Below are positions 1 through 64,000 of a DNA stretch of 64,000 nucleotides, piece after piece. Location of the stretch: contig JACPRU010000033.1 of NCBI GenBank assembly GCA_016189835.1, positions 8,253 through 72,252 of the forward strand, in the 5' to 3' direction. This DNA is from Deltaproteobacteria bacterium (GTDB taxonomy: Bacteria; Desulfobacterota; Binatia; JACPRU01). Numbering within the stretch: the first letter of the stretch is position 1; every line of letters starts with the position of its first letter. Under the pieces are notes generated by a model, which did not search any database, had not been told where the DNA came from, and was given only the letters and a program-made list of their open reading frames with translations. A program made the position numbers and the translations under genes.

Positions 1-1
1 G

Positions 2-82
2 GTGGGCCTGGCTGCGACCGTCGGTGTCACGCTCTTCGTGACCCGTCTAGCGCGGCGAGCACTGGAGCAACGAATCACCTGA
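2..82 (+). CDS. 3' end of a gene cut by the window edge (hydrophobic tail ...VGLAATVGVTLFVTRLARRALEQRIT*)
   Basis: Open frame from the window edge to TGA at 80-82. Too short to assign a function. Confidence 0.25.
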   Translation: MGLAATVGVTLFVTRLARRALEQRIT

Positions 83-111
83 TCAGCGCGGGGCGTCTTG
101 CCGGGCCGCGG

Positions 112-900
112 TCAGGGTGTGGCCGGCGGTTTCGCTTCGAACGCGATGTCGCCGTACCAGGCGGTTGCCGCCTCACCGGTGTTGTCGCTGTCGGTCATGA
201 TCGCGACCGCCGAGGTCAGCGGCGGGTCGTCTCCGAAAGCGCTTCGGTAGTCTTCGAGAAGGTTCCGCTCCTCCGTGACCCACCGTCCGACCTTCCCGGC
301 CCCGCTCTCGACGACGACCATCTTCGAGCGGCTGCTGTAAGCGTTCGGGATGATCGTTCCGACCGGTTCACGGCTGTCCCAGATGTAGTCGATCGCGGCC
401 GTGGGCGGGTACTCGCCGTAGAAGAGTCGGGCAGCCTCGAACTGGGCCCGCTCGAGGAAGCCGAGCTTCTTCGCATCGTACTCGAAGGTGACGTAGACGC
501 GGGCCGGATAATCGTCCCCGGCCTTGGTATGCGAGTCCGCTTTCGCGATCAGGTTCTCGACCTTCCAACGCCACGTGATGACCGGGTAGGCCTTCGCGTC
601 GATCCGGATCGGCCTCACGAGCGCCGAAGCGGACCCATCGCTGATCGCCCGAATCACGACCTCGCTAGCCTCCTTCACCATCTCGTAGCGCGTGTGACGC
701 GGGATCTTGGGGAAGTCGAGCTCGCGCCACCCCACTGGAAACGCTCCGCCCGGCGCGGCGGAGGAGAAGGGGCCGACGTCGATAGCGGATTGGCCAACCA
801 CTACTGTCGCGCTCAGGCAAGCGACAGCAAGTGCCGCGGCCATGAGGCGCGGCCAACGACCGCTCCGAACACGAAGCCGGTTCACCCGGTACGCTCGCAT
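112..900 (-). CDS. DUF3047-family secreted protein
   Basis: 262 aa. Arg-rich N-region plus hydrophobic signal (LMAAALAVACLSATVVVG). The body matches my recollection of DUF3047 (PVITWRWKVENL..., DDYPARVYVTF, IDYIWD). Confidence 0.7.
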   Translation of the reverse strand: MRAYRVNRLRVRSGRWPRLMAAALAVACLSATVVVGQSAIDVGPFSSAAPGGAFPVGWRELDFPKIPRHTRYEMVKEASEVVIRAISDGSASALVRPIRIDAKAYPVITWRWKVENLIAKADSHTKAGDDYPARVYVTFEYDAKKLGFLERAQFEAARLFYGEYPPTAAIDYIWDSREPVGTIIPNAYSSRSKMVVVESGAGKVGRWVTEERNLLEDYRSAFGDDPPLTSAVAIMTDSDNTGEAATAWYGDIAFEAKPPATP

Positions 901-1018
901 GATTCTGCTTCTCGAGAAAAGGGCTCCGAACGATCATTGCCACGCTCATCTTGCTGAGAGAACGGCTGGCGTCATGGCCCTCGAGCAGCCGAGGCTTTGT
1001 TCTCGATCGTGAGCACGG

Positions 1019-1825
1019 TCAGCGTGTTCCCGGACTCGCTGACGGCGCCACTGGAGCTCTGTCACCCTCCGCGGCCTTCGGTTCGAAGTGTACGAGGAAA
1101 CGGCGCAGCGACAAGAAGTCGTACCGCTCGATCCACCGCGGGACCGCGAAGAAGAGGACGACGAAAACCGCGCCTGTTGCGATCGTCGCGAAGCGGTTCT
1201 CGACGACCGCCGCGCCGAAGACGTTGTAGGCGAACGTCAAAGGCAACATTCCTACCGCGGTGGCCAAGGTGAACCGCGCGAGCGACAGCTTGGTGAGGCC
1301 CGCGCCGTAGCTCACAACGTCGAAGGACACGAACGGCAGGAGGCGTGCGACGAGCACCATTCGCGTGAGCACTGGATCAGAGCACGAGGTGCAGAAGTTG
1401 GCGTGACCGCGGAGCACCCGCTCGACAAGCGAGCGACCGAAGGTGCGTGCGATGGAGAAGCTCAACACCGCCCCCACCGATGCCCCGAACACGCAGTAGA
1501 CGGTTCCGAGCATCGGCCCGAAGAGCCTTCCGGCGGCGGCGTCGAGCGGCAGGCTCGGGATCACCGGGAAAATCGCCGCCGTCATCATGAGGGCAACCAG
1601 AACGAGCGGCGCCCACGGTCCGGCTGTGCGCAGCTCGGCTTGGACGCGCTCGGGATCGAGGTAGGAGGTGATTCCGAGGCGGTGCGCTATCGCCAGCCCG
1701 GTGCCGAGGATGATGGCGACGCAGACCGTCACCAGGATCCGACGCCCTCGCCTGCGCTTGTCGGGAGTCACGCGGCCGATCTCGAAATCAGCGTGTCTCG
1801 GAGGATCGTGCAGGGGGCGGGTCAT
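1019..1825 (-). CDS. TVP38/TMEM64 (DedA/SNARE-associated) family membrane protein
   Basis: 268 aa with multiple TM helices. Motifs typical of the family: FPVIPSLPLDAAAGRLFG and VARLLPFVSFDVVSYGAGLT. Confidence 0.75.
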   Translation of the reverse strand: MTRPLHDPPRHADFEIGRVTPDKRRRGRRILVTVCVAIILGTGLAIAHRLGITSYLDPERVQAELRTAGPWAPLVLVALMMTAAIFPVIPSLPLDAAAGRLFGPMLGTVYCVFGASVGAVLSFSIARTFGRSLVERVLRGHANFCTSCSDPVLTRMVLVARLLPFVSFDVVSYGAGLTKLSLARFTLATAVGMLPLTFAYNVFGAAVVENRFATIATGAVFVVLFFAVPRWIERYDFLSLRRFLVHFEPKAAEGDRAPVAPSASPGTR

Positions 1826-2126
1826 CGCGCGCCTCGGCCTGGGTGAGTGCGTGCGCGGACGAGTACGAGGAGACGGAATAAGGGACCAGGAAGGTGAGGG
1901 CGATCTTCAGCAAAACCCGAGGGGAAAACTCGAGCGCGAAGACGGCTTCCGGCTGGTTGATCACCGTCAAGACCGGTCCGACGACTGCAGCGACGCCGAT
2001 GGCATGCTTCACCGTAGCGGGAAGGAACCAGTTGCGTAAAACCGTTCGCCAACGTGATCGCCTTCCCGGACTCGGACGGTCGATTCCATCGGGCTCTTTC
2101 ATCTCCACAGCACAGCGACTTGCCAC
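1788..2126 (-). CDS. Small membrane protein, NrtS-like (putative nitrate/nitrite transporter family)
   Basis: 112 aa. The pattern AIGVAAVVGPVLTVINQ ... LKIALTFLVPYSVSSYS resembles the NrtS family. It overlaps the start of the TVP38 gene by 38 nt. The true start may be the internal Met. Confidence 0.45.
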   Translation of the reverse strand: MASRCAVEMKEPDGIDRPSPGRRSRWRTVLRNWFLPATVKHAIGVAAVVGPVLTVINQPEAVFALEFSPRVLLKIALTFLVPYSVSSYSSAHALTQAEARDDPPPARSSETR

Positions 2127-2396
2127 CTTGGATGCTCGGGGGCTGCCGGTTGTCGCTAGTCCTCAAATAAGCGCGTGAGAGATCAGTTGCGATGGCAGTG
2201 AAACGGGAAAGTCCTCCGAGATGAGGTATAAGCCGCGCGCTCAGCGCCGGCACTCCAAGGGGCCGGAGCGCCAGGGGCGCACACCGAACTACCGCGGGAG
2301 AAAGCCGACGAACGAGGCTTTCGCAGGCTGCCCACGATCGGACAGTGGATCGGCGAGATTCCCTACCAGCCCCAGGGGCTCGACTCTCCCGGTCGG

Positions 2397-4085
2397 ATGA
2401 TCGTGCGGCGGGTCCTGATCGAGGAGAAGGACGGGCCCGATCGCCATCAACCGATTCCCTTGGCGCTTATTTCAGGGCTAGCTGAGAGCGAGATGGATCC
2501 CCGCGCGCGTGAGCAGCGCTGCACGGCCTCAGACGCCGCCCCGCCGGCCGCGAGCCCGAGCCGGCGGTTGGCGGGGCCGGTGTTCGTCGCGGCGGCCTGC
2601 TTCTATCTGCTGAGCGGCGGCGGCTACATCGACGGCCCCGACGGCACCGTCATGTTCCGCGCCACGCAGAGCTTCGCGCGCGGCTCGCTGGCCGTGGAGC
2701 CGCTCGCCTCGTGGCCCGAGCACGGCGGCGTGCCGGTGGACGGCGGCAAGCGATTCTACGCCTGGTTCGGCCCCGGCCTGTCCGCGGCCGCGCTGCCGGC
2801 CTATCTCCTCGGCCGGGCGCTGCTGCCCTGGACCGCGGCGCGCGAGCGCGGCCTGTTCGACGTCGAGCGCCGGCGCAGCGGCGGCGAGCCCGGGTTCCGA
2901 TTCCGCACCAGCTGGTACGAGACCGGCGAAGCGAACTTCGCCGAAGCGTTCACCGCGTTCACGACCGGCTGGACGAACGCCCTGGTGACCGCGGCGACGC
3001 TCGTCTTGCTGCTCGCGATCGCGGTCGATCTCGGCTTCGACGCCAGAACCTCGCTCGCCGTCGTCGCGCTCGCGGCGGTGGCCTCGCCGCTGTGGCCTTA
3101 TGCCAAGGGGTTCTTCGCCGAGGCGCTGGCGGCGCTCGGCCTCACCGGCTTCGTCCGCTTCGCGGTTCGCGCCCGGCGCGGGCAAGCCGCCGACTGGGCG
3201 GCGGCGGGAGCGCTGCTCGGCGTCACCATGACGACGCGGGTCACCCACGCCGTCCTCTTCCTGCCGGCGGCGATGCTCGTCCTGGCCGACTGTCGAGAAC
3301 GATCGGCTGGCGAGGCGCGGCGCCGCCTCGCCGGCTTCGCGGCAGGCGGCTCGCTCGGCCCGGCCGCCGTGGGGATCTACAACCTGGCGCGCTTCGGCGA
3401 TCCGCTGCAGACCGGCTACGGCAAGTACGCGCACGAATGGACGGCGCCGTTCCTGGAGGGGTTTGCCGGCCTGCTGGTCAGTCCCGGGCACGGGATCCTC
3501 CTCTACTGTCCGCTCGTCCTGCTGTCGGCGGCCGCCGCACGCCGCTTCGCCGAACGCGCGCCCCGCGAGCTCGCCTTCGTCGCCGCCAGCCTCGCGCTGC
3601 TCGTCGTCCTCTACTCCAAGTGGTTCCTGTGGGAGGGAGCTTGGTGCTGGGGCCCCCGCTTCCTGCTGCCGCTCGTGCCGCTGCTCGTCCTGCCCAGCGC
3701 GGCGTTGCTCGAGCGCTTCGGCCAGCTCGGGCGCGCCGCGCGCCTGGCGGTGCTCGCGGTGGTGGCGCTCGCGCTGGTGGTCACGGCCAGCGGGGTGGCG
3801 ATCAACTTCGTCGACTACCACGTCTGGGTGCGCGCGCACTTCGCCGAGAACCTCCCGCGGTACCGGAGCGAGGGGGCGGCGAACTACTACGCGCTGCTGC
3901 GCTGGGGCTGGCGGTTCGCGCCCCCACTCTACCTGACCTCGCTGCCGAGCCAGGCCTTCTTCCTGCCGCTCGCACTGGGGGCGCCGGGGGTGGTCCTCGG
4001 CTCGTTCGCCGTGTTTTCGGCGGGCCTGCTTGGCGGCTTGCTGTGGTTGCGCCTGAGACTTACGCGGCTGAACGACCGAGCGTAG
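2397..4085 (+). CDS. Polytopic membrane protein, GT-C fold (ArnT/PMT_2-like) glycosyltransferase candidate
   Basis: 562 aa with about 12 or more hydrophobic helices and a Trp/Tyr-rich periplasmic loop region. The topology resembles family-39/83 glycosyltransferases. ATG at 2397; an alternative Met lies at 2493. Confidence 0.5.
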   Translation: MIVRRVLIEEKDGPDRHQPIPLALISGLAESEMDPRAREQRCTASDAAPPAASPSRRLAGPVFVAAACFYLLSGGGYIDGPDGTVMFRATQSFARGSLAVEPLASWPEHGGVPVDGGKRFYAWFGPGLSAAALPAYLLGRALLPWTAARERGLFDVERRRSGGEPGFRFRTSWYETGEANFAEAFTAFTTGWTNALVTAATLVLLLAIAVDLGFDARTSLAVVALAAVASPLWPYAKGFFAEALAALGLTGFVRFAVRARRGQAADWAAAGALLGVTMTTRVTHAVLFLPAAMLVLADCRERSAGEARRRLAGFAAGGSLGPAAVGIYNLARFGDPLQTGYGKYAHEWTAPFLEGFAGLLVSPGHGILLYCPLVLLSAAAARRFAERAPRELAFVAASLALLVVLYSKWFLWEGAWCWGPRFLLPLVPLLVLPSAALLERFGQLGRAARLAVLAVVALALVVTASGVAINFVDYHVWVRAHFAENLPRYRSEGAANYYALLRWGWRFAPPLYLTSLPSQAFFLPLALGAPGVVLGSFAVFSAGLLGGLLWLRLRLTRLNDRA

Positions 4086-4090
4086 CCGAT

Positions 4091-4109
4091 CCGATACAAG
4101 TGTATTCGG
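4091..4109. promoter_or_regulatory. Near-perfect palindrome ccgATACAagTGTATtcgg, a candidate enhancer-binding-protein site or terminator remnant
   Basis: Read directly. It sits in an AT-richer intergenic stretch about 60 nt upstream of the sigma54 promoter. Confidence 0.3.
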
Positions 4110-4169
4110 TCGGATACGACAAGGCCGCGAATTTACATGATTTCTTCTCGATGATTCGGTGCTCGGCGC

Positions 4170-4184
4170 TGGCACGCCGATTGC
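4170..4184 (+). promoter_or_regulatory. Sigma54 (RpoN) -24/-12 promoter TGGCAC-N5-TTGC
   Basis: Sequence TGGCACgccgaTTGC is an exact match to the TGGCAC-N5-TTGC consensus. It lies 57 nt upstream of the flp ATG (4241). A GGAGG Shine-Dalgarno is at 4226-4230. Confidence 0.7.
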
Positions 4185-4240
4185 CTATCCAGCGGCATCG
4201 GCGCACGGTGCGTCGAGGTGACCACGGAGGTCGGCGAGAC

Positions 4241-4423
4241 ATGTTGACGAGAGTTCGCAGGTCGCTGCGCGACCAAAAGGGACAGGGTATGACGGAGTAC
4301 ATCATCATCGTCATCCTGATCGCCCTGGCGGTGCTCATCTTCACTCGCTTCCTCGGCCAGAAGGTCGGCCAGAAGACCAACGAGGCCGGCAACAAGGTCG
4401 GAAGCCTGACGATCCCTCCCTAA
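4241..4423 (+). CDS. flp: Flp-family type IVb prepilin (Flp1)
   Basis: 60 aa. Leader MLTRVRRSLRDQKGQG is followed by MTEYIIIVILIALAVLIF, the classic Flp G|xxxxEY motif plus hydrophobic helix. It is the only real part of the long 2711..4423 ORF. Confidence 0.9.
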   Translation: MLTRVRRSLRDQKGQGMTEYIIIVILIALAVLIFTRFLGQKVGQKTNEAGNKVGSLTIPP

Positions 4424-4438
4424 GGCTTAAAGCACCGG

Positions 4439-4470
4439 GGCTGGGCCGCCTCGGCCGGGGCGGCTCAGCC
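4439..4470 (+). terminator. GC-rich stem-loop after flp1 (possible attenuator or partial terminator)
   Basis: Arms ggctgggccgcc / ggcggctcagcc (11 of 12 bp) with an 8-nt loop, 16 nt after the flp1 stop. There is no U-tract, so it is at best a leaky or processing structure. Confidence 0.35.
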
Positions 4471-4475
4471 GGATC

Positions 4476-4943
4476 GTGCGAACGCCCGCGATGCGCCGCC
4501 GGAGCCCCTGTCGCACATCGGTCAGCGGTCAGCGTGGAGTCGGGACGACGGAGTACGTCGTCCTCATCGTTCTGGCGGGGCTGGCCGCGCTGTCCCTGTA
4601 CGCGCAGTTCGGCAGGTCCGTCGGTGGCAAGGTGGACGTGGCGGGCAAGCGGGTGGAGGCGCTCGGTCAAGACCGAGCAGCGACGGTCGGGGGTGCTGCG
4701 GGCGTCGGGGGTTCGGGCCGGGAAGGCGACTCCGGGGCAGCCGCCGGCGGTGGCGCGGCGGCTGCGAGCGCGGAGGTGTTGCCCGAACCGATCGACGGCA
4801 GTAACCAGACGGCGGGCGGAGGGGTCGACACGCGCATGATCGTGCTGCTCGGGATCCTCGTGGTGGCCGTCGGAGCGCTAATGATCCTGGCCGTCGCTCA
4901 GCGCGTCCGCAAGGACAAGAAGAAGGCAAAAGCAGCGAGATAG
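4476..4943 (+). CDS. Flp-like prepilin with Gly/Ala-rich extension and a C-terminal TM helix (Flp2, atypical)
   Basis: 155 aa. The N-terminus GQRGVG|TTEYVVLIVLAGLAALSLY is the Flp motif. The C-terminus is MIVLLGILVVAVGALMILAV followed by RVRKDKKKAKAAR. The start is GTG 4476 or ATG 4491. Confidence 0.75.
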   Translation: MRTPAMRRRSPCRTSVSGQRGVGTTEYVVLIVLAGLAALSLYAQFGRSVGGKVDVAGKRVEALGQDRAATVGGAAGVGGSGREGDSGAAAGGGAAAASAEVLPEPIDGSNQTAGGGVDTRMIVLLGILVVAVGALMILAVAQRVRKDKKKAKAAR

Positions 4944-4955
4944 GGTGGCGCGGCG

Positions 4956-5804
4956 GTGAAGCGACCAAGCAAACGCCCGCAGGCGGGCCAGGCGATGATC
5001 GAGTTCATCATCATCTTCTGGTTCGCGTTCAGCTTCCTCATGCTGATCATCCAGATCACGCTGATGTTCAACGCGCACAGCATGCTGAAGCTCGCGGCCT
5101 ACAACGCCGCGCGGGCGGCGATCGTCACCCGATCGGGAGACGGCCCGGAGAAGCCGGTCAAGCTCGGCGAGATGAAGGACGCGGCCCGCAAGGCCGCCTT
5201 CTTGACCATCCTGCCGGTGATCCCGGGCATGCACGGACGGCTGAACAGCTTCGGCGCCGTGCTGAGTCTGTTCACCGACCTGCCCGCGGACCTGAGCTCG
5301 GTCGGGCTCGGCGCGCTCAAGGGACACACGCGCGGGTTGATCGGAGTGGCCGTCGAGTACTTCGGCGGCGGGTTCGATCTGACGAATCAGGCGCAGAAAT
5401 TCTTCGACGTGAAGTTCGTCAATCCCACCAATCTCGACCAGGAGATCGATTCGATCCCCGGCCGGATCGAGTTCGACGACACCTCGAGGACCAGCCTCAC
5501 CAATCCGAATCAGAGCAATCTGATCAAGGTCGTGGTCACCTGGTACTATCCGCTGGTCATCCCGTTCGCCGATCAGATCATCTACGCGTACACCCACACG
5601 GCCGACGTGATCATGGGGTTGGCGCAGACCAGCCCATCGACGATCATCGACGTCGCGCTCGGCAGCTACCAGCGACGCCCGGTCTGGGAAGTCGGCTGGG
5701 TGTTTCGTTCGAGCGCGTTCACGTTCTCCAACCTGTTCGGGTTCCGCGTGCCGCTGCGCCAGAGCTACGTGATGCGCATGCAGTGGGATCGGGGCCCCGA
5801 CTGA
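4956..5804 (+). CDS. TadE-like pseudopilin
   Basis: 282 aa. The N-terminus RPQAGQA|MIEFIIIFWFAFSFLMLIIQITLMF is typical of the TadE/TadG N-terminal domain. Confidence 0.8.
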   Translation: MKRPSKRPQAGQAMIEFIIIFWFAFSFLMLIIQITLMFNAHSMLKLAAYNAARAAIVTRSGDGPEKPVKLGEMKDAARKAAFLTILPVIPGMHGRLNSFGAVLSLFTDLPADLSSVGLGALKGHTRGLIGVAVEYFGGGFDLTNQAQKFFDVKFVNPTNLDQEIDSIPGRIEFDDTSRTSLTNPNQSNLIKVVVTWYYPLVIPFADQIIYAYTHTADVIMGLAQTSPSTIIDVALGSYQRRPVWEVGWVFRSSAFTFSNLFGFRVPLRQSYVMRMQWDRGPD

Positions 5805-5807
5805 CGC

Positions 5808-7736
5808 ATGGGAAAGCGGACGATGGCGAAGAAGCCCGGCCCACGCCCGTTCCTGTCCGGCCCGCGCCGCTTCCTCGCGCCACGCGGAATGGGCGGCCAG
5901 ATCATCGTCTTCTACCTGGTCTTCATCATCCCGATGGCGATGCTGATGTTCTCGATCTACAACGTCGGCCAGCTCGCCACGGAGAAGATGAAGCTGCAGA
6001 ACGCGGCCGACAACGCCGCCTACTCCGCGGCCGTCTGGGAAGCGCGCTACATGAACCTCGACGCGTACATCGCCCGGGCGATGGTCGCGAACTACGACAC
6101 GATGGCGATGCTCTTGTCGATCTGGTCGGTCGCCGACTCGTGGGACGGGTTCATCGGCATCCTCAAGTTCGTCACGCAGTTCATTCCCTTCGGCATCGGC
6201 GCGGCGATCAAGGCGGTCCTCACGCCCATTCACATCGGGCTGCATCAAGCGAACCGGGGCCTCGCCAAGGCGATCGGCGGCGGCAAAGAGGGCCGGGCGA
6301 TGCTCTACGTGATGGAGATGTACGCGAAGATTCTCGGCTACGCGCAGGAAGCGCTGTACTTCCTGAACCAGGGCGGGCGGACCTCGGTGATCCAGTCGAT
6401 CGCCTGGGGGGTGGACCCCAAGATCCGCTACGTGGGGTTGGCGGAGGTCCTCAACGCGCTCAGCCTCAACTCGCGGATCAAGTGGGACAAGCTCGACTCG
6501 AGCAACGACTTCGACGAGGACAAGGCGCTGCGCCAGACGATCACCCGCTCGCTGAACGAGATCTCGCGCGGCAACAACTTCCGCGACGCCGGCAGCTCGC
6601 TGCTCAGCCCCATCAACGCGGTATTCTCGGTCTTCGATGCGGTGTGCAGCTTGATCACTCTCGGCAGCGGCGGCTTCAGCATCTCGATCGGGCCCGAGGG
6701 GTTCGACGTCAAGGACTTCGACGAGGTCACCGGGCAGATCGGCGGGCCGGGCGAGTGTAACTCGGGCTGCGACGAAGACCAGATCGTGCAGAACGACAAG
6801 CTCTACGAGCACGACTTCGCCGGCGTCGCACTGGAGCTCTGCGTCGTCACGGTCCGGGTGGGCCACCACAGCGACGACGCCTGGAACCTGGGCGGCAGCA
6901 AGGCGATCTCCATGAGCGGCATCAACGTCGCCCCGCCCCACCTGGTCGACGACGTGGAGACCACGGGCGACGACCACGGCGCGTTCCAGGACGTCAAGAA
7001 CTTCACCGACAACGGCATCGACTGCTCCTCGATCGGCACCGATCTCGGCGATGCGATCGGCGGGGGCAGCCTCGCCGACAACTGCCGCAGCAGCTCGTCG
7101 TCCACGTGCGGGTTCAGCGACCCGTTCCAGGCCATCACCCTGACGAACGCGCTCGAGAACGGCGACATCACGCCGGCGCAGTATCAATCGGCCTGCCGCT
7201 CGAGCCTGTGCAGCGGCGTCCCGGAGGGGTCGACCTGCGAGTCCGAGGTCCCCGATCTCGCCGACCGCCTGAACGCCGCCGACCGGTGCGGTTCGCTCTT
7301 GGCGCCGGGCGGCGAGTCGGCGGGAGGCTCCACGGACTTCGGCGGCACGAGCGCCGGCTCGGGCAGCGGCCCCTGCCAGACCGTGTACATGTTCGACACG
7401 CCGCTGAACGAAGTGCAGATGACCTGGTTCGTGCGCGACGACGACATCGACGACGCGCTCGATGGGCGCCGCGTGCAGGGGCCGACGGTCTTCGTCTACT
7501 TCGAGAAGCCGGCCGACAACCTGCCGCTCTTCCGCGGCCTCCACTACCCACAGCCGCTGACGCTCGGCGCCTACTCCTTCGCCAAGGTCTACTACACGCG
7601 CAAGCCCGGCGATACCGCGGCCTCGCCTGGCTCCGGGAACAAGCGCATCGAGGGTAAGGAGACGCTCTTCAACCCGTTCTGGGCGGCCCGGCTCGAGCTG
7701 CCGAAGATACTCGGCAGCAACATCCTCTTCCACTGA
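5808..7736 (+). CDS. TadG-like pilus assembly protein or large pseudopilin with a Cys-rich C-terminal region
   Basis: 642 aa. The N-terminus GGQIIVFYLVFIIPMAMLMFSIYNVGQLATEKMKLQNAADNAAYSAAV matches the Tad_N/TadG pattern. The C-terminal half has many Cys residues (GECNSGCDED, CRSSSSSTCG, CRSSLCSG..STCES). Confidence 0.75.
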   Translation: MGKRTMAKKPGPRPFLSGPRRFLAPRGMGGQIIVFYLVFIIPMAMLMFSIYNVGQLATEKMKLQNAADNAAYSAAVWEARYMNLDAYIARAMVANYDTMAMLLSIWSVADSWDGFIGILKFVTQFIPFGIGAAIKAVLTPIHIGLHQANRGLAKAIGGGKEGRAMLYVMEMYAKILGYAQEALYFLNQGGRTSVIQSIAWGVDPKIRYVGLAEVLNALSLNSRIKWDKLDSSNDFDEDKALRQTITRSLNEISRGNNFRDAGSSLLSPINAVFSVFDAVCSLITLGSGGFSISIGPEGFDVKDFDEVTGQIGGPGECNSGCDEDQIVQNDKLYEHDFAGVALELCVVTVRVGHHSDDAWNLGGSKAISMSGINVAPPHLVDDVETTGDDHGAFQDVKNFTDNGIDCSSIGTDLGDAIGGGSLADNCRSSSSSTCGFSDPFQAITLTNALENGDITPAQYQSACRSSLCSGVPEGSTCESEVPDLADRLNAADRCGSLLAPGGESAGGSTDFGGTSAGSGSGPCQTVYMFDTPLNEVQMTWFVRDDDIDDALDGRRVQGPTVFVYFEKPADNLPLFRGLHYPQPLTLGAYSFAKVYYTRKPGDTAASPGSGNKRIEGKETLFNPFWAARLELPKILGSNILFH

Positions 7737-7739
7737 GCG

Positions 7740-8852
7740 ATGGCTTCGCGACGATCATCGGCGAGCGCCCGCGATCACGGCCAGTCCCTGGTCGAGACGG
7801 TGATCTTCCTGCCCGTCCTGGTCATCATCTTCCTCGGCATGTTCTACCTGAAGGGCCTGCTCGACACCAAGATGCGGGCGGTCGAGGCGGCGCGCTACGT
7901 CACCTGGGAGAACACCTGGATCCCGCGCGAAGGGATCAACCTGAACGTCGCCGAGGACGGCCGCGCTCGCGGTCACAAGGGCAACGCGACGCTGCGCAAC
8001 GAGCTGATCCAGCTCGGCCTCGGAGCTTATCTCTGCAACTCTTGCCCCGCGCAGGGAGTCCAGGGCACGAAGCGCAAGGAGGGACTCGGCGACTACCTGA
8101 GCCGCGTCCAGCCGGGATCCGCGCCGATGACGACGACCATCCCCGCGGTGGTGACCCAGCTCTTCGGCGACCTCGCCGGCTTCGGCGGCGGCAGCACTTC
8201 GGCGTTCACGTCGAATCCCGACGGCCCGCCGAGCACCGGCGGCGGGTCGTCGAGCGGCAGCGGTGCGCTGTCGAGCCTCGATCTCGGCAGCGGCCTGAGC
8301 GACATCTTGAACATCGTCGGCGGAGCCGCCTTCACGGTCTACGGGGTCATGGGCCACCAGACCAAGTGGGGGACGGAGAGCGACGAGTCGGTGCTCACCT
8401 CCCAGGTCGTCTACAAGTACGACGCGGGGGGGACGACGATCTTCGTGCCGCGCTTCGTCTCCGAGCAGTCGAGCATCCTCTCCCACCCCTTCAACATCAA
8501 GCGCAGCAACGACAACGAGGAGCACCATCGCCTGGCGGGCGACGGCAGCTCGTGCACGGACACCAACAACCTCGGCCACATCTTCGATCTCTGGCTCTTC
8601 CCCTCGGGGCAGCCGACGGCGCTGCGCATTCCGAAATGCGCCTTCGCGGCGATCGCGACCGTCACCAATTTTCTCAGCGCCCTGAACCCGTTCTCGCCCA
8701 GCGTGCCGCTGCGGCTCCCGAACGGCACGCTCAAGGAGTACCCGGAGATGGATCTGCCGGCCAGCTCGGGGGTCGGCGGCGGCCCGTCGGGCTCGGGAGG
8801 CGGCACCGGCAGCGGCCTGGGCGGCGGCAGCTCGACGCCGCCGGGATCGTGA
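7740..8852 (+). CDS. TadE-like pseudopilin with a Gly/Ser-rich tail
   Basis: 370 aa. RDHGQS|LVETVIFLPVLVIIFLGMFYL is the TadE N-terminal motif. The C-terminus is GGGPSGSGGGTGSGLGGGSS. Confidence 0.75.
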   Translation: MASRRSSASARDHGQSLVETVIFLPVLVIIFLGMFYLKGLLDTKMRAVEAARYVTWENTWIPREGINLNVAEDGRARGHKGNATLRNELIQLGLGAYLCNSCPAQGVQGTKRKEGLGDYLSRVQPGSAPMTTTIPAVVTQLFGDLAGFGGGSTSAFTSNPDGPPSTGGGSSSGSGALSSLDLGSGLSDILNIVGGAAFTVYGVMGHQTKWGTESDESVLTSQVVYKYDAGGTTIFVPRFVSEQSSILSHPFNIKRSNDNEEHHRLAGDGSSCTDTNNLGHIFDLWLFPSGQPTALRIPKCAFAAIATVTNFLSALNPFSPSVPLRLPNGTLKEYPEMDLPASSGVGGGPSGSGGGTGSGLGGGSSTPPGS

Positions 8853-8863
8853 GGTCGCTATCG

Positions 8864-9658
8864 ATGAAGCGCAGAGTGCTGCCGTCGTGGGTTCACCTGG
8901 TCACCGCCGGGTTGATCGGCGCCCTGTTCCTGGCGTTCCTCATCGTGCGCAGCGGCGGCGTCGAGGCGCGCGCGCAGTCGTTCTTCGATCTGATCGCGCG
9001 GGGCACCGCGCCGATCCTGAATGTGGACTCGATGCTCGGCCGGCGAACCGCCGAGCCGGCGCAGGGCTCCTACGTGCTGAACGGCATGCACGTGAAGTAC
9101 TTCACGATGGGCGCGCCGCAGGGGGGCGGGAGGACGATCATCGAGCTCGAGAACCTGATGGCGCGGGCCGGCTACATCCACCGCATCATTCCGGTCCAGG
9201 GCGTGCCCACGCTGGTCGGCATCCATCCCGAGACCAAGATGCTGCTGACCGCGCGGCCGGGGCGCGACCGCCGGGGCGCTCCCGCCATTCGCTTCTCGCA
9301 GCAGAACCTCTCCGAGCTGCGCGAGGACTTCCCGGCGGAGATCCCCGGCGTGCCGGTCTATCCCGGGGCGAGCGGCAAGATGCTGATCTCGTCGGAGGGC
9401 GGCGCCAAGAGCGAGAGCCTGATGTACGCGGCCGGCGGCACGGCCGAGGACATCAGGCGCTACTACCTGGCGGAGATGCAGCTCGCGGGCTGGTCGCCGG
9501 TCGTCGCTCCGCCCGCGCCGGCCGGCCTCGCCGCCGGGGTGATGTTCTTCTCGAGGGGCGGGGAAGAGGCATCGGTGCTGCTGGCCGAAATCCCGCAAAC
9601 CGCCGCCGCGATGGTGCTGGTGACGGTCGGCGGCGCGCACGCGGCGGAGGCCGGATGA
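8864..9658 (+). CDS. N-terminally membrane-anchored hypothetical protein within the Tad operon
   Basis: 264 aa starting at the ATG inside ORF 8042..9658. It has one TM (VHLVTAGLIGALFLAFLIV). I recognise no family. Confidence 0.55.
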   Translation: MKRRVLPSWVHLVTAGLIGALFLAFLIVRSGGVEARAQSFFDLIARGTAPILNVDSMLGRRTAEPAQGSYVLNGMHVKYFTMGAPQGGGRTIIELENLMARAGYIHRIIPVQGVPTLVGIHPETKMLLTARPGRDRRGAPAIRFSQQNLSELREDFPAEIPGVPVYPGASGKMLISSEGGAKSESLMYAAGGTAEDIRRYYLAEMQLAGWSPVVAPPAPAGLAAGVMFFSRGGEEASVLLAEIPQTAAAMVLVTVGGAHAAEAG

Positions 9659-9698
9659 CGCCGCGCGCGACGCCCCGGCGATCCGCCGGCCGGCGAGG

Positions 9699-9728
9699 TT
9701 GTCAAATCACGACGCGGTGTCCTATAGG
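9699..9728 (+). promoter_or_regulatory. Candidate sigma70-type promoter (TTGTCA -N18- TATAGG) for flp3-cpaB
   Basis: -35 TTGTCA at 9699-9704 and -10 TATAGG at 9723-9728, followed by AGGAAG and ATG 9738. Motif match only. Confidence 0.35.
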
Positions 9729-9737
9729 AAGCTGGCC

Positions 9738-9914
9738 ATGAGCGAGTGCAAGCCCGCCTCACGACGTCGCGAGCGCGGTCAGGCGATGACGGAGTACGTC
9801 GTGCTTCTGTTCGGCTGCATGCTCGGGCTGCTGGCGATCCTGACGCCGATGGCCAACGCGATTCACAACTACATGAAGTCGATCTACTTCTGCGCGTCGC
9901 TGCCGTTCCCGTGA
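9738..9914 (+). CDS. Flp-family prepilin (Flp3)
   Basis: 58 aa. MSECKPASRRRERGQA|MTEYVVLLFGCMLGLLAIL is the Flp EY motif. I prefer the ATG with upstream AGGAAG over the TTG at 9699. Confidence 0.8.
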   Translation: MSECKPASRRRERGQAMTEYVVLLFGCMLGLLAILTPMANAIHNYMKSIYFCASLPFP

Positions 9915-9957
9915 GCCCGTCGAGCCTTCACGTCCCGAGGCGGTAGGGGAGGATGCC

Positions 9958-10785
9958 ATGCAGAGTCGTATGCCGATCGTCGTTGCGCTCGTGGTCGCGG
10001 TCGCGGCGATCATTCTCACCAATCTGTACATCGAGCAGATCCGCCGGGAGTCCGAGCCGGCCACGTCGACCGTGATGGTGGCGTCCCGCGACCTGACGCC
10101 GGGGACGATCCTCGCCAAGGAGGACATCGCGTTCGCCGTCCGCTACACCCAGGCGCTGCCGCGGTTCAACGTGCCGTACAACGAGAACACGCTGTATCTC
10201 GGTCAGGAGCTGACGATCGCCGTGACCAAGGACGACTACATCCTGTCGACCTACTTCGGCGGCGGCGCGCCCGGCGAGCGCAAGCTCTCGCAGAAGGTCG
10301 ACGCCAAGCTCAATCAGCGCGCGATGACGATCCCGGTCGACAACGAGCAGGGTCTCGAGGGCTCGATCCTGCCGGGCGACCGCATCGACCTGCTGCTCAG
10401 CTACCAGACCGCCGTGCCGACCGAAGCGGTCGCGGCGAGGCCGCCCGCGGGGGCCGCCGCCGCCCCGCCGCGGCGCGCCGAGTTCGTCACCGCGTCGCTG
10501 CTCGAGAACGTATACGTGCTCACCACCGGCCGGTACGGCTCCGCCAGCGAGACGCAAGGGCGCTACCGCTCGCTCACCATCCTCGTCAGCCCCGTCGAAG
10601 CGAAGCTGCTGATCTGGGCCATGAACCTCGGGAAGCTCTCGGTGCTGCTGCGCAATCCCAAGGACTTGCAGGCCACCGATCGCGCGGTCGCCTCGGGAAA
10701 CACCGACGATCTCAAAGGCCTCGGCCAGGTGCGCTTGAATATCCCGGAGGTCGTGGCCAAGAATCGGGCCAGCGGCGGCCAATGA
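9958..10785 (+). CDS. cpaB: Flp pilus assembly protein CpaB/RcpC
   Basis: 275 aa. N-terminal TM, then a SAF-like segment (VMVASRDLTPGTILAKEDI) and an RcpC-like segment (MTIPVDNEQGLEGSILPGDRIDLL). Confidence 0.85.
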   Translation: MQSRMPIVVALVVAVAAIILTNLYIEQIRRESEPATSTVMVASRDLTPGTILAKEDIAFAVRYTQALPRFNVPYNENTLYLGQELTIAVTKDDYILSTYFGGGAPGERKLSQKVDAKLNQRAMTIPVDNEQGLEGSILPGDRIDLLLSYQTAVPTEAVAARPPAGAAAAPPRRAEFVTASLLENVYVLTTGRYGSASETQGRYRSLTILVSPVEAKLLIWAMNLGKLSVLLRNPKDLQATDRAVASGNTDDLKGLGQVRLNIPEVVAKNRASGGQ

Positions 10786-10808
10786 GCGGCCCGGCCGCGT
10801 AGCTTGCG

Positions 10809-12434
10809 ATGATCTCGCTCAAGGTCCACGGCGAATCCCATCCCCAGTCCCGAGTCGAGCAGTTCGCCAAGGACGAGGTATCGATCGGGCGGGTGGCGGG
10901 GAACGACCTGGTCCTGGCCAACACCACGGTCTCCTCGCATCACGCGCGGATCTACCGGTCGAACGGCTCGTGGATGGTCGCCGACCAGGAAAGCACGAAC
11001 GGCACGTTCCTGAATGGGGAGCGGGTGGGCGGCCCGGCATCGCTGTCGGACGGCGACGAGATCGCGGTCGGCGAGTTCCGCATCCGCGTCGACCTCGGCC
11101 AGGAGGCGAGAGCGCCGGAGCCGGCGGGGGAGGCCGAGCCGGCGCACGCCGACGACGCCGCCGTGCGCGAGATCCGCCAGAAGATCCACAAGCGGCTGAT
11201 CGAGTTTCTCGATCTGCGCTGGGTGGATCTCAGCAAGCTAGGCGAGGACCAGATCCGCTCTCAGGCGCGCGGCGCGATCGAGAACATCCTGCGCGAGATG
11301 GCGTGGGAGATCCCGAAGGGGCTGAACCGCGACCGGCTCATCCAGGAAGTGCTCGACGAGGCCCTCGGCCTGGGGCCGCTCGAGGACCTGCTCGCCGACG
11401 ACGACGTCTCCGAGATCATGGTCAACCGCTTCGACCAGATCTACATCGAGCGCAAGGGCAAGCTGGTGCTCTCGGACAAGAAGTTCACCAGCAACCGCGC
11501 GGTGCTCGGCGCCATCGAGCGCATCGTCGCGCCAATCGGACGGCGCATCGACGAGAGCTCGCCGATGGTCGACGCGCGCCTCAAGGACGGATCGCGCGTC
11601 AACGCGATCGTCCCGCCGCTGGCGCTGAAGGGCCCGTCGATCACCATCCGCAAGTTCAACAAGACCCCGCTCACGGCCGACGACCTGGTGCGCTTCGGGG
11701 CCATGACCCGCGGCATGGCGAACTTCCTGAAGCTGTGCGTCGAGCTGCGCCAGAACATCGTGGTCTCCGGCGGTACCGGCTCGGGAAAGACCACCCTGCT
11801 CAACATGCTCTCGTCCTTCATCCCCGGCGACGAGCGCATCGTCACCGCCGAGGACTCGGCGGAGCTGAAGCTCCAGCAGGAGCACGTCGTCTCGCTCGAG
11901 ACCCGCCCGCCGAACCTCGAGGGAACCGGCGCGGTGACGATCCGCGACCTGGTGCGCAACTCGCTGCGCATGCGCCCCGACCGCATCGTGGTCGGCGAGT
12001 GCCGCGCGGGTGAGGCGCTCGACATGCTGCAGGCGATGAACACCGGTCACGACGGCTCGATGACCACCCTGCACGCGAACTCGCCGCGCGACGCCCTGGC
12101 GCGCATGGAGACCCTGGTGCTGATGGCCGGCATGGACCTGCCGGTGCGCGCGATCCGCGAGCAGATGGCCTCGGCGGTCAACATCATCCTGCAGCAGACG
12201 CGCTTCAGCGACGGCAGCCGCAAGGTGACCTCGATCTCGGAGGTCACCGGCCTCGACGGCGACCAGATCCAGGTCCAGGAGATCTTCTACTTCAAGCAGG
12301 ACGGTTACGACGCCAAGGGCAAGGTCGTCGGCCGCCACGTGCCGACCGGCTACATTCCGCGGTTCTACGAGCAGCTGCGCCAGCGCGGTCTAGCCGCCGA
12401 TCTGACGATCTTCCGCAGCGAGGAGGCGAGCTAA
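10809..12434 (+). CDS. FHA domain fused to a CpaF/TadA-type secretion ATPase (paralog 1)
   Basis: 541 aa. FHA signature IGRVAGNDLVL..SSHHARIY..STNGTFLNG. ATPase part: Walker [52 protein letters not shown]. Confidence 0.9.
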   Translation: MISLKVHGESHPQSRVEQFAKDEVSIGRVAGNDLVLANTTVSSHHARIYRSNGSWMVADQESTNGTFLNGERVGGPASLSDGDEIAVGEFRIRVDLGQEARAPEPAGEAEPAHADDAAVREIRQKIHKRLIEFLDLRWVDLSKLGEDQIRSQARGAIENILREMAWEIPKGLNRDRLIQEVLDEALGLGPLEDLLADDDVSEIMVNRFDQIYIERKGKLVLSDKKFTSNRAVLGAIERIVAPIGRRIDESSPMVDARLKDGSRVNAIVPPLALKGPSITIRKFNKTPLTADDLVRFGAMTRGMANFLKLCVELRQNIVVSGGTGSGKTTLLNMLSSFIPGDERIVTAEDSAELKLQQEHVVSLETRPPNLEGTGAVTIRDLVRNSLRMRPDRIVVGECRAGEALDMLQAMNTGHDGSMTTLHANSPRDALARMETLVLMAGMDLPVRAIREQMASAVNIILQQTRFSDGSRKVTSISEVTGLDGDQIQVQEIFYFKQDGYDAKGKVVGRHVPTGYIPRFYEQLRQRGLAADLTIFRSEEAS

Positions 12435-12436
12435 CG

Positions 12437-13300
12437 ATGTTCGGCACGGGACTTCCGGTCGGTCCGCTGCTGTCGCTGGTGCTCGCCACGGCGCTCGCGA
12501 CGATGTTCTACGGCGCGTGGACGATGCTGGAGGCGGCCTACGCCGATTACCGTAAGGCGTACGTCGCGGAGGCCGCGGTGTCGCTCGGCGACCTGTTTTC
12601 CACGATGAGCCCGGAGCGGGTCTTCAACCTAAGCCTGCTGTTCGCCGGGATCGCGTTCATGCTCTTCGCGGTGCTGATCAACGTGATCGCCGGCGCGTTC
12701 TTCGCGGTGGGCGCCTTCTTCTCGCCGCGCATGTACTTCAACCTCGCCCGCGACAAGCGCCGCCTGGTGTTCTCCGAGCAGCTCGTCGATGCCCTCGGCA
12801 TGATGGCGAATTCGCTGCGCGCGGGGTTGACGCTGCCGCAGGCGATGGAGCTGGTGCAGCGCGAGATGAAGCCGCCGATCACCCAGGAGGTCGGCCGGGT
12901 CCTGCAGGACTACCGCCTCGGCAAGGATTTCGACGAGGCGATGCTGTCGATGGCGAAGCGGGTCGGGAGCCGCGACCTCGACATCCTCGTCAACTCGGTG
13001 ATGATCACCCGGCGCAGCGGCGGCAACGTCGGCGAGATCTTCGGCAACATCGCCACCACGATCCGCGAGCGCTTCCGAGTCGAGCAGAAGCTGCGCGCCA
13101 TGGCGTCGACCGGCACCGCCCAGGCCTTGCTCATGTCGGCGATGCCGTTCATGTTGATGGGAGCGCTGTTCTTCGTCGAGAAGGAGTACGTGATCCTCTT
13201 GTTCTCGACCACCGTCGGCCTGATCGCGGTCGGCGTGGTCGTGTTCCTGGTGGTCGCCGCGTTCTTCTGGATCCGGCGCATCATGGACCTGGACATCTGA
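12437..13300 (+). CDS. tadB: TadB-like type II secretion system F-family platform protein
   Basis: 287 aa. The T2SSF domain pattern is LVDALGMMANSLRAGLTLPQAME...ITRRSGGNVGEIF, flanked by TM helices. Confidence 0.85.
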   Translation: MFGTGLPVGPLLSLVLATALATMFYGAWTMLEAAYADYRKAYVAEAAVSLGDLFSTMSPERVFNLSLLFAGIAFMLFAVLINVIAGAFFAVGAFFSPRMYFNLARDKRRLVFSEQLVDALGMMANSLRAGLTLPQAMELVQREMKPPITQEVGRVLQDYRLGKDFDEAMLSMAKRVGSRDLDILVNSVMITRRSGGNVGEIFGNIATTIRERFRVEQKLRAMASTGTAQALLMSAMPFMLMGALFFVEKEYVILLFSTTVGLIAVGVVVFLVVAAFFWIRRIMDLDI

Positions 13301-13301
13301 G

Positions 13302-14201
13302 GTGGCGATGGGCTTCGACGTGCTGACGTTCTACGCGATTCTCGGCTGCTGGGCGGTCGCCTCGTTCCTGCTCACCTACCTGATCATCATCAACCGCCCG
13401 GAGGCGATCGCGCGCCCGGAAGGCCGCGAGGAGCAGATCCCGAACGCGGTGATGCGCATCGCGCTGCCGATCGCCCGCATGCTCGCTCCATTGCACCGCA
13501 ACGCGGCGAACACGCCTCGCGGCCGCGACCTGAACCGCACGCTGGTACGCGCCGGGCGGCCCTTCGGCCTGACCGTCCCGGAGTTTCTCTGTCTGCGCTA
13601 CGTGGCGATCGTCGCCGGGGCGCTGTTCGGCTGGGCGATCGCCTTCGGCTTCACGGGGCGAGGCGATCCGGTCTACGTGGCGGGCGGCGTGGTGCTGTTC
13701 TTGATGCTGCCGGGGTCGCGCCTGAAGGGCATGGTGGAGTGGCGGCGCGTGCGGATCTTCCGCGACATGCCGTACGTGCTCGACCTGCTGGTGTTGTCGA
13801 CGGAAGCCGGCCTCGACTTCTCCTCGGCGATGAACACGGTGGTTGAGAAGGGTCCGAGCGGTCCGCTGGTCGACGAGTTTCGCGTCGCGCACCAAGAGGT
13901 GACGCTCGGCAAGTCGCGCGCGGACTCGCTGCGCGCCATGGCCGAGCGCATCGACCTCGCCGAGCTGACGAGCTTCATCCTGGCGCTGATCCAAGCCGAG
14001 CAGCTCGGTGCGAGCGTCGGCAAGATCCTGCGCATCATGTCCGAGCAGATGCGCATCAAGCGCTTCACGATCGCCGAGGAGATGGCCGGGAAGGTTCCGG
14101 TGAAGCTCATGGCGCCGCTCTTCGTTTGCATCTTCCCGGCCTCCTTCCTGGTCCTCGGCGTGCCGATCTATCTGAAGGCGAGCCTCGGCGGGCTGAGCTG
14201 A
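13302..14201 (+). CDS. tadC: TadC-like type II secretion system F-family platform protein
   Basis: 299 aa. MPYVLDLLVLSTEAGLDFSSAMNTVV...LIQAEQLGASVGKILR with C-terminal TM helices. Confidence 0.85.
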   Translation: MAMGFDVLTFYAILGCWAVASFLLTYLIIINRPEAIARPEGREEQIPNAVMRIALPIARMLAPLHRNAANTPRGRDLNRTLVRAGRPFGLTVPEFLCLRYVAIVAGALFGWAIAFGFTGRGDPVYVAGGVVLFLMLPGSRLKGMVEWRRVRIFRDMPYVLDLLVLSTEAGLDFSSAMNTVVEKGPSGPLVDEFRVAHQEVTLGKSRADSLRAMAERIDLAELTSFILALIQAEQLGASVGKILRIMSEQMRIKRFTIAEEMAGKVPVKLMAPLFVCIFPASFLVLGVPIYLKASLGGLS

Positions 14202-14214
14202 GATCCCGCTGCCT

Positions 14215-15639
14215 ATGAACGTTCGCCTCGAGGACGTCGAAGAGATCCGCTTCGTCGTGGTCCAGGGCGCCACCACCGGATCGCGGGTCACCTTCGCCCC
14301 CGAGCCCCGCACCGTGCGCATCGGCCGCGCGGTGGACAACGACATCGTGCTGAACGATCCGGCCGTGTCGCGGGCGCACGCCCGGGTCGACATTTCGGCC
14401 GACGGCGCGCGGATTCAGGACCTCGGCAGCGCGGGTGGAGTCGAGAAGATGGGGTTCCGGCTCGGCGCCGCTGCCGAGCCGCTGGTGAGCGGCGACGAGT
14501 TCAAGATCGGCGCGACGATCCTGCGCTACGAGCTGCTTCTCAAGAGGGGCGCCGTTCGCCGCGCCGCGAAGCCGGAGGAGGAGGCGGCGAAGAAGAAGGC
14601 CGCGCTGCCGGCGCCAAGGGAGCTGGTCGGCGCGGTGAGCAAGTCGTTGCGCCGATTCGGGCTGCGCACCCCGGCGAGCCAGATCCTCGCGCTCGCCGCC
14701 GTGGCCGCGCTCCTCGTCGTCGCCTTCTGGCCGTCGAAGCCCGGCCTGCCCCCGCAAGCCGGGGCCGAGCCGGCGCCGATCAACTTCGAAGCGGTGGTCG
14801 GCTACGTGCCGGGGGGCGACCAGAGCCATCTCGACGGCGCGGTCTTCGAGATCCCGACCGACGCCGACGCCCAGGCGATCTACTTCAAGGTGAACGCGCC
14901 GCACGGGATCGACGTGCGCGTCGGCAAGCAGGTGATCGTCTCGCAGAAGCCGTCCGGCGACTGGCGCGATCTCATGTTGCTGGTGATCCCGCGGGCGGTG
15001 TCCGGGGACGGCGCGCCGCAGTTCGTGCTCGACAACCTCGGCTACGCGCCGGCCGACGGCGGGGTAGACCCCGCGGCCGCTCCCGGCTGGGCGGTGGCGA
15101 GGATGTGGGCGGCACGGGTTGCGGCGGGCGCCACGCTGCAGGCGCAGGTCACCGCCGACGCCAAGATTCTCGAGACGCTGTCGACGGAAGTGGCGCAGGA
15201 TTCGCGAGAGCTCTACCGCTTGGTGGCCGGACTGCGCAGCCTCGCGGTGGGGCTCATGAAGCTCGCCGGCCGCCCGGTGATCGTCCTGCAGCTCGGCGGC
15301 ACGGCCCGGGGAGACCTGGTCACGCCCGCCCTGCGGTCGGCGCGCGAGGCGCTCGAGGGCGGCCAAAACGGGCCGGCGCTCGACCGCCTGACGCAGGCGC
15401 TCGGGGCGGCCGAGAGCCGGCTCGATCGCGAGTACCGCGAGCGCTTCAACGCGCTCCAGCTGCTGCAGAAGCGTGGCGCTGGCCAGGAGGTGGGGGCCTT
15501 GCTCGCCTCGCTCGAGCCCTGGATCCCGGAGCCCACCGATCCGCGTCATCGCGAGATCCTCAGCCAGAAGCAAAACCTTGATGCGGCGGCCCAATACGGC
15601 TACGACGAGGCCAAGAAGAAGGCCGAGCTCGAAGATTAG
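14215..15639 (+). CDS. Bitopic FHA-domain protein (cytoplasmic FHA, one TM, about 290-aa periplasmic region)
   Basis: 474 aa. FHA signature IGRAVDNDIVLNDPAVSRAHARVD...SGDEFKIG. TM helix ILALAAVAALLVVAFW. The C-terminal domain is unrecognised. Confidence 0.8.
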   Translation: MNVRLEDVEEIRFVVVQGATTGSRVTFAPEPRTVRIGRAVDNDIVLNDPAVSRAHARVDISADGARIQDLGSAGGVEKMGFRLGAAAEPLVSGDEFKIGATILRYELLLKRGAVRRAAKPEEEAAKKKAALPAPRELVGAVSKSLRRFGLRTPASQILALAAVAALLVVAFWPSKPGLPPQAGAEPAPINFEAVVGYVPGGDQSHLDGAVFEIPTDADAQAIYFKVNAPHGIDVRVGKQVIVSQKPSGDWRDLMLLVIPRAVSGDGAPQFVLDNLGYAPADGGVDPAAAPGWAVARMWAARVAAGATLQAQVTADAKILETLSTEVAQDSRELYRLVAGLRSLAVGLMKLAGRPVIVLQLGGTARGDLVTPALRSAREALEGGQNGPALDRLTQALGAAESRLDREYRERFNALQLLQKRGAGQEVGALLASLEPWIPEPTDPRHREILSQKQNLDAAAQYGYDEAKKKAELED

Positions 15640-15648
15640 GCCGGCAAG

Positions 15649-17193
15649 ATGATTCTCTCGGTTTCGCAAGCCGGAAACGGGTCGCCCCGGCGCCTCGATC
15701 TCCAGGGCGCGGAAGTCGTGCTCGGGAAGCATCCCGATTGCGACGTCGTGCTCGCCGACGCGAAAGTGTCCCGCCGCCACGCGCACATCGTGTCCCGCGC
15801 CGGAGCGCTGTTCATCAACGACCTCGGCAGCACCAACGGCACGAAGGTCAACGGCAAACGGCTCGACGGCGAGGCGCCGCTGCGCAGCGGCGACGTGATC
15901 GAGATCGCCGCGTTTCGCATCCAGGTCGACGAAGGCCCCGCCGGCGCCGCGCCCCGGCCGGCGCAGCGGGCGCCGGCGGAGCCGAAGCCGGCGGCGCCGA
16001 AGCTCGCGGAGAAGGCGGCGGAGGCGAAGGCCGAGGAGGAGAGCGAAGAGGCCAAGAAGGCGCGCATGTTCTGGGCCTCGATGGAGAGCTTCTTCCAGCC
16101 GATCTGGCAGTACATCGAGAACCCGTCGGTGTCGGAGATCATGGTGAACGGCCCGCGGGAGATCTTCTTCGAGAGGAAGGGGAAGCTCGAGCGGTCGCCG
16201 GCGACGTTCACCGAGGAGGGCGTCCGCGCGGCGATCATGAACGTGGCCCAGTTCATGGGCCGGCGCGTGAACGAGGAGAATCCCTATCTCGACGCCCGCC
16301 TGCCCGACGGCTCGCGCGTGGCCATCGTGCTGCCGCCGTGCTCGCGCAAGGGGCCGAGCATCGCCATCCGCAAGTTTTCGAAGGAGAAGCTGACGCTCCA
16401 GGACCTGATCCGCTTCGGGACGATGAGCGAGGAGATCGTCCAGTTTCTCGACATCGCCGTGAAGCTGCGCAAGAACATGATCGTCTCGGGCGGCACCAGC
16501 TCGGGAAAGACCAGTCTTCTGAACATCATCTCGGCGCTGATCCCGAACGAGCAGCGCATCCTCGTGATCGAGGACTCGGCCGAGCTGCAGCTCCAGCAGG
16601 AGCACGTGCTGCCGCTGGAATCGAAGCCGCCCGACAAGCACGGCAAGGGCGAGGTGACGCTGCGCGAGCTGGTTCGTGCCTCGCTGCGCCTGCGTCCCGA
16701 CCGGATCGTCGTCGGCGAGGTGCGCGGCGGCGAGGCGCTCGACCTGCTGCAGGCGATGAACACCGGACACTCCGGGTCGCTGGCGACGACCCACGCCTCC
16801 TCGCCGTTGCAGACGCTCTCTCGTCTCGAGACCCTGACGCTGTTCTCGGGCCTCGACCTGCCGATCATCGCCATCCGCGAGCAGGTCTCGACGGCGATCG
16901 ATCTCATCATCCAGGCCGCGCGGCTGCCCGACGGGTCGCGCAAGGTGACGCACATCTCGGAGGTCCTGTCGCTGACGCCGGAAGGCAAGTACCAGGTGCA
17001 GGACATCTACCGCTTCGTGCGCACCGGCATGGAGGGGGACCGCATCGTGGGCGAGCATCGAGCCGCCGGAAACCTTCCGTCGTTCCTCGACGAGATCGAG
17101 CTCGCGGGCTTCAAGCTTCCTCCCTCGCTGGCCGAGCTGGCGAGCCAGCCCGGGGCCCGAGAGAAGGTCGCGCGCAAGGCCGGCGCGCATTGA
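15649..17193 (+). CDS. FHA domain fused to a CpaF/TadA-type secretion ATPase (paralog 2)
   Basis: 514 aa. FHA signature LGKHPDCDVVLADAKVSRRHAHIV..STNGTKVNG. ATPase part: [51 protein letters not shown]. Confidence 0.9.
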   Translation: MILSVSQAGNGSPRRLDLQGAEVVLGKHPDCDVVLADAKVSRRHAHIVSRAGALFINDLGSTNGTKVNGKRLDGEAPLRSGDVIEIAAFRIQVDEGPAGAAPRPAQRAPAEPKPAAPKLAEKAAEAKAEEESEEAKKARMFWASMESFFQPIWQYIENPSVSEIMVNGPREIFFERKGKLERSPATFTEEGVRAAIMNVAQFMGRRVNEENPYLDARLPDGSRVAIVLPPCSRKGPSIAIRKFSKEKLTLQDLIRFGTMSEEIVQFLDIAVKLRKNMIVSGGTSSGKTSLLNIISALIPNEQRILVIEDSAELQLQQEHVLPLESKPPDKHGKGEVTLRELVRASLRLRPDRIVVGEVRGGEALDLLQAMNTGHSGSLATTHASSPLQTLSRLETLTLFSGLDLPIIAIREQVSTAIDLIIQAARLPDGSRKVTHISEVLSLTPEGKYQVQDIYRFVRTGMEGDRIVGEHRAAGNLPSFLDEIELAGFKLPPSLAELASQPGAREKVARKAGAH

Positions 17194-17220
17194 AGCCGCG
17201 GCGACGCGAGGGGAGGATCA

Positions 17221-18747
17221 GTGGCCGAAGAGAAGAAGCCGCCCGCGTTTGATCCGGACAAGACCGTCGTCGACGTGCGCCGCCGCGACGCTCCGCCGGC
17301 GGACGAGCGGACCATCGTCGCGCCCCGGCCGCCCGCCGAGCGGCCGGCGGCACCGGCGGCGGATGCCGAACGCACGGTGGTGATGACCCGCCGTCCGGCG
17401 GTGACGGAGGATCTCGACAAGACCCGCGTCGCCGCCGCGCCGGGCGCGGGCGCCGGGGCGATGGACCGGACGATGGTCACGCCGGTCGGAGCTCCGCCGG
17501 CGAGCGCCGCCGCCGCCCGCGGCGGGGATTTCTTTCTCGTGCTGCTCTCCGGATCGCAACGCGGACAGCGCTTCCCCCTCGGCCACGGCGACTTCTCGAT
17601 CGGCTCGGCCGCCGGCGCCCACGTGCGCCTGGCGACCGCCGAGCCGGCGCACGCGAAGCTCACTCGAGAGGACGACGGCTACGAGCTGCAGAACACCGGC
17701 AGCCGCGGCTCGGTGATCGCCCACGGTCGAGCGATCACGCGGTCGAAGCTGAGGACCGGCGACCTGTTCAAGGTCGGCGATCACGTGCTGCGACTGGTGA
17801 AGGTCGGTGACGTCTTCTCCTCGGATTACTCGGACTCGGACTTCGAAGCCCCGGGAGCCGGCCGCTTTCTCGACCCCGAGTACCTGCGCGAGCATCCCGC
17901 CCTGCTCGCCGTGGCGGGCGTCGTGGTCGTCGCCCTGGTGGTGTTCTTCTTCCGGCCGCAGTCCTCGGCGCCGCCCCCGACGCCGACCACCGCGACGGAC
18001 GACAACGCGCAGCGGGCCGAGCGAGCCAAAGAGGTGAGCGCGATGCTGCTCGCCGGCGAGGTGCTCTTCAATCAGGGTCGCTACGTGGCGCCGCCCGACC
18101 GGCCGGAGGAGGAAAACGCCTACGCGAAATTCAACCACGCCCTGGCACTCGATCCGGGCAACGACCAGGCGCGCGACTGGTTGAAGAAGATCGACGGCAA
18201 GCTCGACGAGTCACGCCGCGAGCGCGAGCAAGCCGAGCTCAAGCGCCTCGCGGCGGAGGAGGCCGCGCGGGAGGCGGAGCGCCGGCAGCTCGCCAAGCGG
18301 GTCGAGGCCATCCTGGTGGTCGGAGACCAGCTCTTCCAGGCCGGCAAGGTGGTCGAGCCGGCCGGAGACAACGCGCTCGTGCGCTACCGCGAGGCGCTGA
18401 AGGTCGACCCGGACAGCGTCGAGACCCAGGGGCGCATTCGGCGCGCGATCTACTCGCTGGTCGAGCAGGGGGACGGCTACCGCGACCGGAAGGACAACTG
18501 GCGAGCGCTGGAGCAGTACCGCAAGGCCGACCGTGCGGCCGCGCACAAGGATCCCGAGATCGTCGCCCGGCTCGATGAAACCGAGAAGATGTTGAAGTCG
18601 GGGATGGCGAGCACGCAGACGCGGATCGTCATCTACCGCGACGACAACGGCCAGCTCTACGTGCTCGACGAGATGGACAAGGTGCCCGCTCGATACCGAG
18701 ATCGAGCGATCGAGATCAATCCGGTCCAGAATCCGGCCCAACCCTGA
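17221..18747 (+). CDS. Bitopic protein: disordered Pro/Ala N-terminus, divergent FHA-like domain, one TM, TPR-like periplasmic region
   Basis: 508 aa. FHA-like segment FFLVLLSGSQRGQRFPLGHGDFSIGSAAGAHVRL...TGDLFKVGDHVLRLV. TM helix LLAVAGVVVVALVVFFF. TPR-like helices are (YAKFNHALALDPGNDQARDWL) and (RYREALKVDPDS). Confidence 0.7.
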   Translation: MAEEKKPPAFDPDKTVVDVRRRDAPPADERTIVAPRPPAERPAAPAADAERTVVMTRRPAVTEDLDKTRVAAAPGAGAGAMDRTMVTPVGAPPASAAAARGGDFFLVLLSGSQRGQRFPLGHGDFSIGSAAGAHVRLATAEPAHAKLTREDDGYELQNTGSRGSVIAHGRAITRSKLRTGDLFKVGDHVLRLVKVGDVFSSDYSDSDFEAPGAGRFLDPEYLREHPALLAVAGVVVVALVVFFFRPQSSAPPPTPTTATDDNAQRAERAKEVSAMLLAGEVLFNQGRYVAPPDRPEEENAYAKFNHALALDPGNDQARDWLKKIDGKLDESRREREQAELKRLAAEEAAREAERRQLAKRVEAILVVGDQLFQAGKVVEPAGDNALVRYREALKVDPDSVETQGRIRRAIYSLVEQGDGYRDRKDNWRALEQYRKADRAAAHKDPEIVARLDETEKMLKSGMASTQTRIVIYRDDNGQLYVLDEMDKVPARYRDRAIEINPVQNPAQP

Positions 18748-18816
18748 ATCGACGGGAGGTCCGAGGGGACGGAAGACACTCCGAGGTGCCGCACGGCAGC
18801 GGCGAGGGAGGGCGCG

Positions 18817-19392
18817 ATGGCGGAATACAGGCTGCTTTCGGTAACGTTGAAAACCCCCCACGGTATGCAGAGCTGGCTCAATCGGCTCGGGGCGGACGGC
18901 TGGCGCACCCGGGGGGCGACCGCGAGCTTCCTCCTGCTCGAGAAGTCCACGGTGGCGCGAGAAGCCGCGCTGGTGTCGATCACGCTGCGAGGCCCTGTGG
19001 GGATCCTCCGGCAGGTCGAGCGGTGCGCCGGCGAGGGATGGGAGCTGGGCGCGATGGGAGCGAGCTTCCTGTTCTTCGACCGCCCCCGCGACGGCGCGGG
19101 CCGCAAGCTCGACTACAAGATGGACTCGATCACGCTGCGCTCGCTGGCGGGCGTTCGCAAGCTCGCCGACGACTACGGCGAGCAGGGATGGCGGCTGCGA
19201 GGGTTCGGCCCGAGCCTGGCGATCTTCGAGCGCGAGGAAGAGACCCGCAGCACGTACCGGCACGAGTTCGAGAGCATCACGCTGCGAACGCCCGCGGGGA
19301 TCCAGGCGCTGCTCGCGGCACGCGGCGAGGCGGGCTGGGCTCTTTCCGACGCCTCGCGTAACCTAGCGGCGTTCTCCCAAGCGGTCGGCTGA
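18817..19392 (+). CDS. Protein made of four tandem ~45-50 aa repeats (DUF4177-like modules)
   Basis: 191 aa. The repeats are SVTLKTPHGMQSWLNRLGADGWRTRG..., SITLRGPVGILRQVERCAGEGWELGA..., SITLRSLAGVRKLADDYGEQGWRLRG... and SITLRTPAGIQALLAARGEAGWALSD.... Confidence 0.7.
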   Translation: MAEYRLLSVTLKTPHGMQSWLNRLGADGWRTRGATASFLLLEKSTVAREAALVSITLRGPVGILRQVERCAGEGWELGAMGASFLFFDRPRDGAGRKLDYKMDSITLRSLAGVRKLADDYGEQGWRLRGFGPSLAIFEREEETRSTYRHEFESITLRTPAGIQALLAARGEAGWALSDASRNLAAFSQAVG

Positions 19393-19415
19393 GGCGACGC
19401 TGCGGGGCGGTCAGG

Positions 19416-20921
19416 ATGCTGCTCTCGATCCAGCGCGAAGGCGCGCCGGCGCACGAGGTGAACATCCCCGGCGAGACCGCCGTGCTCGGCAAGCACGCCG
19501 ATTGCGAAGTCGTTCTCGACGACCCGCTGGTCTCGCGCCGCCACGCGCGCCTGCGTCTGGACGCCGGCCGCATCGTGCTCGAGGACCTCGGCAGCACGAA
19601 CGGCACGGAGCTCGCCGGACAGCCGGTGGAAGGACAGCGGGTCGTCGAGCCCGGCCAGGAGATCCGCATCGGCCCGTTCGCGATCTTCGCGTCACTGCCC
19701 GAAGTGACGCTCGTGCAGCACGCCCCGGCGCCCGCCGTCGCGGCGGGCTCAGCCGTGGGCGCCGGGATCTCGGCCGCGGACTCCGTGCAGCCCGCACCGG
19801 CCCCGGCCGCATCGGCGCCCGCCGCCGCACCGGCGCCTGCCGTCGCAGCGGCGCCCAACGTCGCGATGGCGGGCGTGGATTTCGGGCCGCTCGCGCCGTT
19901 GATGGCCGCCGACGAGGTGAGCGAGATCATGGTGAACGGCCCCGACGAGGTGTTCGTCGAGCGCGGCGGGCGGCTGGAGCTGACCGGCGCGTGCTTTTCC
20001 TCGGCGGATGCGCTGGGCGAGCTGATCCGCACGCTCGCCACCCAGGGCGGGCGATCGATCGACGAGCGCCGGCCGATGGTCGACGCGCGCATGCGCGACG
20101 GGTCCCGTCTGAACGCGATTCTCCCGCCGCTCGCGCTGCGGGGACCTTGCTTGACGATCCGGCGCTTTCCGCGCCAGCGGCTCTCGGCGGCGGATCTGGT
20201 GTCGGTCGGAGCGCTGAGCGAGCCGATGCTGGCCTTCCTGCGCCTCGCCATCCACGGCAAGCTGAGCCTGCTCGTGTCCGGGGGAACCGGCTCGGGGAAG
20301 ACCACGCTGCTGAACGCGCTGGCCAGCTTCGTCGGCGACGATCAGCGCATCATCACCATCGAGGACGCCGCCGAGCTGCGGCTGCCGCAACGGCACGTGT
20401 TGCCGCTCGAGGCCCGCCCGCCGGACCCGGACGGCGGCGGCCAGGTGACGATTCGCGAGCTGGTGCGCAACGCGCTGCGCATGCGTCCGGACCGGATCGT
20501 GGTCGGCGAAGTGCGGGGCGCCGAGGCGCTCGACATGCTCCAGGCGATGAACACGGGGCACGAGGGCAGCCTGTCGACGGTCCACGCGAATTCGCCTCGC
20601 GAAGCGCTGTCCCGCCTCGAGACGCTCGTGCTGTTCGCCGGTGCGGACCTGCCGCCGCGCGCGATTCGCGAGCAGATCCTCGGCGCCATCCGGCTGCTCG
20701 TTCACACCGCGCGGGGCGACGACGGCAAGCGGCGCGTGACCTCGATCACCGAGCTCTCCGGCATGGAAGGGGAGCAGTTCACGCTCGGCGAGATCTTCCG
20801 CTACGAGCCCGGCGCGGGGGGGACGGGCCAGTTCCGCGCCACCGGCTACGTGCCGCGGTGTCGCGACCGGCTCGCCGAGCGCGGATTCGCCGCCGACAAC
20901 GCCTGGTTCCAGCCGAGGTAG
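19416..20921 (+). CDS. FHA domain fused to a CpaF/TadA-type secretion ATPase (paralog 3)
   Basis: 501 aa. FHA signature [33 protein letters not shown]. ATPase part: [51 protein letters not shown]. Confidence 0.9.
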
Positions 20922-20930
20922 GCCGGCCGC

Positions 20931-22294
<1,364 letters not shown>

Positions 22295-22310
<16 letters not shown>

Positions 22311-23917
22311 GGGCGGTCCTCGGCGTCGGCCAGGGCGGCGGTGCGGAAATCGACGGGCAGCGCCACCGTGAAGGTGCTGCCTTGTCCCGGCGTGCTTTCC
22401 ACCGTCAGGCGTCCGCCGTGCATCTCGACGAGCTGGCGGCTGATCGCCAGTCCGAGGCCGCTGCCGGTGCGGCGGCCGCGCGCGCGTTGGACCTGATGGA
22501 ACTTGTCGAAGACCCGCTCGATCTCGACCGCCGGAATTCCCACCCCGGAGTCCCGTACCAGCAGCTTGACGATGCCGCGCTCGTCGACGACCCGCACGTC
22601 CACCCGTCCCCCGGCCGGGGTGAACTTGATGCCGTTGTGCAGCAGGTTGATCAGCACGCGCGAGATCTTGTCGCGATCGGCGCGGATGGTCAGCGCGGGC
22701 GGCTCGACCGCCGCCACCTGCACGCGGTGCTCCTCGGCGAGCGGCCTCAGGGTCTCGAGCGTCTCGCGGATCAGCGCGTCGAGCGGGAAGCGAGTCGCGA
22801 GCACTTCCTCCTTGCCGGCCTCGATCCGCGACAGATCGAGCAGCTCGTTGATGAGCCGCAGCAGCCGGTGGCTGTTGTCCTTGATGCGCACGAGATAGGA
22901 GCGAGGGCGCTCGTCGAGCGGGCCGGTGATGCCGTCGAGTAGGTTGTCCGCGGCGCCCATGATGGAGGTCAGCGGCGTGCGCAGCTCGTGGGACACCTTG
23001 GAGATGAACTCCGACTTCAACTCCGACAGCTCCTTCAGCCGCAGCGCGGCCTCGTGCTCGCGCTCGTAGGCGTCGGCCTGCAGCAGCGCCACGCCGAGCT
23101 CGGCGGCGATCTGCGAGAGCACCGCGACGTCCGAGGCCGAGAACGCGTCCTGCCTGCGGCTGCCGAGATGGAACGTTCCGATCGCCTGATCGCCGACCAC
23201 GAGCGGCAGCACCACCTCGCGGCGGCTCGCCGACAGGCTGAGCGTGTCCTCGTCGACGCCGCCGAGCGCGACGTCGTACACGGCGGGCTCGCGCCGCCTG
23301 ACGACGTCCGCCACGCGCGAGCCGGCGAGCGGGATGCGCTTTCCCTGCAGCCCCCCGGGATTTCCCGAGATCGCGAACACGGTGGCGGTCTGCGGATCGA
23401 CGACGCGGGTGATCGAAGCCTGATCGAAATCGACGAGGCGCCGAGTGCCGTCGACCACCGCCGCGAAGATGCGCTGGAAATCGAGGCTCGAATTGACCGC
23501 GTTGGTGACCTCGTGGATCAGCGAGAGCCGCTCGCTGGCCTCGCGTAGCGCTTCGGTGCGCTCCTCGACCTTGCGCTCGAGGTCACGGTTGAGCTCCTCG
23601 AGCTGGCGCACCTTGTCGCGAAGCTGCTCGCGCATGCGGTCGATCTCGGCGCCGAGCAAGCCGATCTCGTCGCCGGTCCGCGCCGGCACGGGGTCGTCGT
23701 AGTGGCCTTCGCCGATGCGGCGCGTCGCGCTGACCAGCTGGTCGAGGCTGCGCGCGATCGAACGACCGAGCACGGTGGCCAGCGCGATGGCGAACACGGC
23801 CAGCGCGGTCAGCCCCGCCTGCACCCACCAGTCCCAGGGCGGCATCGAGACCAGCAGGATCGCGGCGGTGACGATCTCGAGCGCGTAGATCAACAGCTTG
23901 CCGCGGATCGTGAACAC
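22295..23917 (-). CDS. Sensor histidine kinase (TM, HAMP, coiled coil, GAF, HisKA, HATPase_c)
   Basis: 540 aa. H-box SHELRTPLTSI, N-box LINLLHNGIKFT, G-boxes DSGVGI and GSGLGLAI. It overlaps the response-regulator start by 16 nt, which implies an operon. Confidence 0.9.
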
Positions 23918-24029
23918 GCGCGCCTTGTAACACAGCTCTCGCGACCGGCTCCAGGAGTCGCGGGCGTCGGCGGTCCGGCGCGGCGGGGCTCGCCCCGGGG
24001 GTCGGCGCCGGCGGGGTCGGTCGCGGCCG

Positions 24030-24446
24030 TCAGGCCGCGGCCGGGCGAAACTGCGGCAACGAGACCTCGGGGCCGCGCGCTTCGAACACGACTTCGACGG
24101 GCAGGCCGATGCGCAGCCGCTCGAGCGGGCAGTCGACCAGGTTGGCGATCATGCGCCCGCCGTCCTCGAGCTCGACGAGCACGACGGCGTAGGGCACCTC
24201 GGCGGCGAAGCCGGGATGGTAGACCTGGTGCATGACGTTGAAGCTGAAGATCGTTCCCCGGCCGGACGACGCGACCCAATCGGCCTGGCGGCCGAGGCAA
24301 TGGCTGCAGATCTCGCGCGGCGGAAAGCGCCGCCGGCCGCAGCCGCGGCATTGCTGGACGACGAGGCGACCCTCGCGCGCCGCGGCGAAGAACGGCCGCA
24401 GCTCGTCGGTGACCTCGGGGGTCGGCTTCGCCGCGGCGCTGGTCAC
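24030..24446 (-). CDS. Zn-ribbon/OB-fold protein (DUF35 family), thiolase partner
   Basis: C4 zinc ribbon CRGCGRRRFPPREICSHC, then an OB-fold segment. The GTG start overlaps the thiolase stop (GTGA). The upstream part of ORF 24030..24596 overlaps the thiolase and is rejected. Confidence 0.75.
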   Translation of the reverse strand: MTSAAAKPTPEVTDELRPFFAAAREGRLVVQQCRGCGRRRFPPREICSHCLGRQADWVASSGRGTIFSFNVMHQVYHPGFAAEVPYAVVLVELEDGGRMIANLVDCPLERLRIGLPVEVVFEARGPEVSLPQFRPAAA

Positions 24447-25621
24447 GACGGCAGCGGGCTCAGCACCAGGGTGGAATGCGTGGAGAGGATCCCGCCGTTG
24501 CCCGAAACCAGCACCACGTCGTGCTTCGGCGCCTGGCGGGCCGCGCCCTGGCCGCGCGCCTGGATGACGCCTTCCGAGACCGGCGTCATGCCCCACATGT
24601 AGAAGCTCGACAGCTGGCCGCCGCCGGTGTTGACCGGCAAGCGGCCGCCGGGGCCGATGCCGGCATCGGCGACGAACGCCCCGCCCTCGCCCTTCGCGCA
24701 GAAGCCGTAGTCCTCGAGCGTGACCAGCACGGTGAACGTGTAGCAGTCGTAGATCTCGGCGACGTCGACGTCCGCCACCTCGATGTCCGCCATCGCGAAG
24801 GCGGTCCGCTTGGCGAGCGGCGCGCCCGAGGTCAGCGTGTCGAGCGGGTCGCCGCCGGGATGGCCTTGCCCGAAGCCCCAGACGTAGACCGGAGGCTGGC
24901 GCAGGGCGCGCGCGCGCTCAGCGCTGGTGACGATCACGGCGGCGCCGCCGTTCGAGACCAGGCAGCAATCGAGCAGGTGGAACGGCTCGACGATCCAACG
25001 CGAGCGATGGTAGTCGGCGAGCGTCAGCGGCGCGTCGTGGAACTGCGCCGCCGGATTGCGGTTCGCCCAGGCGCGCTCGGCCACCGCCACGGCGCCGAGG
25101 TGATCGCCGGTCGTGCCGTAGCGATGCATGTGGCGGCGGGCGACCAGCGCGTAGAGCGCGTTGACGCCGAACTGGCCGTAGGCCGCGCTCAAGCCGCGCG
25201 CGAAGCCGTAGGCGGCGGCCGAGCCGCCCTGCTTCTTGCCGTCGTCGTCGGGCTTAGGCGGCTTCAGCGGAGCGTCGGAGAACACGCAGGCGACCGTGGT
25301 GCACAGCCCGGCCTCGATGGCGAGCGCGGCGTTTTGCACCATGGCGGCGGCGGTCGCGCCGCCGATGTTCATGGTCAGCGAATAGCCGAGGTTGGTGAGC
25401 CCGAGCGCCTGCTGCAGCGCGAAGGAACCCATCGCCGCGTCGGCCCAGGCGAGCCCGGGGTTCAGCATCAGCCCGTCGAGATTACGCCGCTCGAGGCCCG
25501 CGTCGGCCAGAGCCAGGCGCACGGCCTCGACGGCGAAGCCCATGGCCGAATCATACGCTCGCCCCATCGGCGTGAGGCCGAGTCCGGCGATCGCGTATTG
25601 TCCGCGAAGCGGGTGGGTCAT
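24443..25621 (-). CDS. Thiolase-family (SCP-x/acetyl-CoA acetyltransferase-like) protein
   Basis: 392 aa with the thiolase fold pattern, including LLDCCLVSNGGAAVIV and C-terminal NTGGGQLS. It is paired with the DUF35 gene. Confidence 0.8.
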   Translation of the reverse strand: MTHPLRGQYAIAGLGLTPMGRAYDSAMGFAVEAVRLALADAGLERRNLDGLMLNPGLAWADAAMGSFALQQALGLTNLGYSLTMNIGGATAAAMVQNAALAIEAGLCTTVACVFSDAPLKPPKPDDDGKKQGGSAAAYGFARGLSAAYGQFGVNALYALVARRHMHRYGTTGDHLGAVAVAERAWANRNPAAQFHDAPLTLADYHRSRWIVEPFHLLDCCLVSNGGAAVIVTSAERARALRQPPVYVWGFGQGHPGGDPLDTLTSGAPLAKRTAFAMADIEVADVDVAEIYDCYTFTVLVTLEDYGFCAKGEGGAFVADAGIGPGGRLPVNTGGGQLSSFYMWGMTPVSEGVIQARGQGAARQAPKHDVVLVSGNGGILSTHSTLVLSPLPS

Positions 25622-25655
25622 GGCACGGCGCAGCGCATCTTCCTATACTCGGCGG

Positions 25656-26255
25656 ATGACGCGTAGGGAAGAGTCACTCGCCGCGCTGCTCGCCGTCCAT
25701 TCCGTCTTCTACCGTCCGCGCAGGCCGTTCGTGCTCTCGTCGGGGAAGACCAGCGCGTTCTACTTCGACTGCCGGCGCACGACCATGCTGCCCGAGGCGA
25801 TGCCGCTGATCGGCCGGCTGGTGTTCGAGCGCATCCGCGGCGCCGTCGACGCGGTCGGAGGGCTCACCATGGGGGCCGACCCGATCGCCTGCGCCGTTGC
25901 CTACTACAGCCAGACGCGCGGCTCGCCGATCGTGGCGTTCTCGGTGCGCAAGGAGCCGAAGTCGCACGGCATGCAGCGCTGGGTGGAGGGCGCCGCGGAG
26001 CCCGAGGCGCGGGTCGCCGTCGTCGAGGACGTGGTGACCACCGGGGAATCGACGCTGCGCGCGATCACACGCTGCCGCGAGGAGGGATTTCGCGTCGAGC
26101 GCGTGGTGGCGCTCGTCGACCGCGAGGAGGGCGGCATGGCGCGGATCGCCGCCGCGGTCGGCGAAGACCGGGCGCTGGCGCTGTTCCGGCGCGCCGAGAT
26201 CGACGCCGTCTGGAAGCGGCTGCGGGTCAGTCGAGCAGCCGGAGCTTCCAGGTAG
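25656..26255 (+). CDS. pyrE: Orotate phosphoribosyltransferase
   Basis: 199 aa from the internal ATG. The SGKTSAFYFDCR motif and PRPP loop VAVVEDVVTTGEST are present. Confidence 0.85.
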   Translation: MTRREESLAALLAVHSVFYRPRRPFVLSSGKTSAFYFDCRRTTMLPEAMPLIGRLVFERIRGAVDAVGGLTMGADPIACAVAYYSQTRGSPIVAFSVRKEPKSHGMQRWVEGAAEPEARVAVVEDVVTTGESTLRAITRCREEGFRVERVVALVDREEGGMARIAAAVGEDRALALFRRAEIDAVWKRLRVSRAAGASR

Positions 26256-27129
26256 CGCCGATTTCGCGAACCACCACGCGGTCGGCTCCGGCTCCGGCGG
26301 CGGCAAGCAGCCGGCGCATGGAATCGCCGATCGGCTCCTTGCCGAGGCGGAACGTGTCCCAGTGAACCGGCACAAGGTATTCGGCGCCGCTGGCCGCGAA
26401 CGTCTGCCACGCCTGTTCGGGAGTCTGGTGATTCCACACCCAGGGATCGTAGGCGCCGATGCCGAGGATCACTACCTTCACACCGCGCTGCCTGGCGAGC
26501 TCGGCTAGCCCGGGGCTGTACGCCGTGTCGCCCGCGAACAGCACGCCGGTCGAGCCGCGCCGCAGCAGGTAGCCGTCGTAGCCCCGCCAGCTCTCCCACG
26601 GCCAGCGCCGGCCCCAGTGCTTGACCTCGACGCCCTCGATCGACACGCCGCCCGCCGTCGTCCGCTGACCCCAGGGAAGCTCGACGACTCTCGCGTAGCC
26701 GAGATCGTCGACCAGGTCGGCGGTGCGCTCGGGCACGACCAGCAAGGGCGTCGCGGCGAGCCGCGCGAGAGACCGCCGATCGAGGCTGTCCATGTGCGCG
26801 TGGCTCACCAGCACGGCATCGAGCGGCGGGATTTGCGCGGCACCCAGGGCGCTCGCCACCACCCGCTTGGGCCCGAACGTGATCGGGCCGACCGCCAGGC
26901 CGATCCGATGGTAGAGCGTCGGATCGGTGATCAGCAGTGTGCCGCCGAAGTCGATCAGTACCGAGGCGTGTCCGAGATATGCGACGGTGAGGTCGCGCTG
27001 CGACCAGGTCGAGGGATCCGGAGCTTGTGAGGCGGGCGGGGGCGCGCGAAACGCGCCGCTGCACGCGGCGGCAGCGAGCGCCACGGCGAGGGCGAGACTA
27101 TGAACGAATCTGCGCGTGGTCGTCGACAA
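26227..27129 (-). CDS. MBL-fold metallo-hydrolase, probable lipoprotein
   Basis: 300 aa. Signal plus lipobox-like LAAAACSG. Metallo-beta-lactamase motif VLVSHAHMDSLD, and HWDTF near the C-terminus. Confidence 0.75.
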   Translation of the reverse strand: MSTTTRRFVHSLALAVALAAAACSGAFRAPPPASQAPDPSTWSQRDLTVAYLGHASVLIDFGGTLLITDPTLYHRIGLAVGPITFGPKRVVASALGAAQIPPLDAVLVSHAHMDSLDRRSLARLAATPLLVVPERTADLVDDLGYARVVELPWGQRTTAGGVSIEGVEVKHWGRRWPWESWRGYDGYLLRRGSTGVLFAGDTAYSPGLAELARQRGVKVVILGIGAYDPWVWNHQTPEQAWQTFAASGAEYLVPVHWDTFRLGKEPIGDSMRRLLAAAGAGADRVVVREIGATWKLRLLD

Positions 27130-27229
27130 TCTACCAGGCCCTTCGCGAAATCGTCAGCCGATCCGCCTTTCGGTCGAGGCACCCCGTTTGCTATCGGATA
27201 GGAGGACCATGGGCCAGGGAGGGCGAGCC

Positions 27230-27757
27230 ATGAGCCTGTTCGGCCGCAAGAACGAAGATCGGCGCAAGGACTCCGGTCCGTCTCGGGACATTCTGCTGGA
27301 TACGACCCCGGCTGCGGCAACGGTATCCGCCCCCGAGGCTGGCGGCGAGGGCGCCGAGCAGGAGACGCAGCTCGGCCGGGACTGCCGCATTTTCGGCAAG
27401 CTCGGCATTGGCGGCAACTTCCGCATCGCCGGCGTGGTCGAAGGCGAGATCGACGGCGACGGCGTGGTCTCCGTGCAGGCGGGCGCCGTGGTCAACGCAC
27501 GCATCCGCGCTCGGATAGTCCTCATCGACGGCGAGGTGACCGCCGACATCGAGGCCAGCGAGCGCGTCGAGATCGGCCGGAGCGGCCGCTTGCGGGGAAA
27601 CGTCGCGGCCGCCGCCCTGGTGGTGCACGAGGGAGCGTGGTTCGAGGGCAACTGCTCGATGACCGGGAGCAGGCCGGCGGTCGCGCCGGCCCCCGCGGCC
27701 GACCCGGTGGAAAAGGCCGTCGTCGCGGCTAAGCTGACGGCGCTCCCCGCCCGCTGA
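27230..27757 (+). CDS. Bactofilin-family cytoskeletal protein
   Basis: 175 aa. The beta-helical repeat pattern is GKLGIGGNFRIAGVVEGEIDGDGVVSVQAGAVVNARIRARIVLIDGEVTADIEA. ATG 27230 has AGGGAGGG upstream; an alternative ATG is at 27209. Confidence 0.8.
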   Translation: MSLFGRKNEDRRKDSGPSRDILLDTTPAAATVSAPEAGGEGAEQETQLGRDCRIFGKLGIGGNFRIAGVVEGEIDGDGVVSVQAGAVVNARIRARIVLIDGEVTADIEASERVEIGRSGRLRGNVAAAALVVHEGAWFEGNCSMTGSRPAVAPAPAADPVEKAVVAAKLTALPAR

Positions 27758-27776
27758 GCCCGAACGCCACCGACTA

Positions 27777-27849
27777 GAAAAGGGGTCGGGAGTGTTTTTT
27801 GCGAAGCACCCTTCGGGTCGTTCCGGAAAAAGACTCCCGACCCCTTTTC
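27777..27849. terminator. Bidirectional intrinsic terminator between convergent genes
   Basis: The structure is gAAAA-GGGGTCGGGAGT ... ACTCCCGACCCC-TTTTc. A 12-bp GC stem is flanked by A- and T-tracts, with a nested imperfect hairpin (gaagcaccc ttc gggtcgttc) in the loop. Confidence 0.7.
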
Positions 27850-27861
27850 CCGCGCCGGCCG

Positions 27862-28227
27862 CTAGTTTCCCCCGTAGCGATCGTCGGCCTGCTTGATGAG
27901 GTGCTCGAGCAGCCGCTGCTCGACCGCGCGGTAGGCGATCTGCCGCATCATCTCCTGCCCCTGGTGGGCGAGCGGGATCGAGGCCAGCAGGCCGACCACC
28001 TCGGTCGGAGAGATGCGGTCGATGGCGCCTTCCATGTTGCGCAGAATCTCGTCGGGAACCTCGTCGATCCTCACCTGGTCCACCGCCTCGAGCAACGCGG
28101 CGAAGCGCTCCTCGAACTGCTTCTTGGCCTGCTCCTTGTCCTGCTCGGTGCACGAGACGCGCAGCTTGTGGGCGGCTCGGTCGAACAGCCGATCGAAGGC
28201 CTGCAGCATCGCTTCTCGTCCGGTCAT
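27862..28227 (-). CDS. Hypothetical helical protein
   Basis: 121 aa with normal composition and a clean ATG. It is bounded by the terminator. No family recognised. Confidence 0.55.
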   Translation of the reverse strand: MTGREAMLQAFDRLFDRAAHKLRVSCTEQDKEQAKKQFEERFAALLEAVDQVRIDEVPDEILRNMEGAIDRISPTEVVGLLASIPLAHQGQEMMRQIAYRAVEQRLLEHLIKQADDRYGGN

Positions 28228-28370
28228 GAGCCCTCCTCGAGTCCCGGCACGTGTCGCCGCGACGGAAGACCATTATGAGGCCGCTCCCGGAATCGGCAAG
28301 CACCCGGCGAGCGGCGGTCGGCGCAGGAACCGGTGCCGGCGGCCGCCCGACGCCGATCGACCTGGCGTTG

Positions 28371-29426
28371 TCATCGCCGGGCAGAAGCCGCGCCGGCCGC
28401 GCTCTCGAGCTCGAGGAGCCGGTCGGCGAGAGCCGCGGCGATCCGCCGGTAGCCGGCGTCGTTGGGGTGGATCGGGTCGTAATCGGGATCGCCGAACAGC
28501 GCCCGGCCGCCGGAGCGCTCGAAGTCGGCGGCGCCGTCGACGAGCGGCAGGCGCTCGCGCTCGGTGACCTCGACGACGATGCGATTGTAGGTACGCCTGA
28601 GCTGCGCGGCGCTGTCGCCCCGCGCCACGAAGCCTTGTCGCACCAGCCACTGCGGCGTGCGGTCGCCGTCGAATCCGGAAGGCGCGGTCAGATAGACGGG
28701 CTCGAATCCGCGCTCGCGCCCGAGGCGCGCGAAGCGCGCGAGCACGGCGCGGTACTGCTCCGGCGGCACCTGCAGCGACGACCTGCCGAAGGAGCTCTCG
28801 ACATAGGTCAGGCCGCGCGAGGCGGCCTCCCAGAGATAGCTCCGCAAGCGCGGCGCGGCCTCGCCCGCCACCCGGCGCTTGAACCAGGCGCGCACCGCCG
28901 AGTCCTTCTCCCGCCACATGTCGTTCCAGCCGAAGTACAGCGTGACCACGTCGGGCCGCAGCGGGGAGAGCTCGCGCTCGAACCATTCGAGGCCGTGCAG
29001 CGAGGTGTAGCCGATCACCCCGCCGTTCAGCACTTCGAATCGTCCCGGCGCGCGGGCGTCGAGGATCTGCTGCAGGATCTCCGGATAGGGATGGGCCGCT
29101 CCGAACGTGCAGGAGTCGCCGAGGCAGAGCACGCGCCGCACGCCGGGCGGCTTGGCGACCGCGACCTCCGGGCCGCGCAGGCCGAGCGAGTTGATGCGCA
29201 CGCCGGTATCGGGGAAGGACGCGCCGCGCCGGTTGCGGAACGTGAGCACCGGATCGTACTCGAGAAAACGGCCGACGACGTTGCCGCTGAAGTGGCCGTA
29301 GCGCACCTCGTACTTGACGCGCTCGAAGGGCACGAGGCGGAAGAAGGCCTCCCCGGCCACCAGACCGAGGCCCGTGCCCAGAGCTACGAGCGCTAGGCGG
29401 GCCGCCCACCCGGCGCGGGCGGGCAC
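28371..29426 (-). CDS. SGNH/GDSL-family hydrolase with N-terminal signal or anchor
   Basis: 351 aa. Block I is VLCLGDSCTFG, block III is YFGWNDMW, and the C-terminal DPIHPN carries the catalytic D-x-x-H. Confidence 0.8.
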   Translation of the reverse strand: MPARAGWAARLALVALGTGLGLVAGEAFFRLVPFERVKYEVRYGHFSGNVVGRFLEYDPVLTFRNRRGASFPDTGVRINSLGLRGPEVAVAKPPGVRRVLCLGDSCTFGAAHPYPEILQQILDARAPGRFEVLNGGVIGYTSLHGLEWFERELSPLRPDVVTLYFGWNDMWREKDSAVRAWFKRRVAGEAAPRLRSYLWEAASRGLTYVESSFGRSSLQVPPEQYRAVLARFARLGRERGFEPVYLTAPSGFDGDRTPQWLVRQGFVARGDSAAQLRRTYNRIVVEVTERERLPLVDGAADFERSGGRALFGDPDYDPIHPNDAGYRRIAAALADRLLELESAAGAASARR

Positions 29427-29473
29427 GGGTCGGGCGCCGCGGCCGGCCTCGAGCGCGGCGCGATCGGTCGCGC

Positions 29474-29842
29474 TCAGTACCCGAGCCTCTCGATCTCGTC
29501 GTCGTCGAGGCCGAGGAAGTGGGCGACCTCGTGAACGATGGTGCGGCGGATCTCCTCGCGGATCTCCGCGGGGCTGCGGAAGTGCTCGATCATCGGCCGG
29601 TAGAAGAGCGTGATGCGATCCGGAAGCTGCATGCCGAAGTCGTGCGGGCGCTCGTCGAGCGGCGAGCCCTCGTAGAGGCCGAACAGGGTGTCGAGACGCG
29701 GATCGAGACCGGTGCCGGCGATCTGCTCGTCGCTCGGCTCCTCCTCGATCGTCACCGTCACATTCTCCAGGCGCACGCGCACGGCGCCCGGCAAGGTATC
29801 GAGCGCCTCGGCGACCAGGCGCCGGAATTTCCGCCGGTCCAT
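29474..29842 (-). CDS. Zinc metallopeptidase-like protein (DUF1025/zincin family)
   Basis: 122 aa from the internal ATG. It has an HEVAHF zinc-binding motif near the C-terminus. Confidence 0.7.
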   Translation of the reverse strand: MDRRKFRRLVAEALDTLPGAVRVRLENVTVTIEEEPSDEQIAGTGLDPRLDTLFGLYEGSPLDERPHDFGMQLPDRITLFYRPMIEHFRSPAEIREEIRRTIVHEVAHFLGLDDDEIERLGY

Positions 29843-29942
29843 ACGCCCATTCCTGCCTTTGCGCCGCGCACTGTCAAGCGCGGCCTGCCGGGCGTTGAGT
29901 CGACGGCCGCGGTCCTCTACGGTCGCTGCCGGAGGCTCGAAG

Positions 29943-30314
29943 ATGACGGCAGAGCAGGTAACCGCGCTGGCCCGCCACTGGATCGACTCCTGGAACGAGC
30001 GCGACCTCGAGGCCGTGCTCGGGCATTTCGACGACGCGGCGCGCTTCACCAGCCCCAAGGCCGTGCCGGTGATGGGGCGCGCGACCGTGGAGGGCAAGGA
30101 GGAGCTGCGGCGCTACTGGCAAGGACGGCTCGCCCTCATCCGGCATCTACGCTGCACGCTCGACCGCGTGCTCTGGGATGGCGCGGAGCGTGCGCTGACG
30201 ATCGTCTACGTCGCCGAGATCGACGACCGGAAGACCCGCGCCTGCGAGTTTCTGCGCCTCGGCGATTCGGGGCTCGCGGTCGAAGGCGAGGCGATGTACG
30301 GGGCGGCAGCCTGA
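29943..30314 (+). CDS. SnoaL/NTF2-like fold protein
   Basis: 123 aa. The N-terminal WIDSWNERDLEAVLGHFDDAARFTSP pattern is typical of SnoaL-like domains. Confidence 0.65.
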   Translation: MTAEQVTALARHWIDSWNERDLEAVLGHFDDAARFTSPKAVPVMGRATVEGKEELRRYWQGRLALIRHLRCTLDRVLWDGAERALTIVYVAEIDDRKTRACEFLRLGDSGLAVEGEAMYGAAA

Positions 30315-30396
30315 CCGAGGGCGGGCCCGTCACGGCATGCGGCGCCGCGCGCCAGACGCTGCGCCGCGTGCCGGACGACGAAGTCGGACGCAGAGG

Positions 30397-31140
30397 TCAC
30401 GACTTGGCGCCGTCGAGCGTGTGAAACGGCTTCTTGTCCCGCCGCTCGCGGCGTAACAGCACGTACATCGCTCCGCTCCCCCCGTCGTAGGGTCGCGCCG
30501 AGGAGAAGGCCAGCACTCGCCGGCCGAGCTCGCCTCGGGTCAGCCATCGCTTCAAGCCGTCCTTCAAGACCGGGCGCTGGTCGGGCGAGTTGCGGCCGCG
30601 GCCGTGGACCACCAGCACGCAGCGGTGGCCGGCGGTCATCGCGCGCCGCACGAACGCGGTGACCTCCTGCTTGGCCTCGTCGGCGGTGAGACCGTGGAGA
30701 TCGACGTGCGCCTGGTAGGCGAGCTCTCCGGCACGCAGGCGGCGCAGGACGCGCGGGTCGAGCCCGACCACCATGCCCTCGACGTGCTCGTCGGTGTCGC
30801 TGACGTCGAACGCGGCGATGCCGTTGACGAGATCGCTGAGCTCGGCGAGCGCGGCCTCCTCTTCGCTGCGCGCGAAGCGCGCGCCGCGCGGAGCCGGCGC
30901 GGCGCGGCCCGCGCGGTCGTCGCGAGGCAGCGGAACGATGCCGCGCACCGCGTCGCGGAAGAGCGCGGTCTCGTCTTCGATGGGAGGCGCCGGGGCGGAG
31001 GAGCGAGGTGCCGGCGCGACTCGCGGGCGCGACGGCGGGGCGCTCGGCAGCGGCCCGAGCCGCTTGGCGAGGTCGCGAAACGGGTTGTTGAATCCGGAGG
31101 CCCGCCGGGCATCGTCGTCCGGCCGGTCGCGGCGCGACAT
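30397..31140 (-). CDS. Smr (MutS2-related) domain protein
   Basis: 247 aa. Disordered N-terminal half, then a C-terminal Smr domain VDLHGLTADEAKQEVTAFV...VVHGRGRNS...LKDGLKRWL. Confidence 0.8.
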   Translation of the reverse strand: MSRRDRPDDDARRASGFNNPFRDLAKRLGPLPSAPPSRPRVAPAPRSSAPAPPIEDETALFRDAVRGIVPLPRDDRAGRAAPAPRGARFARSEEEAALAELSDLVNGIAAFDVSDTDEHVEGMVVGLDPRVLRRLRAGELAYQAHVDLHGLTADEAKQEVTAFVRRAMTAGHRCVLVVHGRGRNSPDQRPVLKDGLKRWLTRGELGRRVLAFSSARPYDGGSGAMYVLLRRERRDKKPFHTLDGAKS

Positions 31141-31205
31141 GACGTCATGCTACGAGCCGCCGCGCAAAAGACAAGCGCGTCGGCATCGGCTACTCTCGGC
31201 CTGCC

Positions 31206-31808
31206 GTGTACGAGCGAAAGGACGCATTCTACCGGGAGGCCAAGGCGAGAGGCCTGCGCTCGCGCGCGGCCTTCAAGCTCGAGGACCTCGACCGGCGCGT
31301 GCTGCGGCCCGGGGATCGCGTCGTCGACCTCGGCTGCTGGCCGGGAGGATGGCTGCAGGTGGCGGCCCGGCGGGTGGGCGACCGGGGTCGCGTGGTCGGC
31401 GTCGACCTGCGGCGGCTCGACCCGCTCGGTCTCGCGGCGGTTCGCGTGATTCAGGGAGACGTCGCCGACCCAGCGACGCTCGCGCGCGTCGCCGAGGCGC
31501 TCGAAGGGCCGGCGGACGTGGTGCTCTCCGACCTGTCGCCGCAGCTCTCCGGGATCCGCGAGCGCGACGAAGCGCGAGCGACCGAGCTGGTGCGGCTGGC
31601 TCTGTCGTTCGTCGGCCGGCTGCTCCGGCCGGGCGGCAGCCTGGTGTGCAAGATCTTCATGAACGCGGACTACCCGGCGCTGCTTGCCGAAACGCGAAGC
31701 CGCTTCGGCGAAGTCACCACGGCGCGTTCTCAGGCGACGCGCAAGGGCTCGGCGGAGCTCTACCTGATCGCCCGCGGTTTGCGCGCCGCGCCGCTCAACT
31801 CGTCTTGA
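31206..31808 (+). CDS. rlmE: 23S rRNA 2'-O-ribose methyltransferase RlmE (FtsJ)
   Basis: 200 aa. RSRAAFKLEDLD and the SAM motif VVDLGCWPGGW, then VLSDLSP and KIF. GTG start. Confidence 0.85.
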   Translation: MYERKDAFYREAKARGLRSRAAFKLEDLDRRVLRPGDRVVDLGCWPGGWLQVAARRVGDRGRVVGVDLRRLDPLGLAAVRVIQGDVADPATLARVAEALEGPADVVLSDLSPQLSGIRERDEARATELVRLALSFVGRLLRPGGSLVCKIFMNADYPALLAETRSRFGEVTTARSQATRKGSAELYLIARGLRAAPLNSS

Positions 31809-32127
31809 GCTGTTGCTTCCACTCGAGGACGCGCGCCTGGTTCGCCGCCGCCTCGGCCTCGGCGATCCGACCGCTGCGCTGATAGAGCATCGACAGGCTG
31901 GTGTAGCCGAGCGGATCGTCGGGCGCGGCCGCGGTGATGCGCTTGGCGGCTTCGACCGCGGCGTCCAGCTCGCCCTTCTCGGCGTGGGCCATCGCCAGCC
32001 CGTGCATCGCGTCGATCAAGCCGCCGTCGAGATCCAGCGCCTGCCGGTAGGCGGCGATCGCCTCGTCGTAGGCACCCTCGGCAAAGAGGTCCACGCCTCG
32101 GTCGCAAAGCTCTTCGGCAGTCGCCAT
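31795..32127 (-). CDS. TPR-repeat protein
   Basis: 110 aa with three TPR-like units (YDEAIAAYRQALDLD, LDAAVEAAKRITAAAPDD, IAEAEAAANQARVLE). Confidence 0.7.
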   Translation of the reverse strand: MATAEELCDRGVDLFAEGAYDEAIAAYRQALDLDGGLIDAMHGLAMAHAEKGELDAAVEAAKRITAAAPDDPLGYTSLSMLYQRSGRIAEAEAAANQARVLEWKQQLKTS

Positions 32128-32348
32128 CGTCGCCGCCTACGCGTCTACGCGACCGGCCCTTGCGCCGCAAGCCGCCCATGGGCTAGGGACGTCCCTCTCG
32201 GGCCGGGCCGGGGGGGGGTATGCCCAACTTGGAACAGTCCGCGCAGCTTTTCGTACACCGGAGCGCCGCCAAGCTCTGGATAACCACAGCAATGTCGGCG
32301 ACGACCAAGGTCTCGCCGCGGGCCCGGGAATTGCTCCGGGAGAGCCCG

Positions 32349-33056
32349 ATGGCATCTCGGCGCGTGCTCGTGGCGGCGGTCGTGGCGGGGTTGCTGGCCG
32401 CCGCGGCCGCGCCGGCCGAGATCCTGGTCCTGAAGAACGGCGGCGGCGACCTGTTGATCACCAACCGCGGCGAGCGCTCGGGCTACAAGGTCATCTCTCG
32501 CCACCGCGAGTTCTTCGGCAGCTCGGGGATGGGGCTCGGCGGCGCGCTCGGCGGCGACCCCGCGAAATACGAGCAAACCGTGCGGCGCCTGGCGCTGCAG
32601 TATTCGCTCGAGGCTTCGCTGGTCAAGGCGGTGATCCGAGCGGAATCGAACTTCGACCCGATGGCGATCTCGCCGAAGGGAGCGATGGGCCTCATGCAGC
32701 TGATGCCGGACACGGCACGCATGCACGAGGTGCGCAATGCCTTCGACCCGTCCGAAAACATTCACGGCGGCATCCGTCACCTGCGTTACCTCATGGATCG
32801 CTACGGCGGAAACCTCGACCTGGTGCTCGCCGCGTACAATGCCGGCACCAAGCCGGTCGACCTGGCGCGCGGGATCCCCCGCATTCCCGAGACCCAGGAG
32901 TACGTCCGCCGCGTTCGTCTGTTCCACGCCGTCTATCGCAACGACCGGGCTACGGTCGCCGCGGGCGCGCCGCTGATCGCACGCGCCGGGTTGGCGGCCC
33001 AGACGATCGCGCAGGCGTATCGCGTGTCGGTCGTGGCGCGCGAGCGCGCCGACTAA
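32349..33056 (+). CDS. Lytic transglycosylase (SLT domain), secreted
   Basis: The signal peptide MASRRVLVAAVVAGLLAAAAAPA begins at ATG 32349. SLT motifs are AVIRAESNFDP, GAMGLMQLMP and AAYNAG. The upstream alternative start at 32220 is less likely. Confidence 0.8.
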   Translation: MASRRVLVAAVVAGLLAAAAAPAEILVLKNGGGDLLITNRGERSGYKVISRHREFFGSSGMGLGGALGGDPAKYEQTVRRLALQYSLEASLVKAVIRAESNFDPMAISPKGAMGLMQLMPDTARMHEVRNAFDPSENIHGGIRHLRYLMDRYGGNLDLVLAAYNAGTKPVDLARGIPRIPETQEYVRRVRLFHAVYRNDRATVAAGAPLIARAGLAAQTIAQAYRVSVVARERAD

Positions 33057-33189
33057 CCCGTCTCACCCCTCGGGCCGAGAGGCTCCCCTCGGTGGTGCGT
33101 TCCGCAGGGCCCGTCGCGCGCCGCGGGCCGGCGCCACCCACGGCGCGGAAGCGCGTGAGCGCGCGGCAACGCCTCGACGACGATCGCTG

Positions 33190-34266
33190 CTAGACCAGCC
33201 CTTGCTGGTAGAGGTACTCGGCGACCAGCACGGCACCCTTGGCGGCGCCCATCTTGGTGTTGTGGGAGACCAGCACGAACTTGATGCCGTTGTCGAGCAC
33301 GGGGTCGGGACGGATGCGGCCGACGGAGGTGGCCATGCCGCCCTCGGCGTCGCGGTCGATGCGCGGCTGCGGCCGGAACGGATCGTCGTGAACGATGATC
33401 CAGCGACGCGGCGCGGACGGCAGGCCGCTGCCGCCGTCGAAGGCGCGCAGCGCGGCGACGATCTGCTCCGGGCTCGCCGGCTGCTCGGTCGAGACCGACA
33501 CCGACTCGGTGTGGCCCTCCAGAACCGAGGCGCGCGTGCAGGTGGCGCTGACCAGGAAATCCGCGTCGCGCAGCCCGCCCTCGCCGAGTGAGGCGAAGAT
33601 CTTCCTGGTCTCGCGGGCGACCTTCTCCTCTTCCTTGGGGATGAACGGCACGATGTTGTCGACGACGTCGAGCGCGACGACGCCGGGCGAGCGGCCGGCT
33701 CCCGACACGCTCTGCATCGAGGTGAGCAGGACCTTGCTCACGCCGAACGCGTCGTGAATGGGCTTCAGCGCGATGGCCAGTCCGGTCGTCGTGCAATTGG
33801 GGATCGGCGTGAGGTATCCTTGCCAGCCGCGCCGCTGGCGCTGCAGCGGCAGCAGGCGGGCGTGGTCCCAGTTGACGCCCGGCACGAGGATCGGCACGTC
33901 GTCCTCGTAGCGGAACGCCGAGGCGGTGCTGACCACGGGCTTCGATCGCGCCAGGCGGGGTTCGATCTCCCGGGCGACGTCGGCCTCGACCGCCGAGAAC
34001 ACCAGATCGACGCCGTCGGCGGAGAAATCGCGGCTGTGCTCCACCTCCAGAGCGAGCACCGCGGCGGGCGGCTCAACGTCGCACCACCAGCGCCGTGCTC
34101 CCGTCCTGGGGTCGCACAGCGCGTCGCCGTAGCTCTTCCCGGCCGAGCGCTCCGAGCCGACCAGCCGCGCGAGCTCGAACCACGGGTGCTCGGCGAGCGC
34201 GGCGACGAACTGCTGGCCGGCGATGCCGGTGGCGCCGACCAGCGCGATCTTCTTCTTGGCGGCCAT
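33190..34266 (-). CDS. asd: Aspartate-semialdehyde dehydrogenase
   Basis: 358 aa from MAAKKKIALVGATGIAGQQF (Rossmann motif). The active-site region is IPNCTTTGL. The N-terminal 254 aa of ORF 33190..35028 overlap the next gene and are rejected. Confidence 0.85.
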   Translation of the reverse strand: MAAKKKIALVGATGIAGQQFVAALAEHPWFELARLVGSERSAGKSYGDALCDPRTGARRWWCDVEPPAAVLALEVEHSRDFSADGVDLVFSAVEADVAREIEPRLARSKPVVSTASAFRYEDDVPILVPGVNWDHARLLPLQRQRRGWQGYLTPIPNCTTTGLAIALKPIHDAFGVSKVLLTSMQSVSGAGRSPGVVALDVVDNIVPFIPKEEEKVARETRKIFASLGEGGLRDADFLVSATCTRASVLEGHTESVSVSTEQPASPEQIVAALRAFDGGSGLPSAPRRWIIVHDDPFRPQPRIDRDAEGGMATSVGRIRPDPVLDNGIKFVLVSHNTKMGAAKGAVLVAEYLYQQGLV

Positions 34267-34301
34267 CTGGCGGCTCACTGTAAAGCGGTCGAGCGGGCCG
34301 C

Positions 34302-35327
34302 TCAAGAGCGCGGCCGCGGGCCGTCCCGCCCCTGCTGCGCCTCGGCGGGCCCGGGGTCCGGGTGACGAAGCAGCGGCCGGCCCTGTGAGACCGCGGTCGG
34401 CATGCCGGCCCGGCTCTGCAACGCCTCGGCGAGGCGCCCCCGGTCCACCAAGCTCTCCCAGCCCTTGCGGCGCAGTATCGACCGCGCCGCCTCCAGGTAG
34501 TCGAGGCCGGTGGAATAGATGTCCTGGTGTGCCTCCACGTAGATCTCGCCGTCGCGCGCACCGATCTTCACCGGCTGGTAGAGGATCTCGCCGGGGGAGC
34601 CGACCGGGACGATCGCGAACAGGCGCTCGATGTCCTCCGGATAGAGTCGGATGCAGCCGTGGCTGACCTCCATACCGACGCCCCACGGGATATTGGTGCC
34701 GTGGATGCCGTAGAGCGGCAGCGAAAGACGCATACGATAGTGCCCGAGCGGGTTGGCAGGATCCCCGCCGGGGATGACCTTGCGCGGGTCGCCGCGCTCG
34801 CGCAGGTGCTCGTCGCGGATGCTGTCGGGGATCACCCAGGTGGGATCGACGGTCTTCTCGGTGACCCGGAATTTCCCGGTCGGCGTCCGCCAGTCGTCGC
34901 GGCCGAGCCCCACGGGATACGTGATGACGGTGCGCGGGCCGCGCGGTGCGCTGGACGGAAAGTAGTAGAGCCGCATCTCCGGGATGTTCACCACCACTCC
35001 CTGGGCGTCGCTCTCCGGCAGCACCCACCAGGTGGGGAACGGCACGCTCTCGCCCTCGGGGGGAATCCAGCGGTCGAGATCGGGATAGGCGTCGGTGACC
35101 TCGTTGATGCCGAGGCCGAGATGGCGCGCCACGTCATAGAGCGTGTCGCCCTTGGCGAACGTGTAGCCCTTCGGGTTGCCGACCACCGTGCTGGGGTCGG
35201 CGGCGTCGAGCTCGAACAGGTAAGCGACGACCGGGCGGGGGGGAAAGTCCGACTCCTGCCAGGCGAAGGCGTTGCCGCTCGCCATCGCGAGCAGGAGCAG
35301 GAGCGGGAATGGATTCCGATGGTGCAT
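34302..35327 (-). CDS. L,D-transpeptidase (YkuD) with a LysM domain
   Basis: 341 aa from MHHRNPFPLLLLLAMASGNAFA (signal). LysM segment YTFAKGDTLYDVARHLGLGINEV. YkuD catalytic motif HGTN...SHGCIRL. Confidence 0.85.
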   Translation of the reverse strand: MHHRNPFPLLLLLAMASGNAFAWQESDFPPRPVVAYLFELDAADPSTVVGNPKGYTFAKGDTLYDVARHLGLGINEVTDAYPDLDRWIPPEGESVPFPTWWVLPESDAQGVVVNIPEMRLYYFPSSAPRGPRTVITYPVGLGRDDWRTPTGKFRVTEKTVDPTWVIPDSIRDEHLRERGDPRKVIPGGDPANPLGHYRMRLSLPLYGIHGTNIPWGVGMEVSHGCIRLYPEDIERLFAIVPVGSPGEILYQPVKIGARDGEIYVEAHQDIYSTGLDYLEAARSILRRKGWESLVDRGRLAEALQSRAGMPTAVSQGRPLLRHPDPGPAEAQQGRDGPRPRS

Positions 35328-35445
35328 TTCTCGGCCGGCGCGAAATCCCGTGACGCTGCCGGCCACTCCACTGGAACACAAGCGACCTGCTAAGAAAACC
35401 GTCGCGAAGAAAACTATTTGTGATTCGAGGCGGGAGCGCTTTAAG

Positions 35446-36351
35446 ATGCGAGTCGCCGCGACCGCAAGGGCCGGCGTCGCGGGCCACTCGAGACCCGGAG
35501 TGCCGGCGGCCGACGGCGGGAAGACGAAGGCGACGATGGAGGCAGAGCCAGCGCAGGTCCGGCTGATCGCGGCGGGATCGCTCACCCGGGGGCGCCGCAC
35601 GCTGGTCACGGCGTTGCCGCTCGACCACATCCGGCCGAATCCCGACCAGCCGCGCCGTCACTTCGACGAGCAGAGCCTGACGGAGCTCTGCGAGTCGATC
35701 CGTGAGCGCGGCTTGCTGCAGCCGGTGATCGTCAGGCGCGAGCCCGACGGCGGCTACCTGCTGCTCGCCGGCGAGCGGCGCTACCGCGCCTCGCGGATGG
35801 CCGGGCTGACGGCGATTCCCGCTTTGGTGCGCGACGACCATCCGCTGGAGATCGCCATGATCGAGAACCTGCAGCGCGAAGACCTGACGCCTCTCGAAGA
35901 GGCGCGGGGCATCGCCGGGCTCATCGAGGCGCAAGGCTACACGCACGCCGAAGTGGCCGACCTGCTGCACAAGAGCCGCCCGCACGTCAGCAACACGCTG
36001 GCTCTGACTCGTCTGCCGAAGGCCGTCCAGGACGAGTACAATGCCGAGCCGACGGTCTCGCGGGACATCCTGATCAGCGTCGCGCGGCAGAAAGACGAGC
36101 AGGCGATGCTCGCGCTGTGGCGGCGGGCGAAGCTCGAGCGGCTGTCGGTGAAGAGCTTTCGCGAGGAGCTGGCGCCGAGGACCGACGGCGATCCCGCGGT
36201 TCGGCGGGCGATCAATTCGGCGCGGCGGCTCGGCCGGCGGCTGGCGGCGCTGCCCGAGCAGCTTCCCGAAGAGGCCCGCGGCCGCCTGCAGCGAACGCTG
36301 CGCCGCCTGCGGCGCAAGATCGAGCGCTTCCTCGGTGAACGCAGCGCTTGA
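35446..36351 (+). CDS. ParB/Spo0J-family protein (orphan, no adjacent parA)
   Basis: ParB box IRPNPDQPRRHF, CTP-binding box LLAGERRYRASRMAG, and HTH THAEVADLLHKSRPHVSNTLAL. The start is ATG 35446 or 35536. Confidence 0.8.
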   Translation: MRVAATARAGVAGHSRPGVPAADGGKTKATMEAEPAQVRLIAAGSLTRGRRTLVTALPLDHIRPNPDQPRRHFDEQSLTELCESIRERGLLQPVIVRREPDGGYLLLAGERRYRASRMAGLTAIPALVRDDHPLEIAMIENLQREDLTPLEEARGIAGLIEAQGYTHAEVADLLHKSRPHVSNTLALTRLPKAVQDEYNAEPTVSRDILISVARQKDEQAMLALWRRAKLERLSVKSFREELAPRTDGDPAVRRAINSARRLGRRLAALPEQLPEEARGRLQRTLRRLRRKIERFLGERSA

Positions 36352-36485
36352 TCCGCGCGCCGGGACCGGCCGGGAAACCCTCGTTGCCTCCCCGCGGCGA
36401 AGCAGGTAAGCAGCGAGTCAGGCGTTGCGCCGACGCCGAGGGACGGATGCCGAAGGAGCTCACGAGCCGGCAGCGGATCGTCTCG

Positions 36486-37331
36486 ATGCGGGTATCTTTA
36501 TGGACCGTGCTGCTGCTCGCGGCGCTCGGAGCGCCGCCGGCGTGGCCGGGCTTCCGGCTCGTCGACAGCGAAGGCCAGGAGACGCTGGTCTCGAAGGGGA
36601 GGGTGAAGGAGCTCTCCGGGAACGGCGACGGGCCGCAGGCGGTCTTCGATCTGGGCGCCGCTCGGGCGTGGATGTCGAATCCGCGGCGGAGCGTCTACTG
36701 GGAAGGCACGATCGACGAGCTGTGCGCGACGATCCGCGATGCCGCGCAGTCGCTGGCCAAGGCGATGGAGCAGCAGGTCGAGGCGCAGCTCTCGAAGCTG
36801 AGACCCGACCAGCGAGCGCAGGTCGAAGGGTTGCGCCGGGCTCTGGCGGAGAAGCGCGCCGCGGGTGAGCGCGAGGCGGCGGCCAAGCCGGCGCTCATCA
36901 AGGTGGAGCGCACCGACGAGACCGCGACGATCGCCGGCCAGCCGACCCGCAAGTATCGCGTCCTCGTCGACGGCGAGCTGTATCAGGAAGACTGGCTCAG
37001 CACCGACCCGGCGCTCGGCAAGGAGTTCGCGCTCGACAAGGCCTCGGCGCTGATGAGCCGCGTCTCGTCCTGCGCGGGATCCGGCGACCCGATGCCGGAC
37101 CGGGCGAAGGGGGTCGACGAGGGAGAGGTCTACCGCGAGCTCTACGCGCACGGTTGGCCGCTGAAGGCGGTCTCCCGCGCGGGGGGCAAGGTGGCTCCCA
37201 AGAGCGAGATCCGCGCGATCGAAAAGCGCGACATCCCCGACCAGGAGTTCCGGCCGCCGCCGGGCTATCGCCGGGCGTCGCTCGCCGAGGTGATGTTCTC
37301 CGCTGCGGGCGGCGGTCCCCCCGGGAATTGA
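36486..37331 (+). CDS. Secreted hypothetical protein
   Basis: Signal MRVSLWTVLLLAALGAPPAWPG from ATG 36486 (alternative 36447). Normal composition. No family recognised with confidence. Confidence 0.55.
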   Translation: MRVSLWTVLLLAALGAPPAWPGFRLVDSEGQETLVSKGRVKELSGNGDGPQAVFDLGAARAWMSNPRRSVYWEGTIDELCATIRDAAQSLAKAMEQQVEAQLSKLRPDQRAQVEGLRRALAEKRAAGEREAAAKPALIKVERTDETATIAGQPTRKYRVLVDGELYQEDWLSTDPALGKEFALDKASALMSRVSSCAGSGDPMPDRAKGVDEGEVYRELYAHGWPLKAVSRAGGKVAPKSEIRAIEKRDIPDQEFRPPPGYRRASLAEVMFSAAGGGPPGN

Positions 37332-37407
37332 CCGCGGCGCCAGGGCCCCTGCGGGCGGGCGAGGGGCCCTGGTTGGGCAACGACCCAAGTTCGGATATTG
37401 ATGCGGG

Positions 37408-38091
37408 ATGACCCCGCGGGGGTACCTGTTCGACTACGGAGGCACGCTCGACGGCGAAGGCTGGCACTGGTTCGACCGCACCGTCTACCTCTACCGCAGA
37501 GCGGGATGCGGCGCCGCCACGCCGCTGCTGAAGCGCGCCTTCTACACGGCCGAGCGGATCATCGCCGAGGAGGCGCCGCGCGACCGCTATCGCTTGCGAC
37601 CGCTGATCGAGCGCCACGTCGAGCTGCAGATGGCGGTGCTCGGCGCCGGTGCCCGCCGCGTCGCCCCCGCAGTCGTCGCGGGCTTCTGTGCCATCACCGA
37701 GGACGGCTGGCGGCGCGCGCGCGCGACGCTCCGCCGCCTGGGCGGCGCGGCCCGCCTCGGCGTCGTCTCCAACTTCTACGGCAACCTGCGAGTACTGCTC
37801 GAGGAGGGCGGCCTCTCCCCGCTGCTCGACGCCGTGGTCGAATCCGCCCACGTCGGCGTCGAGAAACCCGATCCGGCGATCTATCGGCTGGCGGCCGAGC
37901 GCCTCGGCCTGCCGCCGGCCGACATCCTCATGGTGGGCGACAGCTTCGAGCGCGACGTGCGCGCGGCGCGCGCGGCGGGAATGCGCGCGATCTGGCTGCG
38001 CCGCGGCGTCGCCGCCGCACCCGAGGCGGGCGTCGCCGAGCGCGTGGTCGCCGCGCTCAGCGAGGTCGGCGAGCCGGCGGCCGGGCGATGA
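37408..38091 (+). CDS. HAD-superfamily (subfamily IA-like) hydrolase
   Basis: 227 aa. Motif I is YLFDYGGTLD, motif II VVSNF, motif III/IV VEKPDPAIY...MVGDSFERDV. Confidence 0.8.
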   Translation: MTPRGYLFDYGGTLDGEGWHWFDRTVYLYRRAGCGAATPLLKRAFYTAERIIAEEAPRDRYRLRPLIERHVELQMAVLGAGARRVAPAVVAGFCAITEDGWRRARATLRRLGGAARLGVVSNFYGNLRVLLEEGGLSPLLDAVVESAHVGVEKPDPAIYRLAAERLGLPPADILMVGDSFERDVRAARAAGMRAIWLRRGVAAAPEAGVAERVVAALSEVGEPAAGR

Positions 38092-38789
38092 AGGCGGGTA
38101 TCATCGCCGCCGGGCTCGGCGAGCGGCTGCGCGGCGCGGGCATCGCCACGCCGAAGCCGCTGTTGGTGGTCGGCGGCAAGACGCTTCTCGAGCGGACGAT
38201 CGAGTCGGCGGCCGAGGCGGGCGCCGAGGAGGTGGCGCTGATCATCAACGGCGAGTCGCCGGAGGTGGCGCGCTACGTGAAGGAGCGGCGCTGGCCGGTG
38301 CCGGTGCGGCTCACCGAGAAGACGACCCCGAGCTCGATGGAGAGCTTCTTCACGCTCGAGCCCGAGCTGCGAGACTCCCCGTTCCTGCTCGCCACCGTCG
38401 ATTCGATCGGCGCGCGGGGAACGCTCGCCCGGCTGGCCGAGGCGGGACGGTCGGCGGGGCCGAGCGGGACGCTGGCGATCACGCGGCTCGTCGACGACGA
38501 AAAGCCGCTGTGGGTCCGGCTCGGCGACGACGCGATGAAGATCGTCGAGATCGGCGCCGGCGCGGCCGGCAGCGGCTGGGTGACGAGCGGGGGCTACTTC
38601 TTTTTCCCCGAGGTGTACCGGCACGTCGCCGAGGCGCGCCGCCGCGGCCTCACCGCGCTTCGCCACTTTCTCGCCCTGCTGCTCGAAGAGGGGTGCCGGC
38701 TGCACGGCTTCCCCGCCGGGGACTCGATCGACGTCGACCGCCCCGAGGACATCGCGGCCGCGGAGAGGTTTCTCGCCGCTCGTGGCTGA
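38088..38789 (+). CDS. Nucleotidyltransferase (NTP_transferase/cytidylyltransferase-like)
   Basis: 233 aa. It has the N-terminal MKAGIIAAGLGERLRG...PKPLL signature. Its ATG overlaps the HAD stop (ATGA). Confidence 0.8.
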   Translation: MKAGIIAAGLGERLRGAGIATPKPLLVVGGKTLLERTIESAAEAGAEEVALIINGESPEVARYVKERRWPVPVRLTEKTTPSSMESFFTLEPELRDSPFLLATVDSIGARGTLARLAEAGRSAGPSGTLAITRLVDDEKPLWVRLGDDAMKIVEIGAGAAGSGWVTSGGYFFFPEVYRHVAEARRRGLTALRHFLALLLEEGCRLHGFPAGDSIDVDRPEDIAAAERFLAARG

Positions 38790-39558
38790 GCGCGTCGCCA
38801 TCGGCGTCTACCGCGAAGCGCGGTTCTCGCCCGGCAAGATCGAGGACGATCGGGCGATCCTCGACCGGACCGCCGCCGAGCTGCGCCGCGCCGGTGTCGC
38901 GGTGGAGATGGTCGACGGCGATCGCTTGCCCTCGCTCGAGCCCGCGCCGGCGCTGGTCTTCGCCATGTGCCAGGGGGAGCGGGCACTCGCTTGGCTGGAC
39001 GAAGCGGCCAAGCGCTCCCCGGTGGTGAACCATCCCGACGCGATCCGCGTCTGCTACCGCGTGAACCTCGTCGAACGCCTCGCCCGCCGTGGCGTGTCCC
39101 AGCCGCGCTGGGCGATCGCCGGCGAGCACTTTCCCGAAGACCTCGGCGTCGGGCCCTGGTTGAAACGCGGGGACGTGCATGCCATGGAGGCGGGTGACGT
39201 GCGGCGGGTGTTCACGGCCGAGGAGTGGACGGGGATCGCCGCCGATTTCCAGCGCAGGGGGATCGGTCGAGCCATCGTGCAGCAGCACGCGGAGGGATCC
39301 GTGTACAAGTTCTACGGCGTGAGGGGCGGATTCTTTCGCGCCTTCGGGCTGCCGGCGGGGCAGGAGGAGGCCGCGGCGGCGCTCGCCGAGCGGGCGGGCG
39401 ACGCGCTCGGGCTCGACGTCTACGGCGGCGACGGCGCCGCCGGCCCCTCGCTCGCGCTGATCGACGTCAACGACTGGCCGAGCTTCTCGCGCTGCCGCGA
39501 CGAGGCCGCCGCGGCGATCGGCCGGCGCTTGCTCGCGCGGATGGAGAATCGGGAGTGA
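38782..39558 (+). CDS. ATP-grasp fold protein (RimK/ITPK-like ligase or kinase)
   Basis: 258 aa. Lys/Gly-containing segments (PWLKRGDVHA, VQQHAEGSVYKFYGV) and a C-terminal LIDVNDWPSF motif are typical of ATP-grasp enzymes. The GTG start overlaps the upstream gene by 8 nt. Confidence 0.55.
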   Translation: MAERVAIGVYREARFSPGKIEDDRAILDRTAAELRRAGVAVEMVDGDRLPSLEPAPALVFAMCQGERALAWLDEAAKRSPVVNHPDAIRVCYRVNLVERLARRGVSQPRWAIAGEHFPEDLGVGPWLKRGDVHAMEAGDVRRVFTAEEWTGIAADFQRRGIGRAIVQQHAEGSVYKFYGVRGGFFRAFGLPAGQEEAAAALAERAGDALGLDVYGGDGAAGPSLALIDVNDWPSFSRCRDEAAAAIGRRLLARMENRE

Positions 39559-39559
39559 C

Positions 39560-40909
39560 ATGAAGGTCGAGAAGAACAGCGGGCCGCCGGCGAGCGTTCC
39601 CGGGCCGCGGTCGAGACGGATCCACGCCGAGGAGCAGAAGGTGATCGCGCCGGGCCTACAGCGCATCGCGCTGCTCTCCGAGCTCACGCTCACCTCCGGA
39701 CGCGGAGCCACCGTCGAGGACGCCGACGGCAACCGCTACGTGGACTTCTTCGCCGGCGTGGCGGTGGCGAGCCTCGGCCACTCGCACCCGCACTGGGTGT
39801 CGCGGATGGAGGAGCAGATCCGCAAGATCTCGGTCGGCAGCTTCACCACCGAGAATCGCCTGCGCTTTCTCCAGAAGCTCGCCGAGGTCACCCCCGGAAG
39901 CCTCGACCGCGCGCAGCTCTACAGCGGCGGCGCCGAGGCGGTCGAGGCGGCGATCCGCCTCGCCAAGTCCTACACCAAGAACTACGAGGTCGTCGGCTTC
40001 TGGGGCGGGTTCCACGGCAAGACCACCGGCGTCGTCGGGCTGATGGGCGACGAGGGCAAGCACGGCTGGGGCCCGCTGCCCGGCGGGCGCTTCCTCACCC
40101 CCTACGCCGATTGCTACCGCTGCCCGATCGGCCTCGATTACCCGAGCTGCGGCGTGGCCTGCGCGGAGTTCGCGCGCAAGACGATCAAGAACGCGACCTC
40201 GGGTGCGGTGGCGGCGGTGCTGATCGAGCCCATGCAGGGCACGGCCGGCAACGTGGTGCCGCCGCCGGAGTTCCTGCCCGCCATCCGCGACATCGCCCAC
40301 GAGGCCGGAGCGCTGCTCATCGCCGATGAAATGATCACCGGCTTCGCCCGCACCGGCACGATGTTCGGCGTGGAGCACTCGGGAGTGGTCCCGGACATCA
40401 TGACCACCGGCAAGGGAATGGCCAGCGGCTATCCGGTGACGGCGGTGATCTCCACCGACGAAATCAGCCGCGCCGAGCCGTGGGCCAAGCCCTCGGGTGC
40501 TTCGTCGAGCTATGGCGGCAACCCGCTGGCGGCGACCGCCGCGCTCGCCACGCTCGAAACCGTGCTCGAAGAGAAGCTCGCCGAGCGCTCCCGCGATCTC
40601 GGCGCGGAGATGAAGCGGCGCTTGCTCGCGCTGCAGGAGAAGTACGAGTTCATCGGCGACGTGCGCGGCGTCGGCCTGCTGATCGGCGTCGATCTGGTGC
40701 GCGACCGCAAGACCAAGGAGCCGCTCGCCAGGAAGGTCACCGAGCGCATCTTCCTCGAATGTCTGCGTCGCGGCCTCTTGCTCATGGGCTACATGCCGCG
40801 CGTGCGCATCAACCCGCCGCTCACCGTCACGCGGGAAGAGATGGAGCGTGGGCTCGGCGTGCTCGACGAGGTCTTCGCCGAGATCGCCCGCGACCGCAGC
40901 TACCGGTGA
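39560..40909 (+). CDS. Class III pyridoxal-phosphate aminotransferase
   Basis: 449 aa. Motifs SGGAEAVEAAIRLAK, LIADEMITGFARTG and the PLP lysine motif TTGKGMASGYP. Confidence 0.85.
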   Translation: MKVEKNSGPPASVPGPRSRRIHAEEQKVIAPGLQRIALLSELTLTSGRGATVEDADGNRYVDFFAGVAVASLGHSHPHWVSRMEEQIRKISVGSFTTENRLRFLQKLAEVTPGSLDRAQLYSGGAEAVEAAIRLAKSYTKNYEVVGFWGGFHGKTTGVVGLMGDEGKHGWGPLPGGRFLTPYADCYRCPIGLDYPSCGVACAEFARKTIKNATSGAVAAVLIEPMQGTAGNVVPPPEFLPAIRDIAHEAGALLIADEMITGFARTGTMFGVEHSGVVPDIMTTGKGMASGYPVTAVISTDEISRAEPWAKPSGASSSYGGNPLAATAALATLETVLEEKLAERSRDLGAEMKRRLLALQEKYEFIGDVRGVGLLIGVDLVRDRKTKEPLARKVTERIFLECLRRGLLLMGYMPRVRINPPLTVTREEMERGLGVLDEVFAEIARDRSYR

Positions 40910-41925
40910 AGAAGCACCGAGGCGCGATCGCCGGCTTCGGCAAGGTGGCCGCCGAAGCGCACTTCCCCGGCTTTCGCCAAGCGTCGGGCTTCGAGATCGC
41001 CGCGGTGGTCGATCCCTCCGAGAAGCGGCGCGCGGCAGCGCTGGCCGCGCTCCCCGGAGTGCGCGTCTACGCCGACCTCGCCGCGGCGCTCGCGGCCGAG
41101 GGACGGCTCGACTTCGTCGACGTGGCGACGCCGCCGCGGCTGCACGCGCCGACCTGCCTGCAGGCGCTCGCGCGCGGCCTGCACGTGCTCTGCGAGAAGC
41201 CGCTGGCGCTCGATCTCGCCGAGATCGCCGAGTTGCGGCGCGCGGTTCGCCGCAGCGGCCGCACGCTGTTCACGGTGCACAACTGGAAGTACGCCCCGCT
41301 GGTTCGCCGCCTGCACGGCCTGCTGCGCGCCGGCACGATCGGCGAGACCCGCGAGATCGACTGGGAGGTGTTGCGGCCGAGCCCGCCGCAGGGCGCGGCC
41401 GAGGCCGGCTGGCGCCTCGACCCCGGGCAGGCGGGCGGCGGCATCCTCGTGGATCACGGCTGGCACGCGTTCTATCTGATGCTGTTTCTGATCGGGCTGC
41501 CGCCGCGATCGATCGTCGCGCGGCGGAGCACCGCGCTCGGTTTCGGCGTCGAGGACGGAGCGGAATGCGAGCTCGACTTCGGCGACGCGCTCGCGCGCAT
41601 CCGGCTGCGCTGGGGCGCCGCCGAGCGCCGCGCCGGCGGCGTCGTGCGCGGCTCGCTCGGCGAGATCCGCATCGAAGACGATCGACTGACGGTGGCGCCG
41701 AGCGATCGTTCGACGCAGGTCACCCGCTTCTCGCCCGCGCTCTCCGCCAGCTCCTACCACCCGGAATGGTTCCCGGCGCTGCTCGAGGACTTCCGCGCCG
41801 AGATGCAGCACCCCGACCAGCGCGGCCGCAGCTTCGTCGAGGCCGTGCGGGTGGCCGAGATGATGGCTGCGGCCTACCGCTCCGAGGGGCGAATGATCTC
41901 GCTCGCGGCCGCGGAGCGCGCCTGA
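40906..41925 (+). CDS. Gfo/Idh/MocA-family NAD(P)-dependent oxidoreductase
   Basis: 339 aa from a GTG that overlaps the upstream stop (GTGA). Rossmann segment [12 protein letters not shown]; CEKPLA motif. Confidence 0.8.
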
Positions 41926-43085
41926 TGGCGCTCGACCTGAGCGGCGGCCTCGCCGAGAGGCTGCCGGGGAGCCGGATCGTCGTCTGGTGCGGCGCGCAGG
42001 GTGCGCGAGTGGCGGGCGTCGAAGGGTGGCGGCGTGCGGTCTACACGGCCTGCCGCGCGGGCTTCGAGAGCCTGCTCGTCGTCGTCGAAGGCGATGCCGA
42101 GCGCGTGCGGCGCGAGCTGTCGGCCGATCCCCGGCTCGCCGGACGGCGCTGGGAGGTGGCACACGCGCGCGAGGCGTGGGCTGTGCGGGTCGCCGAGGCC
42201 GGCGGCCGGTGGGTGTCGCTCGACGATCGCTGGGTCGTCGACGCGGCGCACCTGCGGCAGCTCGCCGAAGGCCGCGGTGCGCTGGTCTCGGCTGCTCCGG
42301 ACGGCCCCCTGGCCGCCGACGCGGCGGAGCTCGCGGCGCTGGCGGCCGCAGGCTGGACGCCCCGCTTGCGCCGGCCGTCCGCCGGGCGGCCGATCGACCC
42401 GCCGGCGGTCTACGTGCGCGTCGAATCCGCCGCCGACGTGGCCGCCGCCGAGGACGCGCTGTTCCGGAGCCTCGCCCGCAACGCCACGACCTTCTTCGCG
42501 CGCCACGTCGATCGAGCGCTGTCGCGGGCGATCTCGCGGCGGCTCGCGCCTCATCCGGTGACGCCCGACCAGATCACGATCTTCTCGATCGGGCTGGGCG
42601 TGGTCGGGGCGCTCTGCCTGCTACGGCCGAGCTACGGCTTCGGGCTGCTCGGTTCGTTCCTGTTCCTCGCCTCGACGGTGATCGACGGCTGCGACGGCGA
42701 GATCGCTCGGCTCAAGTTCCAGGAGTCGGCGCGCGGCGCCAGGCTCGACGTCATCGGCGACAACGTCGTCCACGCGTTCCTCTTCCCCTGCGTCGCGCTG
42801 CACGCCCACTTCGGCGATCCGACTGGCCCCTATCTCTGGCTCGGCACGGCCGCGCTGGCCGGCGTGCTGGTCACCTGGGCCGTCGTCTACGCGCTGATCG
42901 TGCGCGGCCGGCCGTCGGGGCGGCTGCTCGGTTTCTTCGAGCTGTTCGGCAACCGCGAGTTCGCCTACCTGTTCTTCGTTCTCGGGCTGATCGGCAAGCT
43001 GCACTGGTTCGTGTGGGGGATGGCGGTCGGGCTGTGGGTGTTCCCGCTCGGCCTCGTCGTCCTGCGCTGGCTGGAGCCCCGATGA
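41925..43085 (+). CDS. Two-domain protein: unknown N-terminal domain plus CDP-alcohol phosphatidyltransferase
   Basis: 386 aa. The signature is [30 protein letters not shown] (D-G-x2-A-R-x8-G-x3-D-x3-D) inside a polytopic C-terminal half. The start overlaps the upstream stop (TGATG). Confidence 0.8.
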
Positions 43086-43309
43086 GGCTCGACTTTTCCT
43101 ACCCGCCCCGGCATGGGAGCGGTGAGGTGAGCGTCCCCGACACCGTCCGTTGCCCGACCTGCCGCCGCGTCGGCCCCTGGGCGGGAAACCCCCATCGGCC
43201 GTTCTGCTCGCAGCGCTGCAAGCTCGCCGATCTCGGCAACTGGGCGAGCGAGCGCTATCGCATCGCCGCGGAGCGCGTCCCCGTCGACGAGGAGGAGAGC
43301 GAGGAATGA
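43082..43309 (+). CDS. yacG: YacG-like zinc-finger protein (DNA gyrase inhibitor family)
   Basis: 75 aa. CPTC...[21 protein letters not shown] is the YacG signature. ATGA overlaps occur at both ends. Confidence 0.75.
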
Positions 43310-44103
43310 TTCATCCGACCGCGATCGTCGACCCGCGGGCGGAGATCGACCCCACCGCGGAGATCGGCGCGTACGCGGTGATCGAGGGTCCGGCGCGCAT
43401 CGGCGTGCGCACCCGGGTGATGGCCCGGGCGGTCGTCACCGGGGGCGCGGCGCTCGGCGCCGACAACGTCGTGCACTACGGGGCGGTGCTCGGCGACGTG
43501 CCGCAGGACCTCGCCTTCGCCGGCGCGGAATCCTTCCTGCGGATCGGCGACGGCAACGTGTTCCGCGAGCACTCGACGGTTCATCGAGGCACCCGGCCGG
43601 GCAGCGCGACCGTGATCGGCAACCGCAACTACTTCATGCAGAACAGCCACGTCGCGCACAACTGCGCGATCGGCGACGACGCCATCGTCGCCGGCGGCGC
43701 GCTGCTCTCGGGCTACGTCGAGCTCGGCGACCGGGGCTTCGTCTCGGGAAACTGCGTGGTGCATCAGTTCGTTCGCATCGGCCGCCTGGCGCTGCTGCGC
43801 GGCCTGTCGCGCACCAGCCGCGACGTGCCGCCGTTCTGCATCATGGACGGCACGCACACGGTGAGAGCCGTCAACCGGGTGGGCTTGCACCGCGCCGGGT
43901 TCTCCGCCGAGGCCCTGCGGGCGCTGCGCAACGCCTTCAAGGCCCTGTTCCTGCGGCCGCGAAATCTCCGGCAGGCGCTCGCCGAGGTCGAGGCCGAGCC
44001 GATGACCGCGGAGGTGAAGGAGCTGGTCGACTTCATCCGCGCTTCCAAGCGCGGCGTCTGCTTCGGGCCCCGGGCCGACGGGCCGGACGCCGAGGCCGGC
44101 TAG
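43306..44103 (+). CDS. lpxA: Acyl-ACP--UDP-N-acetylglucosamine O-acyltransferase
   Basis: 265 aa. It starts [14 protein letters not shown] and has left-handed beta-helix hexapeptide repeats. The [10 protein letters not shown] catalytic region and a C-terminal helical domain are present. Confidence 0.85.
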
Positions 44104-45255
44104 CTAAGCGGCGGGAAGGCCGAGCCCGCGCAGCGCGAGAATGTTGCGCAGGATCGTCGAGGTGCCGCCCATGATCGTGTAGCCGGGAGCGAAAGCGACG
44201 GCGCGCGCCACGCGGCCGGCGAGCCGCGCCGCGGGGGAGCCGGGCAGCAGCAGCGCGTGCGGGCCGAGGGCCTGCGCGGCCAGCTCGGCGATCTCCTGCT
44301 CGAGCTCGGTCGCGAACGCCTTGGTGAGCGCGGATTCCTTGTTGGGAACGATGCCCTGCGACAACAGCCAGGCGACGCGGTAGATGAGCCAGCGGCCGAT
44401 CGTCACGCGGGTGAGCACGCTCGCCAGCCGATCGCGCCACAGCGGATCCTCGGCGAGGCCCGTCTCGCGGGCGTGAGCGCGCACGTCTTCGAGAACGCGG
44501 GCGTTCGACAGCAACCGCTCGATGCCGCTGCGCTCGTAGTCGAGCTGCGCGGCGATCTGGTACCAGCCGCGGTTCTCCTCGCCGACCAGCCAGCGGCGCT
44601 CGACGCGAACGCCCTCGAAGAAGATTTCGTTGAAATGATGTTCGCCGGCCATGTCGATGATCGGCCGCACGGTGATGCCCGGGGTGCGCATGTCGACGAG
44701 CAGCTCGCTCAAGCCGCGGTGCTTGGCGGCGTGCGGGTCGGTGCGGGCGACGAGATAGCAGTAGTCGGCCTCGTGGGCATTCGTGGTCCAGATCTTGTGG
44801 CCGTCGACGACGTAGTGGTCGCCGTCGGCGACCGCCCGCGTGCGCAGCGCGGCGAGGTCGGAGCCGGCGTTCGGCTCGCTCATGCCGACGCAGAACACCA
44901 GCTCGCCGCGCACGATCCTCGGCAGCAGCTCGCGGCGCTGCTCCTCGCTGCCGTGCGCCAGCAGCGCCGGGCCGATCTGGCGATCGGCCATCCAGTGGGC
45001 CGCAACCGGGGCGCCCGCCCGCAGCAGCTCCTCGGTGATGATCAGCCGCTCGAGATAGCTCCCCTCGCTGCCGCCGTAGCGCTTCGGCCAGGTGTAGCCG
45101 ATCCAGCCGCGCTCGCCGAGGGCTCGGGAGAATTCGCGGGAGAAGCCGACGATCCAGCCATCGTCCCGCGCGTCAGCGGGAGCGAGGCGCTCGCGAAGGA
45201 ACGCTCGCACCTCCTCTCGCAGCCGCTCTTCGGCCGGCGTCGGTGCGAAGTCCAA
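44104..45255 (-). CDS. Acyl-CoA dehydrogenase
   Basis: 383 aa with ACAD N/M/C patterns (GMSEPNAGSDLA, HKIWTTNA, C-terminal GGTSTILRNI). Confidence 0.85.
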   Translation of the reverse strand: MDFAPTPAEERLREEVRAFLRERLAPADARDDGWIVGFSREFSRALGERGWIGYTWPKRYGGSEGSYLERLIITEELLRAGAPVAAHWMADRQIGPALLAHGSEEQRRELLPRIVRGELVFCVGMSEPNAGSDLAALRTRAVADGDHYVVDGHKIWTTNAHEADYCYLVARTDPHAAKHRGLSELLVDMRTPGITVRPIIDMAGEHHFNEIFFEGVRVERRWLVGEENRGWYQIAAQLDYERSGIERLLSNARVLEDVRAHARETGLAEDPLWRDRLASVLTRVTIGRWLIYRVAWLLSQGIVPNKESALTKAFATELEQEIAELAAQALGPHALLLPGSPAARLAGRVARAVAFAPGYTIMGGTSTILRNILALRGLGLPAA

Positions 45256-45258
45256 GGC

Positions 45259-45873
45259 TTACTTCCCGGCGCTCACCACGCGCATCGACCGGATGACCAC
45301 GGCGTCGACCGGCACGTCCTCGTACATGCCCCGGGTGTCGGTCTGCACGGCCTCGATCTTCTGCACGACCTTCAGGCCTTCGATCACCTTGCCGAACACG
45401 CAGTATCCGAAGCCCTGGATCGTGTCGTCCTTGTGGTTCAGGAAGTCGTTGTCCTTGACGTTGATGAAGAACTGCGCGGTGGCGCTGTCGACGTCCGGCG
45501 TGCGCGCCATGGCGAGCGTGCCGGTCTCGTTCTTCAAGCCGTTGCCGGCCTCGTTCTTGATCGGCGCCTTGGTCGGCTTCTGTTTCATGTCGGGCATGAA
45601 GCCGCCGCCCTGGATCATGAAACGCGGGATCACGCGGTGGAAGACCGTCCCGTCGTAGAACTTGTCGTTCACGTAGCCGAGGAAGTTCTCGACCGTCTTC
45701 GGCGCCTTGTCCTGGAAGAGCTCGATCTTCACGTCGCCCATCGACGTCGACATCAGCACGATCGGGTCGTTCGGGTTCTGCGGCTTGCCGTCTTCGGCCA
45801 TGGTGCACCCCACGCTGAGCGCCCCGATGGCGAATGTGAGCACGGCCACGAGGGTTCCGAGTCGTCGAATCAT
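45259..45873 (-). CDS. Cyclophilin-type peptidyl-prolyl cis-trans isomerase, exported or lipoprotein
   Basis: Signal [23 protein letters not shown] from the internal ATG. Cyclophilin motifs are [22 protein letters not shown] and SQFFIN-like TAQFFIN. Confidence 0.85.
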
Positions 45874-45959
45874 CGCCGGCGGTTTCTCAAATCGGCCGGT
45901 GGAAATCAATCCGATTGAAATCGTCGCCCGCTTCGGCAATGGGATGGCGTAACGCGGTC

Positions 45960-47351
45960 ATGCGATTCGACGAGCGGGTGAAGGACCTTCTCTCCCGGGA
46001 GAGCGCGGGGGGCAGCGTCACCGTGCGCGGCTGGCTGAAGACCGCGCGCCACGGCAAGGAGATCTCGTTCCTCGAGGTCTCCGACGGCTCCTGCTTCGCC
46101 GGCATCCAGGCGGTCGCCGAGACGGCGCTCGCGAACTACGAGAGCGAGGTGAAGCACCTGCAGGCGGGTTGTGCGGTGCGGGTCACCGGAGATCTCGTCG
46201 ATTCGCCGGGCAAGGAGCAGCGCTTCGAGATCCGCGCCTCGCGGGTCGAGGTGATGGGCGGGGTGGGCGCGGACTATCCGCTGCAGAAGAAGCGGCACTC
46301 CTTCGAGTTCCTGCGCACGATCGCCCACCTGCGCCCGCGCACCAACACGTTCGGCGCCGTGCTACGGGTGCGCAACGCCGCCGCGCGCGCCATCCACGAG
46401 TTCTTCCAGAGCCGCGGCTTCGTCCAGCTGCACGCGCCGATCATCACCGCCTCGGACTGCGAGGGCGCGGGCGAGATGTTCCGGGTATCGACGCTCGACG
46501 CGGCATCGCCGCCGCGCGACGGCGCCGGGCGGGTCGATTTCTCTCAGGATTTCTTCGGCCGCGAGGCGCATCTCACGGTCTCGGGGCAGCTCGAGGCCGA
46601 GACGGTCGCGCTCGCGCTCTCCAAGGTCTACACGTTCGGGCCGACGTTCCGCGCCGAGAACTCCAACACCAGCCGCCACCTCGCCGAGTTCTGGATGGTC
46701 GAGCCGGAAATGGCCTTCTGCGACCTCGAAGGCGACATGGAGATCGCCGAGGCGTTCCTGAAGCATCTCTTCCGCGCCGTTCTCGAGGCCTGCCCCGACG
46801 ACATGCGCTTCTTCGCCGAGCGCATCGACAAGGGCGTGATCGACACGCTCGAGCACATCGTCGCCGCCTCCTTCGAGCGGCTCACCTACTCGCAGGCCGT
46901 GGACATCCTGCGGAAGTGCGGCAAGAGCTTCGAGTTCCCGGTCGAGTGGGGCAAGGACCTGCAGAGCGAGCACGAGCGCTATCTCACCGAGGAGCACCTT
47001 CGCAAACCGGTGATCGTCACCGACTATCCGAAGGAGATCAAAGCCTTCTACATGTACGTGAACGACGACGGGGAGACCGTGCGGGCGATGGACGTGCTGG
47101 TGCCGCGCATCGGCGAGATCATCGGCGGCTCGCAGCGCGAGGACCGCATGGAGGTGCTGCAGCGGCGCATCGCCGAGAGCGGCCTGCGCGCGGCGGACTA
47201 CTGGTGGTACCTCGATCTGCGCCGGCACGGCTCGGTGCCGCACGCGGGCTTCGGGCTCGGCTTCGAGCGCGCCGTGCAGTTCATTACCGGCATGCAGAAC
47301 ATCCGCGACGTGATCCCGTTCCCGCGCGTGCCGGGATACATCGAGTTCTGA
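45960..47351 (+). CDS. asnS: Asparagine--tRNA ligase
   Basis: 463 aa from [10 protein letters not shown]. It has an OB anticodon domain and class IIb motifs ([48 protein letters not shown]). Confidence 0.85.
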
Positions 47352-47376
47352 CTCTGCGCCGCGGAGGACCCTCGAC

Positions 47377-48900
47377 ATGGCCGATCCGATCCTGGTCGCC
47401 AAGGGCGAGCACGATCTCTTCCTGCTGCCCTCGATGGTGAACCGCCACGGCCTGATCGCCGGGGCGACGGGCACGGGCAAGACCGTCACGCTGCAGGTGC
47501 TGGCCGAAGGGCTGTCGCGGATCGGCGTGCCGGTGTTCCTCACCGACGTGAAGGGAGACCTGTCGGGCATCGCCGCGGCCGGCGGCGACCGTCCGCAGGT
47601 CGCCGAGCGGGTGAAGCAGATGGGGATCGCGGGGTTCGAGCCCGCCGCGTCGCCGGTGGTCTTCTGGGACGTGTTCGGCGAGCAGGGGCATCCGGCGCGC
47701 ACGACGATCTCGGAGATGGGGCCGCTGTTTCTCGGCCGCCTGCTTCATCTCAACGACACCCAGGCCGCGGTCCTCACGCTGGTCTTCAAGGTCGCCGACG
47801 ACGGCGGGCTCCTGCTGCTCGACTTGAAGGACCTGCGGGCGATGGTGCAGCACGTCGGCGACCACGCCAAGGCGTTCACCGCCGAATACGGCAACGTCTC
47901 GGCCGCCTCGATCGGCGCCATCCAGCGCGGGCTGCTGGCGCTCGAGCAGGATGCGGGGGAGCGCCTGTTCGGCGAGCCCGCGCTCGACGTGGAGGACCTG
48001 CTGCAGACCGACGCGGCGGGGCGCGGCGTGGTGAACGTACTGGCGGCAGACCGGCTCTTCCGGCACCCGAAGATGTACGCCGCGTTTCTCCTGTGGCTGC
48101 TCGCCGAGCTGTTCGAGCGGCTGCCGGAGGTCGGCGACCTCGATCGGCCGAAGCTCGTGCTGTTCTTCGACGAGGCCCACCTGCTGTTCGGCGACGCGCC
48201 GCAGGCGCTCGAGCAGAAGATCGAGCAGGTCGTGCGCCTGGTTCGCTCCAAGGGCGTGGGCGTCTACTTCGTCACGCAGAATCCGCTCGACGTGCCGGAT
48301 CTCGTGCTCGGCCAGCTCGGCAACCGCGTGCAGCACGCGCTGCGCGCCTTCACGCCGCGCGACCAGAAGGCGGTGAGAGCCGCCGCCGAGACCTTGCGCC
48401 GCAATCCCGCGCTCGACGTCGAGCGGGCGATCGCCGAGCTCGGCGTCGGCGAGGCGCTGGTATCGCTGCTCGACGACCACGGCCGCCCCGGCGTGGTCGA
48501 GCGGGCGAAGATCTGTCCGCCGCGCAGCCGCGTCGGCCCGATCTCCGCCGGCGAGCGACGGGCGATCATCGACCAGTCGGTGCTCTACGGCCACTACGAG
48601 CAGACCGCCGACCGCGAGTCGGCCTACGAGAAGCTGCGCGGTCGCGCCGAGAGCCGCGCGGCCGGTCAAGCGCCGGATGCTGCGGCCGAGCCCCCGCCGC
48701 GGGGCTCGCGGGTCCAAACCGCCGCCGAATCCAGCGTCCTGCGCGACGTGCTGCTCGGCTCCACGGGCCCGCGCGGCGGCCGGCGCGAAGGCGTGGTCGA
48801 GGCCGCGGCCAAGAGCGCGGCCCGCGCCGTCGGCAGCCAGATCGGCCGCCAGATCCTGCGCGGCCTGTTCGGCTCGCTTCTCGGCGGCTCGCGGCGCTGA
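47377..48900 (+). CDS. HerA-like/DUF853 (YjgR-family) P-loop ATPase
   Basis: 507 aa. Walker A is [11 protein letters not shown] and Walker [13 protein letters not shown], followed by a basic Gly-rich C-terminal tail. Confidence 0.8.
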
Positions 48901-48954
48901 GCTACTGGGAGCTGGCTTGACTTTGTCCCGAGTCGGGAACTAAACAACCCGCCG

Positions 48955-49150
48955 ACATAGCGGTCGGGTTGACCGTGCGCGATTCGCTGGGAATCGCGCC
49001 GGTAGAAGAGGGAAGCCGGTGAGAGACCGGCGCTGCCCCGCAACTGTGAGGGCGGACGAGGCGAGCACGAACGGTCACTGTCCCGCGCGCGGGATGGGAA
49101 GGCCGCTCGTCCTCGGATGATGCCCGAGCCAGGAGACCTGCCCGACCGAC
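48955..49150 (+). promoter_or_regulatory. Cobalamin (adenosylcobalamin) riboswitch
   Basis: Conserved core read directly: GGGAAGCCGGTGAGAGACCGGCGCTGCCCCGCAACTGTGA, GGTCACTG...GGGAAGGCC and the B12 box GAGCCAGGAGACCTGCCC. It lies upstream of a TonB-dependent receptor. The boundaries are approximate. Confidence 0.85.
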
Positions 49151-49335
49151 GCTGCCGAGAGCCCGCCGGCGAATCTCGTCGCCGGCAGGCCCGGGAAGCC
49201 TTCCGAAGGGGAGGGGGCAGATGGTGATTCGGAAACCTCCGACGCGGCCGCAACGCGGACGCGGCCCTCGCCCGCTGGTCGCCGTCGCGCGACGCTCCTG
49301 GCTTCCGCTCTCGGCACACGACCCGAGGGGGAAAC

Positions 49336-51282
49336 ATGCAGCGAAGGGCAAGAATCGGTGGGGCGAGCTTCGCCGCGGCACTGTGGGTGGCCGCGGTCGC
49401 GGCGCAGGAGCCGGCGCAGCGGCCGCCGGCCGAGATGACGATGGACACGATGGTCGTATCGCCGACGCGCTCCGAGCAACCGATCTCGGTGGTGCCGTCG
49501 GCGATCACGGTAATCACCGGCCAGGATCTCGAGCGCAAGCAGGTGCCTTCGGTGGCCGACGCGCTGCGCGAAGTGCCGGGCCTCGAGATCCATGAAAGCG
49601 GCTCCCGCGGGGCGAACGTCTCGGTCCTGATGCGCGGCGCCGACGCCGATCAGGTGCTGGTGCTGATCGACGGCGTGCGGGTGAACAGCACCACGCTCGG
49701 CTCATTCGACTTCGCGGGCCTCACGCCGGAAAACATCGACCGGATCGAGGTGCTGCGCGGCTCGGGCGGCACGCTGTACGGCTCGGAGGCGGTGGGCGGG
49801 GTGATCCAGATCTTCACCCGCAAAGGCTCGGGGCCGCCGCGCGGCTCGATCTCGGTCTCGGGCGGCAACGCCGCAACCGACCGGGAGGTGGCGGAGGTCT
49901 CCGGAGAGAGCGGAATCGTCTCGTTCTCCGGCAGCGTCTCGCACATCCATACCGACGGCTTCAAGCCGCAGAACGACGACTACGAGAATACCGTCGTCTC
50001 CGGGCGACTCGACGTCCGGGTCGTGCCCGACGGCACGGTGCGGCTGATCTTCCGCGTCGGCGATTCGGAGTTCGGCAACTTCTTCAACAACAACTTCCTC
50101 GCCGCGCCCGACCCGGACGCGCGACAGAAGGACCAGGTCGACTTCACACGCGCGGAGTGGGGCCACGCGCTCGGCTCCGCGCTGCGCTACCGGATCGGCT
50201 TCTCCTACGCGCGCGCGGACCAGCAGTTCGACGACCTGCCCGACGCCGCGGAATCGAGCGCCCTCCACTCCGACTTCCTCTCCCAGACCTTCACCGGCGA
50301 CGCCAACGCGATCCTCGTCTGGTGGCAGAAGCGGGTCGAGAGCATCGCCGGCTTCGAATACGAGGTGCAAGCAGGAGACGCCGACTCGCTCAGCCTGGAC
50401 CCGACGTTCGGCGACTGGCGCACGACGTTCGATCGCGACGTGCGCAACCTCGCCGGCTACACGCTCCATCAGCTGTTCCTCGACGAGCGGCGGCTGGTGC
50501 TGAACGCCGGGGTCCGCGCCGACGGCAACCAGCGTTTCGGACGCGCCGTCAGCCCGTCCGGCGGAGCGAGCTACGCCGTGGCGGCGACCGGTACGCGGCT
50601 GCGGGCGACCTACGCCGAGGCGTTCAAGGCGCCGACGCTGAACCAGCTGTTCTTTCCCGGCTTCGGCAATCCGGTGCTCGACGCCGAGCACAGCTGGGAG
50701 GTCGACGCCGGCTTCGATCAGTCGCTGCTCGGCGAGCGGGCGCTGGTCTCGGCCAACTATTTCCACCGGCGGGTGAGCGATCTGATCGCCGGAGTGCCGC
50801 AGGACGACGGCCTGTTTCTCGCCGAGAACGTCGGCCGCTCGACGGTCGACGGCGCCGAGGCCGCGCTCGACGTCGAGATCGTGAGCGGCGTGCGCGCGGG
50901 CGGCGAGTACACCTACCTCGACGTCGACGCCAGTCTCAACGGCCGCGTGCGCCGGCCGAAGCACGCCGGATCGCTGCACGTGGCGGCCGAGCATGCGTCG
51001 CTCTTCCGGCACGGAGACCGTCTCTCCGCCGACGTGAGCTTGCTGCTGGTCGGAGACCGGCTGGACTTCGATCCGCTGGCGGGGTTCGCGGCGCGGCGCA
51101 ACCGCGCCTACCAGCGAGCCGACCTCGCGGCCGCGTACTCGTGGCCGTTGCCGGGCGCGTTCGTCCAGCGGCTGAAGGTCTTCGCCCGCGTCGAGAACCT
51201 CTTCGATCGCCACTATCAACAGGTGCTCGGCTTCGGCGCGCGGCCGCTGAACTTCCTGGCCGGAGTGGGCGGGGAGTTCTGA
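49336..51282 (+). CDS. btuB: TonB-dependent outer-membrane receptor, probable cobalamin receptor
   Basis: 648 aa. Signal peptide, TonB box/plug (DTMVVSPTR...ITVITGQDLER...VLIDGVRVNS), and a beta-barrel ending in a terminal aromatic (GGEF). The context is a B12 riboswitch plus btuFCD. Confidence 0.85.
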   Translation: MQRRARIGGASFAAALWVAAVAAQEPAQRPPAEMTMDTMVVSPTRSEQPISVVPSAITVITGQDLERKQVPSVADALREVPGLEIHESGSRGANVSVLMRGADADQVLVLIDGVRVNSTTLGSFDFAGLTPENIDRIEVLRGSGGTLYGSEAVGGVIQIFTRKGSGPPRGSISVSGGNAATDREVAEVSGESGIVSFSGSVSHIHTDGFKPQNDDYENTVVSGRLDVRVVPDGTVRLIFRVGDSEFGNFFNNNFLAAPDPDARQKDQVDFTRAEWGHALGSALRYRIGFSYARADQQFDDLPDAAESSALHSDFLSQTFTGDANAILVWWQKRVESIAGFEYEVQAGDADSLSLDPTFGDWRTTFDRDVRNLAGYTLHQLFLDERRLVLNAGVRADGNQRFGRAVSPSGGASYAVAATGTRLRATYAEAFKAPTLNQLFFPGFGNPVLDAEHSWEVDAGFDQSLLGERALVSANYFHRRVSDLIAGVPQDDGLFLAENVGRSTVDGAEAALDVEIVSGVRAGGEYTYLDVDASLNGRVRRPKHAGSLHVAAEHASLFRHGDRLSADVSLLLVGDRLDFDPLAGFAARRNRAYQRADLAAAYSWPLPGAFVQRLKVFARVENLFDRHYQQVLGFGARPLNFLAGVGGEF

Positions 51283-51288
51283 GCGCGG

Positions 51289-52254
51289 ATGCGGATGGAG
51301 CCGACGGGCCAGCGAGCGAGCCGTCTCGAGGCGGGGGTCTCGAGTCGGAGCGATGGGAGGATCGGAGAGTCGAGTCCTGCGCATCGGCACGCCGGCGCGT
51401 GGATCGCGCTCGCCTGGTGGATCTTCGGCCCGGCCGGTGCACCCGATGCCGCGGCCATGCGCATCGTCTCGCTCGCACCCTCGATCACCGAGACGCTGTT
51501 CGCCGTCGGCGCGGGCGCCGAGGTGGTCGCCGTGTCCGACCTCTCCGACTTCCCGCCCGAGGCTCGCTCGATCGAGCGCGTCGGGTCGTACATGAAGCCG
51601 AACGTCGAAGCCGTGATCGCCCACCGGCCCGACCTGGTGATCGCGGTGCCGAGCCCGGGGAATCGCGAAGCCGTCGAGGGGTTGATGGCGCTCGGCCTGC
51701 GCGTCTTGGTGGTGGAGGAGGGTCCGACGATCGGCGACATTCTCGGCGCGATCGGCCGCATCGCCGACGAGTGCGAGCGTCACGACGCCGGCCGCGTGCT
51801 CGTCGAGCGGCTGCGCGAGCGGGTGGCCGCGGTGCGCCGGCGGGTGGCTCCGCTGCCGCGCCCGCGCGTGCTGATGGTCGTCGGCGAGAACCCGCTGGTC
51901 GCCGTCGGCGACGACAACCTACTGGCCGAGCTGCTGCGCGAGGCCGGTGCCGACAACGTGGCGTCGGGTCTCGGCCGCTGGCCGCGGCTGTCGGTCGAGT
52001 TCGTGGTGAAGAGCGCCCCGCAAGTGGTGATCGACTCGAGCATGGGCGACGAGGCATCCGCGGACCTGTCGTTCTACGCAGGGCTCGGGATCGAGGCCGT
52101 CCGGCGGGGCCGGCTCCACGCGGTCCGCCTCGACGAGGTGCTGCGGCCGGGGCCGCGGATCGGCGAAGGGCTCGAGAAGCTCGCGCGGCTGCTTCACCCG
52201 CGAGCGTTCGGCGAGCCCGCGCCGGCGGCCCGGCCCGCGGGAGCGCCGCGTTGA
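51289..52254 (+). CDS. btuF: Periplasmic cobalamin/siderophore-type ABC substrate-binding protein
   Basis: The core RIVSLAPSITETLFAVGAGAEVVAVSD...KPNVEAVIAHRPDLVI is typical of BtuF/FecB-like binding proteins. The exact start is uncertain. Confidence 0.75.
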   Translation: MRMEPTGQRASRLEAGVSSRSDGRIGESSPAHRHAGAWIALAWWIFGPAGAPDAAAMRIVSLAPSITETLFAVGAGAEVVAVSDLSDFPPEARSIERVGSYMKPNVEAVIAHRPDLVIAVPSPGNREAVEGLMALGLRVLVVEEGPTIGDILGAIGRIADECERHDAGRVLVERLRERVAAVRRRVAPLPRPRVLMVVGENPLVAVGDDNLLAELLREAGADNVASGLGRWPRLSVEFVVKSAPQVVIDSSMGDEASADLSFYAGLGIEAVRRGRLHAVRLDEVLRPGPRIGEGLEKLARLLHPRAFGEPAPAARPAGAPR

Positions 52255-53276
52255 GGCCCGCCGCACGGCAGCCGCGGCTCACCCGCGAGCGGGCGCGAGC
52301 CGTGCTCGCCGGCCTGGCGGTGCTGCTCGGCGCGAGCCTGGTGCTCGCGGCGATCATCGGCGGCGTGCGCATCGACTTCTCCCGCGCGCTCGATTTCGCC
52401 CATCCCGACAGCCCCGACTTCGTGATCCTGTTTCGCGCGAGATTGCCCCGCGTGCTGCTCGGGGCGACGGTGGGCGGCGGGCTCGGCGCCGCCGGCGCGG
52501 CGCTGCAGGCGCTCTTGCGCAATCCCCTGGCGAGCCCCGACGTGATCGGCATCTCGGGCGGCGCGTCGATCGGCGCGATCCTGGTGCTCGCGCTCGGGGT
52601 CGGCGGGCCGGCCTGGATTCTGGTGCCGGCGGCGGCATTCGCCGCCTCGCTGGCGACGCTCGGCGCGATCGTCCGGCTGTCGACCGTGCACGGGCGGCTG
52701 AATCCCTATTCTCTGCTGCTGGTCGGCGTGATCGCCAACACGATCGCCGCGGCGCTGATCATGCTGGTGACCGCGATGGTCGACTCGCTGCGCGCGCAGG
52801 GGGTGCTGGTCTGGCTGACGGGGAGCCTGGCGCAGCGGCCCTATTCGCTGGTCGCCACCGTCTTCGTCTTCACCGTCCTGCCGGCGCTCGCGCTGTGGGC
52901 TCAGGCGCGCAGCCTGAACCTGCTCGCGCTCGGCGAGGAGACCGCCGTGCAGCTCGGCACCGACGTCGCCCGCGTGCGCCGGACGAGCTTTCTCGCCTCG
53001 GCCCTGCTGGTCGGCGCCTCCGTGTCGGTGAGCGGCGTGATCGGTTTCGTCGGGCTGATCGTGCCGCACTGTCTGCGCCTGGCGATCGGCTCCGACCAGC
53101 GGCTGTTGATCCCGGCTTCGTTCCTCGGCGGCGCCGTCTTCCTGGTCTGGGCGGACACCGTGGCGCGCACGCTGCTGGCGCCGACCGAGATCCCCGTCGG
53201 CGTGCTGACCGCGCTGTGCGGCGGCCCCTTCTTCATCTTCCTGCTGCGCCGACAGGAGGAGGGGCGCGGGATATGA
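52251..53276 (+). CDS. btuC: FecCD-family ABC permease
   Basis: 341 aa from a TTG that overlaps the btuF stop (TTGA). Motifs RLPRVLLGATVGGGLGAAGAALQALLRNPLASPDVIGISGGAS and a C-terminal GGPFFIFLL. The upstream 2.1 kb of ORF 50157..53276 is spurious. Confidence 0.8.
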   Translation: MRPAARQPRLTRERARAVLAGLAVLLGASLVLAAIIGGVRIDFSRALDFAHPDSPDFVILFRARLPRVLLGATVGGGLGAAGAALQALLRNPLASPDVIGISGGASIGAILVLALGVGGPAWILVPAAAFAASLATLGAIVRLSTVHGRLNPYSLLLVGVIANTIAAALIMLVTAMVDSLRAQGVLVWLTGSLAQRPYSLVATVFVFTVLPALALWAQARSLNLLALGEETAVQLGTDVARVRRTSFLASALLVGASVSVSGVIGFVGLIVPHCLRLAIGSDQRLLIPASFLGGAVFLVWADTVARTLLAPTEIPVGVLTALCGGPFFIFLLRRQEEGRGI

Positions 53277-54082
53277 GTCGCGAGCCGGTCGTGCGACTCG
53301 AGGACGTGCGTTTCGCCTATCGCGACCGCTCGGTGCTGGACGGCGTCTCGTTCGAAGTCGAGCGCGGCGAGCGTTTCGGTCTGCTCGGCCCGACCGGCTC
53401 GGGGAAATCCACGCTGGTGCGGCTGCTCTCGGGGGTGCTGCGCCCGTCGGCGGGACGCATCTCGGTCGGCGGCCGCGATCTCGGCGGCTACCCGCCGGCC
53501 GAGCTCGCCCGGCGGGTGGCCGTGGTGCCGCAGGAGACCGCGCTCGACTTCCCGTTCTCCGTGCTCGAGGTCGTGCTGATGGGACGGGCCCCGCATCTCG
53601 GCGGCTTCGGCTTCGAGGGCGACCGCGACGTCGAGGCCGCCGAGAGCGCGATGACGCGGACGGGCGTGGCCGACCTCGCCGGCCGCTTCTTCCACGAGCT
53701 GTCCGGCGGCGAGAAGCAGCGCGTGGTGATCGCCCGCGCGCTCGCGCAGGAGCCCGAGGTCCTGCTGCTCGATGAGCCGACGACGTCCCTCGACATCCGC
53801 CACGTGGTGGAGATCTTCGAGCTGCTCTCGGCGCTGTCGCGGGAGCGGGGTATGACGCTGGTCGTGGTGCTGCACGATCTGAACCTCGCGGCGCTGTACT
53901 TGCAGCGTCTGGCGTTCCTGAAGCACGGGCGGCTCTACGCCTGCGGCCCGCCCGAGGAGGTGATGACCTACCGGACGATCCGCGACGTCTACGAGACCGA
54001 CGTCTACGTGCATCGCAACGACCTCACCGGCAGGCTGAACGTTCTGCCGCTCGGCAGCGTGACGGCGGGCTCGCGGACGTGA
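53273..54082 (+). CDS. btuD: ABC transporter ATP-binding protein (BtuD/FepC-like)
   Basis: 269 aa. Walker A GPTGSGKST, signature LSGGEKQR, Walker B LLLDEPT. ATGA overlap with btuC. Confidence 0.85.
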   Translation: MSREPVVRLEDVRFAYRDRSVLDGVSFEVERGERFGLLGPTGSGKSTLVRLLSGVLRPSAGRISVGGRDLGGYPPAELARRVAVVPQETALDFPFSVLEVVLMGRAPHLGGFGFEGDRDVEAAESAMTRTGVADLAGRFFHELSGGEKQRVVIARALAQEPEVLLLDEPTTSLDIRHVVEIFELLSALSRERGMTLVVVLHDLNLAALYLQRLAFLKHGRLYACGPPEEVMTYRTIRDVYETDVYVHRNDLTGRLNVLPLGSVTAGSRT

Positions 54083-54816
54083 TCGGCGCGGCTGACGTCG
54101 GCGCCGCGCTGCGCTTTCTCACCCGCCTGCCGCTGCCGGCGCGCGGCGGCGGCGCCGCGGACGGCGCGGTCCGCTTCGGCGCCGCCGCGTTTCCGCTGGT
54201 CGGCCTGCTGCTCGGCGCCGCGGCCGTCGCCGGCGACGCGCTGGCGGACGCGCTGCCCGAGACCCTGCGCAACGTCGGCATCCTCGCCGGCTGGGCGGCG
54301 CTGACCGGGGCGCTGCACTACGACGCCCTCGCCGATACGCTGGACGCGCTCGGCGGCCGCGGGGTGCCGGAGCGGCTGCGCATCATGCGCGACGGCGCGC
54401 TGGGGTCGTACGCCGTGCTGGGGCTCGTGCTGGTGGTGGCCGGCGAGCTCTCGGCGCTGTCGCTGCTCCACGGCGAGACGCGGCTCCGGGCGCTCGCCGT
54501 CGCTCCGGCGATCGGCCGGTGGACGATGCTGCTGGCGGCGTTCCGCGCACCGCCCGCTCGGCCGGACGGCCTCGGCGCGGCGTTCGCGCGCGGCCTCGGC
54601 GCCGCGGAGCTGGCGGCGGCGACGGCGACCGCCGCGGCCGCGCTCGCGCTGCTCGCCGGCCCCTCGGGATGGATCGCCGCCCTGCTCGCCGCCGCGCTCG
54701 CGCTCGGCGTGCGGCGGCTGGCGGTGGCCTCCTTCGGCGGCATCACCGGCGACGTGCTCGGCGCCGCCGGCAAGCTCGGCGAGCTCGTGACGCTGGGGGT
54801 GCTGGCGTCGCGATGA
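54079..54816 (+). CDS. cobS: Adenosylcobinamide-GDP ribazoletransferase (cobalamin synthase)
   Basis: 245 aa polytopic protein. The N-terminal ALRFLTRLPLP motif is characteristic of CobS. GTGA overlap with btuD. Confidence 0.8.
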   Translation: MIGAADVGAALRFLTRLPLPARGGGAADGAVRFGAAAFPLVGLLLGAAAVAGDALADALPETLRNVGILAGWAALTGALHYDALADTLDALGGRGVPERLRIMRDGALGSYAVLGLVLVVAGELSALSLLHGETRLRALAVAPAIGRWTMLLAAFRAPPARPDGLGAAFARGLGAAELAAATATAAAALALLAGPSGWIAALLAAALALGVRRLAVASFGGITGDVLGAAGKLGELVTLGVLASR

Positions 54817-55337
54817 GCGCGGATCCCTCGCTGCCGATCGTGCTGGTGCTCGGCGGAGCGCGCTCCGGGAAGAGCCGCTTCGCGCTCGCCCGCGCCGCGG
54901 CGTTGCCCCCGCCGCGGGTGTTTCTCGCCACCGCCGAGGCGCTCGACGAGGAGATGGCGGCGCGCATCGACCGGCACCGCGCCGAGCGCGGCGGCGAGTG
55001 GCGGACGATCGAGGAGCCGTTCGAGGTCGCCGGGGTCCTGGCGCGACAGACGGGCGGCGTCGTGCTGATCGACTGCCTGACGCTGTGGCTCGCCAACCGT
55101 ATGGGCGCCCCGCCGGGCGCCGACGTCGGGCCGGCGGTCGGCGCGCTGCTCGAGGCCGTCGCGTCCCGGCACTGCGCGGTCGTCGCCGTCAGCAACGAGG
55201 TCGGCCTCGGCATCGTTCCCGACAATCCCCTGGCGCGCGCCTTTCGCGACGCGGCGGGGGCGATGAACCGGGCGTTTGCGGAGGCGGCCGACGAGGTGCA
55301 CCTGCTGGTCGCCGGCCAGGCGCTGCGCATTCGCTGA
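54813..55337 (+). CDS. cobU: Bifunctional adenosylcobinamide kinase / adenosylcobinamide-phosphate guanylyltransferase
   Basis: 174 aa. P-loop LGGARSGKSRFA, plus IDCLTLWLAN and VSNEVGLGIVP. ATGA overlap with cobS. Confidence 0.85.
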   Translation: MSADPSLPIVLVLGGARSGKSRFALARAAALPPPRVFLATAEALDEEMAARIDRHRAERGGEWRTIEEPFEVAGVLARQTGGVVLIDCLTLWLANRMGAPPGADVGPAVGALLEAVASRHCAVVAVSNEVGLGIVPDNPLARAFRDAAGAMNRAFAEAADEVHLLVAGQALRIR

Positions 55338-55358
55338 GGTACTGGACTGGCGCGCGAC

Positions 55359-55532
55359 TTCGCCGTCTTGCACGAAGATATGCGATACGAGGCTTCGCTA
55401 CGCGCCCACCGTCGGCTGGTGGCCGTGCGGCACTGAGCGACCCGGGCAGGAGTTCGCCGTTTTGCACGAAGACATGAGATACGAGGCTTCGGTACGCGAC
55501 CACCATTCGGTCGCGGCCGTGCAGCACTGAGC
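55359..55532 (+). repeat. Tandem pair of ~80-nt imperfect direct repeats (55359-55438 and 55453-55532), each holding an 18-codon mini-ORF
   Basis: Read directly: ttcgccgtCttgcacgaagaTatgCgatacgaggcttcg... versus ttcgccgtTttgcacgaagaCatgAgatacgaggcttcg.... The copies are roughly 85 percent identical by eye, with a period of 94 nt. Confidence 0.8.
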
Positions 55533-55536
55533 CGCC

Positions 55537-56598
55537 GTGGACATGCATCTCGACGAGCTGGTGTCGCGAATCGGCGAGGTCGACGCGCGGGTCGCCGAGG
55601 CGGCGCGGAAGGAGATCGACGGCAAGACCAAGCCGCAGGGGAGCCTCGGGCGGATCGAGGCGATCGCCGTGCGGCTGGCCTCGATCTACGGCGAGGTGGC
55701 GTTCGACACGATGCCGCGCGCGGTGGTGGTGCTCGCCGCGGACCACGGGGTGGCGCGGCGCGGCGTGAGCGCCTACCCCTCGGCCGTCACCGCGCAGATG
55801 GTGCACAACTTCGCCGCCGGCGGAGCGGCGGTCAACGTGCTGGCGCGGCAGATGGCGGCGCGCACGGTGATCGTCGACATGGGGGTCGCGGGCGAGCACC
55901 GCTGGCCGCCGAGCGTGCGGCGCTGCGCGCTCGGCGCGGGCACGGAGGACCTCGCCGCCGGCCCGGCGATGAGCGAGGCGCAGGCCCTCGAGGCGATCGG
56001 CACCGGCGCGGCGATCGTCGCCGAGCTGGTGCGCGACGGCTGCCGCCTGATGCTGACCGGCGAAATGGGCATCGGCAACTCGACCGCCGGCGCGGCGCTG
56101 ACGGCGGCGTTCACCGGCCGCGGCGCCGCCGAGGTGACGGGCCGCGGCACCGGCGTCGCCGACGCGGCGCTGGCGCGGAAGATCGAGGTCGTCGCGCACG
56201 CGCTCGCGCGCCATGCCCCGTCCGCCGAGCGCCCGCTCGCCACGCTCGCCGCGCTCGGCGGCTTCGAGATCGCCGGCCTGGTCGGCGTCGTGCTGGGCGC
56301 CGCCGCCGAGCGTATTCCCGTGGTGCTCGACGGCTTCATCGCCGGCGCCGCGGCGCTGGCGGCCGTGGCGCTGGCTCCGCGGGCGCGTGCGTTCCTGTTC
56401 GCGGGACACCGTTCGGCCGAGCGCGGCCACGATGCGGCGCTGGCGTCGCTCGGTCTCGAGCCGATTCTCGATCTCGGTCTGCGCCTCGGCGAAGGCAGCG
56501 GCGCGCTGCTCGCCCTGCCGGTGCTCGACGCCGCGGCGCGCATCCTGCGCGAAATGGCCTCGTTCGCTTCCGCCGGCGTGAGCGGGCCGAGCGGCTGA
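55537..56598 (+). CDS. cobT: Nicotinate-nucleotide--dimethylbenzimidazole phosphoribosyltransferase
   Basis: 353 aa. Motifs GKTKPQGSLGRIE, GEMGIGNSTAGAAL and LGEGSGA. The start is GTG 55537 or ATG 55543. Confidence 0.85.
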   Translation: MDMHLDELVSRIGEVDARVAEAARKEIDGKTKPQGSLGRIEAIAVRLASIYGEVAFDTMPRAVVVLAADHGVARRGVSAYPSAVTAQMVHNFAAGGAAVNVLARQMAARTVIVDMGVAGEHRWPPSVRRCALGAGTEDLAAGPAMSEAQALEAIGTGAAIVAELVRDGCRLMLTGEMGIGNSTAGAALTAAFTGRGAAEVTGRGTGVADAALARKIEVVAHALARHAPSAERPLATLAALGGFEIAGLVGVVLGAAAERIPVVLDGFIAGAAALAAVALAPRARAFLFAGHRSAERGHDAALASLGLEPILDLGLRLGEGSGALLALPVLDAAARILREMASFASAGVSGPSG

Positions 56599-56647
56599 GG
56601 GCGTCGTCGTTCTCCGCGCCGCGATCTACGGCTATCCTCCGCGACCC

Positions 56648-58096
56648 ATGGATCTCGGCCCGCGACAGAGCCTCGAGTACCTCTCGCCGGAGATCGCGCT
56701 CGGCGTCGCCGCGCTCGCGGTCTGGTGGCTCGGGCGTTTCGACCGCCTGGATCGCACCGGGCTCGGCGAGATCGCCATCCTCGGCGCCGCACTGTCGGTG
56801 TTCCTCGCCGCCCGGTTGTCGGGTTGGGGGGAGGTCTGGCTGCTCGAGCGTCTGTTCCTGGTCGACGGCCTCGCCGTGTTCTTCAAGATCCTCGTCGGCC
56901 TGGCCGCCGTCGCCGTGCTGTGGATCTGGCTCGAATCGGCCACGGTCGCCCGCGAAGGCGAGGTCTGCGCGCTCGTGCTGTCGGCGGCCGTGGCGCTCGA
57001 CCTGATGGCCTCGGCGGCGAATCTCGCCAGCGCCTACCTCTGCGTCGAGCTGGCGAGCGCGGCGCTGTGGGGGCTGACCCACCGCGCCGGCCCGGGGGAC
57101 TCGCGCGTTCGCGCCGCGAGAGCCGTGGCCGCCGCGGTATCGCTGCTCATGCTCGGCGCCGCCTGCTGGCTGGCCGGCTTCGCCGGCTCGCCGGACTACG
57201 AGCGCATCCACCGAGCGATCTTCGATCTCGCTCCCCATTCGCCGTTCGCCGTCGCTTGCGCGGCGATGGCGATCGTGATCGCGCTCCCGGCCCGCCTGTG
57301 GATCGCCACCGCGACGCGCGGCGCTCACGTGCGCGCCGCGCTCGCCGCGTTCGCGGCGCTGGCGTTCGCCGCGGGCGGACTGGCGCTGTGCATGCGCCTG
57401 CTCTTCGCCGTGCTGTCCTCGCCGGGGGCCGACGGCGGCTGGATGGGCCCGCCGGGCCTCGACTGGAGACCGCCGCTGACGGCCGCCGCGGTCGTGGCGA
57501 TGACGCTCGGCAATCTCGCCGGCCTGCGCGAGCGCTCGCTGCCGCGTCTGCTCGCCGTCTGCTCGATCGCCCAGGTGGGATACGCGCTGCTCGGCCTGGC
57601 GGCGGCCACCCGGGCCGGCCTGGAAGCGACCCTGCTCTACCTGGCGGCCACGGCGCCGGCGAGCCTCGGCGCGTTCCACGCGTCGGCGCTGATCACCCGC
57701 GCGGCCGGCCGGGAAGAGATCGAATCCTGCCGCGGCCTGCTGCGCGTTGCGGGAAGCTCGGCCGGGCTGGCGCTCGCCGTCTCCCTGCTGTCGCTGTCCG
57801 GGCTGCCGCCGCTCGCGGGCTTCGTCGGCCGCCGCCGTCTGCTCGGCGCGCTGCTGGAACGCGGCTTCGAGGGAGTGGCGGCGATCGCCGCCGTCAACAG
57901 CGTGCTCTCGCTCTGCGTCTACGGCAGAGTCCTGCGATCGCTGTGCGCGCCGGCGCCGGGCGCGCCGGTGCCGCGCTGGCGCCTCTACGACGCATCGTTC
58001 GCCGGCCTGCTCGCCGCGGCGACGGTCGGGCTCGGCGTTCACCCGCGGCCGCTCCTCGAGTTGGCCGCGCGGTCGGTGCAGTGGCTCCCGCGCTGA
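56648..58096 (+). CDS. NuoN/ND2-like (proton-antiporter family) polytopic membrane protein, orphan and apparently degenerate
   Basis: 482 aa with about 13 TM helices. Family-like segments are DGLAVFFKILV, GEVCALVLSAAVALDLMASAANLASAYLCVELAS, GNLAGLRERSLPRLLAVCSIAQVGY and LSGLPPLAGFVGRR. Confidence 0.6.
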   Translation: MDLGPRQSLEYLSPEIALGVAALAVWWLGRFDRLDRTGLGEIAILGAALSVFLAARLSGWGEVWLLERLFLVDGLAVFFKILVGLAAVAVLWIWLESATVAREGEVCALVLSAAVALDLMASAANLASAYLCVELASAALWGLTHRAGPGDSRVRAARAVAAAVSLLMLGAACWLAGFAGSPDYERIHRAIFDLAPHSPFAVACAAMAIVIALPARLWIATATRGAHVRAALAAFAALAFAAGGLALCMRLLFAVLSSPGADGGWMGPPGLDWRPPLTAAAVVAMTLGNLAGLRERSLPRLLAVCSIAQVGYALLGLAAATRAGLEATLLYLAATAPASLGAFHASALITRAAGREEIESCRGLLRVAGSSAGLALAVSLLSLSGLPPLAGFVGRRRLLGALLERGFEGVAAIAAVNSVLSLCVYGRVLRSLCAPAPGAPVPRWRLYDASFAGLLAAATVGLGVHPRPLLELAARSVQWLPR

Positions 58097-58100
58097 CGCC

Positions 58101-58853
58101 TCAACCGGGCAGATACAGCCCGCCGTTCACGTGCAGGGTCTGCCCGGTGATGTAGCTCGCCCCCGTCGAGAGCAGGAAGGCGGCGGTGTGGGCGATCTCC
58201 TCCGGGTGCCCGAGCCGGCCGGCGGGGATTTGGGCGCGGGTGCGCTCGACCTCCTCTTCGGGAAGCACGCCCTGCAGCCGCTCGTGCCAGATCAGCCCCG
58301 GGACGATCGCGTTGACGGTGACGCCGTGGCGAGCGAGGTCGACGGCCGTCGAATGCGTGTAGCCGATGACGCCGGCCTTGGCGGCCGCGTAGGGACCCTG
58401 GCCAGGCCCGGGATGGTAGGCATAGACGGACGAGAGGTTGACGATGCGCCCGAAGCCGCGCTCGACCATCGGGCGACTGAAGGCGCGGGTCATGTAGAAG
58501 GTGCCGTGCAGGCTGACGCGCAACACGACCTCCCAGACGCGCGACGGCATCTCCCACACCGGTGCCGCGCCCTGGACGCCGGCATTGTTGACCAGCCGAT
58601 CCACGTGCTGGCGCGTGTCGCGCAGCTCGTCGGCGAGCGCCGAGACTTCCTGCTCGCGGGTCACGTCGAGGGCGTGGAACGCGATGCGGCTGCGCTCGGC
58701 GGGCGAGAAATCGCCGAGCCAGGGATCCACATCGCCGCCGCGCCGGTCGCAGGCGACGACCGAATGCCCGTCGGCGAGCAGGCGCCGGACGATGGCGGTG
58801 CCGAGGCCGCCGAGTGCCCCGGTGACGAGGGTCGCGGTTCGTTCGTTGGCCAT
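58101..58853 (-). CDS. Short-chain dehydrogenase/reductase (FabG-like)
   Basis: 250 aa. Cofactor motif TGALGGLGTAI, then NNAG and the catalytic YAAAKAG. Confidence 0.85.
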   Translation of the reverse strand: MANERTATLVTGALGGLGTAIVRRLLADGHSVVACDRRGGDVDPWLGDFSPAERSRIAFHALDVTREQEVSALADELRDTRQHVDRLVNNAGVQGAAPVWEMPSRVWEVVLRVSLHGTFYMTRAFSRPMVERGFGRIVNLSSVYAYHPGPGQGPYAAAKAGVIGYTHSTAVDLARHGVTVNAIVPGLIWHERLQGVLPEEEVERTRAQIPAGRLGHPEEIAHTAAFLLSTGASYITGQTLHVNGGLYLPG

Positions 58854-58883
58854 GGCGCGTTGTCGGGCACGGCGTGCGCCGGG

Positions 58884-59597
58884 TCAATCCTCCTTTCGGC
58901 CGACGGTCAGCGTGGCGAGAAACTCGAGGACGCTGCGGCGGTGCTCGCGCGCGCCGACTGCCGTCATGTGGTCCTTGCCCGCCAGGCGCACCAGGCGGGC
59001 ACCGGCAATCGAGCGCGCCAGCGGCTCGACATCGCCCGCCACCAGATCCCGTTCGCCGACCACCAGCAACGTCGGGGCGGCGATCGCGGCGAGGTCGTGA
59101 GGCTCGACGACGCGGATCGGCCGCCGCCAGCAAGCCGCCAGCGCGCAGCGATCCTGCCGGGTCTCCTCGGCGAAATCGCGGTAGAAGCGCGCGGCGGCCG
59201 GAAAGACGCTCGGATCCTCGGCCTCGAGCGCGCGGGCGACCGTCTCGCGGTCGCCGCGCGCGCTGCCGAAGTCGCGAAAGCCGCTGCCGATGCCGCCGAG
59301 CGCGAGCCCGAGGACGCGCGCCGGATGGGTGATCGCCACCTCGAGCGCAATCCGCGCGCCCATCGAGTACCCCATCAGCACCGCGCGCTGCGCCCGGGCG
59401 GCGTCGAGCACCGCCAGAGCGTCGGCGACCAGCCGCTCGGGAGCATAGTCTGCCGGGTGGTAGCGCTTCTCGCTGTGGCCGTGGCCGCGCTGGTCGTAGG
59501 CGAGGGCTCGCCAGCGGGCCCGGGCGATCGCCTCCATCCAGCCGGTGCCGAGCCAGTTGCGCTCGAACGTCGAGGCGAAGCCGTGGATCAACAGCAC
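58884..59597 (-). CDS. Alpha/beta-fold hydrolase (start uncertain)
   Basis: HGF oxyanion motif, nucleophile elbow GYSMGA, and a C-terminal His region (GKDHM). Family-like N-terminal sequence continues upstream of the first canonical start. See findings. Confidence 0.7.
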   Translation of the reverse strand: MLLIHGFASTFERNWLGTGWMEAIARARWRALAYDQRGHGHSEKRYHPADYAPERLVADALAVLDAARAQRAVLMGYSMGARIALEVAITHPARVLGLALGGIGSGFRDFGSARGDRETVARALEAEDPSVFPAAARFYRDFAEETRQDRCALAACWRRPIRVVEPHDLAAIAAPTLLVVGERDLVAGDVEPLARSIAGARLVRLAGKDHMTAVGAREHRRSVLEFLATLTVGRKED

Positions 59598-59815
59598 CGC
59601 CGGCCCCGATCCCAGCTCGGTCCAGTGGATGAGACAGCCGTCTCGGCTGCGGGCGGTGGTGGGTCTCGGTCGAAGCGCGCTGCGTGACGGGATCGTCGTT
59701 CGGAAGCCCCCTGACTACGGTCAGTTACCCTCGATCCGGCGTCCGTGTAAACGGCTGCGCCGGCGCCGTCGTCGAAGCCGATGCAACGAAAATTCACCCC
59801 GGGCAGAAGCCACCG

Positions 59816-59972
59816 ATGACGAACCTCACGAAGCTGACCCTCAGTGTGGCGCTGCTGGCGGCGGCTCTCGCCCGAGGAGCGTCGCGAGTTGCGCGAGCGC
59901 TGGAACCGCATGAGCCCCGAGCAGCGCCGCCTTACCCGCGATCGCCAGGAGCAGGATGACGCCGGGCGCTGA
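59816..59972 (+). pseudogene. Possible frameshifted small secreted protein (signal peptide in one frame, SPEERRELRERWNRMSPEQRR repeat in the +1 frame)
   Basis: The frame from ATG 59816 reads MTNLTKLTLSVALLAAALA and then junk to TGA 59959. The +1 frame from about 59868 reads SPEERRELRERWNRMSPEQRRLTRDRQEQDDAGR and ends at TGA 59970-59972. Confidence 0.3.
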
Positions 59973-60159
59973 GATCCGACGTCGGTAAAATCCTTCAGCT
60001 CGCGGTGGCTGTTGGCGCGAGAAGCGGCTCTCGGGGAAGCGTCCGCCGTCCAAATTGTAACTCTGGGTGACGTGTTTTGCTCGCTTCCCGCGCCGCGGGT
60101 CGCTTCCGACCGAAGAAAATCGAGGGCGCGAAATTTGCTTCTCTCGGGTGGAGGTCGGC

Positions 60160-61554
60160 ATGGTCGAGCCGCATCATCGGCATCCGTTCGAGGACCCCGT
60201 GGCGAGAAGGCGGAACCTTCTCTTGCTGCGCTGGGTCAACATCATCGCCACCAGCAGCCTGCTGCTGTTCTCGCAGCCCACCTGGGATCACCCTGCGGCG
60301 CGCTTCCTGGTGTTGGCGCTGCTCGCCTCCAACGCCTTGCTTCACGCCCTGCCGACCGCATGGCTGTTCGGGGAGCGAACGCTCTCCGGGGTCGTCATCT
60401 TCGACAGCGCGATCACCCTCGGCGTCGTGCTCGGCTTCGGCGAGATCGAGAAGCACATCCTGGTGCTCTACTTCTTCGTCATCCTGCTGGCCGCCGTCGG
60501 TCGTTCCTTCCGGGAGACCATGCTGGCGGCCGCGGCGACCTCGGGCCTGGCGCTCGTCCTGCGCCGCAAGGGGCTGGAGCAGCTGTGGGAGAGCAGCGTG
60601 CTGCTCGGCGCGCCGTTCATCTTCTGCTCGGGCATGTTCTACGCCTATCTGTCGTCTCAGCTGCGCCAGGATCGCGAGAGCGAGCTCGAGCAGGCGCGCG
60701 ACGCGGCGCTCGAGGCCTCGCGCCTGAAGAGCGCCTTCCTCGCCAACATGAGCCACGAGATCCGCACGCCGCTGAACGTGATCCTGGGCTACACGGAGGT
60801 CATTCGGGATCGCCTGGAGGAGGCGGGCGCCGAGGATCGGCTGACGCTGCTCGAGCCGATCACCCGCGCCAGCATGCGCCTCCTGGAAACGATCGACGGG
60901 ATCCTCGACCTCTCGAAGATGGAAATCGGCGCCTTTGTGTTGCGGCCGAGCGCGCTGCCGGTGGCGGGAGTGATCCGTCGCTGCGTCGACGACCTGAAGC
61001 TGCTCGCGGAGAAGAAGGGGCTCTCGCTCGATTGCCGGATCGACGAGCCGCAGGCGGTCATCCGCTTCGACGAGTACTGCCTGTCGCGCTCGCTGCGCAA
61101 CCTGCTCTCGAACGCGATCAAGTTCACGCACCGGGGTGGCGTCACGGTGCGGCTCGCCCGGGGAGCGAGCGGCCGGCTCGAGCTGTCGGTGGCCGACACC
61201 GGCATCGGCATGGCCGCCGAGTACCTGCCGCGGCTGTTCCAGGCGTTCTCGCAGGAGGACGCGGGCCACAGCCGCCGGTTCGAGGGTTCGGGACTGGGGC
61301 TGGCGCTGGTCAAGCGCTACGTGGAGATGAACGGCGCGGCGGTGCGAGCCGAATCGAGCAAGGGACGCGGCTCGACCTTCGTCATCGAGTTCCCGGCCGA
61401 TGGCGAGCTTCTTGCCGAGGACGGCGCGGAGCCGTCCGAGTCGCACCCCGCGTCGCCCGAGGCCGCGGCCGACGCGGCTCTCGCGTGCGGCGAACGACCT
61501 GCCGACGGCGGGTACGAGACCGCTCACGACGCCGGGCTCCCGCCGGGCCGCTGA
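60160..61554 (+). CDS. Membrane-bound sensor histidine kinase
   Basis: 464 aa from the internal ATG. It has about 5 N-terminal TM helices. H-box SHEIRTPLNVI, N-box LLSNAIKFT, G-boxes DTGIGM and GSGLGLAL. There is no adjacent response regulator. Confidence 0.85.
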   Translation: MVEPHHRHPFEDPVARRRNLLLLRWVNIIATSSLLLFSQPTWDHPAARFLVLALLASNALLHALPTAWLFGERTLSGVVIFDSAITLGVVLGFGEIEKHILVLYFFVILLAAVGRSFRETMLAAAATSGLALVLRRKGLEQLWESSVLLGAPFIFCSGMFYAYLSSQLRQDRESELEQARDAALEASRLKSAFLANMSHEIRTPLNVILGYTEVIRDRLEEAGAEDRLTLLEPITRASMRLLETIDGILDLSKMEIGAFVLRPSALPVAGVIRRCVDDLKLLAEKKGLSLDCRIDEPQAVIRFDEYCLSRSLRNLLSNAIKFTHRGGVTVRLARGASGRLELSVADTGIGMAAEYLPRLFQAFSQEDAGHSRRFEGSGLGLALVKRYVEMNGAAVRAESSKGRGSTFVIEFPADGELLAEDGAEPSESHPASPEAAADAALACGERPADGGYETAHDAGLPPGR

Positions 61555-62477
61555 CGGTGCCGCGCGACCTCGGCGGCGAAGTCGGCGGGCGGCGGGCTCT
61601 CGATCGTCAGCGGCGCGCCGCCGATCGGGTGCGGCAGCTCGAGGCGCGAAGCGTGGAGCATCAGACGCGAGGCCGGGGTGGGGCCGGCGGGCGCGCCGTC
61701 GCCGTACTTCGCGTCGCCGAGGACCGGATGGCCGATGGCCGCGAGGTGCACCCGTAGCTGGTGCATGCGGCCGGTCGTCGGCTGTAGCTCGACGAGCGCC
61801 GCGTCGCCGAGCGCCTCGAGGACCCGGTAGCGGCTGAGCGCCTCCTTGCCGAGCGCCGACGGTTCGGCTCGCAGATGTCGCTCGGCGAGCGGCAGGCGGA
61901 TCTCGCCGAGTGCCGGCGACGGAACGCCGGCGACGAGCGCGAGGTAGCGCTTGGCCACGCGACGGCGCGCGAAGCTCCGGTTGACGGCGCGGGCGGCGGC
62001 CTGGGTCTTGGCGAACAGCAGCACGCCGGAGGTTGCGCTGTCGAGACGGTGGAGCGGCCAGAGCGGCACCTTGGCGCCTGCATTGCGCCCTCGCAGCATC
62101 GTCTCGGCGACCTGCAGCGCGGTGCCGAGCGCGCGGGCGAACGTGGGGTGCGAGGGCATGCCGCTCGGCTTGTCGAGCGCGAGCAGCGCCGCGTCCTCGT
62201 GGAGGATCGGCAGGGGTTCGACGGCCTGCGGCCGGGGGAAGCGAAACGACTGGAGGTGATAGACGACCTCCTGTCCGGCCCGCACCGGACGCGACCGGAC
62301 GAGCACACGCCGGGCGTCGACCGATACCGCCCCGGCGGAGATCAGCACGCGAGCGCGGCGGCGCGAGAGCTCGGGGACGCGCTCGGCGAGCACGAGATCG
62401 AGCCGCTTGCCGGAGTGCTCGGCCGGCACCACGAAGCGATGGGTCGCGACCGGGCTCGTTGTCTTTTCTGCATCCAT
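61524..62477 (-). CDS. RluA-family pseudouridine synthase (RluD-like, with an S4 domain)
   Basis: 317 aa from MDAEKTT. S4-like segment GKRLDLVLAE...ISAGAVSVD. Catalytic motif HRLDSATSGVLLFAK, and HQLRVH near the C-terminus. Confidence 0.85.
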   Translation of the reverse strand: MDAEKTTSPVATHRFVVPAEHSGKRLDLVLAERVPELSRRRARVLISAGAVSVDARRVLVRSRPVRAGQEVVYHLQSFRFPRPQAVEPLPILHEDAALLALDKPSGMPSHPTFARALGTALQVAETMLRGRNAGAKVPLWPLHRLDSATSGVLLFAKTQAAARAVNRSFARRRVAKRYLALVAGVPSPALGEIRLPLAERHLRAEPSALGKEALSRYRVLEALGDAALVELQPTTGRMHQLRVHLAAIGHPVLGDAKYGDGAPAGPTPASRLMLHASRLELPHPIGGAPLTIESPPPADFAAEVARHRQRPGGSPAS

Positions 62478-62686
62478 GCGAAACAATCGCCGGCCGCGAG
62501 TATGCCAGAAGGGAAGTTCAGCGTCGTCGCCGCCCTGCTCTCGCCGCGAGCCGGTGGAGCCGGGACGAGCCTCGTTCGCGGGCATTCCGGCCCATCGGCC
62601 GCGTGCCGGGCGGCGTTCGACCGGGCGCCGCTTCTGCTCGGTCCTACGACCGACGTCGCGATGGCGGCTGCGGGGCGGCGCTAGGG

Positions 62687-63403
62687 GTGCCGTCGCCGGT
62701 GCGGGAGCGGGGCGTCCTCTACGTGGTGGCGACGCCGATCGGTAACCTCGAGGACGTGAGCGAGCGGGCGCTGCGCGTGCTGCGCGAGGTCGACCGGGTG
62801 GCGGCCGAGGACACGCGCCGCACCGGCCGGCTGCTCGCGCACTACGGCATCGACAAACCGCTTGTCAGCTACCACGACGCGGTCGAGAGGCGGAAAGCGC
62901 CCGAGCTGGTCGAGCAGCTGCTCGCCGGCGCGAGCCTGGCGCTGGTCTCCGACGCCGGCACCCCGCTCCTCTCCGACCCCGGCTACCGGCTGGTGCGGGG
63001 GGCGCTGGACGCGGGGATCTCCGTGGTGCCGATCCCGGGGGCGAGCGCCGCCACGGCGCTGCTGTCGGTGTGCGGCCTACCCACCGACCGGTTCGTGTTC
63101 GAGGGCTTTCTGCCGCAGCGAGAGGGCCGCCGCCGGCGGCGTCTCGAGGAGCTGCGCGGCGAGCCGCGCACGATCGTGATCTACGAATCTCCGCACCACA
63201 TCGAACGCACGCTCGGCGAGATCGAGGAGGTCGTCGGCGACCGCGAGGTCGTCGTCGGGCGCGAGCTCACCAAGCTCTTCGAGGAGATCCTGCGCGGGCG
63301 GGTCTCCGCGGTGCGCCGGGCGCTCGCCGCGCGGCCGCCGCGCGGCGAGTACACGGTCGTGTTGGCGGGGGGACGTTCTTCTCTTTTGTCTCCTTCGTCT
63401 TGA
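62687..63403 (+). CDS. rsmI: 16S rRNA (cytidine1402-2'-O)-methyltransferase
   Basis: Motifs LYVVATPIGNLEDVS, AEDTRRTG, SDAGTPLLSDPG, IPGASA and ESPHH. The start is GTG 62687 (or 62699). The long upstream part of ORF 62033..63403 overlaps the rluA-family gene and is rejected. Confidence 0.85.
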   Translation: MPSPVRERGVLYVVATPIGNLEDVSERALRVLREVDRVAAEDTRRTGRLLAHYGIDKPLVSYHDAVERRKAPELVEQLLAGASLALVSDAGTPLLSDPGYRLVRGALDAGISVVPIPGASAATALLSVCGLPTDRFVFEGFLPQREGRRRRRLEELRGEPRTIVIYESPHHIERTLGEIEEVVGDREVVVGRELTKLFEEILRGRVSAVRRALAARPPRGEYTVVLAGGRSSLLSPSS

Positions 63404-63437
63404 TGCAAAAGGAGACAAAAGAGAAGAACGTCCCCCC
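63367..63437. repeat. Perfect 29-bp inverted repeat (stem-loop) spanning the rsmI stop codon
   Basis: The arms are ggggggacgttcttctcttttgtctcctt (63367-63395) and aaggagacaaaagagaagaacgtcccccc (63409-63437), with a 13-nt loop that contains the TGA. It is conspicuously AT-richer than its surroundings. Confidence 0.85.
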
Positions 63438-63459
63438 AGCGGAGGAGGCTGCGAGTCGC

Positions 63460-64000
63460 ATGACCGACATGTCCTACGAAACACTGCTCTACGAGACCCG
63501 CGGGCGGATCGCGACGATCACGTTGAACCGTCCCGAGAAGCTGAACGCGATCCGACCGCCGATGCCCGAGGAGCTCGAACGGGCGGTGGCGGCGGCCAAC
63601 GCCGACCGGGCGATCCGGGTCATCGTCCTTCGGGGAGCCGGTGAAGGGTTCTGCGCCGGCTTCGATTTCTCCGGAGGGCTCGAGCACTTCGCCGGCTGGG
63701 GAGGGCAGGCGGCGGCCGAAGCGTGGGACCCGGGGAACGACCTCGTGCTGTCGACCAGCCCATTCGTCGCGCCGGTGCCGAAGTTCATGAGCCTGTGGCG
63801 AAGCCCGAAGCCGGTGATCGCCCAGATCCACGGATGGTGCGTCGGCGGGGCCTCGGACATGGCGCTGTGCGCCGACGTCGTCATCGCCGCCGAGGACGCG
63901 CAGATCGGCACGCCGTACTCGCGGGTGTGGGGCTGCTACCTGACCGGCATGTGGATCTATCGCCTCGGGCTGACGCGCGCCAAGCTCCACGCGCTGACCG
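63460..64000 (+). CDS. Enoyl-CoA hydratase/isomerase (crotonase) family protein, 3'-truncated by the window edge
   Basis: My own translation gives MTDMSYETLLYETRGRIATITLNRPEKLNAI...VIVLRGAGEGFCAGFDF...IAQIHGWCVGGASDMAL. GGAGGAGG lies 12 nt upstream. The frame stays open to the window end. Confidence 0.8.
   Translation, partial: MTDMSYETLLYETRGRIATITLNRPEKLNAIRPPMPEELERAVAAANADRAIRVIVLRGAGEGFCAGFDFSGGLEHFAGWGGQAAAEAWDPGNDLVLSTSPFVAPVPKFMSLWRSPKPVIAQIHGWCVGGASDMALCADVVIAAEDAQIGTPYSRVWGCYLTGMWIYRLGLTRAKLHALT

Follow-up and report, generated by a model that had tools for sequence, protein, structure and literature searches.

Known pathways for inositol-based head groups

Rhodothermus marinus has a CDP-inositol-dependent lipid pathway, MIPS-IPCT-BEPIS (PMC4587543). 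As cited there, BEPIS is the one bacterial CDP-inositol transferase known from experiments, and its acceptor is a lipid. A gene cluster from Bacteroides vulgatus encodes MIPS, an NTP-transferase, a CDP-OH transferase, a HAD protein, and an LPG-synthase-like protein; inositol lipids are made by B. vulgatus and P. veroralis, which bear related clusters (PMC9246714). The Rhodothermus system and the B. vulgatus-type cluster, which is unconfirmed, are the closest known systems to the locus that we describe here.

Streptidine biosynthesis is a precedent for the locus's combination of dehydrogenase, aminotransferase, kinase, and phosphatase. In that pathway, myo-inositol is converted to scyllo-inosose, then to scyllo-inosamine, and then to its phosphate, and a phosphatase acts afterwards.

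A conserved six-gene cassette

We analyzed a window of 64,000 nucleotides from a Binatia genome (contig JACPRU010000033.1). Eight genes lie on the + strand from 37408 to 44103, and all of their frames are open, with the starts and stops that were given in the initial annotation:

37408..38091, +, HAD-family hydrolase, 227 aa, cassette gene 1 (Pfam Hydrolase, HAD_2, and Hydrolase_like)
38088..38789, +, small sugar/polyol-phosphate nucleotidyltransferase (P0002), 233 aa (Pfam NTP_transf_3 and NTP_transferase)
38782..39558, +, orphan ATP-grasp protein, 258 aa, GTG start (AlphaFold model and Foldseek)
39560..40909, +, class III (GABA-AT-like) PLP aminotransferase, 449 aa (Aminotran_3, 323.6 bits)
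40906..41925, +, Gfo/Idh/MocA NAD(P) dehydrogenase, 339 aa, GTG start (Pfam GFO_IDH_MocA and C-terminal domains)
41925..43085, +, two-domain membrane CDP-alcohol phosphotransferase (P0006), 386 aa (PF01066 at residues 213-322)
43082..43309, +, yacG, zinc-finger DNA gyrase inhibitor family, 75 aa (PF03884, 78.8 bits)
43306..44103, +, lpxA, UDP-GlcNAc O-acyltransferase, 265 aa (TIGR01852, 276.9 bits with a cut-off of 231)

The junctions are also as first described: ATGA at 38088, an 8-nt overlap at 38782, a 1-nt gap at 39559, GTGA at 40906, TGATG at 41923-41927, and ATGA at both 43082 and 43306. Within the block, we saw no excess of terminator-like sites over shuffled sequence. Pfam and NCBIfam recovered the domains that had been proposed (HAD, NTP_transferase, Aminotran_3, GFO_IDH_MocA, CDP-OH_P_transf, YacG, and LpxA), and the ATP-grasp fold, which has no match in either database, was borne out by a structure model and a fold search.

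We then compared 80 related loci. The order HAD, nucleotidyltransferase, ATP-grasp, aminotransferase, dehydrogenase recurs in 43 of them, from several phyla, which goes well past what chance would produce. All five of these genes are present in 52 loci, and many of the other loci are interrupted by contig ends; the CDP-alcohol transferase is present in 49. The loci are labeled as Binatia, Myxococcota, Syntrophobacteraceae, Syntrophorhabdales, Ignavibacteriales, Bacteroidota, Verrucomicrobiae, and others. By this comparison, the six genes are a conserved and widespread cassette.

The initial annotation treated all eight genes as one functional set, which does not hold: only the window's own family (L033-L036, L105, L001, and L002) has yacG downstream of the cassette. 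Even within this family, yacG-lpxA can be parted from the cassette by a gene of 198 amino acids, and in L002 a gene on the opposite strand lies between the cassette and lpxA. Judging from gene neighborhoods, the functional unit is six genes (37408-43085), and yacG and lpxA are neighbors that are probably co-transcribed with it but functionally unrelated. The assembly has one copy of lpxA, with lpxC on another contig; lpxA is an ordinary lipid A gene and not a member of the pathway.

Predicted functions of the six proteins

We predict that the HAD enzyme is the phosphatase of the pathway. It did not reach any equivalog in NCBIfam. Its motif I is non-canonical (D-x-G-G-T-L-D), and 20 orthologues from several phyla all have Gly at Asp+2. 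Because the usual general acid at Asp+2 is missing, the enzyme may be something other than a simple phosphatase. The small nucleotidyltransferase is predicted to be a CTP:(amino)inositol-phosphate cytidylyltransferase, similar to IPCT, LicC, or MurU. End-to-end alignments were obtained with the IPCT half of NF041135 and with the IPCT of A. fulgidus (2xme and 4mnd), and the protein carries the GxGxRL...PKPLL signature.

The ATP-grasp gene serves as the cassette's signature. Its family comprises 549 clusters (E of 1e-30 or below), whose members have only sub-threshold matches, to TTL, ATPgrasp_ST, Ins134_P3_kin, and RimK. The N-terminus given by the GTG start is consistent with 29 homologues. 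A profile search against the PDB gave ITPK4 (E of 6e-4) and LysX (E of 1e-3), and the AlphaFold model (pLDDT 94) matched LysX, Ddl, ITPK1, and RimK in Foldseek, with TM-scores of about 0.7. The similarity to ITPK-type proteins is in the Mg-binding region. Against a kinase, the ligases LysX and Ddl rank marginally ahead of ITPK1 in Foldseek. But seven representative proteins are fusions of the nucleotidyltransferase to the ATP-grasp domain, one (P0312) is a triple fusion of HAD, nucleotidyltransferase, and ATP-grasp, and one is a fusion of ATP-grasp to the CDP-OH transferase. Also, the ATP-grasp gene is retained in two loci (L096 and L109) with neither an aminotransferase nor a dehydrogenase gene. 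These fusions, these variants, and the ITPK-type similarity favor a kinase. The initial annotation had allowed for either ligation of an acid or phosphorylation of the polyol; the protein is more likely a kinase of an (amino)cyclitol than an amide ligase.

The aminotransferase is predicted to convert a keto-inositol to an inosamine. No other gene of the cassette is as conserved; identity across phyla is 55-69%. In an alignment of the window's protein with those from 18 loci, the FHGKT motif, the PLP Lys, and an Arg near the C-terminus (R-I-N-P-P-L) are invariant (19/19), and the enzyme is intact and specialized. It is below every NCBIfam equivalog cut-off, and among solved structures, GabT-type enzymes are the closest to it. 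The dehydrogenase, which we predict provides the ketone as a (phospho)inositol dehydrogenase, has inositol 2-dehydrogenase (IolG) as its best NCBIfam match (77 bits with a cut-off of 355); its relatives in the PDB are generic sugar or polyol dehydrogenases. Its gene occurs only together with that of the aminotransferase.

The CDP-alcohol transferase has a C-terminal transferase domain of six helices, in which the Dx2DGx2AR-x8-G-x3-D-x3-D motif is complete. Residues ~1-190, which were previously unassigned, are a degenerate IPCT-like cytoplasmic nucleotidyltransferase domain, in which only G31 and R37 are still invariant. The protein resembles archaeal IPCT-DIPPS over its whole length: the best match of the AlphaFold model (pLDDT 90) is IPCT-DIPPS of A. 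fulgidus (4mnd, E of 3e-12), followed by AF2299 and PIP synthases. The best matches in NCBIfam are to IPCT/DIPPS, archaetidylinositol-phosphate synthase, and PIP synthase, all under the cut-off. Three more matches to CDP-OH transferases are encoded on other contigs of the genome.

As with IolG, the scores for GabT (300 bits versus 507), IPCT-DIPPS (66 versus 580), and PIP synthase (38 versus 170) are under the curated cut-offs. Since this is true of all of the specific family assignments, the substrates are guesses.

Inositol and lipid partner genes

The initial annotation recommended a search for inositol-1-phosphate synthase (MIPS) elsewhere in the genome, and we found it on another contig. 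Of the 80 loci, 16 also have MIPS no more than 9 kb from the cassette. In L031 it is inside the operon, between a copy of the ATP-grasp gene and the dehydrogenase, and in L085, L067, and L072 its identity was confirmed by Pfam. In a sample of the phylum, all 11 cassette-bearing genomes that are at least 90% complete encode MIPS. Given MIPS in the genome and beside or inside related cassettes, the polyol is very probably inositol.

Related operons also contain genes for handling lipids. PF03706 flippase-like genes are found in 43/80 loci, MlaE/F/D are embedded in the operon of L085, MlaC and OEP are in the operons of L069 and L109, and an HpnN-like or MMPL RND pump with TolC is found in L072 and L109. 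These genes favor a head group over a solute.

A proposed pathway and its alternatives

We propose that the cassette follows a Kennedy-type route to a phosphate head group that derives from inositol, bears an amine, and is placed on a membrane lipid, and we give this about an even chance of being correct. MIPS would form an inositol phosphate, which the HAD enzyme would dephosphorylate. The dehydrogenase would oxidize one ring hydroxyl to a ketone, and the aminotransferase would convert the ketone to an amine, yielding an inosamine. The ATP-grasp protein, acting as a kinase, would phosphorylate the cyclitol again, and the nucleotidyltransferase would use CTP to form a CDP-activated cyclitol. 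Finally, the membrane transferase would release CMP and join the phospho-cyclitol with a lipid alcohol, for which a glycerolipid is the likeliest candidate. We infer the substrates, the order of the steps, the role of the kinase, and the lipid acceptor. Removing the phosphate from the MIPS product and then restoring it looks wasteful, which counts against this route. Also, for DIPPS, PIP, and AIP synthases, the nearest characterized CDP-alcohol transferases, inositol phosphate is the acceptor rather than the CDP-activated donor, which would mean a different order of steps. Our search of the literature did not find an amino-inositol phospholipid.

If the ATP-grasp protein were instead an amide ligase, then inositol phosphate would be CDP-activated directly and transferred, and the head group would be oxidized and transaminated, after which the ATP-grasp protein would acylate the new amine with an acid, such as an amino acid. 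A phosphorylated intermediate would lose a phosphate to the HAD enzyme, as in the conversion of PIP to PI. The ranking of LysX and Ddl in the fold search and the profile match to LysX fit this scheme, and so do the nearest characterized relatives of the transferase (DIPPS, PIP, and AIP synthases): their products are phosphorylated and need a phosphatase, which would account for the HAD gene. But the ATP-grasp protein persists where there is no aminotransferase or dehydrogenase, and hence does not need an amine, and its fusions to the nucleotidyltransferase are the pattern expected of consecutive kinase and nucleotidyl-activation steps. We consider the ligase scheme unlikely. It is also quite unlikely that the product is a soluble compatible solute, such as an aminated relative of di-myo-inositol phosphate. 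MIPS, an IPCT-like NTP transferase, a DIPPS-like transferase, and a phosphatase are the parts list of the DIP pathway, the transferase is closest to IPCT-DIPPS by both sequence profile and fold, and we found no lipid flippase or exporter gene adjoining the cassette in the window. In other lineages, however, the operons include the Mla, RND, TolC, and flippase-like genes described above. Furthermore, BEPIS puts the head group on a lipid in Rhodothermus (as cited in PMC4587543), and the bearers of related clusters make inositol lipids (PMC9246714). The carriers also seem, from the labels of their MAGs, to be mostly mesophilic bacteria of soil or sediment rather than hyperthermophiles.

The lipid might be a hopanoid, with phospho-(amino)inositol transferred to bacteriohopanetetrol or its cyclitol ether to give a phospho-hopanoid. 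The cassette of L072 is flanked by hpnI, hpnK, and hpnJ (all above NCBIfam cut-offs) and an HpnN-like pump; in the isolate Desulfoferrobacter suflitae (L069), hpnJ overlaps the start of the HAD gene; and in L005, the dehydrogenase is followed by hpnJ, hpnK, and hpnI in one operon. Overall, hpnI, hpnJ, or hpnK is within 9 kb in 16/80 loci, and in the phylum sample, squalene-hopene cyclase is found in 12/16 carriers but only 21/135 non-carriers. Yet we did not find the cyclase in the window's genome (75% complete), in its congener (79% complete), in the carrier G164 (99% complete), or in the carriers from Ignavibacteriales, Bacteroidota, and BroJett037. The Ignavibacteriales locus without a cyclase has an aminotransferase with 57% identity to the window's, which implies that the substrate there is not a hopanoid, and hpnJ is absent from all seven genomes of the window's family. 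We think that hopanoid decoration is very unlikely. Finally, the genes might have no pathway in common and might encode unrelated housekeeping enzymes (a transaminase of the GabT type, a transferase like PgsA, a phosphatase, and a generic sugar dehydrogenase) that merely share an operon, since each protein alone can be assigned only at the level of superfamily. This seems extremely improbable and is contradicted by the conservation of gene order across phyla and by the fusions of cassette members to one another. The aminotransferase also has its own invariant signature, and the genome's three further CDP-OH transferase matches are on other contigs.

The core idea of the initial annotation, a CDP-activated, aminated polyol, is supported by comparative genomics, in the form of the conserved six-gene cassette. 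That annotation named a head group or a solute as the product; with lipid-export genes in the related operons, the solute is disfavored, and the polyol would more plausibly serve as the head group of a membrane lipid.

The conserved unit comprises six genes

All eight open reading frames between 37408 and 44103 lie on the forward strand and are coupled, as the initial annotation had proposed; re-reading the frames, starts, stops, and overlaps gave the same boundaries. Most of the genes are joined by 4-nt overlaps (ATGA or GTGA, with one ATGA joining yacG to lpxA); of the other junctions, one overlaps by 8 nt, one overlaps by 1 nt (TGATG), and one leaves a gap of 1 nt. A promoter consensus scan across the block gave 0 matches, and terminator-like sites occur within it at the rate expected from shuffled sequence. 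Pfam and NCBIfam agree with the original domain assignments, which were HAD, nucleotidyltransferase (NTP transferase; P0002), class III aminotransferase (AT3), Gfo/Idh/MocA dehydrogenase (GFO), CDP-alcohol phosphotransferase (CDP-OH; P0006), YacG, and LpxA. The ATP-grasp gene lies between the NTP transferase and the aminotransferase.

Features of the gene block
37408-38091, forward strand: HAD protein
38782-39558, forward strand: ATP-grasp protein, 258 amino acids, no Pfam or NCBIfam family, fold assigned from a model
43082-43309, forward strand: YacG, 75 amino acids, PF03884 at 78.8 bits (cut-off 25.5), zinc-finger cysteines CPTC...CSQRC
43306-44103, forward strand: LpxA, TIGR01852 at 276.9 bits (cut-off 231.05) and NF003657 at 282.1 bits (cut-off 226)

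To compare gene neighborhoods, as the initial annotation had suggested, we located the contigs that carry relatives of the transferase or the ATP-grasp protein. A profile scan for the ATP-grasp protein, with one genome per prokaryotic species, found 486 relatives; we fetched the best 80 loci and mapped the window's proteins onto them. The gene order is conserved.

Gene content of the best 80 of 486 loci with an ATP-grasp relative
HAD, NTP transferase, ATP-grasp, aminotransferase, and dehydrogenase, in the same order on one strand: 43 of 80
All five of these genes: 52 of 80 (most of the remainder are cut by contig ends)
CDP-alcohol transferase: 49 of 80
PF03706 gene (LPG_synthase_TM or HpnL-like, flippase-like): 43 of 80

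In contrast to the six genes from HAD to CDP-alcohol transferase, yacG and lpxA follow the cassette in just 5 of these 80 loci, all from close relatives. In two more relatives, the pair is separated from the cassette: in L001, a gene of 198 amino acids intervenes (L001:11222-11818), and in L002, an opposite-strand beta-helix gene and a gene of 199 amino acids (L002:13401-14000) do. This gene of about 198 amino acids has no Pfam match on record. It is missing from the window at 43085-43306, which is why yacG is coupled directly to the transferase there. We therefore rule out yacG and lpxA as pathway members and take the functional unit to be the six genes at 37408-43085. Of the eight-gene pathway set first proposed, these six stand, and the coupling of yacG-lpxA is family-specific local synteny, incidental to the pathway. 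YacG falls short of the NCBIfam equivalog (63.7 versus 83 bits). The lpxA gene is a normal lipid A gene, present in one copy; lpxC is elsewhere in the same assembly, and lpxD was not found in this assembly, which is 75% complete.

Just upstream of the cassette, an open frame at 36348-37331 on the forward strand belongs to no Pfam family. In L001, the protein that abuts HAD (277 amino acids) shares 63% identity with it, but L002 has no counterpart; the frame is a neighbor specific to the window's family.

In some genomes, the ATP-grasp gene is present in two or three copies, and the cassette is divided or duplicated in part (L025 and L107 on G083:C8; L030 and L031 in G036). For instance, one such arrangement has LPGTM-HAD-NTP-GRASP and, 5 kb farther along, CDP-OH-GRASP-AT3-GFO-CDP-OH, and a separate mini-operon reads GRASP-MIPS-GFO, where MIPS is inositol-1-phosphate synthase.

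Inositol is the likely polyol

The initial annotation had recommended a search for MIPS elsewhere in the genome. MIPS is indeed present in the window's genome (75% complete), on a different contig (C26) from the cassette, beside a PF03706 membrane protein. Of the best 80 of the 486 loci, 16 have MIPS no more than 9 kb from the cassette, mostly directly 5' of HAD; in L031, it is flanked by a copy of ATP-grasp and the dehydrogenase. A metagenome-assembled genome from Ignavibacteriales has a 12-gene operon on one strand, NTP-MlaE-MlaF-MlaD-ATP-grasp-AT3-CDP-OH-GFO-PF03706-HAD-MIPS-SDR. We also examined a phylum sample of 151 genomes, comprising 16 cassette carriers and 135 non-carriers: MIPS was found in all 11 carriers with a completeness of 90% or more, versus 79 of the 135 non-carriers.

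On C26, MIPS and the adjoining PF03706 flippase-like gene occupy 9961-12108, of which 11005-12108 is MIPS. About 9 kb away (C26:20333-22664), another PF03706 gene is next to a gene for a B12-binding radical SAM protein with 32% identity to HpnJ. This region is a candidate for a second lipid head-group locus.

Two loci, L096 and L109, retain MIPS-HAD-NTP-ATP-grasp, and both have PF03706 and exporters (CDP-OH was called in L109), but both lack AT3 and GFO. Thus, the oxidation and transamination pair is an add-on module.

The transferase, the predicted cytidylyltransferase, and the HAD protein

P0006 (386 amino acids) has a CDP-alcohol phosphotransferase domain at residues 213-322, which matches PF01066 at 34.9 bits (cut-off 22) and contains the complete motif D-x2-D-G-x2-A-R-x8-G-x3-D-x3-D, as DGCDGEIAR-x8-G-x3-D-x3-D. 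The aspartates and glycines of the motif are invariant in 33 homologs. In the AlphaFold model (pLDDT 90), this part of the protein forms a six-helix bundle, and the N-terminal 190 or so residues adopt a nucleotidyltransferase-like fold. When the whole model was compared to known folds, the best match was the IPCT-DIPPS of Archaeoglobus fulgidus (PDB 4mnd; E = 3e-12, 436 aligned columns), which joins CTP:inositol-phosphate cytidylyltransferase (IPCT) to di-myo-inositol-phosphate-phosphate synthase (DIPPS). AF2299 and bacterial PIP synthases came next (E ~ 1e-6 for the PIP synthases 5d92 and 6wm5). The comparison to IPCT/DIPPS-like profiles proposed at the outset gave the same answer: IPCT-DIPPS is the best match of P0006 by profile as well as by fold, below the equivalog cut-off. 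Specifically, P0006 scores 65.8 versus 580 bits for the bifunctional IPCT/DIPPS family NF041135, across residues 163-319 only, and so falls short of that family. It also falls short of the equivalogs for PIP synthases (NF045883; 38.2 versus 170 bits) and archaetidylinositol-phosphate synthases (NF040950; 44.7 versus 180 bits).

The N-terminal domain of P0006 has just two invariant residues and lacks the GxGxRL...PKP signature that P0002 has. It is probably a non-catalytic relic. P0002 matches the IPCT half of IPCT-DIPPS.

Outside the window's family, many cassettes include a second, divergent two-domain CDP-OH paralog (L003:7257-8537 on the reverse strand, L005:5147-6403, and L072:12196-13476). 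These paralogs keep DGxDGxxAR, and the third and fourth aspartates of the motif are replaced (e.g., ...G-ELE-H-AGD-F), so they may be catalytically altered or inactive. We did not find this paralog near the cassette in the window's genome.

The cassette's HAD proteins have an unusual motif I, D-x-G-G-T-L-D, which is invariant in the window's protein and 20 orthologs. Glycine takes the place of the general acid at Asp+2, while the nucleophilic aspartate and motifs II-IV are intact. With glycine at this position, HAD is perhaps not a straightforward phosphatase.

An orphan ATP-grasp family

The third gene had been called an ATP-grasp enzyme from the sequence alone, and a confident AlphaFold model (pLDDT 94) and a structure search bear this out. 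Foldseek's hits for the 258-residue model were to LysX (E = 1.7e-13, TM up to 0.77) and also to D-Ala-D-Ala ligases (Ddl), maize ITPK1, and RimK (TM ~ 0.7). The three-domain fold, together with the invariant K128 (the ATP-binding lysine) and D228-x-N230 (the D/E-x-N magnesium site), places the protein in the ATP-grasp superfamily. Members of the family have only sub-threshold matches to Pfam, and these are to four different ATP-grasp families, so we consider this an orphan family. It is large: there are over 1,400 homologs in the protein collection, and 549 clusters at 50% identity with E ≤ 1e-30 among 1.84 billion representative sequences.

The candidate activities are those of a kinase that phosphorylates the cyclitol and of an amide ligase that acts on the new amine, and fold or profile alone does not decide between them. 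A 30-member profile of the family matched the plant inositol phosphate kinase ITPK4 (7pup) weakly, with E = 6e-4 and in the C-terminal magnesium-site region only, and matched LysX/RimK with E = 1e-3. The family is not part of ITPK's Pfam family (PF05770), to which just 5 of 30 members had matches, all sub-threshold (best E = 0.02). Among the family's representatives, there are seven fusions of NTP_transferase::ATP-grasp, one of HAD::NTP_transferase::ATP-grasp, and one of ATP-grasp::CDP-alcohol-transferase. Well-known enzymes such as HldE and fucokinase/GDP-fucose pyrophosphorylase join a kinase to the nucleotidyltransferase that takes up the kinase's product. Because ATP-grasp is retained in L096 and L109, which lack AT3 and GFO, its role does not depend on the amine. 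Given the fusions and these variants, we disfavor the ligase. The favored prediction is an ITPK-like cyclitol kinase.

One representative of the family, P0343 (691 amino acids), has a PAS-HisKA-HATPase_c histidine kinase fused to a cassette-type ATP-grasp domain.

The aminotransferase and the dehydrogenase

The aminotransferase belongs to class III (PF00202, 323.6 bits), with its PLP-binding lysine in GKG. It is the best-conserved member of the cassette: the window's protein is 55-69% identical to those from loci labeled UTPRO1, Dadabacteria/Myxococcales, Syntrophobacteraceae, Thermodesulfobacteriota, and Ignavibacteriales. It is not a member of the GabT equivalog (TIGR00700; 299.9 versus 506.65 bits). 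Besides the lysine, it has the C-terminal arginine, which in these enzymes binds the α-carboxylate of the amino donor, and an invariant FHGKT. GabT has FHGRT there, and an invariant lysine thus stands in place of its Arg141. We consider the cassette's aminotransferase to be a real transaminase with a predicted specificity of its own.

No NCBIfam equivalog family includes either the aminotransferase or the dehydrogenase. The dehydrogenase falls short of the IolG equivalog (TIGR04380; 77 versus 355 bits) and can be assigned at the level of the Gfo/Idh/MocA superfamily only.

A membrane lipid, a solute, or a decorated hopanoid

DIPPS, which is the closest characterized enzyme to the transferase, yields a soluble compound. 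The cassette's neighbors point elsewhere. The Ignavibacteriales operon includes MlaE, MlaF, and MlaD; the locus of Desulfoferrobacter suflitae DRH4, an isolate, encodes MlaC and an outer-membrane efflux protein; L109 has an outer-membrane efflux protein (OEP), an MMPL-type RND pump, and MlaC; L072 has TolC and an HpnN-like pump; and L005 has MacAB-type genes 5' of the cassette. These genes for lipid transport or export, and the frequent PF03706 neighbor, argue that the product is probably a membrane lipid transported across the envelope, and not a solute. The PF03706 partners score best against the model for HpnL, yet they are below its cut-off (112-164 versus 196 bits). In the window's genome, no HpnL-like gene was found near the cassette, and the best PF03706 homolog is on contig C42.

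A minority alternative is that the cassette's product decorates hopanoids, since genuine side-chain genes are joined to the cassette in several lineages. Within the best 80 of the 486 loci, 16 have hpnI, hpnJ, or hpnK no farther than 9 kb away. In L005, hpnJ-hpnK-hpnI follow the dehydrogenase in one operon (HpnJ scores 742 versus 578 bits); in L072, hpnI, hpnK, and hpnJ, all above their cut-offs, flank the cassette along with the HpnN-like pump; and in D. suflitae, hpnJ (739 bits) overlaps the start of HAD. We ran models for squalene-hopene cyclase and HpnJ across 151 and 41 genomes and five named loci. In the phylum sample of 151 genomes, the cyclase is present in 12 of 16 carriers versus 21 of 135 non-carriers. 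This is an enrichment, but there are clear exceptions. The cyclase is absent from a carrier that is 99% complete (G164) and from carriers in the Ignavibacteriales, the Bacteroidota, and BroJett037, and the cyclase (PF13243) was not found in the window's assembly (75% complete) or that of its congener (79% complete). None of hpnI, hpnK, hpnJ, hpnL, or hpnN is in the window; tblastn and the HpnJ model did not find hpnI, hpnJ, or hpnK in its genome; and hpnJ is absent from every genome of its family. An obligatory link to hopanoids is thus ruled out, and given the carriers without cyclase or hpnJ, decoration of hopanoids is at most a minority explanation.

Two genomes from the window's class, G076 and G165 (98% and 100% complete), have matches to HpnJ far above the equivalog cut-off (715 and 710 bits) and no squalene-hopene cyclase. 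HpnJ, a radical SAM enzyme, may therefore have substrates other than hopanoids as well.

Relationship to known pathways

Inositol lipids are held to be rare in bacteria. To our knowledge, experimental proof of the CDP-inositol (Kennedy-type) route comes from one organism, and in gut Bacteroidetes the route is only predicted. The experimentally elucidated case is the MIPS-IPCT-BEPIS operon of Rhodothermus marinus, in which CDP-inositol gives its head group to a dialkylether glycerolipid (Jorge et al. 2015, as described in PMC4587543 and PMC9246714). As in that description, the genes for MIPS, an IPCT-like protein, and a membrane CDP-alcohol transferase are linked (in 16 of the 80 relatives of the cassette), and the predicted logic is that the head group, rather than the lipid, is CDP-activated and the product is a membrane lipid. 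Relative to that operon, the cassette adds HAD, the orphan ATP-grasp, the Gfo/Idh/MocA dehydrogenase, and the class III aminotransferase, its transferase has a degenerate IPCT-like domain, and its product is predicted to be aminated.

A putative alternative inositol lipid cluster from Bacteroides (Phocaeicola) vulgatus and Prevotella groups MIPS with genes for an NTP transferase, a HAD hydrolase, and a CDP-alcohol transferase, and an LPG-synthase-like gene is close by; a CDP-inositol intermediate was proposed, with ordinary PI or PI-dihydroceramide as the product (Heaver et al. 2022, PMC9246714). By gene content, the same types of parts, including PF03706, accompany the cassette, whereas the B. 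vulgatus cluster lacks the ATP-grasp, the aminotransferase, and the dehydrogenase. The NTP transferase, CDP-OH, and HAD of this set are in the window, and MIPS and PF03706 are side by side on C26, not beside the cassette; in Ignavibacteriales and Bacteroidota relatives, the set is contiguous.

P0006 resembles IPCT-DIPPS of A. fulgidus and AF2299 (PDB 4o6m) in its two-domain architecture and its CDP-alcohol transferase motif. Unlike the archaeal and Thermotoga IPCT/DIPPS, its N-terminal domain lacks the cytidylyltransferase signature, cytidylyl activation is assigned to a separate protein, and the context in other loci is lipid export instead of solute synthesis. The scyllo-inosamine branch of streptidine biosynthesis follows the same enzyme logic: an inositol dehydrogenase acts first, an aminotransferase and an inosamine kinase follow in that order, and a phosphatase comes later. 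However, aminoglycoside aminotransferases are of the DegT/StsC class and not class III, the kinase is not an ATP-grasp enzyme, and there is no CDP activation and no membrane transferase.

Judged by its genes, the cassette is a new, elaborated form of the CDP-inositol lipid pathway, with a predicted product. MIPS would form inositol phosphate, and HAD would remove the phosphate; the dehydrogenase and the aminotransferase would convert inositol to inosamine; the ATP-grasp would phosphorylate the inosamine; the NTP transferase would form the CDP derivative; and the DIPPS-like transferase would move phospho-inosamine onto a lipid alcohol. The pathway logic of the initial annotation, a CDP-activated, aminated polyol or sugar as head group or solute, thus survives for the six genes, narrowed to inositol, a lipid, and a kinase, and is dropped for yacG-lpxA. 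One weak point is that the nearest characterized transferases use inositol phosphate as the acceptor, not as the CDP-donor. Also, dephosphorylation followed by rephosphorylation needs a reason, such as a different position on the ring or salvage of free inositol.

Our tentative proposal, to which we give a probability of roughly 30%, is that these bacteria make an unrecognized class of membrane lipid, a phospho-inosamine (aminocyclitol-phosphate) lipid, by a complete Kennedy-type route in which the orphan ATP-grasp is a cyclitol kinase that feeds the cytidylyltransferase. In lineages with hpnIJK and hpnN joined to the cassette, the head group may attach to hopanoids or leave with them. No matching amino-inositol (inosamine) lipid or hopanoid-inositol lipid turned up in the literature that we searched. 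The cassette is carried by several hundred species-level genomes from soil, sediment, and anaerobic-digester bacteria, and because D. suflitae DRH4 is in culture, the question is directly testable. If the proposal is true, it would provide a function for a protein family without annotation (the 549 ATP-grasp clusters), the lipids known from bacteria would come to include a zwitterionic aminocyclitol phospholipid, and an explanation would be at hand for the nitrogen-containing polar lipids that environmental lipidomics has left unidentified.
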